A DNA stretch of 64,000 nucleotides from Trueperaceae bacterium (GTDB lineage: Bacteria; Deinococcota; Deinococci; Deinococcales; Trueperaceae), in assembly GCA_034521815.1 (NCBI GenBank), contig JAXHLW010000013.1, forward strand, positions 1,344,001 through 1,408,000, in the 5' to 3' direction. Positions 1 to 64,000 of the stretch are shown here, one piece after another. Below the pieces are notes generated by a model. That model made no database searches. It had not been told where the DNA came from and saw nothing but the letters and a program-made list of their open reading frames with translations. Within the stretch, counting starts at the first letter, position 1. Each line of letters begins with the position of its first letter. Position numbers and translations under genes: made by a program.

Positions 1-965
<965 letters not shown>

Positions 966-1106
966 CGTTCCTCCTCGTGGCGGACGGTGCGCAGCAGGCA
1001 CCGGCCATGGGCTCGCACCGCGGTGGCGGCGCGGCGTCCGGGCCGAGCGAAGGGGTCGGGACGGCCGGGACGGGCTCCCCTAGAGTGTCGTACGCTTCTA
1101 GGTGAT

Positions 1107-1859
1107 ATGAGCCGTTCTGAATCACGTTCCAGCCTGGGCGTCCCCCCTGCCGACCCCGCTGCCGACGCCGGCGACGCTTCCGATCCGTCCGTCGTGACCC
1201 GCACCGACGCCGAGGCGCGACGGACGGCCGTCGTGCTCGACGAAGAGCGTGCCCGGCTGCTTCTCGGTGCACGCACCCGCTCCCAGCTCGCACCGTTCCT
1301 GGGCGCCGCCCTCACCGTCGGCGAGGCGGCACGGCGCAGCGGCGAGAAGCCGAACACCGTGCTGCGGCGGGTCCGTCGGTTCGTGGACGCTGGTCTTCTG
1401 GAGGTCGCCGAGATCGTGCCTCGTCGCGGTCGGCCGATGCGGCGCTACCGAGCGGTCGCCGACGTGTTCTTCGTCCCGTTCGAGGCGGGGGCGGCGGGCG
1501 ATCTCGAGGAAGCCCTCGCCGAGCGTGAGGCGTGGGTCGAGCGGCTGCTTCGGCGGGCCGTCGTGCGCGCGCGTCGCGAGGCGCTCGGGACCTGGGGCAC
1601 GCGGATCTACCGCGACGAGCGCGGACGCGTCCAGGTGCAGATGGCGGTCCGTCCCGACGCCGACGTGGCGCCCGCAGGTCCCGAGGGGCCCGCGGTGCTG
1701 TCGGCCTGGCGCGACGGCCTGGAGCTGGACTACCCGGACGCCAAGCAGCTCCAACGCGAGCTGATCGAGCTTCTCCACCGCTATCAGCGCAAGCGTGGCG
1801 CCCAACGCTACGTGGTGCACCTGGGCCTCGCCCCGGTGTCGCCCGAGGACGCGTTCTGA
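1107..1859 (+). CDS. Winged helix-turn-helix (ArsR-like) domain protein, putative transcriptional regulator
   Basis: C-terminal 250 aa of ORF 879..1859. LAPFLGAALTVGEAARRSGEKPNTVLRRVRRFVDAGLLEVAEIVPRRGRPMRRYRAVADVFFVPF is a wHTH pattern. Divergent from acnA. Confidence 0.75.
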   Translation: MSRSESRSSLGVPPADPAADAGDASDPSVVTRTDAEARRTAVVLDEERARLLLGARTRSQLAPFLGAALTVGEAARRSGEKPNTVLRRVRRFVDAGLLEVAEIVPRRGRPMRRYRAVADVFFVPFEAGAAGDLEEALAEREAWVERLLRRAVVRARREALGTWGTRIYRDERGRVQVQMAVRPDADVAPAGPEGPAVLSAWRDGLELDYPDAKQLQRELIELLHRYQRKRGAQRYVVHLGLAPVSPEDAF

Positions 1860-1893
1860 GCAGCGACCGCGCCTGCGGCTCTATGATGCTGGC

Positions 1894-2283
1894 ATGGTCT
1901 GGAACCCGATGGTCTGGAACCGAACGGCCTGGAACCGATCCGCATCGCTGGTCCTGGCGCTCCTCTTGATCGCTGGGGTCGCCTGTGCACCCTCCACGAC
2001 GCGGCCGACGGCCTCCGGCGCCACCGGTGCGCGCCCGCCCGCCGCCTCGGCCACGCTGGGTCCGGTGGAGCGCACCGCCTGGGAAGCGTGGCTGCTCATG
2101 GAGCTCGGCCGGCTGCGGCTGGGCGTGTACGGTACGGAGGCCCTCGTCGACCTGGCGCTGCCCGCCGGCGTGCGCTGGACGGTGGTCGAATACGGTCCCG
2201 ACGACTACGCGCTGGCCGTCACCAGCGACGGCACCGAGTCCGGCCTGCGCGTCGAGCCCGGCGGCGTCAGCGCGCTGCGGTGA
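1894..2283 (+). CDS. Hypothetical lipoprotein
   Basis: ATG at 1894 lies 6 nt after TATGAT. Hydrophobic LVLALLLIAGVAC with a lipobox-like Cys. The N-terminus is three degenerate 15-bp repeats (MVWNP-MVWNR-TAWNR). Confidence 0.6.
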   Translation: MVWNPMVWNRTAWNRSASLVLALLLIAGVACAPSTTRPTASGATGARPPAASATLGPVERTAWEAWLLMELGRLRLGVYGTEALVDLALPAGVRWTVVEYGPDDYALAVTSDGTESGLRVEPGGVSALR

Positions 2284-2445
2284 CGATCTCGTGATCGACG
2301 CGTGCTAGCGTCGTGAACGACCCTCCGGTGACGGACCGGCTGCCGACGCCGCCCCTCCACGCCACGACCCCTCTACGCCACGCTCCCCGGCGCTCGACCG
2401 ACACGCTTCGCACGTCTCGTTCACGTCTCGACGGAAAGGAATCCC

Positions 2446-4899
2446 ATGTCACCACACGTTCGCGTCCACCGTCCCAGCGGTCTCGCGCTGCTCGCTACCG
2501 CGCTGGTCGTTCTGGCGCTGCTACCGAGCGGCCTGGCCCAGAGCGCCGTTCCGCTGGAGCGTCTCGCGCCCGCCGAAACGGTCTTCGCCCTGGGCCTCAC
2601 GCAAGGCGAGCTGCCCACCGACGATCTCGACGAGGCGTTCGCCGACCTGGACCTCGACGGCGCCAGGGCTGCCCTGGACGCGCTCGGGCCCGTGTTCGAA
2701 GAGCTCGGCGACTCCGCGCCGGGACTGCTGCAGGGGGCCGGTCCGGCGGCGATGTTCCTGCCCGGCCTTCTGGACATGGCCGACGACATGGGTGCGCCCG
2801 GCGATCTCGCCGGATCGCTGGGCGAGGCCTGCCCGGCGGCGGCCGACGTCGTCGCCGGTCTGGACGACGGCCACGTGTGGTCGAACGACCTGCTGCTCGC
2901 CGTCGCCGTCGACCGGTTCGCGCCGATTCCCGGCGTGCTGGCCGCGGCGCGCGTCGCCGACGACGCTCGCGATTCCGCCGACGCGCTTCATGACGCGCTT
3001 CTCGACTGCTTCGGCGGCGAGACGCTCGGCAGCGAGGGCGGCGTGGAGATGCACGTGCTGTTCGACGGCGAAGACCTGCCGCTCGTCGTCGCGCGCAGCG
3101 ATGACCTGTTCCTGGCCGGCTCGCGCCCCGATCTGGTCCGCGGCGCGCTCCGCCGCGCCGCCGGGGCCGAGGAGCCGTCGCTGGCCGACCACCCCGCCGC
3201 CTTCACGGGCGAGCCCGTCTCGGGTGCGCGCGTGCTTTACGACGCGGCCGCTCTGGCCGACGTGATCGCCGGTGCGCTCCCGATCCCACCCGACGAGGAG
3301 GCCATCGTCGCGGCCGTCGACCGCGTCGCCGCGATCTTTCGCACCGTGGGCGCGGGCGGCTCGCGCATCGTGCTGGACGACGCGGGCTGGAGCGCCCTAG
3401 CGACGCTCGTTCCCGACGCGGACGGTGGCGACGCCGAGCTGTACGACCTGCTGACCTGTGCCACCTGCACGTCGGGCGAGCCGATGTGGGCGCCCGAAGG
3501 CGCCGTGTCGGCAAGCGGATCGAGCCTGCGACTGACCGCGTGGATGGACTGGCTGGACGGCGTCGTCGGCGACGTCAGCGCGGCGATGGGAGAGCCGACC
3601 ACGGTCCGTGCCGCCCTTCGCGACGAGCTCGGTCTCGACCTCGACGCGCTGCTCCTCTCCTGGCTGGGCGACGAGATCCATACGGTGCGCCTCGATGCGT
3701 TCTCGCCCGACCTCGCCGACCTGCTGTACCAGCCCGCGTCGGCGACGATCGTTCCGGTGACCTCCGCGGCCGAGGCCGAAGCGGGGCTGGACGCGCTGTT
3801 CGAGGCGGTCTCGGCGTTGCCGTCGCTGCCGTCCGACATGGACGACTTCGCCACGCTCGGGACCATGCTCTCGGTCCGCGACGCCGAGATCGCAGGTGTC
3901 GCCGTCCGTCGCGTGCAGATCGGCCCGACGACGGACCTCGCCATCGGCGTCGTCGACGACCACCTGGTGATCGCCACGCCGTCCACCGCGTTCGCGGACG
4001 TCCTCGCGGTCGTCCAGGGCTCGGTCGGCGACGATCGCGACAGCGAAGGCTGGTCGGCGGTCGTGGACGCCTCGCCCGCCGGCCGTATCGGCTGGTCGTA
4101 CGGCAACGGCGGCGCCGATCTCGCCGGGGTGGCGGAGACGCTACGCCTGGTCGCGCAGCCGATCGCCGCGAGCATCTCGATCGGCCTGTCCGCAGCGCTC
4201 GAGGAGGCGCGCAGCGAAGAGGCGACCACCGAGGCCGACTTCGGCTCGTTCGACGACGAGCAGCCGCTCGTCGACCTGAACGGGATCACCGGCTCGGGCG
4301 GTATCGGCGACGCCCTCCCGGTCGACGCGCGGCCACTGGCGCCCAACACTCCGGTCGACGCGGAGCTGGGACCCGACGCCACCCTGGCCGAGTTCGGCGA
4401 AACCGTCGACGTCTGGGGGCCGATGGTGGTTCCTTCCGGCACGGAGGCGTCGATCGTGATGACGTCCGAGCCGCTGGACACCTACCTGTACCTGTACGAC
4501 GCCGAGACCGGCACGATCCTGGCGGAGAACGACGACGCCCCCTGGACCGATCGCTCGGAGATCCGCTTCCTCTCGGACGGCCGCGCACTGCTGGTGGGCG
4601 CCACGATCTGGGGCAGCAGCGGTCAGGGCGAGTACCGGATCGAGCTGATCGTCGACGAGGAGACCGTCGACGCGGAAGAGGACACGGACGGCGCCGAAGG
4701 GGCCGACGACGCCGCCAGCGACGACGCGGTCGAGGAGCCGCTCGCCGAGGTGCCGCCCTTCGAGGACCTGCTGACGCTGGTCGAGATCGGTCCCGAAGCG
4801 CTCGCGATCGTCGCCGACCGGCTCGGGCTGTCGTGGACGGTGACCACCAGCGACGACGGCACGATCCGGACCGAGCATCGTCAGGCGTTCGACTGGTGA
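2446..4899 (+). CDS. Large secreted acidic hypothetical protein (DUF3352-like pattern) with an inserted PPC-like beta domain
   Basis: 817 aa, GGAAAGGA RBS, signal peptide (LALLATALVVLALLPSGLAQ), Asp/Glu rich. DLDALLLSWLGDEI and IGVVDDHLVIATPS resemble DUF3352-type proteins. DTYLYLYDAETGTILAENDDAPWTDRSEIRF...GEYRIEL is PPC-like. Confidence 0.6.
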   Translation: MSPHVRVHRPSGLALLATALVVLALLPSGLAQSAVPLERLAPAETVFALGLTQGELPTDDLDEAFADLDLDGARAALDALGPVFEELGDSAPGLLQGAGPAAMFLPGLLDMADDMGAPGDLAGSLGEACPAAADVVAGLDDGHVWSNDLLLAVAVDRFAPIPGVLAAARVADDARDSADALHDALLDCFGGETLGSEGGVEMHVLFDGEDLPLVVARSDDLFLAGSRPDLVRGALRRAAGAEEPSLADHPAAFTGEPVSGARVLYDAAALADVIAGALPIPPDEEAIVAAVDRVAAIFRTVGAGGSRIVLDDAGWSALATLVPDADGGDAELYDLLTCATCTSGEPMWAPEGAVSASGSSLRLTAWMDWLDGVVGDVSAAMGEPTTVRAALRDELGLDLDALLLSWLGDEIHTVRLDAFSPDLADLLYQPASATIVPVTSAAEAEAGLDALFEAVSALPSLPSDMDDFATLGTMLSVRDAEIAGVAVRRVQIGPTTDLAIGVVDDHLVIATPSTAFADVLAVVQGSVGDDRDSEGWSAVVDASPAGRIGWSYGNGGADLAGVAETLRLVAQPIAASISIGLSAALEEARSEEATTEADFGSFDDEQPLVDLNGITGSGGIGDALPVDARPLAPNTPVDAELGPDATLAEFGETVDVWGPMVVPSGTEASIVMTSEPLDTYLYLYDAETGTILAENDDAPWTDRSEIRFLSDGRALLVGATIWGSSGQGEYRIELIVDEETVDAEEDTDGAEGADDAASDDAVEEPLAEVPPFEDLLTLVEIGPEALAIVADRLGLSWTVTTSDDGTIRTEHRQAFDW

Positions 4900-4976
4900 T
4901 CTTCGCCCGCCGTGATGGGCGCTTCCGCGCCCGTCACGGCCCTCGGGCTTCGCTGCTCGCAGCGACCGCGCGAACG

Positions 4977-5044
4977 GACGCCACGGAAAGACGCCAGGGA
5001 AAGACGCCACGAACCGACGGTGCGAACGACGATACGAACGACGC
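4977..5044. repeat. Degenerate 12-13-bp tandem repeat (GACGCCACGGAAA / GACGCCAGGGAAA / GACGCCACGAACC / GACGGTGCGAAC / GACGATACGAAC)
   Basis: Read directly; no spacers between units. Confidence 0.6.
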
Positions 5045-5071
5045 AGCGGGCGGCCCATTGGGCCGCCCGCT
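5045..5071. terminator. GC-rich hairpin between convergent genes, probable bidirectional terminator
   Basis: AGCGGGCGGCCC-ATT-GGGCCGCCCGCT, perfect 12-bp stem. Confidence 0.65.
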
Positions 5072-5139
5072 ACGTTCGTGTCCTGTATCCGGTGCTCGGC
5101 GCCCGGCATCCGGCACCGGGCGCCTCGACAGCTAGCCGA

Positions 5140-5466
5140 TCAGGCCGGCAGGTGCTTGTCCAGCCGAGCCTGGTACGCGCTCTTCGGCATGGCGCCGACG
5201 ATCGTCTCGACCGGCTGGCCATCCTTGAACAGCATCACGGTCGGGATGGACATGACCCGGAACTTCATCGCGGTCTGAGGGTTGTCGTCGACGTTGAGCT
5301 TGCCGACCTTGACCTTTTCGGCGTAGTCGCGGCTGAGCTCCTCGATGACGGGGCCCACCATGCGGCAGGGACCGCACCAGGGCGCCCAGAAGTCGACGAG
5401 GACGAGGCCTTCCTTGGCGGTATCGACGAAGGTGTCGTCGGTGAGTTCGACCATTGTTTCGCTCAT
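5140..5466 (-). CDS. trxA: Thioredoxin
   Basis: MSETMVELTDDTF...LVDFWAPWCGPCRMVGPVIEEL...VMSIPTVMLFKDGQPV; WCGPC active site; GGGAGG RBS. Confidence 0.96.
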   Translation of the reverse strand: MSETMVELTDDTFVDTAKEGLVLVDFWAPWCGPCRMVGPVIEELSRDYAEKVKVGKLNVDDNPQTAMKFRVMSIPTVMLFKDGQPVETIVGAMPKSAYQARLDKHLPA

Positions 5467-5560
5467 GATTCCTCCCGTGATTGGTGGTTCGTCGGCGAGC
5501 GACGCAGCGCGCCGCGCCTGGACTCGGGTGAGAATACGTCCGCGGGCGCCGCGGACGATG

Positions 5561-6733
5561 TCATACGTCGGACACGCTGCTAGGGACCTGCACGCGCCAA
5601 GCCACGAGCCGGTCGGCGGGATCGCCGCGACCCAGCTTCGGCGGCGTGAGCCCCAGGGCACGGTGGCCGCCCTTGACCGCGGCGCGGACCAGCGCACCCG
5701 GATTCGCATGCCGCCCGTGCCAGCGTGCCGCGGCCGCCACCTCCTCCTGAACGTCGAGCGACGGACTGGAGCCGCGCGAGTCGGTGCCGAACGCCACGCT
5801 CACGCCGTGACGCGCGTAGAGCTCCCACGGGAACCGCCCCGTCCGCAACGAGCGGTTCGAGCGTGGGCAGTGCACGACCGCGCTGCCCGCGCGCTGCACG
5901 GCGCGGACGTCGTCCTCGTCGACGTGCACGGCGTGCACCAGGGTGGGGCGGGCCTCGAGCACGCCGAGCTGCTCCAGGTACCCCACCGGCGAGCGACCCG
6001 ACGGCCGGAAGTCGCCCAGAAGCGGCCCCATCAGCTCCCGCAGCGGACCGTCGCCGAGCCGGTGCAGCCGCGTCTCCGACGGCGACTCGGCCACGTGGAT
6101 CTGCATCGGCAGGTCGTTCGCCGACGCCAGCCGCGCCAGCCTGACCAGCAGCGGAGCGGACACCGTGTGCGGCGCGTGCGGCGACACGCCGACGCGAAGC
6201 CCACCCTGTCGCTCCAGGGCGCGGAAGGCGCGCAGCCGCGCGACGGTGGCGTCGAACACCGCGTCCGCCTGGGCCGGATCGGGCGCGAACACCTCCCAGT
6301 ACGCCACGCCCTGCAGCCCGGGCGTCTCCAGCAGCAGCCGCATGGTCGCCTCGTCCGCGACGATGTCGCCGAAGGTCGTCGTGCCCGCCGCGGCGAGCTC
6401 GGCCAGACCCTGCCGGGCCGCCTCGGCGCCACGTCGCCCGTCTCGTCCGTGACGGATCACCGCCCGGACGAACGCCTCGTAGTCGTCCTCGACGTGCGGC
6501 ATGGTGGTGAGGTCGAGATGCAGGTGGGCGTTGACGGGCGCGGGCGAAAGCGCGAAGCCGGCGTCGGACTCCTCGGCGTCGGGCCAGCGCCTTGCCGCCT
6601 CCTCCGCGTCGCCGAGGAACAGCAGCCGCCGGTCGCCGTCCGCGTCCTGGACCACCGCGGCACCGTTCTGCACCGCCGTGCCGAGCCCGCCGTAGACGAC
6701 CTGGGCCCGCAGACGCGTCCGGGTCAGGCTCAC
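5561..6733 (-). CDS. Amidohydrolase-family metal-dependent deaminase, probable aminodeoxyfutalosine deaminase
   Basis: Metal-binding motifs NAHLHLD, SPHAPHT, IHVAES, LVHAVH, FGTDS. Immediately downstream of and co-oriented with mqnC. The substrate call is inferred from this context. Confidence 0.75.
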   Translation of the reverse strand: MSLTRTRLRAQVVYGGLGTAVQNGAAVVQDADGDRRLLFLGDAEEAARRWPDAEESDAGFALSPAPVNAHLHLDLTTMPHVEDDYEAFVRAVIRHGRDGRRGAEAARQGLAELAAAGTTTFGDIVADEATMRLLLETPGLQGVAYWEVFAPDPAQADAVFDATVARLRAFRALERQGGLRVGVSPHAPHTVSAPLLVRLARLASANDLPMQIHVAESPSETRLHRLGDGPLRELMGPLLGDFRPSGRSPVGYLEQLGVLEARPTLVHAVHVDEDDVRAVQRAGSAVVHCPRSNRSLRTGRFPWELYARHGVSVAFGTDSRGSSPSLDVQEEVAAAARWHGRHANPGALVRAAVKGGHRALGLTPPKLGRGDPADRLVAWRVQVPSSVSDV

Positions 6734-6770
6734 GAGAGCGGCGTCACGGGATCGGCGTCACGCGACCGGC

Positions 6771-7916
6771 CTACGCCGTGGGCTGCGGCTCGTCCACGCC
6801 CTGCGCGAGGGGCGCGAGGACGGCGTCGACGTCGGGGACCGCGATGATCTCGTAGAGGCTGCCCCGCTGCTTGGGGGTGTAGCCCGCCTCGACGATCTGC
6901 CGAACCATCTCGCGCTCGGGCGTGGCCCGGTGCTTGGCGCCCGCCTGCGACACGACGTTCTCCTCCAGCATGGTGCTTCCGAAGTCGTTGCAGCCGAAGT
7001 GCAGCGCCGTCTGCGCGACCTTGTAGCCCATCGTCGGCCAGGACGCTTGATGGTTCACGACGTTGTCCAGCACCAGGCGGGCGGTCGCGACGTTGCGAAG
7101 GTACTCGTGCGCGCCGGCGCCCGGCGCCTTGCCGTGGATGCGGACGCCCTCGGTCTGGAGCGTCCACGAGATGAACGCCGAGAATCCGTTTCCGTAGCGG
7201 GCCAGCGCGCGGTCCTGCTGGTCGCGGATCCGCATCAGGCTCTCGACGCGCTGGGCGTCGCTCTCGCCGAAGCCGATCACCATCGTCGCGGTCGAGTACA
7301 GACCCAGCGACTGGGCCTCGTCCATCACGGCGATCCACTCGCCTGCCGAGATGCGCGCAGGCGAGATGTGCTTGGCGTGCCGGACGTCGTCGACCAGCAT
7401 CTCGCCGCCGCCGCCGGGGAGTCCGTCCAGCCCGGCAGCGGCCAGCTCACGCAGCACCTCGAGGGTGGTCATCCCGGTGTGCTTCGCCATGCCCTTGATC
7501 TCTTCGGGGCTGAACGACTCGACCCGGATCGTCGGGTGGCGCTCCTTGAGGTGCCGCATCAGATCCAGGTACCACGAGAACGGCAGCGTGGGGTGCACGC
7601 CGCCCTGCATCAGGACGCGGCTTCCGCCGACCGCTTCGAGCTCGCGAAGCTTCTCGGAGATCTGCTCGTAGCTCAGCACGTACGCGTCGTCCTGGCGGCG
7701 GGTGCGGTAGAAGCCGCAGAAGGCGCAGCCGATCGTGCAGACGTTCGAATAGTTCACGTTCCGGTCGATCAGGTAGGTGACGGTGTCCGGGTCGGTCCGC
7801 TGGCGCCGAACGGCGTCGGCGGCGCCGGCCAGCGCGAAGAGCGGGGCCCGTTGCAGCTCCACGGCTTGGTCGGCCGTGAGGCGTGCACCGGAGGCGGCGT
7901 GAGCCAGCAGATTCAT
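6771..7916 (-). CDS. mqnC: Cyclic dehypoxanthinyl futalosine synthase (radical SAM)
   Basis: VTYLIDRNVNYSNVCTIGCAFCGFY (CxxxCxxC), VLMQGGVHP, GLPGGGGEML, GCNDFGSTMLEENVVSQAG. ATG at 7916 lies 7 nt after TATCCT. Confidence 0.9.
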   Translation of the reverse strand: MNLLAHAASGARLTADQAVELQRAPLFALAGAADAVRRQRTDPDTVTYLIDRNVNYSNVCTIGCAFCGFYRTRRQDDAYVLSYEQISEKLRELEAVGGSRVLMQGGVHPTLPFSWYLDLMRHLKERHPTIRVESFSPEEIKGMAKHTGMTTLEVLRELAAAGLDGLPGGGGEMLVDDVRHAKHISPARISAGEWIAVMDEAQSLGLYSTATMVIGFGESDAQRVESLMRIRDQQDRALARYGNGFSAFISWTLQTEGVRIHGKAPGAGAHEYLRNVATARLVLDNVVNHQASWPTMGYKVAQTALHFGCNDFGSTMLEENVVSQAGAKHRATPEREMVRQIVEAGYTPKQRGSLYEIIAVPDVDAVLAPLAQGVDEPQPTA

Positions 7917-8094
7917 GCCGGAGAGGATAGCACCGGGCCACCTTCGCTTCCGTGGCCCGGGGGACCGGATCTTCACGAGCGCGACCTGGGGATGTGTACC
8001 CCGCGTGCCGTGGCGACCGGAAGACGCGGAGCGAACGCGTCCATCGCGTCTTCGAGATTGTGTACCCGATTCCTCGCCGCGATAGACTGGGGAG

Positions 8095-11000
8095 GTGCCC
8101 GCGACTCCGCGATCTGGTCCGCGATCCACCGTCAGTCCTTGGCGCGCCGTGTTCGAAACGGTGCGTGACGCCGTCGGTACCCGGCGCGACGACCAGGGCG
8201 TGCTCGGCAGCATCAACTGGCTCCGCCGCCAGATGGAGGCGCGCGGAGCGAACCCGAACGTCGTGCGGAACATCATCTACCGCGACAAGGGGAAGCTGTC
8301 GGACAAACGCGTGCTGTTCGAGATCCTGCGCGAGCTGTGGGCGACCGCCAGCGACCAGCCGCTGAACGCGCCCGAGATCGAGGTGCTGCTCTCGCCGCAC
8401 GCCAGCGCCGAGCAGGAGGTGCTGCAGCTTCTCGGCCGGGAGAAGCGGCGCGCGTTCCGCTCGTTCGTCCGTGCCGTGCGCGACGGCGAGCAGCCCAAGC
8501 TTCTCGTCACCGGCCGTCCCGGCTCGGGCAAGACGATGCTCACCGACTACATCCAGCAAGCGCTCCAGGTTCCGCCCGCCGCTCGGGCACGGGTGGTGCG
8601 CGCCGAGTTCGGGGGCGCGGGGCTCGGCACCACGCTGGCGCGCCTCGGCGAGCGTCTGGGGGTGAGGGGCGACGCGATGGAGGCGCGCCTGGCCAAGATC
8701 GGCACGGGCGGCGCCTACGCCGTCCAGGCGGACGCCCAGGCCGACGTCGCGCGTGCCATCCTCGATGCGCTTCGTGCCGACGACGTCCCGGTCGTGCTTC
8801 TCCTCCACGTCTCGCAGGCGCTTTCGCAGCAGGAGAGCCTGGGCACCGTTCCGCTACGCCTGAACACGCCCGAGGTCCCACGCGTCGGCGCGCCCGAGTG
8901 GCTCTGGTCCACCTTGATCGACCCGCTCTCGACCCTCCCGTCCACCAGCGTCCTCGTCTCGATGACGGATCTTCCTGCCAGGGCGCTTCAGCGTCCCGGC
9001 GGCTTCGGCGTCCCCGTCAAGCTGACGCCGCCCACCGCGGGCGAGGCACGCCGCTTCGTCAAGGCGCGATTGCCGCACCTGCCTGCCGGCCAGCAGGAAG
9101 AGATCGTCCAACGCGCCGGTCGATCGTTCGAGGAGCTCAGGACCCTCACCCTCCTCGCCGAGATCCGTGCGCCGCTTCCCGAGGAGGACGCCTCGGCGGC
9201 TTCCATCGCCCGGCTGAGCGACCTCGTGACCGGCGGCGGCGACGCCCGCCTCCGTGACTTCCTCGCCGCCCTGGCGGTCATCTCGCTGCCCGAGTTCCCC
9301 ACCTTCCGCCTCGCCGACCTCACCGCGCTGCGGCCCGAGGAGCAAGGCGAGCCCAGCGAGCTCGAGCTCGCGTTCGTCGACGTCCTGCCGGGCGACGACG
9401 CTGACGAGGTTCGCTGCTTCTCGCGCCGACTGGTCCGCGCGCTGCGCGAGCGTCTGGCGCACGTCGATCCCGAACGGCACCGCCGGCTCCACGCGGCCGC
9501 CGCGGTGCGGCTTCGGGACGAGGCGGAGCGAGCGCCGGGAACGGAAACCGCCGCCAGGCACGTCCATCACCTCTACGAAGCACGTGACTGGGACGCCCTG
9601 ATCGGCTGGATGCGACAGCACGGCGTGCCGCAGTCGCTGGCTCGGCGCGCCTGGCGCACGGCGCGCGAGGAGCTGGCCCCGACCGATCCGAACGCGTTCG
9701 AGCGCCTCGCCCAGGAAGTCGCCGCGCACTACGTCAAGCTGGGCTCGTACCAGCACGGCGACGCGTTGGACGCCTTCGGCGTGCTGACCGCCTCCGCGGA
9801 CGAGCAGCGCAGGGCCTGGGCGGTCCTCAAGCAGGCGGAAGGCTCGGTGCTGCGCGGCCACTACGAATCCGCGCGCCAGGCGCTGGGGTCGTGGCCCGGC
9901 AGCGACGATCCCCTCATGTCCGCCGAGGCGGCGCTGGTGCGCGCCAGCATCGCCCGCTGGAAGGGCGAGCTCGAGACCGCCGCCCGGATCGTCGAGACCG
10001 AGGCGCGGCCGCGCGTCGCGACCCTCGAGGGCCGCGACGCGGCGCAACGACTGGGGCGCGCGAAGGTCGCGGTCTGGGCCGGCTTGATCCACAAGGATCG
10101 GGGCGATCTGGAAGCGGCGGCCCGCGAGTTCGCCAGCGTCGAGTCCGACGACGACCTGGTGCGGGCGCGCCTGGCGTTCCAGTCCGGCGACGTACGCATG
10201 GCGCTCGGGCGACTCGCGGACGCCTCGGGGAGCTTCGACGACGCCGTGCGCCTCGCGCAGCGAAGCGGCGCGCTCGGAAGCGAACGGACGCGCTACCTGG
10301 CTCGCCGCGCCACGCTGGCACGACGTCTCGGCGATCTTCATGCAGCGGAGGCGGACTTCGTCGCCGCGGACGCCATCCTCGACGCCGAGGCGGGCGACGA
10401 GGTCGAGCGAGGCTTCTGGAGCGCTCGCGTGGACGACGAGCGGGCGCTGCTGCTGCTGGCGCAGGGCCGTCACGACCAGGCGATCTCGCTGCTCGCCTCG
10501 ACCGCCGCACGCTACCGGGCCTACGGCGACGCGCACGGCGTGGACGCCGCCTACCGGGTCGATCGAACGTCGCTGCGACTGGGCGTGGCCTACGCCGCGC
10601 GCGGCCTCGGCGTGGCCTGGGTGCCGCCGTTCCCGCAGCTGGACGACGGCCCTGCCAGGTGCCGAGACCTCCGGCAGGCCCGGACGCTGCTGCACGCGGT
10701 CGTGCAGCGGGTGCCCGACGGAGAGGAGGCGACGCAGGCGGCCGACGCTCTGGCACGCCATGCGCTGCTGGTCACGTCGCTGCTGGAGCCGACGGCGGAC
10801 GCCCTGGCGCTGGTTCACCGGGCCGACCGGTTCTCGCGCTTCCCCTATTTGCGTGCCGAGGCGTCCGCCTACCGGGCCGCGGCCTTGCTTCGCGCCGGCC
10901 TGGCAGGTGCCGCGGGCGAGGCGGTGGACGACGCGTGGGCCGCGCTGCGCGCCGTCGGCGACCGTCGCGGCGATCCGGGGCTCCGCGCGTGGCTGCGTGC

Positions 11001-11289
11001 TCTGGCGCTCCGGACCCAAGTGGCGCACGGCGAGCCCGCTCCTCTGGCCACGACGCTAGGGCATCTGCTCGACGACGATCTCCCCGACACGATGCGCGCG
11101 GGCGCGCTGCGGGCGCTGGGGGAGGCGCTCGAGACGCACGACCGGTCCGACTGGCTGGTCCATCCGCGCTTCCCGGCGCCGCTGCGCGGCGCGTCGGTCG
11201 ACGGGCTGCTCCGGCCCGGCGACCTGCTGGTCGACCGCTGGCGAGCGCACGCCCAGGACGGCGCTCTCCCGGCCGAGCTGCCGGCATGA
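8095..11289 (+). CDS. Large P-loop NTPase with C-terminal TPR-like helical repeats (STAND-like architecture)
   Basis: 1064 aa. Walker A LLVTGRPGSGKTML. Ala/Leu-rich TPR-like repeats (GLIHKDRGDLEAAAREF, GDVRMALGRLADASGSFDDA, ATLARRLGDLHAAEADF). GTG lies 6 nt after TAGACT. The stop overlaps the acuA start (ATGA). Confidence 0.75.
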   Translation: MPATPRSGPRSTVSPWRAVFETVRDAVGTRRDDQGVLGSINWLRRQMEARGANPNVVRNIIYRDKGKLSDKRVLFEILRELWATASDQPLNAPEIEVLLSPHASAEQEVLQLLGREKRRAFRSFVRAVRDGEQPKLLVTGRPGSGKTMLTDYIQQALQVPPAARARVVRAEFGGAGLGTTLARLGERLGVRGDAMEARLAKIGTGGAYAVQADAQADVARAILDALRADDVPVVLLLHVSQALSQQESLGTVPLRLNTPEVPRVGAPEWLWSTLIDPLSTLPSTSVLVSMTDLPARALQRPGGFGVPVKLTPPTAGEARRFVKARLPHLPAGQQEEIVQRAGRSFEELRTLTLLAEIRAPLPEEDASAASIARLSDLVTGGGDARLRDFLAALAVISLPEFPTFRLADLTALRPEEQGEPSELELAFVDVLPGDDADEVRCFSRRLVRALRERLAHVDPERHRRLHAAAAVRLRDEAERAPGTETAARHVHHLYEARDWDALIGWMRQHGVPQSLARRAWRTAREELAPTDPNAFERLAQEVAAHYVKLGSYQHGDALDAFGVLTASADEQRRAWAVLKQAEGSVLRGHYESARQALGSWPGSDDPLMSAEAALVRASIARWKGELETAARIVETEARPRVATLEGRDAAQRLGRAKVAVWAGLIHKDRGDLEAAAREFASVESDDDLVRARLAFQSGDVRMALGRLADASGSFDDAVRLAQRSGALGSERTRYLARRATLARRLGDLHAAEADFVAADAILDAEAGDEVERGFWSARVDDERALLLLAQGRHDQAISLLASTAARYRAYGDAHGVDAAYRVDRTSLRLGVAYAARGLGVAWVPPFPQLDDGPARCRDLRQARTLLHAVVQRVPDGEEATQAADALARHALLVTSLLEPTADALALVHRADRFSRFPYLRAEASAYRAAALLRAGLAGAAGEAVDDAWAALRAVGDRRGDPGLRAWLRALALRTQVAHGEPAPLATTLGHLLDDDLPDTMRAGALRALGEALETHDRSDWLVHPRFPAPLRGASVDGLLRPGDLLVDRWRAHAQDGALPAELPA

Positions 11290-11873
11290 CCCAGGGAGCG
11301 CATGTCCGCGAGGTGACCGCGGACACGCCTCCTCTCCCCCTTCACGACGCGCTGGACGTGTTCCGGCCGCCCGCCCAGCAACACGCGGCGCTGATCGACA
11401 TCGCGTCCGATCCCCACGGCCTCGTCGTCGTCGCCGAGGACGAGGCCCACACCGTCGGCTACCTGACCTTCCATCCACCCAGCGAGATCGAGACCTGGGG
11501 CGACGACCGCAGCGGCCGGCTGATCGAGCTCGGCGCCATCGAGGTCGCTCCCGACGTCCGGGGCGAGCGTCTGGCCGAACGGATGCTGGTGACGGCGTTC
11601 GACGGCGGGCGCTTCGACGGAACCGTCGTGTTCGCCACGCTGTACGCCTGGCACTACGACGTGGACCGGTCCGGCCTGGGATCGTTCGCCTACCGGCGCA
11701 GGCTGGAGCACCTGTACGGGAAGGTCGGCCTCGAGTCGATGCCCACCAGCGACCCCGAAGTGCGCGCCGATCCCGCCAACGCCCTCGTCGCGCGCATCGG
11801 ACCCCACGCGCCCGACGCCGTCGTGCGCGAGTTCAACAGGCTGCGCACCCAGCCGCACCGACTGGGCCTATGA
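11286..11873 (+). CDS. acuA: GNAT acetyltransferase, AcuA-like
   Basis: C-terminal 195 aa of ORF 9891..11873: FRPPAQQHAALIDIA, VGYLTFHPP, LIELGAIEVAPDVRGERLA, YAWHYD, DPEVRADPANALVARIG, which fit the AcuA pattern. Followed by acuB/acuC. Confidence 0.85.
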   Translation: MTQGAHVREVTADTPPLPLHDALDVFRPPAQQHAALIDIASDPHGLVVVAEDEAHTVGYLTFHPPSEIETWGDDRSGRLIELGAIEVAPDVRGERLAERMLVTAFDGGRFDGTVVFATLYAWHYDVDRSGLGSFAYRRRLEHLYGKVGLESMPTSDPEVRADPANALVARIGPHAPDAVVREFNRLRTQPHRLGL

Positions 11874-11910
11874 GCGGTTCGCGGTATCGTGGGGCGACCC
11901 GAGGAGGACC

Positions 11911-12561
11911 ATGCTCGTACGAGACATCATGACGCGACCCGTGGTCGCCATCGGCCCCGACGAGCCGATCGGCGACGTCACCGCCCTGATGGCGCAGCGA
12001 CGCCTTCGGCACTTCCCCGTCGTGGACGAGGGTCGCCTGGTCGGCATCGTCTCCGACCGCGACCTGCGCACCGTCGGTAGCCGGCATCCCAAGGCCCGGC
12101 CCGACGTCGGCGTGACCGACCCGGTGCGGGCGTTGATGACCACGTCGGTCTGGACGGCCCACCCGTTGGACCCGATCGACGAGGCAGCCAGCGTTCTCCG
12201 CTATCACGCCATCGGCGCCATGCCGGTCATGGACGAAGGCGACATGGTCGGCATCGTCACGGCCAGCGACTTCCTCGACGCCCTGGTCGAGATGACCGGC
12301 GTCGGCCGAGCATCGACCCGGCTGGAGGTCGAGCTCCCGAACCGGCCCGGCGCCCTGGCCGGACTGTTGGACCGCATCGCCGCGCGCGGAGCGAACGTCG
12401 CGAGCGTCCTGACGACCCGTAGCGAGCCCGACGTCGTCGCGTTCGTGCTGCGCGTCGGCACGATGGACGGCCGTGGGCTGGCCCGCTCGCTTCGCGAGGC
12501 GGGCTACGAGATCGGCTGGCCGCTCGAGCGCGAGCCGTCGTCCGGTCCCGAGCCGACGTGA
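11911..12561 (+). CDS. acuB: CBS-pair plus ACT domain protein, AcuB-like
   Basis: MLVRDIMTRPVV...RHFPVVDEGRLVGIVSDRDLR (CBS), second CBS, then RLEVELPNRPGALAGLLDRIAARGANVASV (ACT); GAGGAGG RBS. Confidence 0.88.
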   Translation: MLVRDIMTRPVVAIGPDEPIGDVTALMAQRRLRHFPVVDEGRLVGIVSDRDLRTVGSRHPKARPDVGVTDPVRALMTTSVWTAHPLDPIDEAASVLRYHAIGAMPVMDEGDMVGIVTASDFLDALVEMTGVGRASTRLEVELPNRPGALAGLLDRIAARGANVASVLTTRSEPDVVAFVLRVGTMDGRGLARSLREAGYEIGWPLEREPSSGPEPT

Positions 12562-13787
12562 GCGACGACGCCGCCGCTGCGGAGCCCAATCTCGACGCTG
12601 CGTTCGTCTACGCCCCCCACTTGGCCAGCTGGACGCTGTCGGCCGACCACCCCTTCAAACCGGTCCGGCTGGCCTTGGTGAAGGACCTGCTCGAAACCGC
12701 CGGCCTCCTGCATCCGCACGAGATCGTCGCGCCCGCAAGGCTCCGGGCGGGCGAGCTCTCTCGCGTCCACGACGCGGAGTACCTCGAGATGGTGGCGCGG
12801 GTCTCGCGGGGGGAACGCCCCGAGGAGGCGTTCAGGTTCGGGCTCGGGACGGCCGACACGCCCGTGGTGGACGGCTTGCACGAGAGCGTCCAAGCCGTCT
12901 GCGCCGCCACCGTCACCGCGATGCAGCTGGTGATCGACGGTCGCACCAAGCGCGCCGCGACCTTCTCGGGCGGGCTGCACCACGCCATGCCGGACCGGGC
13001 GTCGGGCTTCTGCGTGTACGACGACCTCGCCCTGGCGATCCTGCGCGCCACCGATCACGGGCTCCGCGTCGCCTACCTGGACCTCGACGCGCACCACGGT
13101 GACGGCGTCCAGCACGTGTTCTACGACCGTGCCGACGTGCTCACCATCAGCGTGCACGAGTCCGGGCGCTACCTATTCCCAGGGACCGGGCACAGCTACG
13201 AGCTGGGCACCGGCGCGGGACGAGGGCTGTCGGTGAACCTCCCGCTGGAGCCGTTCACGGAGGACGACAGCTACCTCGAGGCGTTCGACGAAGTCGTTCC
13301 GCGGGCGCTTCGCGCCTTCGCGCCCGATCTGCTGCTGGTGCAGGCCGGCGCCGATCCGCACCGCGACGATCCGCTGGCCGACCTGTCGCTCACGCTGAGC
13401 GGCATGCGCGACGTCTACCGCCGCGTCGCGGCGCTGGCGGACGAGCTCACCGGCGGCCGCTGGATCGTCACGGGCGGCGGCGGCTACGAGACGTTCTCGG
13501 TGGCGCCGCGCGCCTGGGCGCAGGCCTGGTCGGCGATGACCGGTCGCGACGTTCCCGACCGCCTGCCGGACGCCTGGCGCGAGCGCTGGCGCGACGCCGC
13601 AGGAGGACCGCTTCCAGGGCGCGCCCTCGACGGTCCCGACGACTACCCGCCGCAACCGAGACGCCTGCAGGTGCAGGGGCACAACACCGCCGTCGCCAAG
13701 CGTCTTTCGGCCGTTCTGGAGCCGATCTGGCGGGACCACGAGGCGATGCGGACGGGCGCGACCACGCGCCAGGAAGGAACGTCATGA
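12558..13787 (+). CDS. acuC: Zn-dependent histone-deacetylase-family protein, AcuC
   Basis: HPFKPVRL, GGLHHAMPDRASGFCVYDD, YLDLDAHHGDGVQ, TISVHESGRYLFPGTG, QAGADPHRDDPLA, GGGGY. GTGA overlap with acuB. Confidence 0.92.
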   Translation: MSDDAAAAEPNLDAAFVYAPHLASWTLSADHPFKPVRLALVKDLLETAGLLHPHEIVAPARLRAGELSRVHDAEYLEMVARVSRGERPEEAFRFGLGTADTPVVDGLHESVQAVCAATVTAMQLVIDGRTKRAATFSGGLHHAMPDRASGFCVYDDLALAILRATDHGLRVAYLDLDAHHGDGVQHVFYDRADVLTISVHESGRYLFPGTGHSYELGTGAGRGLSVNLPLEPFTEDDSYLEAFDEVVPRALRAFAPDLLLVQAGADPHRDDPLADLSLTLSGMRDVYRRVAALADELTGGRWIVTGGGGYETFSVAPRAWAQAWSAMTGRDVPDRLPDAWRERWRDAAGGPLPGRALDGPDDYPPQPRRLQVQGHNTAVAKRLSAVLEPIWRDHEAMRTGATTRQEGTS

Positions 13788-14671
13788 AACTCGGATTCGT
13801 CGGACTCGGAACGATGGGCGCCCCGATGGCGCGACGGCTTCTGGACGCGGGCCACGAGGTCACGGTCCACAACCGCACGCGCGCACGCGAGGAGCCGCTG
13901 GCCGACGCCGGCGCCGCACGCGCCGCGACCCCCAGGGAGGCGGCCGAGGGGAACGATCTGGTCATTACGATCGTCGGCGACTCGCCGGACGTCCGCGAGG
14001 TGGTGCTCGGTCCCGACGGCGTCGCGGACGGACTGGCCGAGGGAGCGATCGTGATCGACATGTCCACCATCTCGCCCGACGTCACCCGCGAGATCGCCGA
14101 GGCGTTGCGCCTGCGGGGGATCCACATGCTGGACGCTCCCTGCTCCGGTGGCAGCGAGGGGGCGGCCAACGGAACGCTCTCGATCATGATCGGCGGCGAC
14201 GAGGACGTCCTGGAGCGGGCCAGGCCCGCGCTCTCCGTGCTGGGCACGACGTTGACGCGCGTGGGCGAAGCGGGCGCCGGCCAGCTGTGCAAGGCGGTGA
14301 ACCAGGTGGTGATCGCCGGCACGTACGCCGCCGTCGCCGAGGGCCTGGCGCTCGCGATGCGCTCCGGCATCGACACCGAGGCGGCGCTGCAGGCGCTGTC
14401 CGGAGGTGCCGCGGGATCGTGGGGCTTGACGAACCGGGGACCCAACATGCTGCGGGGCGACTACCCGCTCGGGTTCCGGACGCGCCTCCACCGAAAGGAC
14501 CTCGGCATCGCTCTGGACGCGGCCCGCGAGCGCGGCGTGCCGTTGCCGCTGACCGCATGGGTCGAGCAGGCCGAGACCGTCCTGATCCGGCGTGGCTTCG
14601 GCGACGAGGACGTCAGCAACATCGCGCGCCTGGCGCGGGAAGCGGCCGGCGTCGATCCGGGCGAGGCATGA
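13784..14671 (+). CDS. NAD(P)-dependent beta-hydroxyacid dehydrogenase (3-hydroxyisobutyrate / tartronate semialdehyde reductase family)
   Basis: MKLGFVGLGTMGAPMA, DAPCSGGSEGAANGTL, GAGQLCKAVNQ, KDLGIAL. ATGA overlap with acuC. Confidence 0.9.
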   Translation: MKLGFVGLGTMGAPMARRLLDAGHEVTVHNRTRAREEPLADAGAARAATPREAAEGNDLVITIVGDSPDVREVVLGPDGVADGLAEGAIVIDMSTISPDVTREIAEALRLRGIHMLDAPCSGGSEGAANGTLSIMIGGDEDVLERARPALSVLGTTLTRVGEAGAGQLCKAVNQVVIAGTYAAVAEGLALAMRSGIDTEAALQALSGGAAGSWGLTNRGPNMLRGDYPLGFRTRLHRKDLGIALDAARERGVPLPLTAWVEQAETVLIRRGFGDEDVSNIARLAREAAGVDPGEA

Positions 14672-14708
14672 GCGACGCCCACGTCGCTCGCCGCATCGGC
14701 CAGGACGC

Positions 14709-15446
14709 CTACGAACCTGGGGCGGGCGCGCGCGCGAACGTCCATACGCGCGACTCGCTGGCGTCCGCGGGACCTGCGTCCGGGTAGACGACCACCTCGA
14801 CCGGCGCGAACCCGGCGATCCCCAACAGGCGTCGCAGATCGTCCGGGTCGTACGGTCGTTCCTGATGCACCTCGGTGAACGCGCCTTCGGGTCCGTCGCA
14901 GTACGCTTCGACGGTGGCCAGCTCGGTGGCGGGATCGTAGCGGTGAAGCCAGCGGTAGTACACCTCTCCGGCCCACCCTTCCGCCCGGTCGTCCTCCCAC
15001 AGCCGTTGCAGACCGACGCGCGTGTTCGCGTCGAACACGAACCAGCCGCCCGGCTCCAGGTGACGCCGGACCTGGCGCGCCATCGCCACGAACGCCTCGT
15101 CGCTGAGCAGGTTGTTCAGCGCGTCGAAGACCGAATACACCAGCGCGTAACGGTCCGGCAGCTCGAAGTCGCGCACGTCCCCGAGGTGGAACGCGGCGTG
15201 CGGCAGCTTGGCGCGCGCCACCTCGAGCATCTCCGGCGACGCGTCGAGGCCGTCGACGTCGAATCCCCGCTCGACCGCCGGTGCGGTGGCGTTCCCGGTG
15301 CCACAGCCGAGATCCAGCAGGCGACCGCCCGCGAACCCGCGAAGCGTCGCCTGCCGCAGGACGAACGCGACCCAGTCGTCGTACTCGACGTCCGCCATGA
15401 TGGCGTCGTAGACCTCGGCGAGACGGGTGAACGGTTGCGCATCCAC
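14709..15446 (-). CDS. Class I SAM-dependent methyltransferase
   Basis: LLDLGCGTG motif I, GLDASPEML, FDALNNL, LEPGGWFVFD. Confidence 0.88.
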   Translation of the reverse strand: MDAQPFTRLAEVYDAIMADVEYDDWVAFVLRQATLRGFAGGRLLDLGCGTGNATAPAVERGFDVDGLDASPEMLEVARAKLPHAAFHLGDVRDFELPDRYALVYSVFDALNNLLSDEAFVAMARQVRRHLEPGGWFVFDANTRVGLQRLWEDDRAEGWAGEVYYRWLHRYDPATELATVEAYCDGPEGAFTEVHQERPYDPDDLRRLLGIAGFAPVEVVVYPDAGPADASESRVWTFARAPAPGS

Positions 15447-15512
15447 GAGGCGAAGCGTACCCGAGCGGGCGGTGTCGCGATCGCGCGGTGTGGCGATGTC
15501 GCGTGCAGCCCG

Positions 15513-16469
15513 TCACGGCATCGCGAGCACGACCTTTCCGACGGTCGCGTTCGCGCGCAGGAGCTCGTGGGCGCGCTCGGCCTCGGCGACGGGAACCGTC
15601 TCGTGCACGACCGGCACGATCCTCCCCGCCTCGAGCGCCTCGCCGAACCTGGCGACGAACGCGTCGCGCAACGTGATCTTCTCGTCCAGCGGCCGGGACC
15701 GCAGCGTGGACCCCTTCAGCGTCAGGCGCTTGCGCATCGCCACGCGCACGTCGACCTCGACCTGCGCGCCCGACAGCGTCGCGATCCAGACCAGCCTGCC
15801 TCCGGTGCCGAGGAGCTCGAACGCCGCCGTCGCCGTGTCCGCGCCCACCATGTCCAGGATCACGTCGACGGAGCCCCAAGCGTCCCGTAGCCGCTCCGGC
15901 CAGGCAGCGTCGCGACGGTCCAGGGCCGGGTCGGCCCCCAGCGCGGAGCAGCGATCCACCTTGCCTGCGCTGGAGGTGGTGGCGACGCGCGCACCCACCT
16001 CGCGGATCTGTTGGATCGCCGCCGTACCCACCCCGCTGGCGCCACCGTGGACCAACACCCGCTCGCCGGGTCGCAGTCCCGCCTCGAGGAACAGGTTCAG
16101 GAACGCCGTCAGGTGCACCTCGGGAAGCGACGCCGCTTCGGTGTCGACCAGGCGCGACGGCGTCGGCATCAGCATCCGCGCGGGCACCGCGGCCAGCTCG
16201 GCGTAGCCGCCGCCCGGCAGCAGCGCGCAGACCCGGTCGCCGGGACGCCACGGGCTTCCGTCCGGCGCGTCGAGCACCTCGCCGGCCACCTCGAGACCCA
16301 GGATCTCGGACGCCCCGGGAGGGGGCGGATAGCGTCCAGCACGTTGCGCGAGGTCGGCGCGGTTCACCCCTGCAGCACGCACGCGGAGCAGCGCGTCGTG
16401 CGGGCCGGGAACAGGGTCGGGCACCTCCGCCCAGCGGAGCGCGCCATCGGAATCGACGATCGCCTTCAT
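15513..16469 (-). CDS. NAD(P)H-quinone oxidoreductase (PIG3 / zeta-crystallin MDR family)
   Basis: AAGVNRADLAQRAGRYPPPPGASEILGLEVAG, VLVHGGASGVGTAAIQ, GSTLRSRP, GKVVL. Confidence 0.9.
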   Translation of the reverse strand: MKAIVDSDGALRWAEVPDPVPGPHDALLRVRAAGVNRADLAQRAGRYPPPPGASEILGLEVAGEVLDAPDGSPWRPGDRVCALLPGGGYAELAAVPARMLMPTPSRLVDTEAASLPEVHLTAFLNLFLEAGLRPGERVLVHGGASGVGTAAIQQIREVGARVATTSSAGKVDRCSALGADPALDRRDAAWPERLRDAWGSVDVILDMVGADTATAAFELLGTGGRLVWIATLSGAQVEVDVRVAMRKRLTLKGSTLRSRPLDEKITLRDAFVARFGEALEAGRIVPVVHETVPVAEAERAHELLRANATVGKVVLAMP

Positions 16470-16532
16470 GGTCCTTGCCTACCACGTCATGGCGGTCGTC
16501 CGGCGCGGGCGGGGGTCTGGTAGCGTGACCCC

Positions 16533-17546
16533 ATGATCGGCGTCGACCTCGGCACCACCAACGTACGTATCCACGTGAAGGGGCGCGGCGTCGTCCTTCG
16601 CGAGCCGGCCGTCATCGCCGTCCTGAAAGGCACGACCGACATCAAGGCCGTCGGCCAGGACGCCTACCGCATGCTGGGGCGCACGCCCGGCTCCATCACC
16701 GCGATCCGGCCCATGGCGGACGGCGTCATCGCCGACTACACCCTCACCGAGCGGATGCTCAAGGCGTTCGTCGGCAAGATCCTCACCGGCCCGAGTCGGT
16801 TCCTGCGCCCCACCATCATGGTGTGCATTCCCTCGGGCATCACCGAGGTCGAGCGTCGGGCCGTCCTGCAGGCGGTTCACGAGATCGGGGCGCGCAAGGC
16901 GCTGCTGATCGAGGAGCCCGTCGCCGGCGCGATCGGGGCCGGGATCGACATCGCCGAGCCGGTCGGGTCGATGGTCATCGACGTGGGAGGCGGAACGACC
17001 GACCTCGCGGTGATCAGCATGGGCGGCATCGTGGTCTCTGAAAGCTTGCGCATCGCGGGAACGCACTTCGATCGGGACGTCATCGGCTGGGTGAAGGACC
17101 ACCACAACCTGCTGATCGGCGAGCGCACCGCGGAGCAGATCAAACGCGAGGTCGGTGCGGCCACGCTGGCCCCTGGAGAAGAGTCGACCTCGATCGAGGT
17201 CCGCGGCCGAGACCTGATCGACGGCATGCCGAAGACGGTTCGCGTCACGACGAACGACGTGATCGAGGCGCTCGCGAGCTCGCTCGACAAGATCGCTGGC
17301 GCGTTGCGGAAGGTCCTCGAGCAGGCCCCACCGGAGCTGGTGAGCGACGTGATCGACCGTGGCATCGTCTTGACCGGCGGCGGCGCGCAGCTCCGCAACC
17401 TCGACCTGTTCCTGAGCCGCGTGACCGACATCCCCGTGGGCCTCGCGGACGATCCGGAGGACTGCGTGGTGATAGGAACGAGCCGCGCGCTGGACATGGC
17501 GGACGTGCTTCAGGACGCGCGGCGACGCGGGGGCGTCTTCCACTGA
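16533..17546 (+). CDS. mreB: Rod shape-determining actin homolog MreB
   Basis: IGVDLGTTN, IRPMADGVIAD, IPSGITEVERRAV, IEEPVAGAIGAG, VIDVGGGTTD, VRGRDLIDGMPK, GIVLTGGGAQL. ATG lies 6 nt after TAGCGT. Confidence 0.93.
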   Translation: MIGVDLGTTNVRIHVKGRGVVLREPAVIAVLKGTTDIKAVGQDAYRMLGRTPGSITAIRPMADGVIADYTLTERMLKAFVGKILTGPSRFLRPTIMVCIPSGITEVERRAVLQAVHEIGARKALLIEEPVAGAIGAGIDIAEPVGSMVIDVGGGTTDLAVISMGGIVVSESLRIAGTHFDRDVIGWVKDHHNLLIGERTAEQIKREVGAATLAPGEESTSIEVRGRDLIDGMPKTVRVTTNDVIEALASSLDKIAGALRKVLEQAPPELVSDVIDRGIVLTGGGAQLRNLDLFLSRVTDIPVGLADDPEDCVVIGTSRALDMADVLQDARRRGGVFH

Positions 17547-17562
17547 GCGACCGCCGCTGGCT

Positions 17563-18405
17563 CTAGGGCGCCGGGTCCGCTCGATCGACACCCGATCCGT
17601 CCGCCCCCTCCGCCGGCTCGTAGCGCCGGTAGTGGTAGGCGTGGTGCACCGTGAATCCCAAGCGCCGATACAGGCGCAGCGCCGCGTCGTTGCGGGCGTC
17701 CACCTGCAGGTAGGCGGCGTGCGCGCCGGCCGCACGCGCACGGCTCAGGGCCGCGGCGACGAGCGCCCGCCCATGGCCCCGGCCGCGGGCGTCAGGAACG
17801 GTGGCCAGAGAGAACAGGCCGACGCAGCGCCGCTTCGGGTCGAGCACGGCGAGGCCGGCCGCGACGGCTCGACCGTCGTCGTCGCGAATCGCGAGATGCC
17901 AAGGAACGAGTCCGGCCTCGGTCAGCGCCGCGGCCCGCATCTCGGACCACGCCGCCGTGCCCGGCACGACGACGTCCTGGACCTCCTGGTAGCCGGCGTC
18001 GGGGCGCTGGGCGACGCGCACGTCGCCGGCCCCGGCGGCAGCCGGTTTCTCCGGCAGCCGTTCGAGGCCGTGATGAAGGACCGACGCCCCCGGCTCTCTG
18101 TGCCATCCTCGGCGGCCCAGCTCGTCGTCCAGCCGAGGGGGCTTGGCAGCGACGGTGAGCTGGACCCGCGGGACGACGCCGCGCGACCGGTAGAACGCCT
18201 GGACCTCGTTCAGCTTGTCGGCCAGCGGCCGCTGGCCACGCGCTTCGGGCAGAACGCTGTTGCCCCGGCGCGTGACGCCACGGTTGTAGCGCAGGCGCCA
18301 GCCGTCGGAGAGGACCTCCTCGGCCGGCGCGAGCGCGTCCGCTGCCGCCGCTTCGAGCTCGGCGATCCGGCGCAGCGTGGGGTCCAGCAGGTCCATGCCG
18401 GCCAC
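17563..18405 (-). CDS. GNAT-family N-acetyltransferase
   Basis: GWRLRYNRGVTRRGNSV N-domain; LFSLATVPDARGRGHGRALV acetyl-CoA motif; AYLQVDARNDAALRLYRRLGF. Start may be the ATG at 18396. Confidence 0.85.
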   Translation of the reverse strand: MAGMDLLDPTLRRIAELEAAAADALAPAEEVLSDGWRLRYNRGVTRRGNSVLPEARGQRPLADKLNEVQAFYRSRGVVPRVQLTVAAKPPRLDDELGRRGWHREPGASVLHHGLERLPEKPAAAGAGDVRVAQRPDAGYQEVQDVVVPGTAAWSEMRAAALTEAGLVPWHLAIRDDDGRAVAAGLAVLDPKRRCVGLFSLATVPDARGRGHGRALVAAALSRARAAGAHAAYLQVDARNDAALRLYRRLGFTVHHAYHYRRYEPAEGADGSGVDRADPAP

Positions 18406-18427
18406 CGGGCCCGGGTCCTGCTCGGCG

Positions 18428-18862
18428 TCAGCCGTCGCCGATGCCGACCAGGGTGAGCTGGAAGGTCAGCGGCTGGCCGGCCAGGGGGTGGTTCGCGTCC
18501 AGCGTGACCTGCTCCTCGTCCAGCTTGGCGACCGTCACCGGAACGGCGCGGCCGTCGGGCTGCTGGAGCTGCAACGGCGTGCCGACGTCGACCTCGAGCT
18601 CGTCGGGAAGCTGCTCGCGCGGGACGTCGAGCAGAAGGTCCTCGCGGCGCGCGCCGTAGGCGTCGTCCACGTCGATGCGGGCCTCCTTGCTCTCGCCGAC
18701 CTCCATGCCGATCGCGGCCTCTTCGAAGCCGGAGATGACCTGGCCTTCGCCGAGGGTGAAGGCCAGCGGCTCGCGACCCTCGCTGCTGTCGAAGACGGTG
18801 CCGTCGTCGAGCTTGCCTGTGTAGTGGATCTGGACCGTATCGCCCTGCTTGGCGGTGGGCAT
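18428..18862 (-). CDS. FKBP-type peptidyl-prolyl cis-trans isomerase (SlyD/SlpA-like, no His-rich tail)
   Basis: MPTAKQGDTVQIHYTGKLDDGTVFDSS...GQVISGFEEA...DANHPLAGQPLTF, with its own GGGAGG RBS. It appears fused to ggt in the ORF track only because of the ggt frameshift. Confidence 0.92.
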   Translation of the reverse strand: MPTAKQGDTVQIHYTGKLDDGTVFDSSEGREPLAFTLGEGQVISGFEEAAIGMEVGESKEARIDVDDAYGARREDLLLDVPREQLPDELEVDVGTPLQLQQPDGRAVPVTVAKLDEEQVTLDANHPLAGQPLTFQLTLVGIGDG

Positions 18863-19011
18863 GGGGAACCTCCCCGGGGGCTCGCGCCCCGTCGTCGGAT
18901 GCGGATGCGCGGGCCGGACCGTTCGTTCGGCCCCGTCGCACACGGAGGGTGCCACGGACGGACGGCGCAGCATGTCGCGCGGCCTGCGGAGCGCCCCGGC
19001 CCAGCGGCTGC

Positions 19012-20599
19012 TCAGAACCCGAGCGCCAGGCCGTCCTTGCGCGGGTCGCTTCCCGCCACGTACCCCCCGCCGGGGAGCCGCTCGATCAGCTGCGCGCCGC
19101 CGAACGCGAAGCTCGCCTCGGGCGCGGTCGCCGTGACGTCGTGCCCCATGGCCGTCAGCGCTGCGACGACGTCCGTGTCCGACGCCCGCCTCGACCGCCA
19201 CGGTGCGCCCCTCGACGACGCGCCAGCGCGGCGCGTCGGCGGCGGCCTGCGGGTTCTGCCCCCAAGCGACGGTCCTCAGCACCATCTGCACGTGCCCCTG
19301 GGGCTGCATCGGGCCGCCCATCACCCCGAAGCTGCTGCGCGGCCGGCCCCCTTCCGTCAGGAACGCCGGAATGATGGTGTGGAACGGCCGTTTCGACGGA
19401 CCGACCCGGTTGGGGTGGCCCTCCTCCAGCGTGAAGCCCGCGCCGCGGTTCTGGAGCGAGATGCCGGTGCCGGGCACCACCACGCCCGAGCCGAAGCCGT
19501 AGTAGTTCGATTGGATGAACGACACCATCCGGCCTTCCGCGTCGGCGGCGGTCAGGTACACGGTGCCGCCCCGCTTGGGAACGCCGTGCGTCGGCGCGCC
19601 CGCGCGATTCGGGTCGATCGTGGCGGCGCGCGCTGCGAGGTAGCCGTCGTCCAGAAGCTCGTCCGGCGTGACGTCCAGGTGGCCCGGGTCGGCGACGTAG
19701 CGGTACGCGTCGGCGAACGCGAGCTTCATCGCCTCGATCTGGAGGTGGAGCGCATGGACCGAGTCCGGCTGGGCGTCCGCGACGTCTGTGTGACGCAGGA
19801 TGCCCAGCGCGATCAGGGCGGCGAGGCCCTGACCGTTCGGCGGGATCTCGTGCAGCTCGGTGCCGCCGAACGCGGTCGAGATCGTCCCGACCCAGTCCGG
19901 CCGGTGCGCGTCCAGATCCGACGCGTCCAGCAGGCCCCCGCCGGCCCGAACGTGCCCCGCGATCCGCTCGGCCAGCGCACCCCGGTAGAACGCCTCGCCG
20001 TTCGTCTCCGCGATCGTTGCCAGCGTGTCGGCCTGATCGTGGAACCGCCAGATCTCGCCGGCACGGGGCGCCCGCCCGCCGGGCAGGAACGCCTGGGCGA
20101 AGTCGGGGCGCGAGCCGAACGCCTTCTCCGAGAGCGACCAGGCGCGCGCGGTGATCGGCGAGACGGGGAATCCGTCGCGTGCGTACCCGATGGCCGGCGC
20201 GAACAGGTCGCCGAAGGGGAGCGAGCCGAAGCGGCGGTGCAGCTCGACCCACGACGACACCGCGCCCGGCGTGGTGACCGAGTCCTCGCCACGGAGCGGA
20301 ACGGCGTCCATGCCGTCGAACCGCTCCGGCGTCAGCGTGGCGGGGCTTCGCCCCGAGGCGTTCAGGCCGTGCAGTCGCTCGCCGTCCCAGAGGATCGCGA
20401 ACGCGTCGCTGCCGATGCCGTTGCTGGTCGGCTCGACCACGGTGAGCGCGATCGCCGTGGCCAGGGCGGCGTCGACGGCGTTGCCGCCCTTGGCCAGCAT
20501 GCGCAGACCGGCGGACGCGGCCAGCGGCTGGCTGGTGGCGACGACGTTGCGCGCCAGGACCGGCATGCGCTGCGAGGGGTAGGGGGTGGCGGGATCCAT
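19012..20599 (-). CDS. ggt: Gamma-glutamyltransferase family protein, frameshifted (+1) near 19180
   Basis: VATSQPLAA, GGNAVDAA, VVEPTSNGIGSDAF, nucleophile GGTVYLTAAD, KRPFHTIIPA, GVMGGPMQPQGH. The expected C-terminus (TDVVAALTAMGHDV...FGGAQLI...YVAGSDPRKDGLALGF*) is in another frame ending at 19012. Confidence 0.9.
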
Positions 20600-20626
20600 G
20601 GGTCTCCTTCGGGGCGGGGCGAGAGG

Positions 20627-21169
20627 TCAGCGCAGGAAGATCAGGCCGGTCACGCCACCGGCGACGATGAGAACGGCGGGATGCACGCCGAAACGGATGG
20701 CCAGCGCGAACGCGCCGACGGCCAGCGCCCACAGCGCCCAGTTGGCCAGCCACTCGGGCGGAGCTCCGAAGGCGCGCGGGGCGAACTCCCAGACGACCAG
20801 CGCCAGCAGCGCGATCACGACGGGGCGCACGCCGCGCAGGAACGCCCCGAACAGCGGCGACTCGCGGTAGCGGAGGTACAGGCCGCCCAGGGCGATCATC
20901 GCGAGGACCGTGGGGACGGTCACGCCGACCAGGCCCGCGGCCGCGCCGGGCCAGCCGGCGACCTTGAATCCGACGTAGCCGGCCATCTTCGTCGCGATCG
21001 GGCCGGGAAGGGCGTTGCCGAACGCGAACGCGTCGAGGAACTCCTCCTTCGTCAGCCAGCGCTGAACGTCGACGACCTCTTCCTGAATGAGCGGAATCAT
21101 CGACGGTCCGCCGCCGAACCCGAACAGGCCCACTTTGGCGAACGACCACAACAGCTTGAGCGTCTCCAT
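20627..21169 (-). CDS. Short-chain chromate transporter (CHR family)
   Basis: FAKVGLFGFGGG, WLTKEEFLDAFAFGNALPGPIAT, LRGVRPVVIALL. Confidence 0.88.
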   Translation of the reverse strand: METLKLLWSFAKVGLFGFGGGPSMIPLIQEEVVDVQRWLTKEEFLDAFAFGNALPGPIATKMAGYVGFKVAGWPGAAAGLVGVTVPTVLAMIALGGLYLRYRESPLFGAFLRGVRPVVIALLALVVWEFAPRAFGAPPEWLANWALWALAVGAFALAIRFGVHPAVLIVAGGVTGLIFLR

Positions 21170-21181
21170 GGCGTGGCGAGT

Positions 21182-21862
21182 CTACCCGGGCCGCGGCTCG
21201 CTCGACGCCGTGCGGATCGTCACCGCACGAGTCAGCGGCCCGATCTGCAGCATCCCGAAAGCGATCCCCAGAGCGGCCGTGGCGAGAAGCGCCGTGAGCG
21301 TCGTCGCGCTCTGGCCGGTCGCCCAGGCGAACGCGACGAACCACGTCGGCGTCGACAGCAGCACCGCCGAGAGAAGCGTCTGCGACAGCGCCGCGCTACG
21401 GGCGACCCGGAGTCGACGCTGATCGTCGCGGTCGGTCGCCGTTCCGCCCTCCGGGTCGGCGCGTCGGTCCGCACCGGGATCCTGGTCGCCGCCGATGGGC
21501 CCGCCGGCGGCTTCGGGATCGTCCCGGTGGAGCACCAGGCCACGCGCCAGGCGGCCGGCCTGGCGTACCCCGTAGGCGGCGACCGCGCCGCCCAGCGCGA
21601 CTTGGGCGCCCGCGGCGAGGATCGACACCAGCGCGATCCACGGGCTCGGTGCCACGTTGCGGCCGGCCAGCGCGACCGCGCCCAGGGCCACCGCCGCTGC
21701 GACCGTCGCTTGGGCCGCGAACGTCGCCAGGAACGCGCTGCGCAATACGGATCGCGCCGCCCCAGGCGGGACGGCACGATCGTTCAGATAGGCACGGAGC
21801 TCGGCCGCGAGCCGGCCGAGGCGGCCATCCGGCTGGGCGTCACCCGGCGTCGCGCGGCTCAG
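21182..21862 (-). CDS. Hypothetical membrane protein (start uncertain, possibly CTG at 21862)
   Basis: About four hydrophobic segments in ORF 21182..22006. The upstream part of that ORF overlaps the small gene and the MATE stop, so a CTGA-overlap start is proposed. Confidence 0.55.
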   Translation of the reverse strand: MSRATPGDAQPDGRLGRLAAELRAYLNDRAVPPGAARSVLRSAFLATFAAQATVAAAVALGAVALAGRNVAPSPWIALVSILAAGAQVALGGAVAAYGVRQAGRLARGLVLHRDDPEAAGGPIGGDQDPGADRRADPEGGTATDRDDQRRLRVARSAALSQTLLSAVLLSTPTWFVAFAWATGQSATTLTALLATAALGIAFGMLQIGPLTRAVTIRTASSEPRPG

Positions 21863-21987
21863 TGGCCTTCGTTCTCCTCGGACTGATCGGAGAGCCAGAT
21901 GCCCAGAAACGAGAAGGCCCCCGCGGCAACGGTCATGCCGATCAGGACGAGGACCGAGTAGAGAGTGATCGAAGCGAGCGTTCCCAC
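21859..21987 (-). CDS. Small (42 aa) single-pass membrane protein
   Basis: MGTLASITLYSVLVLIGMTVAAGAFSFLGIWLSDQSEENEGH*. GTG lies 7 nt after TACACT (21995-22000). Fills the gap between MATE and the next gene. Confidence 0.65.
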   Translation of the reverse strand: MGTLASITLYSVLVLIGMTVAAGAFSFLGIWLSDQSEENEGH

Positions 21988-21989
21988 GG

Positions 21990-23390
21990 TCAGGAGTGTA
22001 CCCCACGCCCGATCGTGGTCGCGCGCCGCATCACCGGCGAGCTGGGCGACGACAGACGCAGGAACCGGCGCAGCAGCAGCACGGCCGCCACGCCCAGCCC
22101 CGCCACGAGGCCCGCCCACAGACCCCGCCCCTCGTAGCCCAGCGGGAACGCCAGCAGCGTCGACACCGTCATGCCGATCAGCCAGTACGCCACCAGCGAG
22201 ATCACCATCGGCACGCGCGTGTCGCGCAAACCGCGCAGCGCGCCCGACGCGGCGACCTGGACGCCGTCGACGACCTGGAACAACGCCGCGATGCTCAGGA
22301 AGGAGACGGCGTAGCCGATCGCGTCGGCGTTCGCCGGGTCGTTCGGGTTCAGGAACACCGCGGCGACCAGGCGCGGCGCGAACCGGAACAGCGCGGCCGT
22401 TCCGAGCATCACCGCCACCGCCGAGTAGATCCCCGTCATGCCCGCCCGGCGCACCCCGGCCGCGTCGCCACGGCCGACCGCCTGACCGACGCGGACCCCG
22501 GTCGCGATCGCCAGGCCGACGGGGATCATGAACGTGACCGAGGCGGCCTGGATGGCGATCTGATGCCCCGCCAGCGCCGCTTGGCCGAACAGGCCCATCA
22601 GCAGCGCCGTGAACGAGAACAGCCCTCCTTCGAAGCCCAGCGTCAGGCCGATCGGCCAGCCCACCACGAACAGCTCGCGCAGCACGGTCGGATCGGGGTG
22701 CCTCAGCCCCCGCAACACGCGGTAGGCGCGGTAGCGCACCGCGACGTACGCGCCCGCCGCGATCGCCATCACCGCGTACACGATGGCGGTCGCGACGCCG
22801 GTTCCGACCAGGCCCAGCTCGGGAAATCCCCAGCGGCCGAACATGAACGCGTTGTTGGCGGCCACGTTGAGCGCGATGCCGACGAACAGCACGACCATGA
22901 CCGGTCGCGTGTCGGACAGGCCCTCGAGGAAGCCGCGCAGCGCGGTCAGCAGCAACGAGGGCAGGAAGCCGAACGCGGCGGCCCCCAGGTAGCCGGCCGC
23001 CAGAGCCGCCGCCTCGGGCTCCTGCCCCAAGGACAGCAGCAAAGGCTCGGCGGAGCGGAACAGGACGAAGCCGGGCACCGCGAGCAGCCCTGCGAGCCAG
23101 AGACCCTGCCGAGCGGCGCGCCCGGCACCGTCCAGGTCGCCCGCGCCGAACGCCTGCGACACCAGCGGCGCGACCGAGAACAGCACGCCCATCGAGACGA
23201 TCGAGACCAGCTGGAACACCACGCTGCCCAGCGCGATCCCGGCCAGCGCGTCTTGGCCGAGCCGGCCCGCCATCAGCGTGTCGACGAAGCTCATGCTCAT
23301 CTGCGCCAGCTGCGCCAGGATCAGCGGTCCCGCGACCCCCATCAGGTCCAGAAGCTCGCGGCGTACGAGGAGGAGGGAGGGCCGACGCAT
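21990..23390 (-). CDS. MATE-family efflux transporter (NorM-like)
   Basis: LAQMSMSFVDTLMAGRLG, PLVSQAFGAGD, FGRWGFPELGLVGTGVAT, LAGHQIAIQ, VDGVQVAASGALRGLRDTR; about 12 TM segments. Confidence 0.92.
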   Translation of the reverse strand: MRRPSLLLVRRELLDLMGVAGPLILAQLAQMSMSFVDTLMAGRLGQDALAGIALGSVVFQLVSIVSMGVLFSVAPLVSQAFGAGDLDGAGRAARQGLWLAGLLAVPGFVLFRSAEPLLLSLGQEPEAAALAAGYLGAAAFGFLPSLLLTALRGFLEGLSDTRPVMVVLFVGIALNVAANNAFMFGRWGFPELGLVGTGVATAIVYAVMAIAAGAYVAVRYRAYRVLRGLRHPDPTVLRELFVVGWPIGLTLGFEGGLFSFTALLMGLFGQAALAGHQIAIQAASVTFMIPVGLAIATGVRVGQAVGRGDAAGVRRAGMTGIYSAVAVMLGTAALFRFAPRLVAAVFLNPNDPANADAIGYAVSFLSIAALFQVVDGVQVAASGALRGLRDTRVPMVISLVAYWLIGMTVSTLLAFPLGYEGRGLWAGLVAGLGVAAVLLLRRFLRLSSPSSPVMRRATTIGRGVHS

Positions 23391-23490
23391 CCGCCCACCA
23401 TACGTCAGCCCCCGCTGGCCGCCCCGACCGTCCGCGACGAGGGTCGGCGCCGTTCACCCGCGCCCCTGGGAGCCGCGGTAGCATCGCGCC

Positions 23491-24645
23491 ATGGTTCGAG
23501 GTCTCCTGGTCGTCCTGGTCCTTGCCGTCGCGGCGTTCGCCGCTCTCTGGAGCTTCGGCGTCGTCGGGCTCCCGGGCGGATCGCCGCCTGTGGCGGGGGC
23601 GACGGAGCAGGCGGCGCTGCTCGACGCGGCCGAAAGCGGCGATCCCGCCGCGATCCGGCTGGCGCTGGGCGAGGGTGCGCCGGTGGACGGCACCGACCCG
23701 TTCGGCCGGACGGCGCTGATGCTGGCGGCCGCCGGCGGTCACGACGACGCCCTTTCGGCGCTTCTCGCTGCGGGCGCCGACGTGCACGCCCAGGCCGACA
23801 GCGGCTGGACGGCGCTGATGTTCGCCGCCGACGCCGCTCCGACCGCCTCGACCCCGCTCCTGCTGCTGAACGCCGGCTCCGACCCGCACGTCGCGGACGC
23901 CGAGGGTCGCCGCGCGTTGGAGCTGGCCGCGGACAACGCCGCCGTCCGCAGCAGCGGGCTGTGGTCCAGGCTCGAGGAGCTGACCGAGTGGCCGGCCTCG
24001 CTCCGTGAGCTCCGCGACGGCGAGGCGTTCGCACGCGGGTGGCCGTCCGCGTACCTGCTGCCGATCGAGGGGGCCACCATCAGCTCGCGGGCCAGCCATC
24101 TGCCCGGCTCGCCGCGGGCCTACCGGAACGGCACGCACGAGGGGTTCGACTTCTACGACGGCACCGTCAGCGTCGACATCGCGTACGGCGCGGAGCAGCG
24201 CGCCGTCGCGTCCGGCGAGGTGATCCGCGCCGACGTGGACTACCAGGAGCTGGACCAGGCGGCGTACGACGATCTGATCGATGCGGCCGTGGGATCGCTC
24301 GACACGCCTCCCGAGGTGCTGGACGCGCTACGCGGGCGGCAGGTCTGGATCCGGCACGCGGGCGGCTTCGTGACGCGCTACGCGCATCTGTCCGGTGTCG
24401 CCGAGGGCATCGTGGCGGGCGCGCCCGTGGCCCAGGGCGCCGTCATCGGGTTCACCGGGAACTCGGGGACCGTGGAGGCCGCGCAAGGCACGGAGGACGA
24501 TCCGCATCCGCACGTCGAGATTTGGCGCGGCGACGAGACGTACCTGGGTCAGGGGCTCGAGCCGGGCGAAATCTACGCCATCGCCGCGCAGGTGTTCGGC
24601 GTGGACGCCCTCCCGCCGTTCACGGACGGTGGGCTGCGCTTCTGA
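23491..24645 (+). CDS. Membrane-anchored ankyrin-repeat / M23 metallopeptidase fusion
   Basis: N-terminal TM or signal; ankyrin repeats (GRTALMLAAAGGHDDALSALLAAGADVH, GWTALMFAA, GRRALELAA); M23 motifs HEGFD, TRYAHLS, IGFTGNSG, PHPHVEI. Confidence 0.85.
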   Translation: MVRGLLVVLVLAVAAFAALWSFGVVGLPGGSPPVAGATEQAALLDAAESGDPAAIRLALGEGAPVDGTDPFGRTALMLAAAGGHDDALSALLAAGADVHAQADSGWTALMFAADAAPTASTPLLLLNAGSDPHVADAEGRRALELAADNAAVRSSGLWSRLEELTEWPASLRELRDGEAFARGWPSAYLLPIEGATISSRASHLPGSPRAYRNGTHEGFDFYDGTVSVDIAYGAEQRAVASGEVIRADVDYQELDQAAYDDLIDAAVGSLDTPPEVLDALRGRQVWIRHAGGFVTRYAHLSGVAEGIVAGAPVAQGAVIGFTGNSGTVEAAQGTEDDPHPHVEIWRGDETYLGQGLEPGEIYAIAAQVFGVDALPPFTDGGLRF

Positions 24646-24683
24646 CACGACGGTGCGCGCATAAGGTTCGCGCCTGACGATAC

Positions 24684-24717
24684 GCACGAGACGGTCCGCA
24701 CGAGACGGTCCGCACGA
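24684..24717. repeat. 14-bp tandem repeat GCACGAGACGGTCC x2 plus a partial copy
   Basis: Read directly just left of the hsp20 terminator. Confidence 0.6.
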
Positions 24718-24718
24718 A

Positions 24719-24750
24719 AACGCGCCCCCGGAAACGGTCGGGGGCGCGTT
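24719..24750 (-). terminator. Intrinsic terminator of hsp20 (possibly bidirectional)
   Basis: AACGCGCCCCCG-N8-CGGGGGCGCGTT, with AAAA on its left giving a U-tract on the minus strand. Confidence 0.7.
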
Positions 24751-24787
24751 CGTTCGATCGATCGGCTCACGCCGAGCGTCTCGGAGC

Positions 24788-25240
24788 TCAGTCGCGCGAG
24801 ATCGCGATCTTCTTGACCTTGGCCTCTTGCACCTTCGGCATCGAGAGCGTCAGCAGGCCTTCGTGAACGCGGGCGGTGACGGCCTCGGCGTCGACGCCGG
24901 CAGGCAGCTTGATGGTGCGGCCGATCTCGCCGCGCGGGAGGGTCCGGGTCCAGTAGCGGCGACCTTCCTCCACCTCGTCGGACTCGGGCAGGACGCCGCG
25001 GATCGAGAGCTGGCGCCCCTCGATGCTGACGTCGAGATCGTCGGCCGATACGCCGGGCACGGCCATCTCGAGCACCAGCGCGTCGTCGGTCTCGTACAGG
25101 TCGAACGGCGACGCTTGGGCGGCGTTCGCGGTGGCGCTCAGGACGGGCGCGGACATGCGCTCGAACAGGCGGTCGATCGAGTCGAAGGCGTCGGCATCGA
25201 CGCCCCAGTCGCGGATCGGGCGGGTACGGACGAGTGCCAT
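24788..25240 (-). CDS. Small heat shock protein (Hsp20/alpha-crystallin family)
   Basis: PFDLYETDDALVLEMAVPGV, LSIRG, RTIKLPAGVDAEAVTARVHEGLLTLSMPK, C-terminal IAI motif; GAGGAGG RBS. Confidence 0.93.
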   Translation of the reverse strand: MALVRTRPIRDWGVDADAFDSIDRLFERMSAPVLSATANAAQASPFDLYETDDALVLEMAVPGVSADDLDVSIEGRQLSIRGVLPESDEVEEGRRYWTRTLPRGEIGRTIKLPAGVDAEAVTARVHEGLLTLSMPKVQEAKVKKIAISRD

Positions 25241-25349
25241 GGGAACCTCCTCGGGAGTGGTGTTCGGTGACGCCGTCCCTGTGCTCGGGGGCAAGGCCGC
25301 CTGCTGAGGACCGTGGCCCACGGACGCAGGTACGACGTCGCACACCCAC

Positions 25350-25379
25350 ACCATAAGATCTGAGTGTCCTCATGTCAAG
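25350..25379 (-). promoter_or_regulatory. Sigma-A promoter of hsp20 overlapped by an HspR-type HAIR operator
   Basis: Minus strand TTGACA-N17-TATGGT. Overlapping CTTGACA-N7-ACTCAGA (25359-25379) matches the HAIR consensus CTTGAGT-N7-ACTCAAG at 10 of 14 positions. Confidence 0.8.
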
Positions 25380-25409
25380 ACTTCTCGCTTCGAGGCGCTC
25401 GGCAGCCGG

Positions 25410-26096
25410 TCAGTCCGGCTGATCGAACCCCCCGTGGTTCTTCGACCTGTAGTACTCGTCGATCTCGGCCGGAATCCCGCTGACGTCGTCGACGACCTTG
25501 AACAGGTGCAGATCGCGCTCCGACACGGTGCCCTGGCGGACCAGCGTGCCCTGCAGCCACTGAATCAGCCCCTGCCAGTAGTCCACGCCGACCAGGTACA
25601 CCGGGAACGGCTTGATCTTCTTCGTCTGGATCAGCGTGAGCGCCTCGAACAGCTCGTCGATCGTGCCGAAGCCGCCCGGGAACGCGACGAAGGCGGTCGA
25701 GTACTTGACCAGCATCACCTTGCGCACGAAGAAGTATTTGAAGTCCAGGCCGTCGGTCTGGTAGCCGTTGGGCGCCTGCTCGTGCGGCAGGGCGATGTTG
25801 AGTCCCACCGATCGACCGCCCGCCTGGTACGCGCCCTTGTTGGCCGCCTCCATCACCCCGGGACCCCCGCCGGTGAGGACGGCGAAACCGGCCTCGGCCA
25901 GATCGCGCGCCAACGCTTCGGCCTTTTCGTACACGCCGTGGTCGGACTTGAGCCGCGCCGACCCGAAGATCGTGACGGCCTTGCCGACGTCGGCCATCTC
26001 CTCGAACCCTTGGACGAACTCGCCCAGGATGCGGAACATCCGCCAGGAGTCCTCGGCGAGGGCGTCGATCACGTACTGCTTTTCGAGTCGGTCCAT
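25410..26096 (-). CDS. LOG-family (TIGR00730) Rossmann-fold nucleotide phosphoribohydrolase
   Basis: VTIFGSAR, VLTGGGPGVMEAANKGA, FKYFFVRKVMLVKYS, PGGFGTIDELFE. Confidence 0.92.
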   Translation of the reverse strand: MDRLEKQYVIDALAEDSWRMFRILGEFVQGFEEMADVGKAVTIFGSARLKSDHGVYEKAEALARDLAEAGFAVLTGGGPGVMEAANKGAYQAGGRSVGLNIALPHEQAPNGYQTDGLDFKYFFVRKVMLVKYSTAFVAFPGGFGTIDELFEALTLIQTKKIKPFPVYLVGVDYWQGLIQWLQGTLVRQGTVSERDLHLFKVVDDVSGIPAEIDEYYRSKNHGGFDQPD

Positions 26097-26154
26097 GTGG
26101 AATGGTACCAGCGCCACGGGCGCGCTTCAGGTCGGCCCTGCCCGAGCGGTGCGC

Positions 26155-26856
26155 TCAGGCGGGCGAACCAGGCAGGAGCTCGAGCAGCCGCCACAGGTCC
26201 GGCTCGAGCGCGTCCGGCTCGGCCTCCGCCAGGCGTCGTGCGTCGTGCGTTCCCCAGCTGACGGCGTAGGTCCGCAGGCCGGCCGCGCGGCCGGCCTGGA
26301 GATCGGTGACGGTGTCGCCCACCATCCAGGATCCCTCGGCGCCCAACGCCGCCAACGCCGCGTGGATCACGTCCGGCGCAGGCTTGTGCGGGAAGTCGTC
26401 CGTCCCCTGGACGTGATCGAGGTGCGCGTCCAGCCCCAGCGCGGTCACCAGTCGCGTCGCCATCTCGGTGCGCTTCGTCGTCGCCACGGCGGTCGCCCAG
26501 CCCCGCCTTCGGACCTGCGTCAGCACCTCGACCGCGCCGGGGAACGGCCGGGTGCGCTCGGTGAAGTGCAGCGGGTAGATCCGACGGTAGGCGTCGCAGA
26601 TGGCCGTCACGCCGGCACCGTCGGTCACGAACTGCGAAGCCATCTCCTCGAGCGGCCGGCCGATCAGGGCGCGGACCTCCGTCTCGCTGGGCGCCGGCCT
26701 CGCCGCGGCGTCGAACGCGGCCCGGAAGCTCCAGACGATGTCGGGCAGGCTGTCGATCAGCGTGCCGTCGAGGTCGAACACCACGGCACGCCGAACCGTC
26801 GGGTCGGAGGACCGGGTGGAGGGCGAGGCCGAGGACGAGGACGAGGACGACGTCAT
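26155..26856 (-). CDS. HAD-family hydrolase (phosphoglycolate phosphatase-like)
   Basis: C-terminal part of ORF 26155..29259: VFDLDGTLIDS, ATTK, KPAPD, MVGDTVTDLQAG. ATG at 26856 lies 7 nt after TAGCCT. Poly-Ser N-terminus from a 6-bp repeat. Confidence 0.88.
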   Translation of the reverse strand: MTSSSSSSSASPSTRSSDPTVRRAVVFDLDGTLIDSLPDIVWSFRAAFDAAARPAPSETEVRALIGRPLEEMASQFVTDGAGVTAICDAYRRIYPLHFTERTRPFPGAVEVLTQVRRRGWATAVATTKRTEMATRLVTALGLDAHLDHVQGTDDFPHKPAPDVIHAALAALGAEGSWMVGDTVTDLQAGRAAGLRTYAVSWGTHDARRLAEAEPDALEPDLWRLLELLPGSPA

Positions 26857-26906
26857 GACGCCAAGGCTACCCCGGCGGCCCGAGCTCACGCCGCTCTGTC
26901 GGGTCC

Positions 26907-29246
26907 TCAGGTCTTGAGGTACGCCACCGTCACGCCGAAGCCGCCCTCGTACGGGACGGCGTCCTCGAACCGCTCGACGCGCTTCTCGTCCTTGAGGTAG
27001 CTCCGCACGGCGTCCCGCAGCGCGCCCGTGCCCTTGCCGTGGAGGATCCGGATCTTGCCGACCTTCATCGCCCCCGCTTCGAGCACGAAGTCGCGCACCT
27101 TCTCGAGCGCCTCCTCCGCCCGGTCGCCCCGGATGTTCAGCTCCTCGTCGAACCCGGCGCCGAAGGCGGTCGCCGGCGGGCCGCCAGCCGCCTTCTTCCG
27201 CTCGGGCGGAGCGACCGGCTCGATCTCGTCCACAGCGGCCTCGACGCGCAGCAGGCCCAGCTGCACCTGGACCGTGTCGCCACGCATCTCGACGATCGGC
27301 CCTTCGGCGTCGTAGGCGGGCACCCGCACCCGCGTGCCGGGCTGCAGCCGCGTGGACGACGAGGACGACGACGAGTCGGCGGCCTCCTGCGCGGCGGGCC
27401 GCGTCGGTCGCGCTCGCTTCTGCGCCTCCGCCCGGAGCCGCCGGATCTCGTCGAGCGCCTGCGAGCGCCCCCCGCCCTCCTCGCTCCGGGCGGCCTTCGT
27501 CAGCCGGGTGGCTCGCTGCAGCGTCTCTTGGAGCTTGGCGTCGGCGCGTGCGGCCGCGTCGGCCATCAGGTCGTCCTCGCGCTCGCGAAGCCGGTCCAGC
27601 TCGGACCGCAGAAGCTCGGCCTCGCCCCGGGCGGCCTCGCGCGCGTCCTCGGTCTCGGCGAGCCGCTGGGCCAGCTCCTCGCGCTGCCCCTCGAGCGTGG
27701 CCAGCAGCCGCTCCAGACGCTCGCCCTCGGGGCCCAGGATGCGCGACGCCCGCTCCAGCACGTCGCGCCCGATCCCCAGGCGCTCGGCGATCGACAGCGC
27801 GTAGCTGCGGCCCGGCTGGCCGACGACCATATCGAAGGTCGGCATCAGTCGCTCGACGTCGAACCGCATCGCGGCGTTGCGCACGCCCGCCGTATCCGAC
27901 GCGAACACCTTGAGCGGCGCGAGGTGCGTGGTCACGAGGCCCCGCGCGCCGGTCTCGAGCACCTGCTCGAGGATCGCTTGCGACAGCGCCGCGCCCTCGT
28001 CCGGGTCGGTCCCCGAGCCCAGCTCGTCGATCAGCACCAGCGTCGTCGGGTCCGCCTCGCTCACGATTCTCGCCAGGTTCGTCAGGTGCCCCGCGTAGGT
28101 CGAGAGCGACGCCTCGATCGACTGCTCGTCGCCGATGTCGGCCAGGATCGCGTCGAACCAGGGCAGCCGAGGCGGACGGGTCGGATCGCCGGCCGCCACC
28201 CCCAGACCGCTCTGCGCCATCGTCACCGCCAGGCCGAGGGTCTTGAGGAGCACCGTCTTGCCGCCGGCGTTGGGACCGGTGACGATCAGCAGCCTCCGCT
28301 CGGCGTCGAGCTCCACGTCGTTCGGGACGCAGCCGATGATCAGCGGGTGGCGGGCCCCGTGCAGCTCGACGCGACCGCCTTCGTCGCCAGGCTCGCAGCG
28401 GTGCAGCCCCCAGTCCTCGGCCAGCCGCGCCGAGGCGTTCGCGAGGTCCAGCTCCGCGACCCGCTCGAGCGTGGCGTCCACGTCGGGGTGGTCGGCGATC
28501 CGCCGACCCAGCTCCAGCAGGATGCGGCGCACCTCGTCGCGCTCCTCGAACTCGAGCAGGGCCAGCTCGTTGTTCATCGCCACCACCGACTGCGGCTCCA
28601 GGAACACGGTGCGTCCCGAGTCGCTGGCGTCGATCGCGATGCCGGGCACGCGCGACTGCGCCTCGGCACGGATCGGAATCACGTACCGGTCGCGGCGCAG
28701 CGTGACGATCGGGTCCTGGACCGCGTCGGCGTACTGTTCGAGCAGCTTGTGCATGCGGTCGCGGATCCGTCCGCGCAGCGGACGCAGCCGCCGCCGGATC
28801 TCGCGCAGCTTGGGCGTCGCGTCGTCGCGCACCTCGCCGTCGCCGTCCAGCCGCTCGCGCACCGTTCGCAGCCAGCCCTCGAAGCTGCCCATCGCGGCGG
28901 CCAGCTCGCCCAGGGCGGGACGCTCGCTCTCGGCCACCACCCGCCGCAGGCGCTCGGTGCCGTCCAGCGTGTACGCGACCGAGAGGAGCTCGCTCCCCTC
29001 GAGCATCCGGCCGTCCCGCGCCTGCGCCAGCAGCGGCCGCACGTCCTCGATCCCTCCCAGAGGAAGGTCGCCCGAGGCGAGGATCTCGTCCACCCGGTCC
29101 AGCCGCCGGCCCGCCTCGGCCCGGTCGGGCAGCGGGGCGAGCGCTTCGGCCCGCTCGACGCCCAGGCGCGTCGCGGCGCGCTCGGCCAGCGCAGACAGCA
29201 CGCGCGGGTAGGCAAGCTTGTCGAGGAGCGAGACGGTGACGTTCAC
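26907..29246 (-). CDS. mutS2: Endonuclease MutS2
   Basis: ARHPLI, TGPNAGGKTVLLKT, ADIGDEQSIEASLSTYAGHL, DELGSGTDPDEGAAL, coiled coil, KOW, Smr domain ILHGKGTGALR. Confidence 0.95.
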   Translation of the reverse strand: MNVTVSLLDKLAYPRVLSALAERAATRLGVERAEALAPLPDRAEAGRRLDRVDEILASGDLPLGGIEDVRPLLAQARDGRMLEGSELLSVAYTLDGTERLRRVVAESERPALGELAAAMGSFEGWLRTVRERLDGDGEVRDDATPKLREIRRRLRPLRGRIRDRMHKLLEQYADAVQDPIVTLRRDRYVIPIRAEAQSRVPGIAIDASDSGRTVFLEPQSVVAMNNELALLEFEERDEVRRILLELGRRIADHPDVDATLERVAELDLANASARLAEDWGLHRCEPGDEGGRVELHGARHPLIIGCVPNDVELDAERRLLIVTGPNAGGKTVLLKTLGLAVTMAQSGLGVAAGDPTRPPRLPWFDAILADIGDEQSIEASLSTYAGHLTNLARIVSEADPTTLVLIDELGSGTDPDEGAALSQAILEQVLETGARGLVTTHLAPLKVFASDTAGVRNAAMRFDVERLMPTFDMVVGQPGRSYALSIAERLGIGRDVLERASRILGPEGERLERLLATLEGQREELAQRLAETEDAREAARGEAELLRSELDRLREREDDLMADAAARADAKLQETLQRATRLTKAARSEEGGGRSQALDEIRRLRAEAQKRARPTRPAAQEAADSSSSSSSTRLQPGTRVRVPAYDAEGPIVEMRGDTVQVQLGLLRVEAAVDEIEPVAPPERKKAAGGPPATAFGAGFDEELNIRGDRAEEALEKVRDFVLEAGAMKVGKIRILHGKGTGALRDAVRSYLKDEKRVERFEDAVPYEGGFGVTVAYLKT

Positions 29247-29283
29247 GGCCGATCAGCATACCGCCGAGGCCTGCGCGGCGGCG

Positions 29284-31443
29284 TCAGCTCGCCTCGCGTT
29301 CCTCGGCCTGCTTGGCCTGGATCGCGGTGAGCGCGATCGTGTAGACGATGTCGTCGACCAGCGCGCCGCGCGACAGGTCGTTCACCGGGCGGCGCAGCCC
29401 CTGCAGCATCGGCCCGATCGAGACCACGTTCGCGCTCCGCTGGACCGCCTTGTAGGTCGTGTTGCCGGTGTTCAGATCCGGGAAGATCAGCACGGTGGCC
29501 CGGCCGGCGACCGGGCTGTCCGGCGCCTTCGTCTCCGCCACCGACGCCACCGACGCCGCGTCGTACTGGAGCGGACCGTCGATCAGGAACTCGGGACGCC
29601 GCTCCTTCGCGATGCGGGTGGCCTCGCGCACCTTCTCGACGTCGCTGCCCTCGCCCGAGGCGCCGGTCGAGTAGCTGATCATCGCCACCCGCGGCTCGAT
29701 CCCGAAGTACACCGCCGAGTCGGCGGACTGGATCGCGATGTCGGCCAGCTCCTCCGCGTTCGGATCCGGGTTGATGGCGCAGTCGCCGTAGACCAGCACC
29801 TGATCGGGCAGGCACATGAAGAACACCGAGCTGATCAGCTTGGCGTCGGGCGTGGTCTTGATCAGCTGCATCGCGGGCCGGACGGTGTTCGCCGTCGTGT
29901 GGACCGCGCCCGAGACCAGTCCGTCCACCTCGCCTCGCGCCAGCATCATCGTTCCGAGCACCACGGTGTCCTCGAGCTGCTGCCGCGCGACGGGATCGGT
30001 CATGCCCTTGTGCTTGCGCAGCTCGACCATCGGCGCCACGTAGCGCTCGCGGCGGTGCACGGTCGGGTTCAGGATCTCGAGCTCGGCGGGCAGCTCCAGC
30101 CCTTGCGACTCGGCGACCCGGTGCACTTCGTCCGGCTTGGCGATCAGGACGCAGCGCGCGATGCCGCGCTCGTGGCTTCGCACCGCCGCGCGGACGGTAC
30201 GCGGCTCGGCGCCTTCGGGCAACACGATGCGCTTGTCCGCCTGGCGCGCGCGGGTGACCAGCCGGTGCATGAACGCGGGAGGCGACAGCCGCGGCTCGCG
30301 ATCGGTGGCGCAGCGCGCGGCCAGCCACTCGACGTCCAGGTGCGTGGCGACCTCGTCCATCACCCGCTCGATGCGCTCCAAGTCGTCCGGCGGAACCTCG
30401 AGGTTGATGCCTGCGGCCTGCGCGGCGCTCACGTAGCTGTCGGTCCCGACCAGCAGCACCGGCAGACCGTCCGCCACCGCGCGCTCGCACAGCTTCATGA
30501 TCCGCTCGTCCGGCTCGATCCCGCCGGTCAGCACCAGGCCGGCCAAGGGAACGCCGTTCAGCGAGGCCATCGCGACCGCGAGGATCACGTCGTCCCGGTC
30601 GCCGGGCGTGATGATCAGCGCGCCGGGCCGCAGCCGGTGCGTCATGTTCGCCACCGTGCGGGCCACGACCGACACGTCGACGATTCGGCGCCGACGCAGC
30701 TCCCCTTCGTTCAGGACGCGAGCGTCCAGCTGTCGCGCGACGTCCAAGGTGCGGGGCGAGACGAGGCTCGGATCCCACGGGATGGCGCCGATGAGGCGGA
30801 AATCGTCGTCGAACACCTGCATGCGACGTCGCACGCCGTCCTGGTCCAGCACGTCCTCCGGCTCCGTGCGGGCCGTCCGAGCGGCCGCCGTCACCTCCTG
30901 CGAGGGCGCGTTCAGCTTGTTCACGATCGCGCCCAGCAGGCGGCTGTCGTCCACGCCTCCGAAGTGCTGCGCCATCATGTCGATCCGCTCAGACAGGCTC
31001 TCGGGCGTGCCCTTTCCGATCGCGCCGACCAGCATCACCTCCGCGTCGAACGCGGTGGCGATACGCTCGTTCAGCGTGTCCAGCTCCGAATGGTCGGCGG
31101 TCGCGATCAGCCCCTCGACGATCAGCACGTCCACCTCGACGTCCTCGAGCCGCTCCTGGGCGCGCCCGACGATCTCCTCGAGCAGCTGGCCCTCGCGACC
31201 CGACGCCAGCAGCTCCTCGGCGTACGGCCAGGAGAACGGCTCGATCGGATCGATGTCGCTGGTCTCGGCGACGAAGTGGGTGGACAGCTCGCGGCCGTCC
31301 TCGCGACCCGGCTGGCGGATCGGCTTGAAGAACGCGACGCGGAGTCCTTTCCGGTCCAACGCGCGCACGACGCCGAGGCTGACGGTCGTCAGCCCCGAGC
31401 CGGGACCGGTCGGGGCGATGAAGAAGACGTGGGTGCCGGACAT
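29284..31443 (-). CDS. pta: Phosphate acetyltransferase (long form with BioD-like and DRTGG domains)
   Basis: FIAPTGPGSGLTTVSLG, FFKPI, ITPGDRDDV, RIVLPEGAEPRT, GLVSGAVHTTANTVRPA, GDCAINPDP, FPDLNTGNTTYKAVQR, PVNDLSRG. ATG lies 6 nt after TACGCT. Confidence 0.95.
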   Translation of the reverse strand: MSGTHVFFIAPTGPGSGLTTVSLGVVRALDRKGLRVAFFKPIRQPGREDGRELSTHFVAETSDIDPIEPFSWPYAEELLASGREGQLLEEIVGRAQERLEDVEVDVLIVEGLIATADHSELDTLNERIATAFDAEVMLVGAIGKGTPESLSERIDMMAQHFGGVDDSRLLGAIVNKLNAPSQEVTAAARTARTEPEDVLDQDGVRRRMQVFDDDFRLIGAIPWDPSLVSPRTLDVARQLDARVLNEGELRRRRIVDVSVVARTVANMTHRLRPGALIITPGDRDDVILAVAMASLNGVPLAGLVLTGGIEPDERIMKLCERAVADGLPVLLVGTDSYVSAAQAAGINLEVPPDDLERIERVMDEVATHLDVEWLAARCATDREPRLSPPAFMHRLVTRARQADKRIVLPEGAEPRTVRAAVRSHERGIARCVLIAKPDEVHRVAESQGLELPAELEILNPTVHRRERYVAPMVELRKHKGMTDPVARQQLEDTVVLGTMMLARGEVDGLVSGAVHTTANTVRPAMQLIKTTPDAKLISSVFFMCLPDQVLVYGDCAINPDPNAEELADIAIQSADSAVYFGIEPRVAMISYSTGASGEGSDVEKVREATRIAKERRPEFLIDGPLQYDAASVASVAETKAPDSPVAGRATVLIFPDLNTGNTTYKAVQRSANVVSIGPMLQGLRRPVNDLSRGALVDDIVYTIALTAIQAKQAEEREAS

Positions 31444-31498
31444 GTCCAGAGCGTAGCGGATCGTGGGGCGGACCTTGGTCCCCCCGGATCGCCCCGTC

Positions 31499-31559
31499 GG
31501 CACATGGTGGCGGGCACATGGTGGCGGGCACATGGTGGCGGGCACATGGTGGCGGGCAC
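31499..31559. repeat. Perfect 14-bp tandem repeat GGCACATGGTGGCG x4 plus a partial copy (VNTR)
   Basis: Read directly; lies between the divergent pta and MFS genes. Confidence 0.9.
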
Positions 31560-31598
31560 GACCTGCGACCGGCACCGGCAGGCGTACGGTGCGGGCTC

Positions 31599-32828
31599 GT
31601 GAACGACTGGAAACGCATCCTGATCATCATGTTCGTCGCCCAGCTGCTGTCGGCGATCGGCTTCTCGATGATCTTTCCGTTCCTGCCCAACTACGTCGCG
31701 TCGCTGGGAAGCGCCTGGGGGCTCGACCTGGTGTTCCTTGCCGGCGCCGTGTTCAGCGCGCAGGCGCTCACGATGATGCTGGCCTCGCCGGTCTGGGGCG
31801 CCGTCGCGGACCGGGTCGGGCGGAAGCCGATGGTCCAGCGCGCGCTGTTCGGTGGCGCCGCCGTCGTGCTGGCGATGGCGTTCGCTCGCAGCGCGGAGGA
31901 GCTCGTCCTGCTGCGCGCCCTGCAGGGGGTGATGACCGGCATCGTCTCGGCAGGAAACGCGCTGGTGGCGTCCGTAGCGCCGCGCGAGCGATCGGGCTTC
32001 GCCCTGGGCGCGCTCCAGACCGCCATGACCAGCGGCGTGGCGCTGGGCCCGGTGCTGGGAGGCGTCCTGGCCGACTCGGTCGGCTACCGCGCGGCGTTCG
32101 TCATCACCGCCGGGCTCCTGACCGCGGGCGGGATCCTGGTGCAGTTCGGCGTCCGCGAGTCGTTCACGCCTCCAGCGAACGCGCGCAAGCTGTCCGGCAT
32201 GGCGCAGGACTGGCGTCACATCCTGCGTACCCCGGGCGTGGCCCGGACGTTCTGGGCCCGGTTCGCGGCCTGGCTGGGACGCGGCGTGCTGGTTCCGATC
32301 CTGCCGCTGTTCATTCCGATCCTGCTGGCCAGCGAAGCCCGCACCGCCACGTTCACCGGCCTCGTGATCGGGATCGCGGCCGCCACCAGCACCGTTTCCG
32401 CCATCGCCCTGGGGAACCTGGGCGACCGGATCGGCCACCGCACCGTTCTGATCGGCTCGGCCGCGGCCGCGGCCGCGTGCTACCTGCCGATGGCGTTCGT
32501 CGAGACCGGCGCGCAGCTTCTTCTGCTGAACGGTCTCGCCGGCATCGCCGTCGGCGGCTTGATGCCGTCGCTCTCTGCCCTTCTGAACGTGGCGACGGTC
32601 CAGACCGAGGTGGGCTCGGCGTTCGGGCTGGACAACGCGGTCGTGGCTGCGAGCCGCGCGGTCGCGCCGCTGGTCGGCGTGGGTCTGGCGACGCTGCTGG
32701 GCGGCGGCGAGCTGGGCTACCGCGCCGTGTTCGTCTCGGCCGCCGCGTTGTTCGTCGTCACCATCGCGATCGCCGCCGGACTGCGTCCGACCGCCAGGGC
32801 CACGACCCGCCTGGCGCACGGCGACTGA
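31599..32828 (+). CDS. MFS transporter (MdtG/DHA1-like)
   Basis: WKRILIIMFVAQLLSAIGFSMIFPFLP, motif A WGAVADRVGRKPM, LRALQG, LGPVLGGVLAD, GNLGDRIGHR. Confidence 0.9.
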   Translation: MNDWKRILIIMFVAQLLSAIGFSMIFPFLPNYVASLGSAWGLDLVFLAGAVFSAQALTMMLASPVWGAVADRVGRKPMVQRALFGGAAVVLAMAFARSAEELVLLRALQGVMTGIVSAGNALVASVAPRERSGFALGALQTAMTSGVALGPVLGGVLADSVGYRAAFVITAGLLTAGGILVQFGVRESFTPPANARKLSGMAQDWRHILRTPGVARTFWARFAAWLGRGVLVPILPLFIPILLASEARTATFTGLVIGIAAATSTVSAIALGNLGDRIGHRTVLIGSAAAAAACYLPMAFVETGAQLLLLNGLAGIAVGGLMPSLSALLNVATVQTEVGSAFGLDNAVVAASRAVAPLVGVGLATLLGGGELGYRAVFVSAAALFVVTIAIAAGLRPTARATTRLAHGD

Positions 32829-32873
32829 CGCCGGGCGACGCCGCCCACGGGCCGGGGTGCGATAGGCTCGTGG

Positions 32874-32956
32874 CACGTCGCCAGGGGTGCCCGCCACGTA
32901 CGGGCTGAGAACACACCCTCGAACCTGAACCCGCTCGTACGGGCGTAGGAAGCGTG
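32874..32956 (+). ncRNA. TPP riboswitch (THI element)
   Basis: AGGGGTGCCCG...CGGGCTGAGA-ACACACCC-TCGAACCTGA...GCGTAGGAAG closed by CACG/CGTG P1. A downstream CCTTCC...GGAAGG hairpin covers the RBS of the thiamine-binding protein gene. Confidence 0.92.
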
Positions 32957-32997
32957 ACCGACGAAAAGCCCCTTCCCTGGTGACGGAAGGGAACCCC

Positions 32998-34104
32998 ATG
33001 AGCCGAACCGTTCGACCATCATTCTCGTTCTTCTCCGGCCTGCGCGCCGCGAGACTCGTTCCGTGGGCGCTGGCGCTCCTGGCCACGCTCGCCACGGCGT
33101 CCGCTCAGAACGTCACGCTGTTGACGCACGACTCGTTCACCCTGCCCGAGGAGCTCGTCACGGCGTTCGAACGCGATCACGACCTCGAGCTCCGCGTCGT
33201 TTCCGGGGGCGACGCCGGCGAGGTCGTGAACCGCGCGCTGCTGACCGCGGGCCGCCCCGTCGCGGACGTGCTGTTCGGCATCGACGACGCGCTGATCGCT
33301 CGCGACGGCGCTCGCGAGCTGTTCGAGCCGTACCTCGCCGAGGGCGCGGACGCCGTGCCGGACGAGCTTCGCTTCGCGGACGAGCTGCTCACCCCCGTCA
33401 CCGTCGGCTACGTGGCGTTCAACTACGACGTCGCGGGCCTGGCCGAGCGTGGCCTTCCCGAGCCCACCGACCTGACCGACCTGACGGACCAGGCGTTCGC
33501 CGGCGCGACCGTGGTCGCCGACCCGGCGACCAGCAGCCCCGGTCTGGCGTTCCTGCTGGTCACCGTCGCCCGCTTCGGCGAGGGCGGACCGTACGACTGG
33601 CTGGACTACTGGGCGGATCTCCGCGACGCGGACCTGCGGGTGACCTCGGGCTGGTCGGACGCGTACTACACGGCGTTCAGCCGCTACGGCGGCGACCGGC
33701 CGATCGTGCTGTCGTACGCGACCAGCCCTGCGGCCGAGGTGATCTTCGCCGAAGAGGAGCTGGACGAGGCTCCGACGCGGAACCTGCTGTGCGAGGCGTG
33801 CACCTGGCGTCAGATCGAGGCGGCCGGCGTGCTCGCGGGTAGGCCCGATCCCGAGGCGGCAGGCGAGCTGGTGGACTTCCTGCTCTCGAGCGAGGTGCAG
33901 GCCGCCGTGCCCACCTCCATGTTCGTCTACCCTGCGCGCCAGGACGTGCCGCTTCCCGAGGCGTTCGAGCGCTTCGCTACCCGACCCACCGCGGCCCAGA
34001 CCGCGTCGCTGGACGCGGGGCGGATCGAGGCGGAGCAAGCCCGCTGGCTGCGGCAGTGGACGCAGGTCGTCCGTCAGGGACGGTCGCCGGACGACGTACG
34101 TTGA
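32998..34104 (+). CDS. thiB: Thiamine ABC transporter substrate-binding protein
   Basis: Signal peptide; VTLLTHDSF, GDAGEVVNRALL, DVLFGID, DPATSSPGLAFL, GWSDAYY, IVLSYATSPAAE, RQIEAAG; sits behind a TPP riboswitch. Confidence 0.92.
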   Translation: MSRTVRPSFSFFSGLRAARLVPWALALLATLATASAQNVTLLTHDSFTLPEELVTAFERDHDLELRVVSGGDAGEVVNRALLTAGRPVADVLFGIDDALIARDGARELFEPYLAEGADAVPDELRFADELLTPVTVGYVAFNYDVAGLAERGLPEPTDLTDLTDQAFAGATVVADPATSSPGLAFLLVTVARFGEGGPYDWLDYWADLRDADLRVTSGWSDAYYTAFSRYGGDRPIVLSYATSPAAEVIFAEEELDEAPTRNLLCEACTWRQIEAAGVLAGRPDPEAAGELVDFLLSSEVQAAVPTSMFVYPARQDVPLPEAFERFATRPTAAQTASLDAGRIEAEQARWLRQWTQVVRQGRSPDDVR

Positions 34105-34117
34105 CGAGGCGGTCGGC

Positions 34118-37100
34118 TCAATCGGCCGCCTCGCCCGTTTCGAGCAGGGAGGCGAACGCCGATCGCACCGCCTCCCGCGTGGCGTCCGGCGGAAGGTCGT
34201 AGAAGGCGGCCCAGGCGGCCGCTTTATCGCGCTCGTACGTCTCCGCGTCGTGCCCGGCGGCGAGCCAGGCCCGCCGCACCGCGTGACCGACGACGACGTC
34301 CATCACCAGCGATCCGTGCACGCGCAGGTCGGGCGCCGCGGCGAACAGGCGCGACAGCTCCAAGATCGCCTCGACGGTCACCTGGCGGTACTCGGGACTC
34401 GGGATCTTGTGCAGCATGTGCTCGACGCGCAACGCGAAGTTGAGCTCGCCCGCGGTGCTCTCGCCCGTGATCCGGCGGCTGTCCAACCGGTTCCGGCGCT
34501 CGAGCTTGTCGCCGATGACCAGGCCGTCGCAGCGGCGCAGCAGGTCCCACGCACGGCGCGCGAAACCGTCCGGGAGGCGCGCCAGCGCGCCCTCGCGCTG
34601 CCGCCAGCGCCACCATCCCGCCGCCGGCGTCGTACGCGGGCCGTCGTCCACGTCGTCGTCCACGCCGTCGTCCACGCCGTCGTCCACGCCGTCGCCCGGT
34701 CCCGTCCCCTCGGCGTCGGCGACGAGCGGCCGTCACGATCCCGTCCGTCACGATCCCGTCCGTCGCAATGCTGTCCGCGTCGTGCGGGCCGCGCGCCTCC
34801 AAACGCTCCTGCCGCTCCAGCAAGCGGTGGAGCCGCCGCTCGTCGCCGTGCAACACGCGCCGCAACCGCCGACGCACCTCGCTGGGCGGCAGCGACGCCA
34901 GCCGTTCGTAGCCCTCGTCCGGCGCGACGCCCTCCTCGTGCGCCAGCTCGGAGGCCAGCAGCAGCGTCAGGTGACCCAAGCGCAGCGTCCGGATCCCCTC
35001 GAACCGCTCGGGGTCCTCCCGCAGCAGGCCGGCCAGCGCAACGATCAGCTCCTGGGTCAGCACCCGGTCGCGCACGTCCTCGCGGCAGAAGCGCCGGATC
35101 AGGGCGAGAAGCTCGGCCTGGGGAAGCGGCCGGTCGACGGTGGCCTCGTCCGAGTACGCCTTGCCGACCAGCAGGCGCTTCTGGGCGGCCAGCAGGTCCG
35201 CCGCCGCGTCGGCCAGGGTCGGCTCGACCATCTCGAGCAGGGCCGCCCCCAGACGTACGACGCCCCATAGCCGCAGGTCGCCGGCCCGGTCGTACAGCTC
35301 GGCCAGCGACGCCGCGACCGTGACCGGACCGTCGTCGTCGCGCCATAGGACCGCGTCCGTTCCGAGGCGTCCGTTCAGCTCGGTGAGCAGCTCGGCCTGC
35401 TCGTACGCGTTCGTGGAGCTCCTCAGACGCACGGTCAGCTCGTCGGTGTCGGCGGTGAGCTCGATCGCGAGCTCCTCTTCGGGCGAGAGCGGCCAGTTCC
35501 GGCCCGTCCGCGTGAGAGGTGCGCGCCCGTGACGCTCGGCACCGGCGAAGGGGCGCTCGCCGGGACGCCAGTCGCCCAGGCGGTCGATCCGCTCCTCGTT
35601 CGCGGACAGCGCCAGACGCGACAGCGGCCCGAGCACGACCGGCACCCCGTCCACGTCGCCCGCCGCCGCTTCGCGTACGAAGCGGAGCAGCTCGGCCTCG
35701 CCGTGCTGCAGCAGGTCGCGCGGAACCCACAGCACCAGCGTGGGACGGCCGGGCAGCGTCCAGTGCCGCGACAGGTAGCGCAGCTCGGCACGGAGGCGCT
35801 GCAGCAGGTCGTCCGGATCGAGCGCCAGGTAGAACTCGGCGCGGTCCAGGAAGGCGGGGACGACGGCCAGTCGCGCTCCGTTCAGGCGGTACAGCCGGGC
35901 GCTGGCCAGGCTCCCGAGCCGGGTGCGTGGCCGGCCGGTCAGCCCCAGCCGGTCGTGCCGTCCGACCCGCTCGTACGCCGACGCCACGTCGGCGGCGCGG
36001 ACCAGCCGGGCGTCGCCCAGAGCGTCCATCCGCTCGGCGGGCACGCCCAGCTCGTGCAGCTGCGCCCGCACCTCCTCGTCCTCGGCCACGACGACGACCT
36101 GCACGCTGGCGCCGCCGGGCGCGCGGCGTCGGTGGCGCCCCAGCGGGTCGAGCTCGTCCGTCCGCACGGCGCCGGAGATCAGCAGCTCCAGCAGCGTGCG
36201 CAGGCTCTCGGCCCACACCAGGGGAACGTTCTCGCCGGGGACGCGCACCGCGCTTCCCGGCGAGGCGCGCTCGGTCTCCACGTCCTCCGGCGTCACGCGG
36301 TACAGCTCGGGAAGGACCGCGTCGCCGTCCAGGACGACCGCCGCGCGCGTCAGCCTGTCGCGGTAGGCGCGTGCGGCGTCCCAGTCGCCGCGGAACGCGG
36401 CGCCCAGACCCGCGAAGGCGTGGAACAGCGGCCACTCGGACTCGATCCCCTCGAAGCGTGCCAGCTCCTCGGGCTCGTAGTGCAAGCGCCCCTCCTCCTC
36501 GAGCGCGGTCTGGTGGCCGTCCCGGAGGAAGCGCTTCATGCCGTAGCGACCGTCCAGGACGCGAACGATGGTCTCCCGGGTCCGCTGGGCGAGGTCCGGG
36601 TCGTCCACCGCGAAGGCGGGCCACCCCACCGCGCCCAGCAGCGCGGCGTCCGTCTCCTTCGAGGCGGACTCGCGCGGGAGGAGCGCCGCCAAGGTGACGC
36701 GGGCGCGTGCGACGTCGTCGGGAAGAACGTGGATCACCGACGCCTGCGATCCTTCTGCGCCGAACAGGTCCAGGCCGTCCAGCGCCTCGAGCGCGGCCTT
36801 GCACGCCGCCACCGAGCTGGCGTTGATCTCGGGTCGACCGTGGTTCGTCTTGTCGCCGCGCTCCCAGATGCCGTAGTCGGGCGTGCGGTGGGCCCGCGCG
36901 ACGTACCAGACGAGGTTCTGCACGAACGCCACCTCGTCCAGCGTGGCGACGACCGGCAGCCCCCCGGCGGTGAGCTGCGCCAGGCTGAGCAGGAACAGCC
37001 CCGTCGCGTCCAGCTGCAGGTGGCCCCAGGCGTCGTCGCCGACGACCGGCGCACCGGTCGCCGTGTCGATCTTGGCGTGAAGGGCGTCCAACGGGTCTCG

Positions 37101-37427
37101 GCTGTGCTTGAAGCGCTCGACCCGGTCGGCCTGCGCCATCATCGACCGCAGCAGGCCGCGCATGAGCGCCACCGTGCGCTGCTCGAGCTCGCGCACGCGG
37201 CCGCCCTCGAGCCCCGCCGAGCGGGCTGCGCGCGCCGCGCCCCACACCGCCAGGATCGAGTACACCCCGTCACGCACCCAGGCGTGGGTGTAGTCGCCGT
37301 GACGCGTCACCGCGGTCGACGCCGGCAACAGGCCGCTGACCGGATGTTGGCGGGCGGTGATGGTTCGCTCGACCCGAGCGAGCACGTCCAGAAGCGAAGC
37401 GCCTTCGGGACGCGACCGGTCGTTCAT
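34118..37427 (-). CDS. GH15-like protein of the phosphorylase b kinase regulatory subunit (alpha/beta) family, frameshifted (+1) near 34730
   Basis: QHPVSGLLPASTA, AWVRDGVYSILAVW, LMRGLL, WGHLQLDATGLFLL, PDYGIWERGDKTN, LLPRESASKETDAALL, GRYGMKRFLRDGHQT, IESEWPLF. The family C-terminus (WRQREGALARLP, GELNFALRVEHMLHKIPSPEYRQVTVE) is in ORF 34118..34687. Confidence 0.85.
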
Positions 37428-37437
37428 GGCGCGCACG

Positions 37438-38361
37438 CTACCCCGGTGCTGCGTCCACCGCCGTCGTGAGCACGCTCAACACGATCGGCAGCGTCACCAA
37501 CGCCACCGCAGTGCCGGCCACGACGGTATCGCCGACCTGCTCGGCGTCGCCGCCGAACTCGATCGCCAGCATCACCGCGTTCACCGCGGTCGGCATGGCG
37601 CCCATCAGCACCAGGACCGCCAGGTCCAAGCCTGTCAGTCCCAGCGCCAGCCCGGCGCCCGCCGCCAAGAGCGGCCCCGCCCCCAGCTTCAGGCCCACGC
37701 CCAGCCAGGCCCTGGCGCTGGGCAGGTGTCGGCCGCTCCGCGCCAGCTGCACGCCCAGCGTCAGCAGCACCATCGGAATGGCCGCATCGGCCAGGAGGTC
37801 CACCGCGCGCCCCGCGGCGAGAGGCAGGGTCAGGCCGGCCACGTTCACGAGCAGGCCCGCCAGCGTGGCCCACAGCACCGGGAAGGCCAGCACGGTGCGA
37901 AGCGCACGCGCCGGCGAGACGGACGCCCCGAGCAGCCCGGGGCCGATCGTGAACACCAGCAGCGCCGTCGCGAGGTAGAGGATCAGGGCGCGGTCCAGCC
38001 CCGCCGGCCCGAACGCGAACAGCGCGACGGGCAGGTTCAGGTTGGCGGCGTTGCCCAGCACGCTGGTGCCGATCAGCGCGCGCCTGGCCGAGCCGGACAG
38101 CCGAGCGCCGGCCAGCGCCGCCAAGCCCGCGGCGACGACCAGGTACGCGGCGTACGCGGCCAGCAGGCGCGCCGCGGGAATCTCGCCCAGCGCCAGCTCC
38201 GCCATGGCGCGGAACGCCAGCGCCGGCACCGCGGCGTAGAGCGCCAGGCGGTTGACGTGACGAACGTCCAGGCGGAACCAGCCCCCGACCAGGCCACCGA
38301 CCAGGATGACCGCGAACACCGGCAGGACGACGTCGACGAGCAGCTTCAGGGACGCTGGCAC
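37438..38361 (-). CDS. AEC (auxin efflux carrier) family transporter
   Basis: VVLPVFAVILVG, YAAVPALAF, GNAANLNLPV, AIPMVLLTLGVQL, KLGAGP, AMPTAVN. Confidence 0.88.
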   Translation of the reverse strand: MPASLKLLVDVVLPVFAVILVGGLVGGWFRLDVRHVNRLALYAAVPALAFRAMAELALGEIPAARLLAAYAAYLVVAAGLAALAGARLSGSARRALIGTSVLGNAANLNLPVALFAFGPAGLDRALILYLATALLVFTIGPGLLGASVSPARALRTVLAFPVLWATLAGLLVNVAGLTLPLAAGRAVDLLADAAIPMVLLTLGVQLARSGRHLPSARAWLGVGLKLGAGPLLAAGAGLALGLTGLDLAVLVLMGAMPTAVNAVMLAIEFGGDAEQVGDTVVAGTAVALVTLPIVLSVLTTAVDAAPG

Positions 38362-38393
38362 GGGGCATGCTACCTGGCGCTAGACTCGTGGGC

Positions 38394-39977
38394 GTGCGCC
38401 TCTCCCCCGGCCGGCTCGGCGGTCTCCTCGCGTCGCTCTTCCTGGCGCTTCTCCTGGTCGTGCCCCTCGTCGCCGTGGTGGCGCGGGGGCTCGGCGGCGA
38501 GCCGCTGGCCACCGTGCGCGAGCTGGCCGCCGACCCGTTCCTCCGCGAACGGCTGGGGGCGACGCTGCTGCAGGCGACGCTCTCGACGGTGCTGACGGTC
38601 GCGATCGGGCTTCCAGGAGCGTTGGCGTTCGCACGCTGGTCGTTTCCCGGCAAGCGGATCCTGCGCGCGCTGTTCACGGTGCCGTTCGTGATGCCGTCCG
38701 TCGTGGCGGGAGCGGGGTTCCTGGCGCTGCTGGGGCCCGGCGGGGCGCTGGGCGTCGACCTGGTCGATACGCTGACGCTGGTGCTCCTCGCCCACGTGTT
38801 CTACAACCACGCCGTGGTGGTGCGGATGGTGGGCGGGTTCCTGGAGTCGGCCGCGCCCCGGCTCCGCGACGCGGCGGCGACGCTGGGCGCCGGGCCGTTC
38901 CGGACCACGTTGCGCGTCACGCTTCCCTTGGCGGCGCCCGCGATCCTCGCGGCGGCGGCGCTGGTGTTCGTGTTCTGCTTCACCTCGTTCGGCGTGATCC
39001 TGATCCTGGCGCCGGGCGGCGCCTGGGACACCCTGGAGGTCGAGATCTACCGCAGCGTCGCCCGGCTGATGCGGCTCGATACCGCCGCGGCGCTGGCGCT
39101 GCTGCAGCTGCTCGTGGCGATGGCCGCAGGCGGCGTCTACACGGCGTTGCAGGCCCGCGCCGCGGTGCCGCTGAGCGGCGCGACGCCGCTTCCGCGACCG
39201 GGCCTGGGCGGGCGGTGGCTGCTGGCCCTGACGCTGGCGCCTCCGGCCGTGCTGACCGCGGCGCCGCTGGTGGCGCTCGCGATCCGGTCGGTGACGCCAC
39301 CGGGAACGGAGGGGATCTCGTGGATCGGCTGGAGCGCGGCGTTCGCGCCCAGCGGCCTGCTGGGGGTGGTGAGCGCCTGGCAGGCGACCTGGAACTCGCT
39401 CCGGTTCGCGGCCGCGTCGGGCCTGATCGCGACCGTGGTGGGGACGGCGCTGGCGTACGCGGTGGTGCGCGGCGGCTGGCGATTCCTGGACCGCGCCAGC
39501 CTGCTGCCGCTGGCCACCAGCGCCGTCACGCTGGGCCTCGGGCTGCTGCTGGCGTGGCCGGCGCTGACGGGAACGTTCTGGGGCTTGGCGCTGGCGCACG
39601 CGCTGATCGGAACGCCGTTCGTGACGCGGGCGGTGCTGCCGTCGCTGCGGGGGATTCCCGCCTCGCGCTCGGCAGCGGCGGCGACGCTGGGCGCGGGACC
39701 GTGGCGCAGGGCGCTGCGCGTCGATCTGCCGGCGCTGGTGCCGGGCCTGATCGGCGGGGCCGGGTTCGCGGTGGCGGTGTCGCTGGGCGAGTTCGGCGCC
39801 GCGCTGGTGCTGAGCCGGCCCGAGCTGGCGACGCTGCCGATCGCGATCTACCAGCGCCTGGGACGTCCCGGCGCCGAGAGCTACGCGGCCGCGCTGGTGC
39901 TGGCGCTGCTGCTGATGGCGCTGACGGCGGTGATCATGGCGCTGCTGGACCGGCTGGGCGGACCGGGCGAGATCTGA
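38394..39977 (+). CDS. thiP: Thiamine/iron-type ABC transporter permease
   Basis: Duplicated permease: TLLQATLSTVL, TVPFVMPSVV, LAHVFYN, AAATLGA (EAA-like, twice), SLGEFGAA, TLPIAIYQRLGRPG. GTG lies 7 nt after TAGACT. Confidence 0.82.
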   Translation: MRLSPGRLGGLLASLFLALLLVVPLVAVVARGLGGEPLATVRELAADPFLRERLGATLLQATLSTVLTVAIGLPGALAFARWSFPGKRILRALFTVPFVMPSVVAGAGFLALLGPGGALGVDLVDTLTLVLLAHVFYNHAVVVRMVGGFLESAAPRLRDAAATLGAGPFRTTLRVTLPLAAPAILAAAALVFVFCFTSFGVILILAPGGAWDTLEVEIYRSVARLMRLDTAAALALLQLLVAMAAGGVYTALQARAAVPLSGATPLPRPGLGGRWLLALTLAPPAVLTAAPLVALAIRSVTPPGTEGISWIGWSAAFAPSGLLGVVSAWQATWNSLRFAAASGLIATVVGTALAYAVVRGGWRFLDRASLLPLATSAVTLGLGLLLAWPALTGTFWGLALAHALIGTPFVTRAVLPSLRGIPASRSAAAATLGAGPWRRALRVDLPALVPGLIGGAGFAVAVSLGEFGAALVLSRPELATLPIAIYQRLGRPGAESYAAALVLALLLMALTAVIMALLDRLGGPGEI

Positions 39978-40030
39978 TCCGTGCCCGGCGCGGATCGGGC
40001 CGCGATCCGGCCGCGGGTATGATGCCGCGC

Positions 40031-41020
40031 GTGGCTCTCGAACTCTCGGGCGTGGTACGGCGCTACGGCGAGGTGCGCGCCGTCGACGGCGTCGATCTGA
40101 TCGTTCCGCCGGGTCGGACGCTGGCGCTGCTGGGACCCTCGGGGTGCGGCAAGTCGACGCTGCTTCGCGTGGTGGCGGGCCTCGAGCCGCCCGACGCGGG
40201 AACGTTGCGCATGGACGGACGCGACCTGGCCGGGGTGCCGCCGCAGCGACGCGGCATCGGCATGGTGTTCCAGGACTACGCGCTCTTCCCGCACCTGACC
40301 GTGAAGGACAACGTGGCGTTCGGCCTGGTCGAGCGCGGCTGGCCCGTGGCCGAGCGCGAGGCCAGGGTCACGGAGCTGCTGGACGCCGTCGACCTCACGG
40401 GGCTGGAGCGGCGTCGCCCGCACGAGCTCTCGGGCGGTCAGCAGCAGCGCGTCGCGCTGGCGCGGGCGCTCGCTCCGCGTCCCGCCTTGCTGCTCCTCGA
40501 CGAGCCGCTGAGCAACCTGGACCGGACCCTTCGCGACGAGCTCACCGACGAGCTCGCCGAGCTCCTGAGCGAGCTGGACGTCCAGGCGATCCACGTCACG
40601 CACGATCAGAACGAGGCGTTCGCGCTGGCCGACAGGGTCGCCGTGATGCACGCGGGCCGCATCGTGCAGGAGGGCACGCCGGACGAGCTGCTCGACGCGC
40701 CTCGGAACGCCTGGATGGCCCGCTTCCTGGGGCTGCGCGAGCTGATCCCGGCCGGCCAGGCGAAGGAGCTGGGGTTCGCGGGCACCACGTTGCTGCGGGT
40801 CGAGAAACTGCGTCCGGATCCTGACGGGCGGCCGTTCGAGGTTCGACGTGTGCATCGTGTCGGCACCGACCTGGAGCTGGCGCTGACCTCGCCGGAGTGG
40901 GGGCTGGCCCTCCGCTGGCAGGTCCGCCCGCGCGAGCTTGGCACGACGCCCGAGCCGGGCGACACGATCCGGCTGCGCGTTCCGGACGACGCCTGGACGG
41001 TGCTGGAGGTGGAGGGATGA
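40031..41020 (+). CDS. ABC transporter ATP-binding protein (probable ThiQ)
   Basis: GPSGCGKS, MVFQDYALFPHL, LSGGQQQRVALAR, LLLDEPLSNLD, HVTHDQ; lies between thiP and thiN. Confidence 0.88.
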   Translation: MALELSGVVRRYGEVRAVDGVDLIVPPGRTLALLGPSGCGKSTLLRVVAGLEPPDAGTLRMDGRDLAGVPPQRRGIGMVFQDYALFPHLTVKDNVAFGLVERGWPVAEREARVTELLDAVDLTGLERRRPHELSGGQQQRVALARALAPRPALLLLDEPLSNLDRTLRDELTDELAELLSELDVQAIHVTHDQNEAFALADRVAVMHAGRIVQEGTPDELLDAPRNAWMARFLGLRELIPAGQAKELGFAGTTLLRVEKLRPDPDGRPFEVRRVHRVGTDLELALTSPEWGLALRWQVRPRELGTTPEPGDTIRLRVPDDAWTVLEVEG

Positions 41021-41649
41021 TCGCGCTGATCTTGGCGGGCGGTCCGTTGCGTCCGAGCCCACGTCTGCTGCGCAAGGTCGCCGAGGCGGACGTCGTGATC
41101 GCGGCGGACGGCGGGCTCCGGCACGCGATCCCGCTGGGCGTGACGCCGGATCTGCTGGTCGGCGACCTGGACTCGGTCCGCGAGGAGGACCTGATGGTCT
41201 GGCCGGACGTGCCCACCGAGCGCCATCCGGCGGACAAGGACGCCCTCGACCTCGAGCTCGCGATCGAGGCGGCGCTGGCGCGCGGGGCCGAGTGCATCCG
41301 GGTCATCGGGGCGTTCGGGGGGCGGTTCGACCAGACGCTGGCGACCGCCTGGATCGCCGCCCGCTACGCCGAGCAGGGCGTGGACATGTCGCTGCTGGAC
41401 GGGATCCACGATGCGTATCCGCTGCCGGCGGGGGCTCGGTTCGACGACGAGGTTCCCAGCGGCACGGTGTTCAGCCTGCTGTCGGTGAGCGAGCGGTCGC
41501 GCGTGGACGTCGACGGCGCGGACTACCCGCTCAGGGACGCGGAGCTGCCGCGCGGCGTGGGGCTGGGTCTCTCCAACGTCGCGCACGACCGGTTGGTGGT
41601 CGACGTTCGCGAGGGCTTGGTGCTGCTGATCCTCGAGTGGGACGCCTGA
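41017..41649 (+). CDS. thiN: Thiamine diphosphokinase
   Basis: VIAADGGL, PDLLVGDLDSV, KDALDLELA, GAFGGRFDQ, GLGLSN; ATGA overlap with the ATPase gene. Confidence 0.9.
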   Translation: MIALILAGGPLRPSPRLLRKVAEADVVIAADGGLRHAIPLGVTPDLLVGDLDSVREEDLMVWPDVPTERHPADKDALDLELAIEAALARGAECIRVIGAFGGRFDQTLATAWIAARYAEQGVDMSLLDGIHDAYPLPAGARFDDEVPSGTVFSLLSVSERSRVDVDGADYPLRDAELPRGVGLGLSNVAHDRLVVDVREGLVLLILEWDA

Positions 41650-41661
41650 GCTAGCCGCGGG

Positions 41662-41719
41662 TTGCACTGGGGCGCCTCCGCGCGCCATACTGCGGATACG
41701 GAAATGTAAACGTTTTCAT
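41662..41719 (+). promoter_or_regulatory. Promoter (TTGCAC-N18-CATACT) followed by a LacI-family operator ATGTAAAC/GTTTTCAT
   Basis: Near-perfect palindrome at 41704-41719 with the central AAACGTTT core typical of LacI/GalR sites, just upstream of a LacI-family gene. Confidence 0.75.
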
Positions 41720-41752
41720 CCGGGCCGGGGCCCGGCGACGCGACGGAGGAAC

Positions 41753-42827
41753 GTGACGGAGCGAGCGCGCGTACCCACCATGCACGACGTGGCCCGCGAG
41801 GCCGGCGTCTCGACGGCGACGGTGTCGCGCGTCGTGAACGGCGCCCGCGTCCGGCCCGCCACCGCGCGCACCGTGCGCGAGGCGATGCATCGCCTGGGGT
41901 ACGTCCCGAACCAGGTCGCGCGCGGCCTGGTGACCGGCCGTAGCGACGTCGTCGGGGTGCTGGTGCCCGACCTGGTCGGACCGCTCAACGCCGCCGTGGC
42001 CCGGGGGGTCGAAGATGCGCTGGAGGCGCGCGGCATGCACGCCGTCGTCGTGACCGACCACCGCGAGCCCGAGCGCGAGCGGGCCCGGCTGCGGATGCTG
42101 GTCGCGCGGCGCGTGGACGGACTGGTGCTGATCGGCAGTCAGCTGCCGGATGCCGAGATCCGCGACGCGGTCGGCGACACCCCGGTCGTGCTGGTCGGCG
42201 CCGAACACGAGCGCACCGAGCTGCCCGAGGTCCGTGTCGACAACCGCGCCGGGATCGACGCGGCGCTCCGGATCGTGGCTCGGCCACGGCCACCGCGACG
42301 TCGCGCACCTCGCCGGCCCGCGCCGCGACGGGCGTGAGCGGCTCGACGCGGTCCGTGAGCTCGCTCCTCGGCACGGCGTCCGCCTGATCGCCGTCGCCGA
42401 GGCCGACTTCAGCGAGTCGGGCGGCCTGACCGCGGGCCGCGAGCTGCTGGACCGCGGCGGGTTCAGCGCGGTGCTGTGCTCCAACGACCGGACCGCCGTC
42501 GGTCTGTACGCCGCCGCGCGCGAGCGCGGGCTCCGCTTTCCCCGTGATCTGTCCATCGTCGGCTTCGACGATCTTCCCTGGAGCGCGTACCTCGATCCGG
42601 CCCTCACCACCGTGCGGCAGCCCAGTCGCGAGATGGGCCGCGTCGCGGCCGAGCGGATCCTGGACCCCGACGCGAGCACGGCCTGGCAGGGCGAGCGCAC
42701 GCTCGTTCCCGAGCCGGTCGAGCGCGCCTCCGTCGCTCCCCCCACCCTGGCCGACCGTCGCGCCGCCCGGCACGACTCGGACGACCGCCCGCAACCCGTC
42801 GCTCTCGTCAAGGAGGAACCCGCATGA
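41753..42827 (+). CDS. LacI-family transcriptional regulator, frameshifted (+1) near 42275
   Basis: PTMHDVAREAGVSTATVSRVVN HTH and GYVPNQVARGL in ORF 41753..42337. The rest (GHRDVAHLAGP, AVLCSNDRTAVG, PRDLSIVGFDD, LTTVRQP) is in ORF 42150..42827. Confidence 0.88.
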
Positions 42828-44152
42828 AACGCATCCTCGTCACCCTCGTCGTCCTGTCCTGCAGCCTGGCCTTCGCCCAGCTGCAGGTGTGGACCACCCA
42901 GGTCCAACCCGAGCGCATGGCGGTTCAGGAAGCGCTCGCTGCCGACTTCCTGGCCGAGACCGACATCTCGGTCGACTTCATTCCGGTCGAGGAGTCCGAT
43001 CTCTCGACCCGGATCACCGCCGCCTTCTCGGCCGGCGACCTGCCCGACCTCATCTACCACCCGGTCAGCCAGACCATCGGCTGGGCCGAGGCCGGCATCC
43101 TCGACGTCGACGCCGCTAGCGCCACGATCGACGCGCTGGGCGCGGGCACCTTCGCTCAAGGCCTGCTGAACCTGACGCAGACGCCGAACGGCTACGCGGC
43201 GGTTCCCAGCGACGGTTGGACGCAGCTGCTGATCTACCGCTCCGATCTGTTCGAGGAGGCCGGCCTGGAAGCGCCGACCACCTTCGCCGCGATCGAGGCC
43301 GCCGCCGAGGCGCTCCATTCGCCTCCCGAGATGTACGGCTTCGTGGCCGCGACCGACGTGAATAACGACTACACCATGCAGGTGCTCGAGCACTTCTTCC
43401 TCGCCAACGGCGTGCACCTGGTCGCCGACGACGGCAGCATCGGCCTCGAGACCGAGCCCACCATCGCCACGCTCGAGTTCTACAAGACGCTGGCCGACGT
43501 CAGCCCCCCAGGGAACCTGTACTGGCAGCAGTCGCGCGAGCTCTACTTCGACGGTCGCGCCGCGATGATCGTCTGGTCGCCGTTCATTCTGGACGAGATG
43601 GCGGGCCTGCGCGACGCCGCCCCCGTCACGATCAGCGACGATCCCACCACCCGCGATCTGGCGTCGATCACCGGCATCGTGACGAACCTCGCCGGCCCCG
43701 ACAACCCTGAAGGCGCCGGCTGGGCCGCGTCCAGCAACTGGGGCATCACCGTCGACGCCGACACCGAGGCGGCGCAGAGCTTCGTCGAGTTCGTGCTCAG
43801 CGGCGACGGCTACCTGTCGTGGCTGTCGATGGCGCCCGAAGGCCTGTTCCCCGCCCGCTCCGGCACGACCGAGAACCCCACCGCGTTCGTCGACGGCTGG
43901 TCGCAGCTCGACGTCGGCGTCGATCGCCGCGCGCCCCTCGCCGAGCTGTACGGCGAAGAGGTCGTGAACGACATCGTCGCCGGCCTCCAGGTCGCCAACC
44001 GCTGGGCGTACGCCCAGGGCGAGGGCGCGCTGCTCTCGCGCCTGTACGGCACGCGCGTGATGGCCGAGCTGGTCCGCTCCTACCTCGACGGCGAAGCGAC
44101 CGTCGAAGAGACCGCCGAGCGCCTGCAAGCACGCATCTCCGCGCTGCGCTGA
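42824..44152 (+). CDS. Carbohydrate ABC transporter substrate-binding protein (CUT1)
   Basis: Signal peptide MKRILVTLVVLSCSLAFA; GDLPDLI, AVPSDGWTQLLIYRSDLFEEAGL, GRAAMIVWS; AAGGAGG RBS. Confidence 0.9.
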   Translation: MKRILVTLVVLSCSLAFAQLQVWTTQVQPERMAVQEALAADFLAETDISVDFIPVEESDLSTRITAAFSAGDLPDLIYHPVSQTIGWAEAGILDVDAASATIDALGAGTFAQGLLNLTQTPNGYAAVPSDGWTQLLIYRSDLFEEAGLEAPTTFAAIEAAAEALHSPPEMYGFVAATDVNNDYTMQVLEHFFLANGVHLVADDGSIGLETEPTIATLEFYKTLADVSPPGNLYWQQSRELYFDGRAAMIVWSPFILDEMAGLRDAAPVTISDDPTTRDLASITGIVTNLAGPDNPEGAGWAASSNWGITVDADTEAAQSFVEFVLSGDGYLSWLSMAPEGLFPARSGTTENPTAFVDGWSQLDVGVDRRAPLAELYGEEVVNDIVAGLQVANRWAYAQGEGALLSRLYGTRVMAELVRSYLDGEATVEETAERLQARISALR

Positions 44153-44160
44153 GCCGCGCC

Positions 44161-44193
44161 CCCGGCGGAACGGGCAGCGCCCGTTCCGCCGGG
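44161..44193 (+). promoter_or_regulatory. Perfect 15-bp intercistronic stem-loop after the binding-protein gene
   Basis: CCCGGCGGAACGGGC-AGC-GCCCGTTCCGCCGGG with no U-tract; probably an mRNA stabiliser or partial terminator (inference). Confidence 0.65.
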
Positions 44194-44218
44194 ACCTCCG
44201 TTCCGGAAGGAGACGACC

Positions 44219-45478
44219 GTGCGCGGACGATCCCTCGCCGCACGCGAAGCACGCCTCGCCTATCTGATGTTGGCCCCGACGTTCGTGATCGTCTTCGCGA
44301 TCGTCCTCTTCCCCGTGCTCGCCAATCTATGGATCAGCTTCAAGCCGGTCGAGCTGGCCGATCTTCGGGCTCCTCAGCCGCTCGTCCGGGAACGGATCCG
44401 CGAGACCCCGACCGCGCCGGGCGAGGTGCTCGAGATCCGCTATCAGATGCGCAACAGCTCGATCGACGTCACCATCCGCGACACCGCCCTGTTCGACGAT
44501 CTCCCCCCAGGCCTGACGCTCCGAACGGACGAGCCGCGCTGCGAGCTGGGCGACGGCGCCCTCGCCTGCTCGCTGGGGACGTGGGAGGGCGGCTACCGCG
44601 AGAACCTCGACCTGGAGTTCGAGGCCGGCCCCGCCTACTTCGACGCGGGCGCGCCGACGCCGCTGGACACCACGCCGCAGATGCGCGGCCGCGCGCCCAA
44701 CGTGCTCACCAACGCGACGTTCACGCTGGACAACTTCGTGCGCGTGATGAACGCGCCCGACTTCTGGCCTACCCTGCGCGCCACCCTCTGGTACACGATC
44801 TTCGGAACGATGGGCTCGATCCTGCTGGGCCTGTTCGCCGCCCAGCTGCTGGACGCCGACTTTCGCGGCAAAGGCGCGCTTCGGGGCTTGTTCCTGTTTC
44901 CCTACGTCGCGCCGGTGATCGCCGCGGCGTTCACCTGGGCGTTCCTGCTCGATCCGCTGTCGGGGAACGTGAACGCGGTCCTGCTCGAGTACGGTCTGGT
45001 GGGTGAGGCGATCAACTTCCTGAGCCGCCGGACCACCGAGATCGGCTTCTTCGGACTCACGCTCCAGTGGCCGCTGGCGCTCTCGATGGTGATCCTGTTC
45101 GAAGCCTGGCGCTACTTCCCGTTCGCGTTCCTGTTCATCCTCGCCCGCTTCCAGGCGATCCCGAACGACATGTACGAAGCGGCCGACGTCGACGGCGCCA
45201 GTCCGCTTCAGCGCTTCTGGTTCATCACCCTGCCGCAGCTCGTCGGGATCCTCTCGACGCTGTTCCTGCTGCGCTTCATCTGGACGTTCAACAAGTTCGA
45301 CGACATCTTCCTGCTCACAGGCGGCGCCGCCGGTACGAAGACGCTGACGGTGCAGGTGTACGACCAGGCGTTCGCTCTGGCCGACCTGGGAGCGGGCGCA
45401 GCGGTGGCCGTGATCCTGTTCCTGATTCTGGCGGCGTTCATGACGATCTACTTCCGCTACGCGCCGGAGGGCGACTGA
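44219..45478 (+). CDS. Carbohydrate ABC permease (MalF-like) with an extra-cytoplasmic beta-domain insertion
   Basis: LAYLMLAPT, FTLDNF, EAA motif MYEAADVDGASPLQRFWFITLPQL, FDDIFLLTGG. Confidence 0.9.
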   Translation: MRGRSLAAREARLAYLMLAPTFVIVFAIVLFPVLANLWISFKPVELADLRAPQPLVRERIRETPTAPGEVLEIRYQMRNSSIDVTIRDTALFDDLPPGLTLRTDEPRCELGDGALACSLGTWEGGYRENLDLEFEAGPAYFDAGAPTPLDTTPQMRGRAPNVLTNATFTLDNFVRVMNAPDFWPTLRATLWYTIFGTMGSILLGLFAAQLLDADFRGKGALRGLFLFPYVAPVIAAAFTWAFLLDPLSGNVNAVLLEYGLVGEAINFLSRRTTEIGFFGLTLQWPLALSMVILFEAWRYFPFAFLFILARFQAIPNDMYEAADVDGASPLQRFWFITLPQLVGILSTLFLLRFIWTFNKFDDIFLLTGGAAGTKTLTVQVYDQAFALADLGAGAAVAVILFLILAAFMTIYFRYAPEGD

Positions 45479-46728
45479 TGCTCAGCTCCAGCTCCCCGCA
45501 CACCGTCCGCAGCGCCGCGGGCGTGGCCGTCGGCGTCGTCGTCGGCGCCCTGACCGCCGCGCTCCTCGTCACCGTCTGGAGCCTGCTCGCGACCCTCACC
45601 ACCTCCGGCGTGTCGAGCGCGCCGCTGGGCTGGGCCACGCTGTCGGGCGCGGTCCTGGGCGCGGTGATCATCGCGTTGCGGCGCGGCAAGGACACCCCCG
45701 CTCCGGCCGCCTGGGCCGCTGGCGCCGCGGTGGGCGCCGCCTGGGCCGTCATCTCGTCCGGCACGCCGCTGGGCTTCGCCCATCCGTTCTGGGGCGCGCC
45801 CGCCGCGGTCTTGGTGTTCACCGCGATCGGCCAGACGACCCGCTACGGACTTCGCGACCTGGATCTCGGCCGCATCGACCGGTCCCGCTTCGAGATCCTG
45901 CTGCTGCGCGGCCTGCGCGCACTGGGGTTCACCTTCTTCCTGGCGATCGTGATCCTGCCGTTCTGGTTCATGCTGTCCTCCTCGTTCAAGCCGCGCGCCG
46001 AGCTGCTGCGCGATCCGACGAACCTGGCGATCGACCTGTCGCGCGGGCTGTCCGAGCTGTTCGTCGGCTACCGCGAGGTGCTGGTCACATTCGACTTCGC
46101 CCGCTTCATCCTGAACAGCACCTTCGTCGCGAGCGTCACCGTCATCGTCACGCTGGCGCTGGCGGTGATGGGCGCGTACGCCGTGACGCGGCTGCGCTTC
46201 CCTGGACGCGAATGGCTGTCGCGCTCGATCCTGCTGATCTACATGTTCCCGGCCATCGTCATGGTCATCCCGCTCTACACGATCTTCAGTCAGCTGGGGC
46301 TGCGCGACACGCTGCCGGGCCTGCTGATCGTCTACCCCGCGACCACGCTGCCGGTAGCGCTGTACATGCTGAGAAGCTACTTCCAGACCTTGCCGAAGGA
46401 CCTCGAGGAGGCCGGCCTGATCGACGGGGCCACGCGCTTCGGGGTGATCATGCGGATCACGCTGCCGCTGTCGCTGCCGGCGCTGGCGTCCGTCGGCCTC
46501 TACGTCTTCATGATCGCGTGGAACGAGTTCCTGTTCGCGTTCATGTTCCTGGACACGCCCGCCATCTTCACGCTGTCGCGGGGGATGGTCGCGCTGAACT
46601 CGCAGGAGGTGCCGCGCCAGTTCCTGATGGCGGGCGCGGTGATCGTGACCGTCCCGATCATGGTGCTGTTCTTCTGGTTCGAGAAGTACCTCGTCGGCGG
46701 CCTCACCGCGGGAGGGGTGAAGGGATGA
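45478..46728 (+). CDS. Carbohydrate ABC permease (MalG-like) with N-terminal hydrophobic extension
   Basis: C-terminal part of ORF 45067..46728: FILNSTFVA, GAYAVTRLRFPG, EAA motif LEEAGLIDGATRF, AWNEFLFA, YLVGGLTAGGVKG. Confidence 0.9.
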   Translation: MLSSSSPHTVRSAAGVAVGVVVGALTAALLVTVWSLLATLTTSGVSSAPLGWATLSGAVLGAVIIALRRGKDTPAPAAWAAGAAVGAAWAVISSGTPLGFAHPFWGAPAAVLVFTAIGQTTRYGLRDLDLGRIDRSRFEILLLRGLRALGFTFFLAIVILPFWFMLSSSFKPRAELLRDPTNLAIDLSRGLSELFVGYREVLVTFDFARFILNSTFVASVTVIVTLALAVMGAYAVTRLRFPGREWLSRSILLIYMFPAIVMVIPLYTIFSQLGLRDTLPGLLIVYPATTLPVALYMLRSYFQTLPKDLEEAGLIDGATRFGVIMRITLPLSLPALASVGLYVFMIAWNEFLFAFMFLDTPAIFTLSRGMVALNSQEVPRQFLMAGAVIVTVPIMVLFFWFEKYLVGGLTAGGVKG

Positions 46729-48074
46729 CCTCGGACGTCGACGACGACCAGCTCGTCCGCGACGACGAGCTGGTGCGAGCCGCGCTGGCGCAGCTTCGCG
46801 CCAACGACGTCGGGACGTTCGTGAAGCCGGCCGAGCGGCAGTACCCGCACCAGTGGAACTGGGACGCGGCGCTGGTCGCGCTGGGCCTCGGCCTGCACGA
46901 CCCCGAGCGGGCACGCCTGGAGGTGCGCTCGCTGCTGCGGGGCGCGTGGCGCGACGGCATGGTGCCGCACATCCTGTACCACCTCGGCGCCAGCGACTAC
47001 CGCCCGGCCCCCGACTTCTGGCGCACCGAGCAGCGCCACCCGGCCGGCCTGCCCACCTCCGGCCTGAGCCAACCGCCGATCCTGGCCAGCTGCCTGCACC
47101 GCCTGCACGCCCTGTCGCCCGACGGCCAGGAGACCGCCTGGCGGGAGTTCCTGGCCGAGACCTACCCCGCGCTGCTGGCCTGGCACCGCTGGTGGCACCG
47201 CGAGCGTGATCCGGAGGGCCGCGGCCTGGTCGCGATCGTGCATCCGTGGGAGTCCGGCACGGACGACGCGCCCCGCTTCGTCCCGGCGCTGACCCGGTTG
47301 CGACCGACGACGGTTCCCGAGTTCGTCCGCGGCGACCGCACCCACGTCCCGGCCACCGAGCGCCCCAGCGACGACGACTACGCGCGGTTCGTGCACCTCA
47401 TCGACGTGTACCGGACGCTCGGCTGGGATCCCGCCGCCGTCTGGCGCGAGGCGCCGTTCCGCGTCGTCGACCCGTTCGTGAACGCGGTCCTGCACCGTGC
47501 CGACGGCGACCTGGCGTCGATCGCGCGCCTGCTGGGCGAGCCGACCGACGAGATCGAGGCGTGGCTCGACGCGACCCGCCAGGCGTACCAGGGGCTGTGG
47601 AGCGACGACGCGGGCACCTTCCTGGCGTGGGACGACCGGGCCGAGACCTCGCTCCCCAGCTCCGGCATCGCCGGCTTCGCGGCGTTGTGGGGCCGGCTCG
47701 CGACCCCGCTGCAGGTCGAAGCGCTGCGCGCCGCGTTCGACGACCCCGCCGGGTACGCGCCCGTGGGTCCGGACGGCGTCAGACTGGCGACCGTGCGCCA
47801 CGACGATCCGCTGTTCACGCCCAGACGCTACTGGCGTGGACCGGTGTGGATCGTCACGAACTGGATGGTGGCGGACGGCTTCGACGCCGCCGGCATGCAC
47901 GACGCGTCCGCCACGCTACGCGCCGACGCGCTGTCCCTGACCCGCAGGCACGGTTTCCACGAACACTACGATCCGACGGACGGCACGCCGGGAGGCGCGC
48001 GCGGGTTCTCGTGGAGCGCGGCGCTGACGCTGGTGCTGGAGCGCGAGGCACGCCCCGCGCAGCTGGAGTCCTGA
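46725..48074 (+). CDS. GH63-type (alpha/alpha)6 hydrolase, mannosylglycerate/glucosylglycerate hydrolase-like
   Basis: YPHQWNWDAA, GMVPHI, TSGLSQPP, HPWESGTDDAPRF, YWRGPVW, GFHEHYDP, FSWSAAL. Confidence 0.85.
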   Translation: MTSDVDDDQLVRDDELVRAALAQLRANDVGTFVKPAERQYPHQWNWDAALVALGLGLHDPERARLEVRSLLRGAWRDGMVPHILYHLGASDYRPAPDFWRTEQRHPAGLPTSGLSQPPILASCLHRLHALSPDGQETAWREFLAETYPALLAWHRWWHRERDPEGRGLVAIVHPWESGTDDAPRFVPALTRLRPTTVPEFVRGDRTHVPATERPSDDDYARFVHLIDVYRTLGWDPAAVWREAPFRVVDPFVNAVLHRADGDLASIARLLGEPTDEIEAWLDATRQAYQGLWSDDAGTFLAWDDRAETSLPSSGIAGFAALWGRLATPLQVEALRAAFDDPAGYAPVGPDGVRLATVRHDDPLFTPRRYWRGPVWIVTNWMVADGFDAAGMHDASATLRADALSLTRRHGFHEHYDPTDGTPGGARGFSWSAALTLVLEREARPAQLES

Positions 48075-49338
48075 GTGCGCGCGCTCCACCTCGCGACCCG
48101 CCTGGCCGGAACCGACGGCGTCTCGCTCGAGGCGACCAAGGTGGCCCGCGTCCTGGCCGAGCACGGCTTCGAGCGGCTGGACTGCGCCGGCGAGGTCGAG
48201 ACGCCGGGCGCGATCGAGGTGCCCGAGATGCACTTCCGCGATCCGCTCGCGCTGCGCCTGGGCGCCCGCGCGTTCGCGGACGACACGCCCGATTCCGCTC
48301 CCGACCCCGCCCGACCCCGCGCTGGACCGCGAGCTGGACGAGGCGGCCGACCGGCTCGGGGCGCGGCTCTTGGGCGTCGTTCGCGACGTCTCGCCCGACC
48401 TCCTGGTCGTTCAGAACGCCTGGGCCATCCCGATGCAGCTGCCGCTGGCAGGCGCCCTTGCGCAGGTGGCCGAGGCCACCGGCCTCCCGACGCTGTCGCA
48501 CGAGCACGACTACGTTTGGGAGCGCGAGCGCTTCGCGCGAACGCGCATACGTCCCTGGCTGGATCGCTTCTTCCCCTACGACGGACCGAGGATCCGGCAC
48601 CTGGCGATCAACTCGCCGGCGCGGGACGAGCTGCGCGAGCGCCGCGGCATCGACGCCACGGTCGTCCCCAACGTGATGGACTTCGGCGCGCCCACGCCCT
48701 CGCCGGAGCGCGAGGCCGAGGTCCGTGCCGAGGTCCGGGCCGCGCTGGACCTGCGCGCCGGGCAGCGGCTGATCCTCCAGCCCACCCGCGTCGTGCCTCG
48801 CAAGGGGATCGAGCTCGCGATCGAGCTGCTGGCCCGGCTGGACGACCCGCGCAACGTGCTGGTGATCAGCCACGCCGCGGGGGACGAGGGGACCGAGACG
48901 CTGCAGCGGCTCCAGGCGCAAGCCCGGCGTACGGGCGTGGACCTGCGCTACGCCGCCGAGCTCTTCGCTCCGGAGCGAAGCGCCGGCCGCTTCGCGCTGG
49001 ACGACGCCTACCTGGCCGCCGACGTCGTGACCTACCCGAGCCTGGTCGAAGGGTTCGGGAACGCCCTGCTCGAAACCATCGCGTACCGCAGGCCCGCGGT
49101 CGTGAACCGGTACCCCGTGTACGTGCGCGACATCGCGCCGACCGGCGTCCGCTTCGTGGAGCTGAACGGCCGCGTGGACGACGCATCGGTGGACGCGATG
49201 CGCCGGCTCCTGAACGATCCCGCAGCGAGGGAGGCGATGGTGGAGCACAACCATGCTGTCGCGAGCCGCGCCTTCGGCCTGCCGGCGCTGCGCGAGCGGC
49301 TGGCCGGACCGTTGCGTTCGCTGGGGCTGGCGGCATGA
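48075..49338 (+). CDS. GT4 glycosyltransferase, mannosylglucosylglycerate synthase (MggS)-like, frameshifted (+1) at a 10-bp duplication (48301-48320)
   Basis: N-terminus RLAGTDGVSLE. ORF 48370..49338 continues with HEHDYVWERERF, HLAINS, VVPNVMDF, LQPTRVVPRKGIE, TYPSLVEGFGNALLE. Confidence 0.8.
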
Positions 49339-51086
49339 CCCGTCGCTCGACCGACCGCACGCCCGGGGACGCGACCGGCGACGCGACCGGCCGCGCCGAC
49401 GACGCGATCGGGCGCGAGGCGCGCGCGGTGTACGGCGACCGCGGCGACGCCGTCGCGGACGCGCTGCGAGCGCTCGCGGCCCGGTTTCGAGCCTCGGCCG
49501 ACCACGAGCCGGTCCCGCCCGCGCGACGGATGACCGAGGACGATTCGATCCTGATCACGTACCCGGGTGCGATCCGCCGGCCGGACGAGGCGCCGCTGCG
49601 GACGCTGGGCAGCTGGCTGCGCGGCCCGCTGGCGAACACCGTGTCGACCGTGCACCTGTTGCCGTTCTACCCCTGGTCGTCGGACGACGGCTTCGCGGTG
49701 AAGGACTACCGCGCCGTCGCGCCTCAGTACGGCTCGTGGGACGATGTGCACGCTCTTCGCAACGATCATCGGCTGATGGTCGACGCGGTCGTGAACCACG
49801 CCTCCGCCCAGGGCGACTGGTTCGACCGGTTCCTTCGTGACGAGGCCCCGTACCGCGACTGGTTCCGAACCGAGGCCCCCGACGCCGACGTCGCCGCGAC
49901 CGTGCGGCCTCGAACCACGCCGCTGCTCACGCCGTTCGAGACCGCCGCCGGTCGCCGCTGGGCCTGGACGACGTTCGGCCCCGACCAGGTGGACCTGGAC
50001 TACCGCGAGCCCAGCCTGCTGCTCGAGATCGCCGGCGTCCTGCTGGCATACGTGGGCCACGGCGCCGAGGTGCTGCGCATGGACGCGGTGACGTACCTCT
50101 GGAAGGAGCTGGGCACGCCCAGCGTGCACCACCCGAAGACGCACGGGCTGCTGCGCCTGATGCGAGCGGTGCTGGAGGAGGCCGCGCCCTGGGTCGTGCT
50201 GTTGACCGAGACGAACGTGCCGCACGCAGAAAACGTCTCGTACTTCGGCGATGGCCGCGACGAGGCGCAGATGGTGTACAACTTCGCGCTGCCACCGCTG
50301 ATGCTGCACACGGTCGCATCGGGCGACGCCACGGTCCTCCGCGACTGGGCGGGCACGCTGGGCACCCCGAGCGACCAGACCTGGTTCCTGAACTTCCTGG
50401 CCAGCCACGACGGGATCGGCGTCCGACCGGTCGAGGCGCTGCTTCCCCGCTCGGCGGTGGACGCCCTGGTGGACCGCACGCGCAAGCAGGGCGGCGGGCT
50501 GGGCCGAAAGCGGAACGCCGACGGGACCGAGAGCACCTACGAGCTGAACGTGAACTACTTCGACGCGCTGTGCGATCCGGACCACGAGGAGCGTCTGGAC
50601 CGTCAGGTGGACCGCTTTGCGGCGGCCCACGCCGTGATGGCCGCGCTTCCGGGCGTGCCCTCGGTGTACCTGCACAGCCTGCTGGGCTCGCGTGGCTCCC
50701 CCGAGCTGGCCGCACGCCACGGCGTCCCGCGGGCGGTGAACCGAGCGCAATTGGACTCGGAGACCTTGAGCCGCGAGCTGGCCGATCCGCGAGGTCGACG
50801 CGCTCGCGTCCTCGCCGCGATCCGAGCGCTACTCCGGGCGCGCCGGGGTCGGCCCGCGTTCCACCCGAGCGCTCCGTCGACGGTGCTGGACGCGCCACCG
50901 GGGGTGTTCGCCGTTCGGCGTGGCGTCGAGGAGCGGACCGTCACGTGCATCCAGGAGCTGGCCGGGCGGGACGCGACGGTCCGCGTCCAGCGAGGCGGAC
51001 GCGAGCTGCTCAGCGGACGCCAGATCGAGCCCGGTACCGTTCCGGTACGCCCGTACCAGGTGCTCTGGATCGACGACACCGGCTGA
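49335..51086 (+). CDS. GH13_18 sucrose-phosphorylase-family enzyme, probable glucosylglycerate phosphorylase
   Basis: HLLPFYPWSSDDGF, VVNHAS, WTTFGPDQVDL, RMDAVTYLWK, LTETNVPH, FLASHDGIG, TYELNV. The ETN and YELN loops are the type described for glucosylglycerate phosphorylases. ATGA overlap. Confidence 0.85.
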   Translation: MTRRSTDRTPGDATGDATGRADDAIGREARAVYGDRGDAVADALRALAARFRASADHEPVPPARRMTEDDSILITYPGAIRRPDEAPLRTLGSWLRGPLANTVSTVHLLPFYPWSSDDGFAVKDYRAVAPQYGSWDDVHALRNDHRLMVDAVVNHASAQGDWFDRFLRDEAPYRDWFRTEAPDADVAATVRPRTTPLLTPFETAAGRRWAWTTFGPDQVDLDYREPSLLLEIAGVLLAYVGHGAEVLRMDAVTYLWKELGTPSVHHPKTHGLLRLMRAVLEEAAPWVVLLTETNVPHAENVSYFGDGRDEAQMVYNFALPPLMLHTVASGDATVLRDWAGTLGTPSDQTWFLNFLASHDGIGVRPVEALLPRSAVDALVDRTRKQGGGLGRKRNADGTESTYELNVNYFDALCDPDHEERLDRQVDRFAAAHAVMAALPGVPSVYLHSLLGSRGSPELAARHGVPRAVNRAQLDSETLSRELADPRGRRARVLAAIRALLRARRGRPAFHPSAPSTVLDAPPGVFAVRRGVEERTVTCIQELAGRDATVRVQRGGRELLSGRQIEPGTVPVRPYQVLWIDDTG

Positions 51087-51197
51087 CCGCCGGTCCGACG
51101 TCCGCTTCCGTCCGCCCGTGCGACTCCGCTCTCGCGGGTGTACCGATTCGCGGGTACCCACCGCGCCTCAGGCCTCGTCGGCGTGGTCCCCTCGGGC

Positions 51198-52364
51198 ATG
51201 GACGACAAGCGGATCGGCACCCGCGCGGTGCACGCCGGGGCCGGCCTGGACCCCACCACCGGCGCGCACGCGACCCCCATCGTGCAGACCTCGACGTTCG
51301 GCTACCGCTCGTTCGCGCGGGGCGAGCGCCTGTTCGCCGGCGACGAGGAGGGGTACCTGTACAGCCGCGTCGGCAACCCCACCGTCGCCGCGTTCGAGCG
51401 CTCCCTCGCGGACCTCGAGGGCGCCGAGGCCGCCGTGGCCTTCTCGAGCGGCATGGCCGCCATCGCGGCGCTGGCGTTCACGGTGCTCGCGCCGGGGCAG
51501 CGGATCGCCTACCTCGGTCCGCTCTACGGCGGCTCGGAGGGGCTGTTCCTGGACGTCCTGCAGCGCTTCGGCGTTCCCGTGCGGGCGGTCGGCGCGGACG
51601 ACCTGTCCCACGGCCTCGAGGCCGACACCGGCATGGTCCATCTCGAGACGCCGACCAACCCCACCCTGCGCCTGCACGACCTCCGCGCTGCGGCCGACGC
51701 CGCGCACGCCGTGGGCGCGCTGTGCGTCGCGGACAACACCTTCTCGACACCGATCCTGACGCGGCCGCTGGAGCACGGCGTCGACGTCGTGGTGCACTCG
51801 GCCACGAAGTACCTGGGCGGGCACGGCGACGCCCTGGGCGGCGTGCTGGCCGGCCCGGCCGAGCTCATGGGCGAGATCCGCATGGAGGGGCTCCGGCACC
51901 TCGGCGGCGCGCTGGGTCCGCTCGAGGCGTTCCTGTTCATCCGCGGGCTCAAGACCTTGCCGCTCCGCATGGAGCGCCACTGCGCCAACGCTCGGCGCGT
52001 CGCCGAGGCGTTGCACGGCCACCCCGCGCTCGCGGAGGTGCACTGGCCCGGCTTCGAGGACCACCCCGAGCACGCCCTGGCCCGCCGCCAGATGGCCGAC
52101 TTCGGCGGCATGGTGGCGCTGGAGCTGAAGGGCGGCAAGCCCGCCGCCGCGCGCTTCCTGGACCGCCTGACGCTGTTCACGCAGGCGGTCTCGCTGGGCG
52201 ACGTCGAGTCGCTGGCCACGCACCCGGCCAGCACCACCCACCAGCTGCTGGACGAGACGCTGCGGCTGGAGCAGGGCGTCACCGACGGGCTGGTACGACT
52301 CTCGGTCGGGATCGAGGATGCGGAGGACCTGGTGGAGGACGTGCTGCAGGCGCTGTCGGGCTAG
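51198..52364 (+). CDS. PLP-dependent trans-sulfuration enzyme (methionine gamma-lyase / cystathionine gamma-synthase family)
   Basis: PIVQTSTF, YLYSRVGNPT, FSSGMAAI, ETPTNPTL, DNTFSTP, HSATKYLGGHGD (PLP lysine), AVSLGDVESL, RLSVGIED. Confidence 0.92.
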   Translation: MDDKRIGTRAVHAGAGLDPTTGAHATPIVQTSTFGYRSFARGERLFAGDEEGYLYSRVGNPTVAAFERSLADLEGAEAAVAFSSGMAAIAALAFTVLAPGQRIAYLGPLYGGSEGLFLDVLQRFGVPVRAVGADDLSHGLEADTGMVHLETPTNPTLRLHDLRAAADAAHAVGALCVADNTFSTPILTRPLEHGVDVVVHSATKYLGGHGDALGGVLAGPAELMGEIRMEGLRHLGGALGPLEAFLFIRGLKTLPLRMERHCANARRVAEALHGHPALAEVHWPGFEDHPEHALARRQMADFGGMVALELKGGKPAAARFLDRLTLFTQAVSLGDVESLATHPASTTHQLLDETLRLEQGVTDGLVRLSVGIEDAEDLVEDVLQALSG

Positions 52365-52483
52365 CGCGCGCCGAGGCGTGGCGGCTACCACGCGATCACG
52401 ATCGGCCGAGAACGCCCGATCGGTGAACACGCCTTCACGCCCCTCGGACATCGATCGTCCTGCAGCGATGCTAGGTTTTCACC

Positions 52484-53764
52484 ATGCGCGATGCCACCGA
52501 ATATCGACGTCTTGCCGCGACGCTGCGTTGGTCTGGCCTCTTCGCCGCGGCCATCTTCGTCGTGGGCCTCACCGCCTGCAGCTCGCCGTTCGAGGGGTTC
52601 ACGCCCGACACCCAAGCGCCGACCCTGTACCTGTCTGGCGTGAGCGACGGCGACGTCATCACCACCAGCGAGGTGACGCTCACGGCCGTCGCGACCGACG
52701 ACCGCGGTGTCGCCTCCGTTCGTTACAGCGTTAATGGAAGCACGACGACCGCCTGCGACGCCTTCGGCGGCGACACCTGGTCGTGCGCCTCGATTCCGCT
52801 GACCATCGGAGCCAACACCATCGAAGTCACGGTCCGCGACGACGCCGGGAACGCTACGTCGCGCTCGCTCACCGTCTACTACCAGCCGCCCACGGACGCG
52901 TCCGGGTTCAACATCGAGGTCGTGTACTTCGACCAGTCCTACAGCGCCAGCCAGCTCGAAGCGTTCCAGCTCGCTGCCGACCGTTGGGAGAGCATCGTCG
53001 TCGGGGACCTCGAAGGCTTCCCCCTGAACCAGCCCGAGGGCGGCAGCTGCAATGTCGGTGAACCCGCCTACGACGACACCGTCGACGACCTGCTGATCTT
53101 CGTCACCAGCTTCACCGACGAAGCGGGCGGGCTACTCGGCGAGGCCGGCCCCTGCCTCAGTCGAACCAACGGCGACGACGCCGGCACCAACGCCGTGGGC
53201 TACATGCGGTTCGACACCGAAGACCTCGACGTCCTCGAAGCGGACGGCAACCTCGTCGAGACGATCGTGCACGAGATGGGCCACGTCCTCGGCATCGGAA
53301 CGAACTGGGAGTGGTCCTACCACGACCTTCTCGACTACCAGGCGAGCGGCAGCTCGCCGGACTGCGCGAACGCCGGTGGCTTCGTCACACCGCCCAGCTA
53401 TACCGGAACGAGCGGCAGAGACGCCTGGCTGGATCTGGGCGGATGGGGTCGGCTCCCTGTCGAAGAGTCGGGCGGGCTCGGCACGCAGTGCGGGCATTGG
53501 GACGATGCGACGTTCGGGAACGAGCTCATGACCGGCTTCCTCGATGGCGGCATGGTCAATCCGCTCAGCCAGCTGACCGTCCGCTCCCTCCGAGACATCG
53601 GCCTCACTGTCGACGTCTCCGCGGCCGATCCGTACACCCTCCCTTCCGGCGCTTTCCTGAGAACCCAAGGCGGCTTCGACATCGCCGCCGCCGAGATTCT
53701 GGTCCCGGCACGAGGCACCATCGACCCCGCCACCGGCGAGATCGTCATCTTCCCCGACCGCTAG
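52484..53764 (+). CDS. Lipoprotein with Ig-like domain and leishmanolysin (M8)-like zinc metallopeptidase domain
   Basis: Lipobox LTAC; Ig-like [16 protein letters not shown]...[71 protein letters not shown]. Confidence 0.8.
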
Positions 53765-53842
53765 CGAAGACCGCAGCCCAGCCCGCTTCCACCGCGTCCC
53801 CTGTCATTCGAGTGGGTCGCGGTGGTGTGGTAGGAACGGGCC

Positions 53843-54256
53843 ATGCACGCCCACCACGTCGCCGCCGTCGCCGTCCTCGTCATCCGGGACGGTCGCGTCC
53901 TGGCACTGCGGCGCTCACGAAACAAGGACGCCGCGCCCGGCGTGTGGGAGGCCCTCTCGGGCCGGCTGGAGCCGGGCGAGGATCCGCACCCCGCCGCGGT
54001 TCGCGAGGCGCTCGAGGAGACCGGGCTGACCGTGGACGTCGAGCGCAGGCCGTGGACCGCGTACGCCGCCGACCGCGCGGGCGAGCCGATGCTGGTGGTC
54101 GTGTACCGAGGGACCCCCGTCGCCGGCGAGCTGACGCTCAGCGACGAGCACGACGACCACGCCTGGCTGGACGCCGACGCGTTCGCGGCCAGGAGTCCGC
54201 TGACGGCGCTGGTCGAGGCGGTCAGGACGGCGCTTGCGGCGCCCGCGCCACGGTAG
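53843..54256 (+). CDS. NUDIX hydrolase
   Basis: Nudix box [33 protein letters not shown]. Confidence 0.88.
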
Positions 54257-54363
54257 TCGTCCGCACCGCCTGCCCGCCATCGCGAACGTCGATCGGTCAC
54301 CCGCACGCGATCTCCGTCCGACGACGGAGGACGGAGTCGACGGCGCGTCGTACGCTCGCCGGC

Positions 54364-54690
54364 ATGATCATCACGACCACCTCCACCCTGCAGGACCGAT
54401 CCATCGCCGACTATCTGGGCCTCGTCTCCGGCGAGGCGATCCTGGGCGCCAACGTGTTCCGCGACTTCTTCGCCGGCATTCGCGACATCGTCGGTGGGCG
54501 CAGCGGCGGCTACGAGCGCTCGCTGCGCGAGGCGAAGGAGATCGCGATCCGCGAGATGGAGGTCGCCGCCCGCGAGCTGGGGGCGGACGCGGTGATCGGC
54601 ATCGACCTCGACTACGAGAGCATCCAGTCGGGCTCCGGCGGCAGCATGCTGATGGTGTCGGCGTCCGGCACGGCGATCCGGCTCGGCTGA
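54364..54690 (+). CDS. YbjQ/UPF0145 family protein
   Basis: [51 protein letters not shown]...[13 protein letters not shown]...[10 protein letters not shown]. Confidence 0.93.
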
Positions 54691-54721
54691 CCTGAACTCG
54701 GCTGACCTGAACGACGACGCT

Positions 54722-54750
54722 TTGACACCGCGCCCTGCACGGGCTAGGCT
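54722..54750 (+). promoter_or_regulatory. Sigma-A promoter of the aspS leader
   Basis: TTGACA (54722-54727), 17-bp spacer, TAGGCT (54745-54750). Confidence 0.8.
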
Positions 54751-54757
54751 CCGTGGC

Positions 54758-54844
54758 ATGCTCGCCCTGGGCCCCCACCTCGCGTACCGCACCGTCCCGA
54801 ACCTTCGGGACGACAATTCGCGTGTGGGGGGCCTCGGGGCGTAG
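54758..54844 (+). CDS. Putative leaderless attenuator leader peptide (28 aa, Asn/Asp cluster)
   Basis: MLALGPHLAYRTVPNLRDDNSRVGGLGA*. ATG lies 7 nt after the -10 box; AAC CTT CGG GAC GAC AAT at 54800-54817. Confidence 0.6.
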   Translation: MLALGPHLAYRTVPNLRDDNSRVGGLGA

Positions 54845-54866
54845 GGCGCCGTCGATCGACGCGTTG

Positions 54867-54897
54867 GACCCCCGGGGCTCGGCTCCGGGGGTCTTTT
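54867..54897 (+). terminator. Intrinsic terminator (attenuator) in the aspS 5' leader
   Basis: GACCCCCGGGGC-TCG-GCTCCGGGGGTC-TTTT, downstream of the promoter and 38 nt before the aspS ATG. Confidence 0.8.
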
Positions 54898-54935
54898 CGT
54901 TGGATCGGTCCGCGAGCCCAGGAAGGTAGGTCGGC

Positions 54936-56225
54936 ATGAACGAGGACGGAAGCGAACGAACGCTGACGCGCGAGCTCCCCGCGCACGACGGGGCTCGCGT
55001 CACGCTGCGCGGCTGGGTGCACGCCCGCCGCGACCTGGGCGGCGTGCAGTTCCTGGTGCTTCGGGACAGGACCGGCGCGGCGCAGTGCGTGTTCCACGGC
55101 ACCGAGATCCCTTTGCAGGAGTCGTGCGTCGAGGTCGGCGGCACGGTCGCCGCCTCGCCCAAGGCGCCCGGCGGGTTCGAGGTCCAGGCCGACCACCTGC
55201 GCATCCTGAGCCAGGCGACCGAGCCGACGCCGGTCGAGATCTCGAAGGAGAGCTGGAACGCCAATCCCGACACCCTCCTCGCCTACCGGCACGTGACGGT
55301 TCGCGGGCTCGAGGCGCAGGCGATGCTGAAGGTGCAGGCCGAGCTGGTCGGGGCGTTCCGGGCGTACCTGGACGCCGAGGCGTTCACCGAGATCTTCACG
55401 CCGAAGCTGGTCGCGGCCGGCGCGGAGGGCGGCGCCGACATGTTCGAGGTGGACTACTACGGCAAGCGGGCGTACCTGGCGCAGTCGCCGCAGCTGTACA
55501 AGCAGATCATGATCGCGGTGCACGAGCGGGTGTACGAGACCGCGCCGGTCTGGAGGGCGGAGGCGTCGCACACCACGCGGCACCTGGCCGAGTACCTCAG
55601 CCTGGACGTCGAGCTGGGCTTCATCGACGACGACGGCGACGTGATGGACCTGCAGGAGGCGCTGCTGGGCTCGATGATGCGCCGCGTCGGCGAACGCTGC
55701 GCCGCGGAGCTCGCGCTGCTTGGCGCCGAGGTGCCCGACGTGACCGACCGGTTCCCCCGCATCGAGCTGCTCGAGGCCCGGAAGCTGGTCGAGGAGCGCT
55801 ACGGCCACGCGCCTGGCGGCAAGGACCTGGACCCCGAGGCCGAGCGGCTGCTGGGCCGCTGGGCCAAGGAGGAGCACGGCAGCGACTTCGTGTTCGTGAC
55901 CCGCTACCCGCAGGCGGCGCGCCCGTTCTACACCTACCCGACCGGCGACGGCCTGACGCGCGGCGTGGACCTGCTGTTCCGCGGGGTCGAGATCACCTCC
56001 GGCGGCCAGCGCGTGCACGAGCACGACGTGCTGGTACGCGAGCTCGAGAAGCGCGGCATGGATCCGCGCCGCTTCGAGGGCTACCTCGAGGTGTTCAAGC
56101 ACGGCATGCCGCCGCACGGCGGGTTCGCGATCGGAGCGGAGCGGCTCACCGCCCTGCTGCTGGGGATCCCCAACGTCCGCTTCGCCCGGGCGTTCCCGCG
56201 CGACGGGAGTCGGCTGCAGCCGTAG
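54936..56225 (+). CDS. aspS: Aspartate--tRNA(Asp/Asn) ligase, short archaeal-type non-discriminating AspRS
   Basis: 429 aa. OB-fold GWVHARRDLGGVQFLVLRDRTG and SPKAPGGFEV, AYLAQSPQLYKQ, motif 2 WRAEASHTTRHLAEY, EITSGGQR, motif 3 GMPPHGGFAIGAERL, AFPRD. Confidence 0.92.
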   Translation: MNEDGSERTLTRELPAHDGARVTLRGWVHARRDLGGVQFLVLRDRTGAAQCVFHGTEIPLQESCVEVGGTVAASPKAPGGFEVQADHLRILSQATEPTPVEISKESWNANPDTLLAYRHVTVRGLEAQAMLKVQAELVGAFRAYLDAEAFTEIFTPKLVAAGAEGGADMFEVDYYGKRAYLAQSPQLYKQIMIAVHERVYETAPVWRAEASHTTRHLAEYLSLDVELGFIDDDGDVMDLQEALLGSMMRRVGERCAAELALLGAEVPDVTDRFPRIELLEARKLVEERYGHAPGGKDLDPEAERLLGRWAKEEHGSDFVFVTRYPQAARPFYTYPTGDGLTRGVDLLFRGVEITSGGQRVHEHDVLVRELEKRGMDPRRFEGYLEVFKHGMPPHGGFAIGAERLTALLLGIPNVRFARAFPRDGSRLQP

Positions 56226-56343
56226 CGGCGCATGAAGCCGACCGGGCGACCGGCCGCCTGCGCACGTGGCCACGCCGGTCGGGTTCGCGACGTAGACTAG
56301 ATCGTCCGTCCGTCCCGTCGTCCACCTTCGCTAGGGAGGAACC

Positions 56344-56988
56344 ATGCTTCGAGCCCTCGCCGTCGCTACCGCCGGCCTCGCCCTTCTTCTGGCCGCCTGC
56401 GCGCCCACGACCGCAACGTCGGGCGCCGACCTGTCGGCTCTCGACGCCGCCTGCGCCACCGAGCCAGCGCCCGTCGTCGCGGTGGTCCAGTTCGAGAACA
56501 CCACCGGCCGCTTCGGCACCACCGTCACGGGCGTCGAGGAGGCCGCGACCGCGCGCCTGATCACGCTGCTCAAGGAGAGCGGCTGCTACGACATCGTGGA
56601 GCAGAGCGAGCTGCAGAACGTGATGATGCAGCAGGGCCTCGAGTCGATGGAGCCCGAGGCGCTGGCCCGCGCCGCCGGCGCCGGCTACGTGATCACCGGT
56701 ACCGTCACGCGCGCCACGATCGCCGAGCCGGGCGTGTCGGTGTTCGGCGTCAGCCTGGGCGAGACCCGTGCGGACGTCGAGGTGGACGTGAGAGCCACCG
56801 ACATCATCACCGGCTCGATCGTCGTCTCCGAGACCGGTACGGGGACCGCCACGAGCCCGAACATCGCCGTCGACCGCATCCCGGCCGGCCGGATCGCGTA
56901 CGACGACCCGACCGTCGGACCGATCCTGGCCGACGCGTCGGCCGCGGCCGTGCGCGAAGTGGTGGCCTTCATCCGCGCCGAGTTCTGA
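56344..56988 (+). CDS. CsgG/HfaB-family lipoprotein
   Basis: Lipobox LAAC; VVAVVQFENTTG, LITLLKESGCYDIVEQSELQNVMMQQ, GAGYVITGTVT, VEVDVRATDIITGSIVVS; GGGAGG RBS. Confidence 0.75.
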   Translation: MLRALAVATAGLALLLAACAPTTATSGADLSALDAACATEPAPVVAVVQFENTTGRFGTTVTGVEEAATARLITLLKESGCYDIVEQSELQNVMMQQGLESMEPEALARAAGAGYVITGTVTRATIAEPGVSVFGVSLGETRADVEVDVRATDIITGSIVVSETGTGTATSPNIAVDRIPAGRIAYDDPTVGPILADASAAAVREVVAFIRAEF

Positions 56989-57086
56989 TCGAGCCGGCGC
57001 CGACCAAGCCGGCCCTAACGTGCGCGGCGCCTGCCTCCCGGCGGGCGCCGCGCACGCTTGGATCCGCCGCCGAAACCTGAGGCGGC

Positions 57087-59432
57087 TCAGCCGCCGGCGC
57101 CGAACGCCTCGCAGGAGAGACCCATCCCGCCAGCGAAGTCGGTGCCCGCCACGCCGGTCGTCATCGTGAACAGCAGGCCGGCCCCGGCACCGCCGAGCTT
57201 GCCGATGACCCCGCCGAGCCCCAGGCCGGTGACGTTGTTGATGTGCGCCTTCAGGAGGCAGCAGGCCTCGGCGGTGCCGCCCATGCCCTGGCAGTCCTTC
57301 AGCCCCTTGACGGCGAACATGAGCGTCATGGCGTTGTCCACGAGCTGGATCTCGTACTCGACCATCGTCTGACCGCGGCCGTCGGCCGTCACGCCCAGCG
57401 CGGCGCCCGACGTCGGGTCCAGCCGCCACCACGCCGCCTGCCGGTCCTGCGCCGCTCGCGGAATCAGCACCAGCGAGCCGCGTGCGAGGTCGTCCGCGAG
57501 CCGCGAGGCGGCCTCCGCGCCGACACCGAGGTCGCTGGCGTCCACCGCGTCGCCGGGACGCAGCAGCCGGTACGGGGGCGCTGCGTCGGCCGCCGCGACG
57601 CGCTGGGCGTCCTCGCTGTCCTCGCTCAGCATCTCGCGCTCCACGAGCGTCTCCCACACCCCGCGCCGTAGCGCGGCGCCGGCGTCCAGCGCCGCCCCTT
57701 CGGGCCCGGCCAGGACGCGGCGGGGGTTGGCGGCGATATCGATGCTGCGCACGAAGGCGACGTCGCCGCGCGGCGCCACCCGCTCGGAAAGCACCAGGAC
57801 GGCGGGAGCGGGTCGGTAGCCGGGTCCGGCCGCGACGCCGGCCACGGCACGGTCGAAGGTGTCGAACGCCGCCAAGTGGTCGAGCCCGGTCGGGCCGCCC
57901 AGCATGGCCTGGTCCAGGTCGGCGTCGGAATCGGGCTCGGCCATCTGGCCGACCACGTAGGAGAAGAACTCGCGCGTCTCCAGGAGCCGTGACAGGGTCC
58001 GGTCCAAGAGGTACCCGGCCGGCAGGGCGCCGGTCGACACCATCAGTCGGTGCCGTCCGAGCACGGCCCGCGCCGGGTCGGGCGCGTCGGGATCGATGCG
58101 GACGCGCCCGGCAGCGCGATTCTCGGCGCCGATCCGATCCAGGATCCAGCGGCGGTGCAGCGTTTCCCGGCCGTCCGGGGCGATCAGCGTCACGTCGATC
58201 CCGTGTCCCGCCAGGGCCAGCGGGTCGCCGTCGGCTCCATCGCCTCCTCCCCCGAGCGCTCCCAGCGCGCCCACGGCCTGCTCTCCGGCGCCGGCCACGG
58301 AGCGGAACACCCCCGCCGCGACGTTGTTGGCGACGTCCGGCGAGATCGCGCGGCCGTCGAGATCGAAGATCTGTGCGCCGGGAGCGAGCGCGCCGTCGAA
58401 GTACGGCGCGAACACCTCGGTCTCTTGGGCCACCCGCGCGAGGTCGAACGCACCGACGTCGCCGCCGGGCGCCGAGTTCGGGTAGTTGGCGTACTCGAGC
58501 ACGACGCCGGCAGCGTTCGCGGCCGGTCGCTCCCACGCCTCCATCACCGGCACCCGCGTGAGCTCGTCGCCGCGCTTCTGCTCGATCCACGCCTGGATGC
58601 GCACCCGGTGCTGCAGCTCGGCGGGAATCGCGCCCTCGAGGACCCGTTCCGGCTCGAGCGACGCGTCCGGCTCCAGGCCGGTCGGGTGGGCCGACCTCCA
58701 GGGATCGTCGGGGCCCAGCCGGTACTGCGTCCAGGCGTAGCCGCGCGCCTCGGAGCGCAGCACGCCGGCGGCGTCCTCGGCGAGGGACACGCCGGCGTCG
58801 GCAAGGGCGGCCTCGATGCCGGCGGCGATCGTCTGCAGCTCCTCGCGCAGCGGCTCGTCCTCCACCGGGGGCGGCGCGATCGTCGCCTCCAGCGAGGCCA
58901 GCAGCTCCTCCTCGGGCGTGGCGACGATCTCGGCCAGGCGCGAGAGCGCGTCCCTCAGCACCCCTACGTCGCCGATCGGCGGCGCTGGAGGAGCCGCGAG
59001 GGAGGCGCGTGCGAGCAGGCGCTCGGCCGCCGCCTCGTCCAGCGTGGCCAGGGCGATCCGCGTCTCGAAGCCTGCGTCGCCCAACAGCCGAGCGAGCAGC
59101 GTGGCCTGGTCGAGGGCGTTGCCGGCCCGGGCGCGCAAGGTGCCGTCCGGCCCGCGGAGGAGCCCGGCGTACGGCTCGTAGGTCACGTTCTCGGTCACCC
59201 AGGCAGCGATCGTGTCGGCGTCCTCGAAGGCGAGCTCGAACGCCAGCTCACCGGCGTCGAACGCGCTTCGATCGATCGCGCCGCGCATCTCCTCGAGGAT
59301 CGACATGAGCTCGTCCAGACGCCCCAGCGCGGCAGCCCGATCGTCGTAGCGCACCGTCCCCTGGGCGATGGCGCTGCCGGCCACGCTCGCCATGAGCGCC
59401 ATCAGCAGCGCGAAGATCGTCCGTCTCATCAT
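57087..59432 (-). CDS. Secreted hypothetical protein with a degenerate transglutaminase-like domain and Gly/Cys-rich hydrophobic C-terminus
   Basis: 781 aa, signal peptide, GAGGAGG RBS. WVTENVTYEPYAGLLRGPDGTLRARAGNALDQATLLARLLGDAGFETRI; GYAWTQY...WRSAHPT; WWRLDPTSGAALGVTADGRGQTMVEY followed by a Gly-rich tail. Confidence 0.7.
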   Translation of the reverse strand: MMRRTIFALLMALMASVAGSAIAQGTVRYDDRAAALGRLDELMSILEEMRGAIDRSAFDAGELAFELAFEDADTIAAWVTENVTYEPYAGLLRGPDGTLRARAGNALDQATLLARLLGDAGFETRIALATLDEAAAERLLARASLAAPPAPPIGDVGVLRDALSRLAEIVATPEEELLASLEATIAPPPVEDEPLREELQTIAAGIEAALADAGVSLAEDAAGVLRSEARGYAWTQYRLGPDDPWRSAHPTGLEPDASLEPERVLEGAIPAELQHRVRIQAWIEQKRGDELTRVPVMEAWERPAANAAGVVLEYANYPNSAPGGDVGAFDLARVAQETEVFAPYFDGALAPGAQIFDLDGRAISPDVANNVAAGVFRSVAGAGEQAVGALGALGGGGDGADGDPLALAGHGIDVTLIAPDGRETLHRRWILDRIGAENRAAGRVRIDPDAPDPARAVLGRHRLMVSTGALPAGYLLDRTLSRLLETREFFSYVVGQMAEPDSDADLDQAMLGGPTGLDHLAAFDTFDRAVAGVAAGPGYRPAPAVLVLSERVAPRGDVAFVRSIDIAANPRRVLAGPEGAALDAGAALRRGVWETLVEREMLSEDSEDAQRVAAADAAPPYRLLRPGDAVDASDLGVGAEAASRLADDLARGSLVLIPRAAQDRQAAWWRLDPTSGAALGVTADGRGQTMVEYEIQLVDNAMTLMFAVKGLKDCQGMGGTAEACCLLKAHINNVTGLGLGGVIGKLGGAGAGLLFTMTTGVAGTDFAGGMGLSCEAFGAGG

Positions 59433-59501
59433 CCCTCCTCCTCCCCACGGCGACGCTCGGCGCCCCCGGAACCTGCTCGCCTGCCCACGGTCCGCACGCG
59501 T

Positions 59502-62500
59502 CTACGGCGCCGTCACGCTCACGCTCCCGTCCCCCGGCACGCGCACGTCGCGGATCAGCGCCGGCGGCGCGCCGGGTACGCGCACCGTGTACACGCCCAT
59601 CGGCAGCTCGACCGAGCCGCTCCCGACGCGACCGCGCGCGACCACCTCGCCGCCGGGGCCCAGCACCTCGAACGGCGGGTAGAGCGCCTGCTCGATCTCG
59701 GTGCGCAGGGCGGCCGTGTCGTCGGCCGCGGCGTAGCTGCCCGACGCCCGCTGGGCCAGCGCCTCGAAGCCGGCACGGACCTCGTCCGACTCGACGCCCA
59801 GCGTGACGATCGACAGGTTCACGTCGACGCCCTGCTCGCGTAGCGCGTCCAGCGCCGCGGCCGGATCCCCTCCGCACGACTCCTCGCCGTCGGTGATCAG
59901 CACCACCGTGCTGCCTTCCGCCTGACCCAGGTCGCTCGCGACCTGCGACAGCGCGTCGGCGATCGGCGTCTGCGACAGCAGCTTCGGCTGGATCTCGCGG
60001 ATCGCCGCGAAGGCGGCGTCACGGCTCAGCGGCTCCATCGGGATCTCCAGCCGCGACTCGCACGACTGCGGCGTGATGTGCCCGAAGGCGCGCAGCGCGA
60101 ACGGCGTGCCCTCCGGCAGGATCTCGCCGACCAGCTCCGACAGCACCTGCCGTGCCGCGTCGATGCGCGACGTCCCGTCGGGCAACAGCGCGCCCATCGA
60201 TCCGCTGGCGTCGAAGATCACCTCGACGCCGGGAAGCTCGGCGTCGGCGCCGCGCTCGACCGACAGCGTGCCGGGGCCGGGCGGCTCCTGGTAGCGGACG
60301 GCGACGTGGAGGGTGTACGGCTTGGGCCGGCGAAGGTGGCACGAGGCGCGCCGGAAGCCGGCCTCGAAGTCGCCGACGTTGCGGGCGTAGTCGTACACGC
60401 CGCGGTTCGCGGCGGCGTAGGCCTGCATGCGGTCCTGCGTGATGCCGGACCCGCCACTGGACACCTCGAAGGTGAACACGCGCGGACGGACCTCCTCGAT
60501 CGCGCGCCACAGGTCGCCCGAGAGGCTGTACCCGCCCGACTCGTGGTCGGTGATCAGCAGGATCGCGCGGGTGCCCTCGCGGTCGCCCAACGACCGGACC
60601 GCGCTCAGCATCGCCAGCTCGGCGTTGCTGGAGCCCACGGACGCGGGACTGAACGCGGCGCGGTGCCGCCCGACGTAGGCGGGGTCGCCGCTCCACCAGG
60701 GCAGCAGCCACAGCGGCTCGGGGTCGTCGAACGCCAGCAGCTGCGCCGCCTCCCGCTCCGGGTTCAAGTCGCGGGCGAACGCCGCGACCGACGCGTTGGT
60801 GATCGGCAGGAACGGTCCCATGCTGCCGCTCGAGTCCCAGGCGAACACGACGCTGCGCTTGGGCTCGTCGAGGTGGAGGTAGTAGCTGCCGGGGTCGACG
60901 AAGGCGGTGAGGCGCAGGCCGTCCTCCTGCTCGGCCGCGTCGTGCACGACCGGCTCGCCGCCTGCGTCCAGCAGCTCGTAGCGGACCACGCCGGGATCGG
61001 CGTCGAGGCGGAGCTCGATCACGTTCGATCCGTCGGGAACGTCGATCCGCCACCAGTCCTCGTCCTCGGCGACCAGCACGGCGCCGCTGGCGACGTCGCC
61101 GTCGCCGATTCCACGGGCACCGTCCCGCACGTCGTCGCTGCCGTCGTCGTCCACGCGGACCCGGGCCGAACCGTCCAGGTCCGCCGCGGCCGCCTCGTAC
61201 GGTCCGTACGGCCGGTTGTGGCCCCAGACGCCCAACGCGCTGCGGTAGTCTTCGCCGCTCTGGACCTCGTAGGCGTGCACGGACGCTGGGAGGTAGACCG
61301 AGTTGTCCTCCGGGTCGTGGCCACTGGCGGTGAAGCGAAGGTAGCGGGTCCAGATCGGCGCGTCCAGCTCCATCTCGCGCCGTTCACCGTGCGCCAGGTC
61401 CAGCGACCAGGTTCCGACCTCCGTCCACGGCCCGATCGGCCCCTCGAGGCTGGCCTGCACGGTCACCTCGCGGAAGCCGGCCTCGGCCCGGCCCCGATCC
61501 GAAGCGACCCACGCCAGGCGCTCGATCCGCGCGGCACGGCCGTGGTGGAACCCGACGGTGAACACCGCCTCGGTGACCGCGGCCGTCGATGCTGGCAGTC
61601 CGATCGACGTCCGGAAGCACGGCGTTCTCGCCGACCAGCGGATCCGACGACACCACGACGCCGCCCAAACGCTGCGCGGCGAGGTCGATCGGCTCGCTGG
61701 GGCTCCAGCTGCCCGACAGCAGCTTCCACTCGCCCAGCCAGACCGACCTCCGAGCGCGTCCGTCGTGGTCGTCGATCGCGACCAGCCGGGCGTAGCGCGC
61801 GCGGACCGGCCGGTCGAACACGAACGCCTGCTCGACCCGTGCGGCGTCGAGGCTGTCCTCCAGGACCGTCTCCCAGCTCTCGCCGTCGAGGGACGTCTCG
61901 ATCCGGAAGCGCCGCAGCTGCGAGAGGACGGCGCGCGACTGGGGATGCAGCAGCGTGCCGCTCAGCTCGATCGGCTCGTCGCCGGGAAGGTCCAGCACGA
62001 ACGCGTCGCCGGCGTCGCGGCTCGCGCCGCGGCCCGGCGAGGTCCAGCCGTCGTTCAGGTAGACGTCGTTGCCGGCGTCGCTGTCGATCACCGTCGCACC
62101 GAACGGCGCCCAGGCGACGTTGTGGTGACCGGCCAGCGCTGCGGGAACGCGCGACCGCGCGACCGGCGCGACCGGCGCCGCCTCGCAGATCGGTGCCAGC
62201 GCGACGGTGGTGGTCGCGACGCCGTCGTCGCTGCGTGCGCCCAACGTGATCCGTAGCGGCTGATCGTCGCGCACGTCGTCCGGCAAGCGGATCTGGAACG
62301 GCACGGTCGTGCTGGCGCCCGCCTCGACCTGAACACGGTCGGGCAGGGTGACCTCGACCGGCTGGAGGGAGGCGACCGCCTCGAGGCGGACCTCGCGCGT
62401 GCCCCCGGCGTCGCTGCCGATGCGCAGCTCGCCATGCACCACCTGGTGCGCCCCCCAGTACGCGGCGACGTCGCTGGCGTCGACGGTGGCAGACACGTCC

Positions 62501-64000
62501 AGGCCCGAGGCGCCCGCGGGCGCCCGGAGCTGGCGGGGATCGGGCTCTCGGTCGAACGAGAGCTGCAAGTCGTAGCTGCCGCGCCCGGTGAGGCGGAGGT
62601 GCGACTGCCCGCCGGCGGCGAGGGTGGCGCGCAGCACCACGTCGTCCGCGCGGTCGGCATCGGCGTCACCGAGCACGGAGACGCGCGCCCCGCCCACCTC
62701 GCCACGGACCTCCAGCACGGTCGGCGCGTCGAACGTCGGCAAGGCGTACACGTCGGCGTCCCCCATCGTTCCGGAGGTACCGACCAGGCGCAGGTCGGCG
62801 GGCAGCGCAGCGGCTCGGCGAGCGTCGTGGTTCGGCTCGACGTCGACGGGCAGCGCGATCGGATCCAGCATCGTCCCGCGCAGCTGGTACCAGCCGTCGC
62901 TGCTCTCTTCGGGCCAGGCGACCACGTCGTAGTCGCCGGCCAGCAGCCAGCCCTCGAACACGGCAGGACGGCCCGGGCCCTCGGCGACGGCGCGATCGGC
63001 ATCGCTGACGTCGATGGTGACCTGCCCATCCTCCGGCGGCACCGCCTCGATGCGGACGTAGGCGTCGTTCAGGAGGGTGAAGCGATAGACGTCCCGGTCC
63101 CCGTCGGTCAGCGTGCCCACGCGCGTCGTCCCGAACGGCAACAGCTGCGAGCGCTCGCTTCCGTCGTTCGGCTCGCTCTCGATCCAGCCGGACGGGGCGG
63201 GCGGGCCGGGGTCGGCCAGCGCCTCGACATCGCTCGCGTCGCTCGGATCCGCTGGCCCGCTCGGGGCCGCCTCGGCCGGCTCGAGCGGCGCCTCCGCGGA
63301 CGCACCGGGATCGGCGTCGGCCGCGGCGGCCGCGGCGGGCTCGGGAGGCGACGGCGGGTCGCCGGTGCGTAGCCCCCGCACCGCCCAGTCGCCCTCGCCG
63401 CCGACCTCGACGTAGACCGAGCCCGGCTCCAGGACCAGGTTGTCCAGCCGCAGGCGACCGCTGCCGCCGACGGCGCCGAGCCTCCGGCCGCCGCTGTCGT
63501 ACACGGCGAGGTCGGCCAGGCCGTCGCCGATCGCCTGCACGCGCCACAGGCCGGCGTCGTCGCCGATCTCGAAGCGCATCACGTCGGTGTCCTGCGTCTG
63601 AAGGGTTCCGCGCAGCGTCGCGCCCTCCCCCATCGGGGATGCTGCTGGGCGAACGTCGTTCGGCTCGGCCTCGTAGCCGTCGCGTGGCGTCGTTCCGGGC
63701 TCCAGCGCGACGCGATAGCTCGCCGCGTCGCTGCCCGCGACGGTCAGGTAGTGGATCCCGGCGCCGAGCACCAGGCCGGCGACGCTGCCGCTGCTCCCGC
63801 GCCGGGAAAGAAGCTCCTCGCCGTTCTCGTCGCGGAGGACGACGGTGACCTCGCCGTCCGCCTCCAGCGTCAGGTCGAACGCCTCCTCCGCCCGCTCTTC
63901 GGGCACGTCGACGACGATCCAGTCGGTCCGCTCGGCGACGCCGTCGAACGGCTCGCCCAGCCGCATCGGGTTCGCGTTCGCGCGGTCGTCGTTCGGCTCG
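59502..64000 (-). CDS. Very large extracellular protein with PPC-like repeats, discoidin(F5/8)-like domains and two VWA domains; 5' end outside the window; frameshifted (+1) near 61580
   Basis: ORFs 61384..63966 and 59502..61565 join, and the frame is open to the window edge (EPNDDRANANPM). Repeated E-P-N-D/H starts and D-x-D-x-Y/W motifs; RRFRIETSLDGESW...PVRARYARL; MIDAS motifs AWDSSGSMG and IFDASGSMG with LLITD / VLITDGEESCGGDP. Confidence 0.82.

What the first reader, a model, noticed from the sequence alone, without database searches (positions are those of the whole stretch)
54722..54935. Putative Asp/Asn-sensing leader-peptide attenuator controlling the non-discriminating AspRS
Seen in sequence: a consensus promoter (TTGACA-17-TAGGCT); an ATG 7 nt later with no RBS, the same spacing as many leaderless genes in this window; a 28-codon ORF whose only Asn and Asp residues are clustered as N-L-R-D-D-N (including an AT-rich AAT codon in a very GC-rich genome); then an intrinsic terminator before aspS. 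The leader can form alternative pairings: GGCCCCCAC (54770-78) with GTGGGGGGCC (54824-33), which could instead pair with GGACCCCC, the 5' arm of the terminator. An inner CGTCCCG/CGGGACG hairpin covers the regulatory codons. Established: ribosome-stalling attenuators use clustered cognate codons, and this enzyme type charges both tRNA-Asp and tRNA-Asn. Inference: the leader senses both Asp-tRNA-Asp and Asn-tRNA-Asn (the latter made by transamidation) and antiterminates aspS. I know of no described Asp/Asn leader-peptide attenuator of this kind but cannot search the literature.
Basis: partly seen in the sequence, partly recalled or inferred. Interest (0 to 1): 0.85.

Follow-up and report, generated by a model that had tools for sequence, protein, structure and literature searches.

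The report
Asn/Asp leader-peptide attenuator of aspS2
A tiny upstream reading frame with clustered aspartate and asparagine codons, followed by a switchable transcription stop signal, most likely lets the ribosome raise output of the enzyme that starts tRNA-bound asparagine synthesis when charged tRNA runs short; it is a new example of a well-known kind of switch.

Summary
Between a YbjQ-family gene and the non-discriminating aspartyl-tRNA synthetase gene (aspS2) lie, in order:
- a TTGACA-17-TAGGCT promoter;
- an ATG 7 nt after it;
- a 28-codon ORF whose only Asn/Asp residues are N15, D18, D19 and N20;
- an intrinsic terminator;
- an RBS and aspS2.

No Rfam family matches, T-box included.

A rule that ignores amino-acid content found the same layout before aspS2 in 36 of 40 loci from 22 genera and 5 families of the order, and in 42 of 59 further loci. 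The 76 distinct peptides share little except the Asn/Asp cluster. 72 of the 76 carry an AAT codon, which makes up only 5.4% of Asn codons in this genome.

In this window a G-rich strand overlapping the last codons and the stop codon pairs with the terminator's 5' arm. The predicted fold loses the terminator only when a ribosome is placed at D18-S21.

It is a classical ribosome-mediated attenuator, leaderless, with new specificity. Leaderless leader peptides before synthetase genes were predicted in Deinococcus deserti in 2014. That list is in a supplement I could not see, and my searches found no published Asn/Asp case. This scan has noted the same device before on other DNA. There is no experimental evidence.

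The parts
54722..54727 (+). -35 hexamer TTGACA
   Evidence: Read. A TTGAC at the same distance from the -10 is present in 35 of 36 and 39 of 42 rule-detected leaders of relatives.
54745..54750 (+). -10 hexamer TAGGCT (TANNNT type), 17 nt after the -35 and 7 nt before the ATG
   Evidence: Read. The sigma-70 scan did not call it (3 of 6 matches to TATAAT). The 7-nt gap recurs in the same genus.
54758..54844 (+). Leader ORF, 28 codons plus TAG, apparently leaderless
   Evidence: Equivalent ORFs were found by a rule that ignores composition in 36 of 40 and 42 of 59 aspS2 loci.
54800..54802 (+). Asn codon AAC (N15)
54809..54817 (+). Regulatory cluster GAC GAC AAT (D18 D19 N20). AAT is a rare codon here.
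   Evidence: AAT is 5.4% of Asn codons in this genome. An AAT codon occurs in 72 of 76 distinct leaders. The predicted fold loses the terminator only with the ribosome A site at D18-S21.
54760..54778 (+). Segment 1, the 5' strand of the long leader hairpin, which pairs with segment 2 in untranslated RNA (anti-antiterminator)
   Evidence: Minimum-energy fold. In naked RNA the terminator keeps 12 of 12 pairs.
54793..54812 (+). Inner hairpin CGUCCCGA/UCGGGACG with loop ACCU. Its 3' arm overlaps R17-D18. Its role is unknown; a pause hairpin is only a guess.
   Evidence: A CCCG...CGGG hairpin just before the Asp codons is seen by eye in same-genus loci. It was not tested.
54829..54842 (+). Segment 2, the antiterminator 5' strand, covering the last leader codons and the first base of the stop codon
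   Evidence: The fold of 54828-54881 is -35.6 kcal/mol (shuffled upstream part -26.1, z -3.3) and pairs 11 of 12 bases of the terminator 5' arm.
54866..54878 (+). Segment 3, the terminator 5' arm, shared with the antiterminator
54882..54897 (+). Segment 4, the terminator 3' arm (to 54894) and the T run
   Evidence: The hairpin alone is -25.1 kcal/mol.
54920..54926 (+). Shine-Dalgarno-like AGGAAGG of aspS2
   Evidence: Read, 9 nt before the ATG.
54936..56225 (+). aspS2, aspartate--tRNA(Asn) ligase (non-discriminating, archaeal-type AspRS), 429 aa
   Evidence: NF003483 550.7 bits against cut-off 353; TIGR00458 385.1 against 368.4.

Best explanation
This is a ribosome-mediated (leader-peptide) transcription attenuator of aspS2.

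Transcription starts at or next to the ATG at 54758, so the leader ORF is translated without a 5' UTR (inferred).

**When Asp-tRNA(Asp) and Asn-tRNA(Asn) are plentiful.** The ribosome runs to the TAG at 54842. There its footprint covers segment 2 (54829-54842). Segments 3 and 4 then form the terminator (54866-54894 plus the T run), and RNA polymerase stops 40 nt before aspS2.

**When charged tRNA(Asp) or tRNA(Asn) is scarce.** The ribosome stalls at GAC-GAC-AAT (54809-54817). Segment 1 is then masked and segment 2 is free. Segment 2 pairs with segment 3 as an antiterminator, and transcription reads into aspS2.

**When the RNA is not translated.** Segments 1 and 2 pair, and the terminator forms.

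AspRS2 makes Asp-tRNA(Asn), which GatCAB converts to Asn-tRNA(Asn). The loop is therefore a feedback on tRNA-dependent Asn-tRNA(Asn) supply, and also on Asp-tRNA(Asp).

The rare wobble-read AAU codon probably sharpens the response to Asn-tRNA(Asn) (inferred).

Shown here are the sequence parts, their conservation and the predicted alternative folds. Inferred are the transcription start, translation of the leader, stalling and regulated termination.
For: **1. Anatomy.** It is complete and in the right order.

**2. Conservation before the same gene.**
- 40 of 41 related genomes have aspS2.
- A rule using only a -10 box, a start codon, ORF length and a hairpin 10-35 nt after the stop found a leader in 36 of 40 loci, from 22 genera and 5 families.
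- L036 has the ORF and a hairpin without a T run, seen by eye.
- In a second set of 72 usable loci, 13 were duplicates, and 42 of the 59 new ones have a leader.

**3. The peptides.**
- They are 7-45 aa long and are not alike except in the Asn/Asp cluster.
- Across 76 distinct peptides Asn is 9.7% and Asp 12.2% of residues. This genome's ORFs have 1.6% and 6.6%.
- 74 of 76 have Asn, 74 have Asp, and 70 have at least 3 Asn/Asp within 6 residues.
- In the first set the other two frames of the same DNA give 2.6% Asn+Asp.

**4. Codon-level signal.**
- Third positions vary: GAC 99, GAT 83, AAT 92, AAC 52.
- 72 of 76 leaders carry AAT, although it is 5.4% of Asn codons here.
- There is one tRNA-Asn(GTT) and one tRNA-Asp(GTC).

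**5. Switch in this window.**
- The antiterminator is -35.6 kcal/mol and the terminator -25.1.
- The terminator has 0 of 12 pairs in the stalled state and 12 of 12 with the ribosome at the stop codon or on naked RNA.
- For footprint masks of 10-17 nt one terminator-free window always falls within D18-S21; narrower terminator-free windows also appear near codons 1-3 and 9-12.

**6. Geometry across the 78 leaders.**
- The antiterminator strand starts a median of 20.5 nt after the first cluster codon; 73 of 78 start at least 10 nt after it.
- It ends a median of 4 nt after the first base of the stop codon; 62 of 78 end within 12 nt.
- The stop-to-terminator distance is 15-35 nt.

**7. Pairing strength.** The duplex between the stop-codon region and the terminator 5' arm averages -17.2 kcal/mol, against -11.6 for shuffled strands.

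**8. No other regulator was found.** No Rfam family matches. No second TANNNT box is seen between the terminator and the ATG (read).

**9. Biology.**
- The enzyme is the non-discriminating type and GatB is present.
- D. radiodurans and T. thermophilus use the second AspRS with GatCAB to make asparagine on tRNA (abstract of PMC4206432).

**10. Precedent.** In D. deserti, leader peptides before synthetase genes start at the mapped transcription start site (passages of PMC4007540).
Against: - No experimental data exist for this organism. The start site, leader translation and conditional termination are all inferred.
- In most relatives the equilibrium fold keeps the terminator wherever the ribosome is placed. 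There, antitermination would have to be kinetic.
- Covariation is weak. Pairing each leader's strand with another leader's terminator arm still gives -15.3 kcal/mol against -17.2 for cognate pairs, because the G run and C run are conserved.
- The element is dispensable.
  - 3 of 40 loci (L020, L021, L024) lack a leader.
  - In the second set, 17 of 59 loci were missed by the rule. By eye 3 of these (L104, L105, L107) have the leader further upstream, L108 is unclear, and 13 show no such leader, including the two outgroups L121 and L122.
- L023 and L034 have only one Asn, and L060 and L099 have Asp but no Asn.
- This genome has an Asn_synthase (PF00733) homologue and an AsnRS. Asn-tRNA(Asn) therefore need not depend on AspRS2 alone.
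- The same hairpin could also end transcripts of the upstream ybjQ-type gene.
- Related genomes are not independent samples.
Confidence: 0.8

Rival explanations
1. The small ORF or RNA is an independent unit (a micro-protein gene or an sRNA with its own terminator), and the terminator also ends the upstream ybjQ-type gene. aspS2 would then be expressed constitutively by leaky readthrough or from an unrecognised promoter, with no sensing of tRNA charging.
For: - The terminator is strong at -25.1 kcal/mol, and no other + strand terminator follows the ybjQ-type gene.
- In most relatives the equilibrium fold keeps the terminator.
- Attenuated leader transcripts can act as sRNAs in other bacteria (abstract of PMC7968998 in the listing).
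Against: - The peptides are not conserved in length or sequence except for Asn/Asp codons, which is unlike a functional micro-protein.
- The element follows aspS2 while the upstream genes differ.
- Only 41 nt lie between the terminator and the aspS2 ATG, without a TANNNT box.
- The stop codon sits at a fixed distance from the terminator, and the antiterminator strand lies under the footprint of a terminating ribosome.
Confidence: 0.08
2. The leader RNA is a binding site for a trans-acting factor, and the ORF is incidental. Candidates are AspRS2 itself (autoregulation as with E. coli thrS), uncharged tRNA (T-box-like), or a metabolite riboswitch.
For: - The leader folds far better than shuffles (z -5.15).
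- An inner hairpin just before the Asp codons recurs within the genus (seen by eye).
- The motif GAYAAUU is kept even at the nucleotide level in many Trueperaceae.
Against: - There is no T-box or other Rfam match at E up to 10.
- No RNA sequence or fold other than the terminator and the G-rich strand is shared among the five families, whereas the reading frame with Asn/Asp codons is.
- The inner hairpin loop (ACCU) contains no GUC or GUU anticodon-like triplet.
- Synonymous variation occurs at the Asp/Asn codons.
Confidence: 0.05
3. Stalling is caused by the nascent peptide (an arrest peptide) or by general translation stress, not by the supply of Asp- or Asn-tRNA.
For: Ribosome-mediated attenuators that sense general slowing of translation exist, for example erm-type leaders (mentioned in PMC2965389).
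Against: No peptide motif is conserved across families other than Asn/Asp, and the peptides range from 7 to 45 aa. The regulated gene is exactly the enzyme that charges tRNA(Asp) and tRNA(Asn).
Confidence: 0.04

Closest known systems
Classical leader-peptide attenuators of enterobacterial amino-acid operons (trpL, hisL, leuL, thrL, pheL; Rfam leader families). Named from my own knowledge; the mechanism is as summarised in PMC4007540.
   Same: A short ORF with clustered cognate codons, an intrinsic terminator, and a mutually exclusive antiterminator whose formation depends on where the ribosome sits. In this window there is a four-segment 1:2, 2:3, 3:4 layout.
   Different: - The leader ORF appears to be leaderless, with no Shine-Dalgarno sequence.
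- The codons are Asp and Asn, and I found no published attenuator for these.
- The target is a tRNA synthetase, not a biosynthetic operon.
- There is no sequence match to any Rfam leader family.
E. coli pheST attenuator (pheM leader peptide).
   Same: A leader-peptide attenuator in front of an aminoacyl-tRNA synthetase gene, sensing the tRNA that the enzyme charges. This genome also has a Phe-containing short ORF plus terminator before a gene that I read as pheS from its first residues alone; no family search was run on it.
   Different: It senses one amino acid and has a leader with a ribosome-binding site. Here two amino acids are read, one of them (Asn) made on the tRNA from the enzyme's product.
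Leaderless putative leader peptides of Deinococcus deserti (de Groot et al. 2014, PMC4007540; passages read)
   Same: [quoted passage not shown] Fourteen such cases were predicted.
   Different: The main text names only cysS and trpEGD and contains no 'Asn', 'Asp', 'aspart' or 'asparag'. The full list is in supplementary table S9, which I could not see, so an aspS2 leader may or may not be listed there. That paper gives no comparative or structural analysis of this leader.
Leaderless polycysteine short ORFs of mycobacteria (bioRxiv 10.1101/834739; title and start of abstract seen in the listing)
   Same: Leaderless short ORFs with clustered codons for one amino acid acting as attenuators of downstream genes.
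   Different: A different phylum and amino acid. I did not read how that mechanism works, so no closer comparison is made.
T-box riboswitches before aspS/asnS in Firmicutes (from my own knowledge; T-box survey PMC2494555 seen only in the listing)
   Same: The same regulatory logic: premature termination is relieved when the cognate tRNA is uncharged.
   Different: A T-box binds the tRNA directly. Here there is no T-box match, and the sensor is a translating ribosome.

Membership tests
Ribosome-mediated leader-peptide transcription attenuator | A short ORF in the 5' leader with clustered codons cognate to the regulated function | tested here: met
   The 28-codon ORF has N15, D18, D19 and N20. 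70 of 76 distinct leaders of relatives have at least 3 Asn/Asp within 6 residues. The target is the AspRS that charges tRNA(Asp) and tRNA(Asn).
Ribosome-mediated leader-peptide transcription attenuator | An intrinsic terminator between the leader ORF and the structural gene | tested here: met
   Hairpin 54866-54894 plus a T run. A hairpin lies 15-35 nt after the stop codon in all 78 rule-detected leaders, though this was part of the detection rule.
Ribosome-mediated leader-peptide transcription attenuator | An antiterminator that excludes the terminator, and that is freed by a ribosome at the regulatory codons but masked by a ribosome at the stop codon | tested here: met
   This was tested in silico only.
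- In this window the antiterminator is -35.6 against the terminator's -25.1 kcal/mol, and the fold flips only at D18-S21.
- The geometry is kept across the 78 leaders.
- In most relatives the equilibrium fold keeps the terminator, and covariation is weak.
Ribosome-mediated leader-peptide transcription attenuator | Translation of the leader, and readthrough that rises when the cognate charged tRNA is scarce | not testable with these tools
   No RNA-end or ribosome-profiling data exist for this organism. Metatranscriptome contigs of relatives span the terminator, but contigs cannot show RNA ends or regulation.
Leaderless leader peptides of Deinococcota (de Groot 2014) | A transcription start at or within 1 nt of the AUG of the leader peptide | not testable with these tools
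   Only the spacing is seen. TANNNT lies 7 nt before the ATG here and in the same genus, and 6-12 nt before it in the other families. No Shine-Dalgarno sequence lies before the ATG.
T-box riboswitch | A match to the T-box covariance model (specifier loop, T-box sequence) | tested here: not met
   cmscan of 54300-55300 at E up to 10 gave 4 chance-level hits and no T-box.
Rfam amino-acid leader families (Trp, His, Leu, Thr and similar leaders) | A match to a curated leader covariance model | tested here: not met
   No such hit.

The most novel reading that the evidence does not exclude
The leader is an ancient, phylum-wide feedback sensor of the indirect (transamidation) route. On this reading the almost invariant rare AAU codon reports specifically on Asn-tRNA(Asn) made from AspRS2's own product by GatCAB, and the Asp codons report on the precursor. 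That would make it the first attenuator known to gauge an amino acid that is synthesised on its tRNA. Earlier unchecked notes of this scan suggest that the same solution arose independently in other phyla.
Probability: 0.5. Interest if true: 0.65.

Novelty: new member of a known kind. Interest (0 to 1): 0.55.

Why it matters
Leader-peptide attenuation is textbook regulation, but it is known for only a handful of amino acids. My searches found none described for asparagine or aspartate, and none for a non-discriminating AspRS.

If the prediction holds, it shows how Deinococcota tune tRNA-dependent asparagine synthesis. The cell would not measure free asparagine. It would measure how fast ribosomes read Asn and Asp codons.

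The prediction is easy to test in cultured relatives such as Truepera radiovictrix, Deinococcus and Thermus. It also gives annotators a rule for an unannotated short ORF before aspS2, and an example of a rare wobble codon kept at a regulatory position in a 71% G+C genome.

Tried and rejected
- **Rfam.** An E-value scan of 54300-55300 gave only chance-level hits: mir-m107-1, Bcj14, anti-hemB and v-snoRNA-1, all far below their gathering scores.
- **Covariation on a MAFFT alignment.** I aligned 20 Trueperaceae leaders. The terminator and antiterminator strands were out of register between rows, so I did not run the count of structure pairs. Duplex energies with shuffled and cross-pair controls were used instead.
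- **RNA evidence.** 6 RNA runs held small shares of the stretch, and I laid 4 of them. All are contigs of relatives, 90-97% alike. Two contigs span the terminator (54777-54900 and beyond, and 54806-54965). Contigs show neither RNA ends nor regulation, and DNA carry-over cannot be excluded, so I draw no conclusion from them.
- **Other Asn/Asp leaders in this genome.**
  - Bacterial-type aspS follows hisS directly.
  - asnS starts 7 nt after a TAGACT box.
  - A relaxed genome-wide scan gave 11 candidates, and only this one is Asn/Asp-rich.
- **Literature.** Eight searches and passages of PMC2965389 and PMC4833913 gave no Asn/Asp or aspS leader peptide.
- **Papers I could not see.** Lopatovskaya et al. 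2010 (PubMed 20198868), a comparative study of attenuation of aminoacyl-tRNA synthetase operons, is not held. Supplementary table S9 of PMC4007540 is closed. Either could list this leader.
- **'Sole route to asparagine'.** I do not claim this for this genome. It has a PF00733 Asn_synthase homologue, although no AsnA was found in an assembly that is 83.5% complete.
Full report
**What is in the window.**
- TTGACA lies at 54722-54727. After 17 nt comes TAGGCT at 54745-54750, and after 7 more nt an ATG at 54758.
- The frame runs 28 codons to TAG at 54842-54844 and gives MLALGPHLAYRTVPNLRDDNSRVGGLGA.
- Its only Asn and Asp residues are N15 (AAC), D18 and D19 (GAC) and N20 (AAT).
- A hairpin of 13 pairs at 54866-54894 is followed by a T run. 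One search found 4 terminator-like sites in the 4 kb scanned, against 0.5 expected.
- Then come AGGAAGG and the ATG of a 429-aa gene at 54936.
- That gene is the non-discriminating aspartate--tRNA(Asn) ligase: NF003483 550.7 bits against cut-off 353, TIGR00458 385.1 against 368.4.
- The gene upstream is an unrelated YbjQ-family gene ending at 54690.

The sigma-70 scan did not call the promoter, because its -10 matches TATAAT at only 3 of 6 positions. The promoter therefore rests on the perfect -35, the TANNNT form and conservation.

The leader RNA folds much better than shuffles: -94.2 kcal/mol, z -5.15. No Rfam family matches at E up to 10, T-box included.

**Is it more than chance?**
- A genome-wide scan for the combination of TTGACN, TANNNT, a close ATG or GTG, an ORF of 5-45 codons and a terminator 5-45 nt after the stop gave 2 hits in 2.63 Mb on both strands, this one included.
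- In 1057 long high-GC3 ORFs of this 71% G+C genome Asn is 1.6% and Asp 6.6% of residues.
- AAT is 5.4% of Asn codons, or 0.87 per 1000 codons.
- The genome has one tRNA-Asn(GTT) and one tRNA-Asp(GTC), so AAU is read by wobble.

**Conservation, first set.**
- 40 of 41 related genomes have aspS2, spanning 22 genera and 5 families of one order. The miss is an 80%-complete genome.
- I took the 450 nt upstream of each copy.
- I then searched them with a rule that ignores amino-acid content. It needs a TANNNT box, 5-12 nt, ATG or GTG, an ORF of at least 5 codons, and a G+C-rich hairpin starting 10-35 nt after the stop.
- The rule found a leader in 36 of 40 loci.
- L036 has the ORF and a hairpin without a T run, seen by eye.
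- L020, L021 and L024 have none.

**Conservation, second set.**
- The search for related loci gave 80 loci: mostly Trueperaceae MAGs, plus Deinococcus pimensis and three outgroups.
- 72 had enough upstream sequence. 13 duplicated the first set, and 42 of the 59 new loci have a leader by the same rule.
- Among the 17 misses:
  - three have the leader further upstream, followed by a second short ORF and terminator;
  - three have the same promoter fused directly to aspS2;
  - several AT-rich genomes and the Anaerolineae locus L121 have none.

**What the leaders share.**
- The 78 leaders give 76 distinct peptides of 7-45 residues. They are not alike between families except in the Asn/Asp cluster.
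- Asn is 9.7% and Asp 12.2% of residues.
- 74 of 76 contain Asn and 74 contain Asp. 70 have at least 3 Asn/Asp within 6 residues.
- 72 carry an AAT codon.
- Third codon positions vary (GAC 99, GAT 83, AAT 92, AAC 52), so selection acts on the codons' meaning.
- In the first set the other two frames of the same DNA hold 2.6% Asn+Asp.
- Exceptions: L023 and L034 have a single Asn and no Asp, and L060 and L099 have Asp only.
- Related genomes are not independent samples, so these counts describe breadth and are not a statistical test.

**The switch in this window.**
- In the naked leader 54760-54778 pairs with 54824-54846, and the terminator forms with 12 of 12 pairs.
- With a ribosome placed with its A site on N20, masking 13 nt, the free RNA 54828-54881 folds so that 54829-54842 pairs with 54868-54880.
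- That fold is -35.6 kcal/mol, against -26.1 when the upstream part is shuffled (z -3.3) and against -25.1 for the terminator. The full fold then has 0 of 12 terminator pairs.
- With the ribosome on the stop codon the terminator returns, 12 of 12.
- I scanned every codon with masks of 10-17 nt. One terminator-free window always falls within D18-S21. Narrow windows also appear near codons 1-3 and 9-12.
- This is the four-segment logic of classical attenuation. The regulatory codons sit where stalling frees segment 2, and the stop codon sits where a terminating ribosome covers it.

**The switch in relatives.**
- In the co-transcriptional state, before the 3' arm exists, the terminator 5' arm pairs upstream as long as the ribosome is at or before the Asn/Asp cluster. 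It stops doing so a few codons later.
- Across all 78 leaders the antiterminator 5' strand starts a median of 20.5 nt after the first cluster codon; 73 of 78 start at least 10 nt after it.
- It starts a median of 10 nt after the last cluster codon, and ends a median of 4 nt after the first base of the stop codon; 62 of 78 end within 12 nt.
- The duplex between the stop-codon region and the terminator 5' arm averages -17.2 kcal/mol, against -11.6 for shuffled strands. The median z is -1.95, and 63 of 78 fall below -1.

Two results count against a strong claim.
- In most relatives the equilibrium fold keeps the terminator wherever the ribosome is placed. Antitermination there would be kinetic.
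- Swapping strands between loci still gives -15.3 kcal/mol, so covariation is weak. There are individual compensatory cases: L018 has UUGGGG with CCCCAA where most loci have CUCGGGG with CCCCGAG.

The conserved Leu-Gly-Ala ending of Trueperaceae leaders is best read as this RNA strand, not as a peptide motif.

**Biology.**
- The genome carries three related synthetases: bacterial-type AspRS just after hisS, AsnRS, and this AspRS2. GatB is also present.
- Only aspS2 has such a leader.
- D. radiodurans and T. thermophilus use the second AspRS with GatCAB to synthesise asparagine on tRNA(Asn) (abstract of PMC4206432).
- A leader that reads Asn and Asp codons is thus the expected feedback for this enzyme.
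- I do not claim that this is the only route to asparagine here, because a PF00733 Asn_synthase homologue is present.

**Comparison with what is known.**
- The mechanism is that of the classical trp, his, leu, thr and phe leaders and of the E. coli pheST attenuator (recalled, not read here).
- Leaderless leader peptides before tRNA-synthetase and amino-acid genes were predicted from mapped transcription starts in Deinococcus deserti. There were 14 cases, and the main text shows cysS and trpEGD (passages of PMC4007540).
- That text contains no mention of Asn, Asp or aspS. Its list is in supplementary table S9, which I could not open.
- Eight full-text searches and passages of two surveys gave no Asn/Asp or aspS leader peptide. 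Lopatovskaya et al. 2010 is not held.
- Earlier notes of this scan describe the same device on other DNA. These are unchecked AI notes. e1-2653275 covers D. radiodurans and most of its phylum. e1-3930255 and e1-4782038 cover Anaerolineae. Others cover Flavobacteriaceae and Patescibacteria.
- My data do not bear on the Anaerolineae notes. The one usable Anaerolineae locus, L121, shows no leader by my rule.

**Verdict.** This is a leaderless, ribosome-mediated transcription attenuator of aspS2 that reads Asp and Asn codons. It is conserved across the order, though lost in some lineages. It is a new member of a known kind, unless the unseen supplement or the 2010 paper already lists it. All functional steps remain to be shown experimentally.

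Noticed in passing
G000:C13:567704, + strand (same genome, outside the window): The only other hit of the strict genome-wide scan. It is a 12-codon, apparently leaderless ORF with two Phe codons, then a terminator. 71 nt later comes a gene whose first residues look like pheS to me. It may be a Phe leader-peptide attenuator of pheST.
   Followed up: partly
G000:C13:565710, + strand (outside the window): A 9-codon ORF after a TANNNT box, followed by a long hairpin with a T run, about 2 kb upstream of the pheS candidate. Its function is unknown.
   Followed up: no
L104, L105, L107 (about 100-260 nt upstream of aspS2): In these Deinococcales MAGs the Asn/Asp leader and its terminator are followed by a second short ORF with its own Shine-Dalgarno sequence and a second terminator before aspS2. 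This is a tandem arrangement of unknown meaning.
   Followed up: no
L077, L092, L096 (upstream of aspS2): These loci have the same TTGAC...TGTTAGACT-type promoter as leader-bearing relatives such as L026. Here it is followed directly by what seems to be a leaderless aspS2 start. The attenuator appears to have been lost.
   Followed up: no
L122 (deltaproteobacterial MAG, 48% identical AspRS), about 130-90 nt upstream of the gene: A 13-codon ORF with four Asp and one Asn lies after a TTGAC box, but I saw no clear terminator. It may be an unrelated or degenerate analogue.
   Followed up: no
window 54364-54690, + strand: A YbjQ_1 domain gene (PF01906, 123.6 bits) of 108 aa that itself starts 7 nt after a TACGCT box. 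It is one of 19 candidate leaderless starts in the window.
   Followed up: partly
G000:C13:419329-420096 (outside the window): An Asn_synthase (PF00733) homologue in a 592-aa open frame. This organism may therefore also make free asparagine. No AsnA was found in the 83.5%-complete assembly.
   Followed up: no
window 56344-56988 (+) and 52484-53764 (+): Neighbouring genes are a CsgG-family lipoprotein (PF03783) downstream of aspS2, and a protein with leishmanolysin-like peptidase M8 and Big_13 domains upstream.
   Followed up: no
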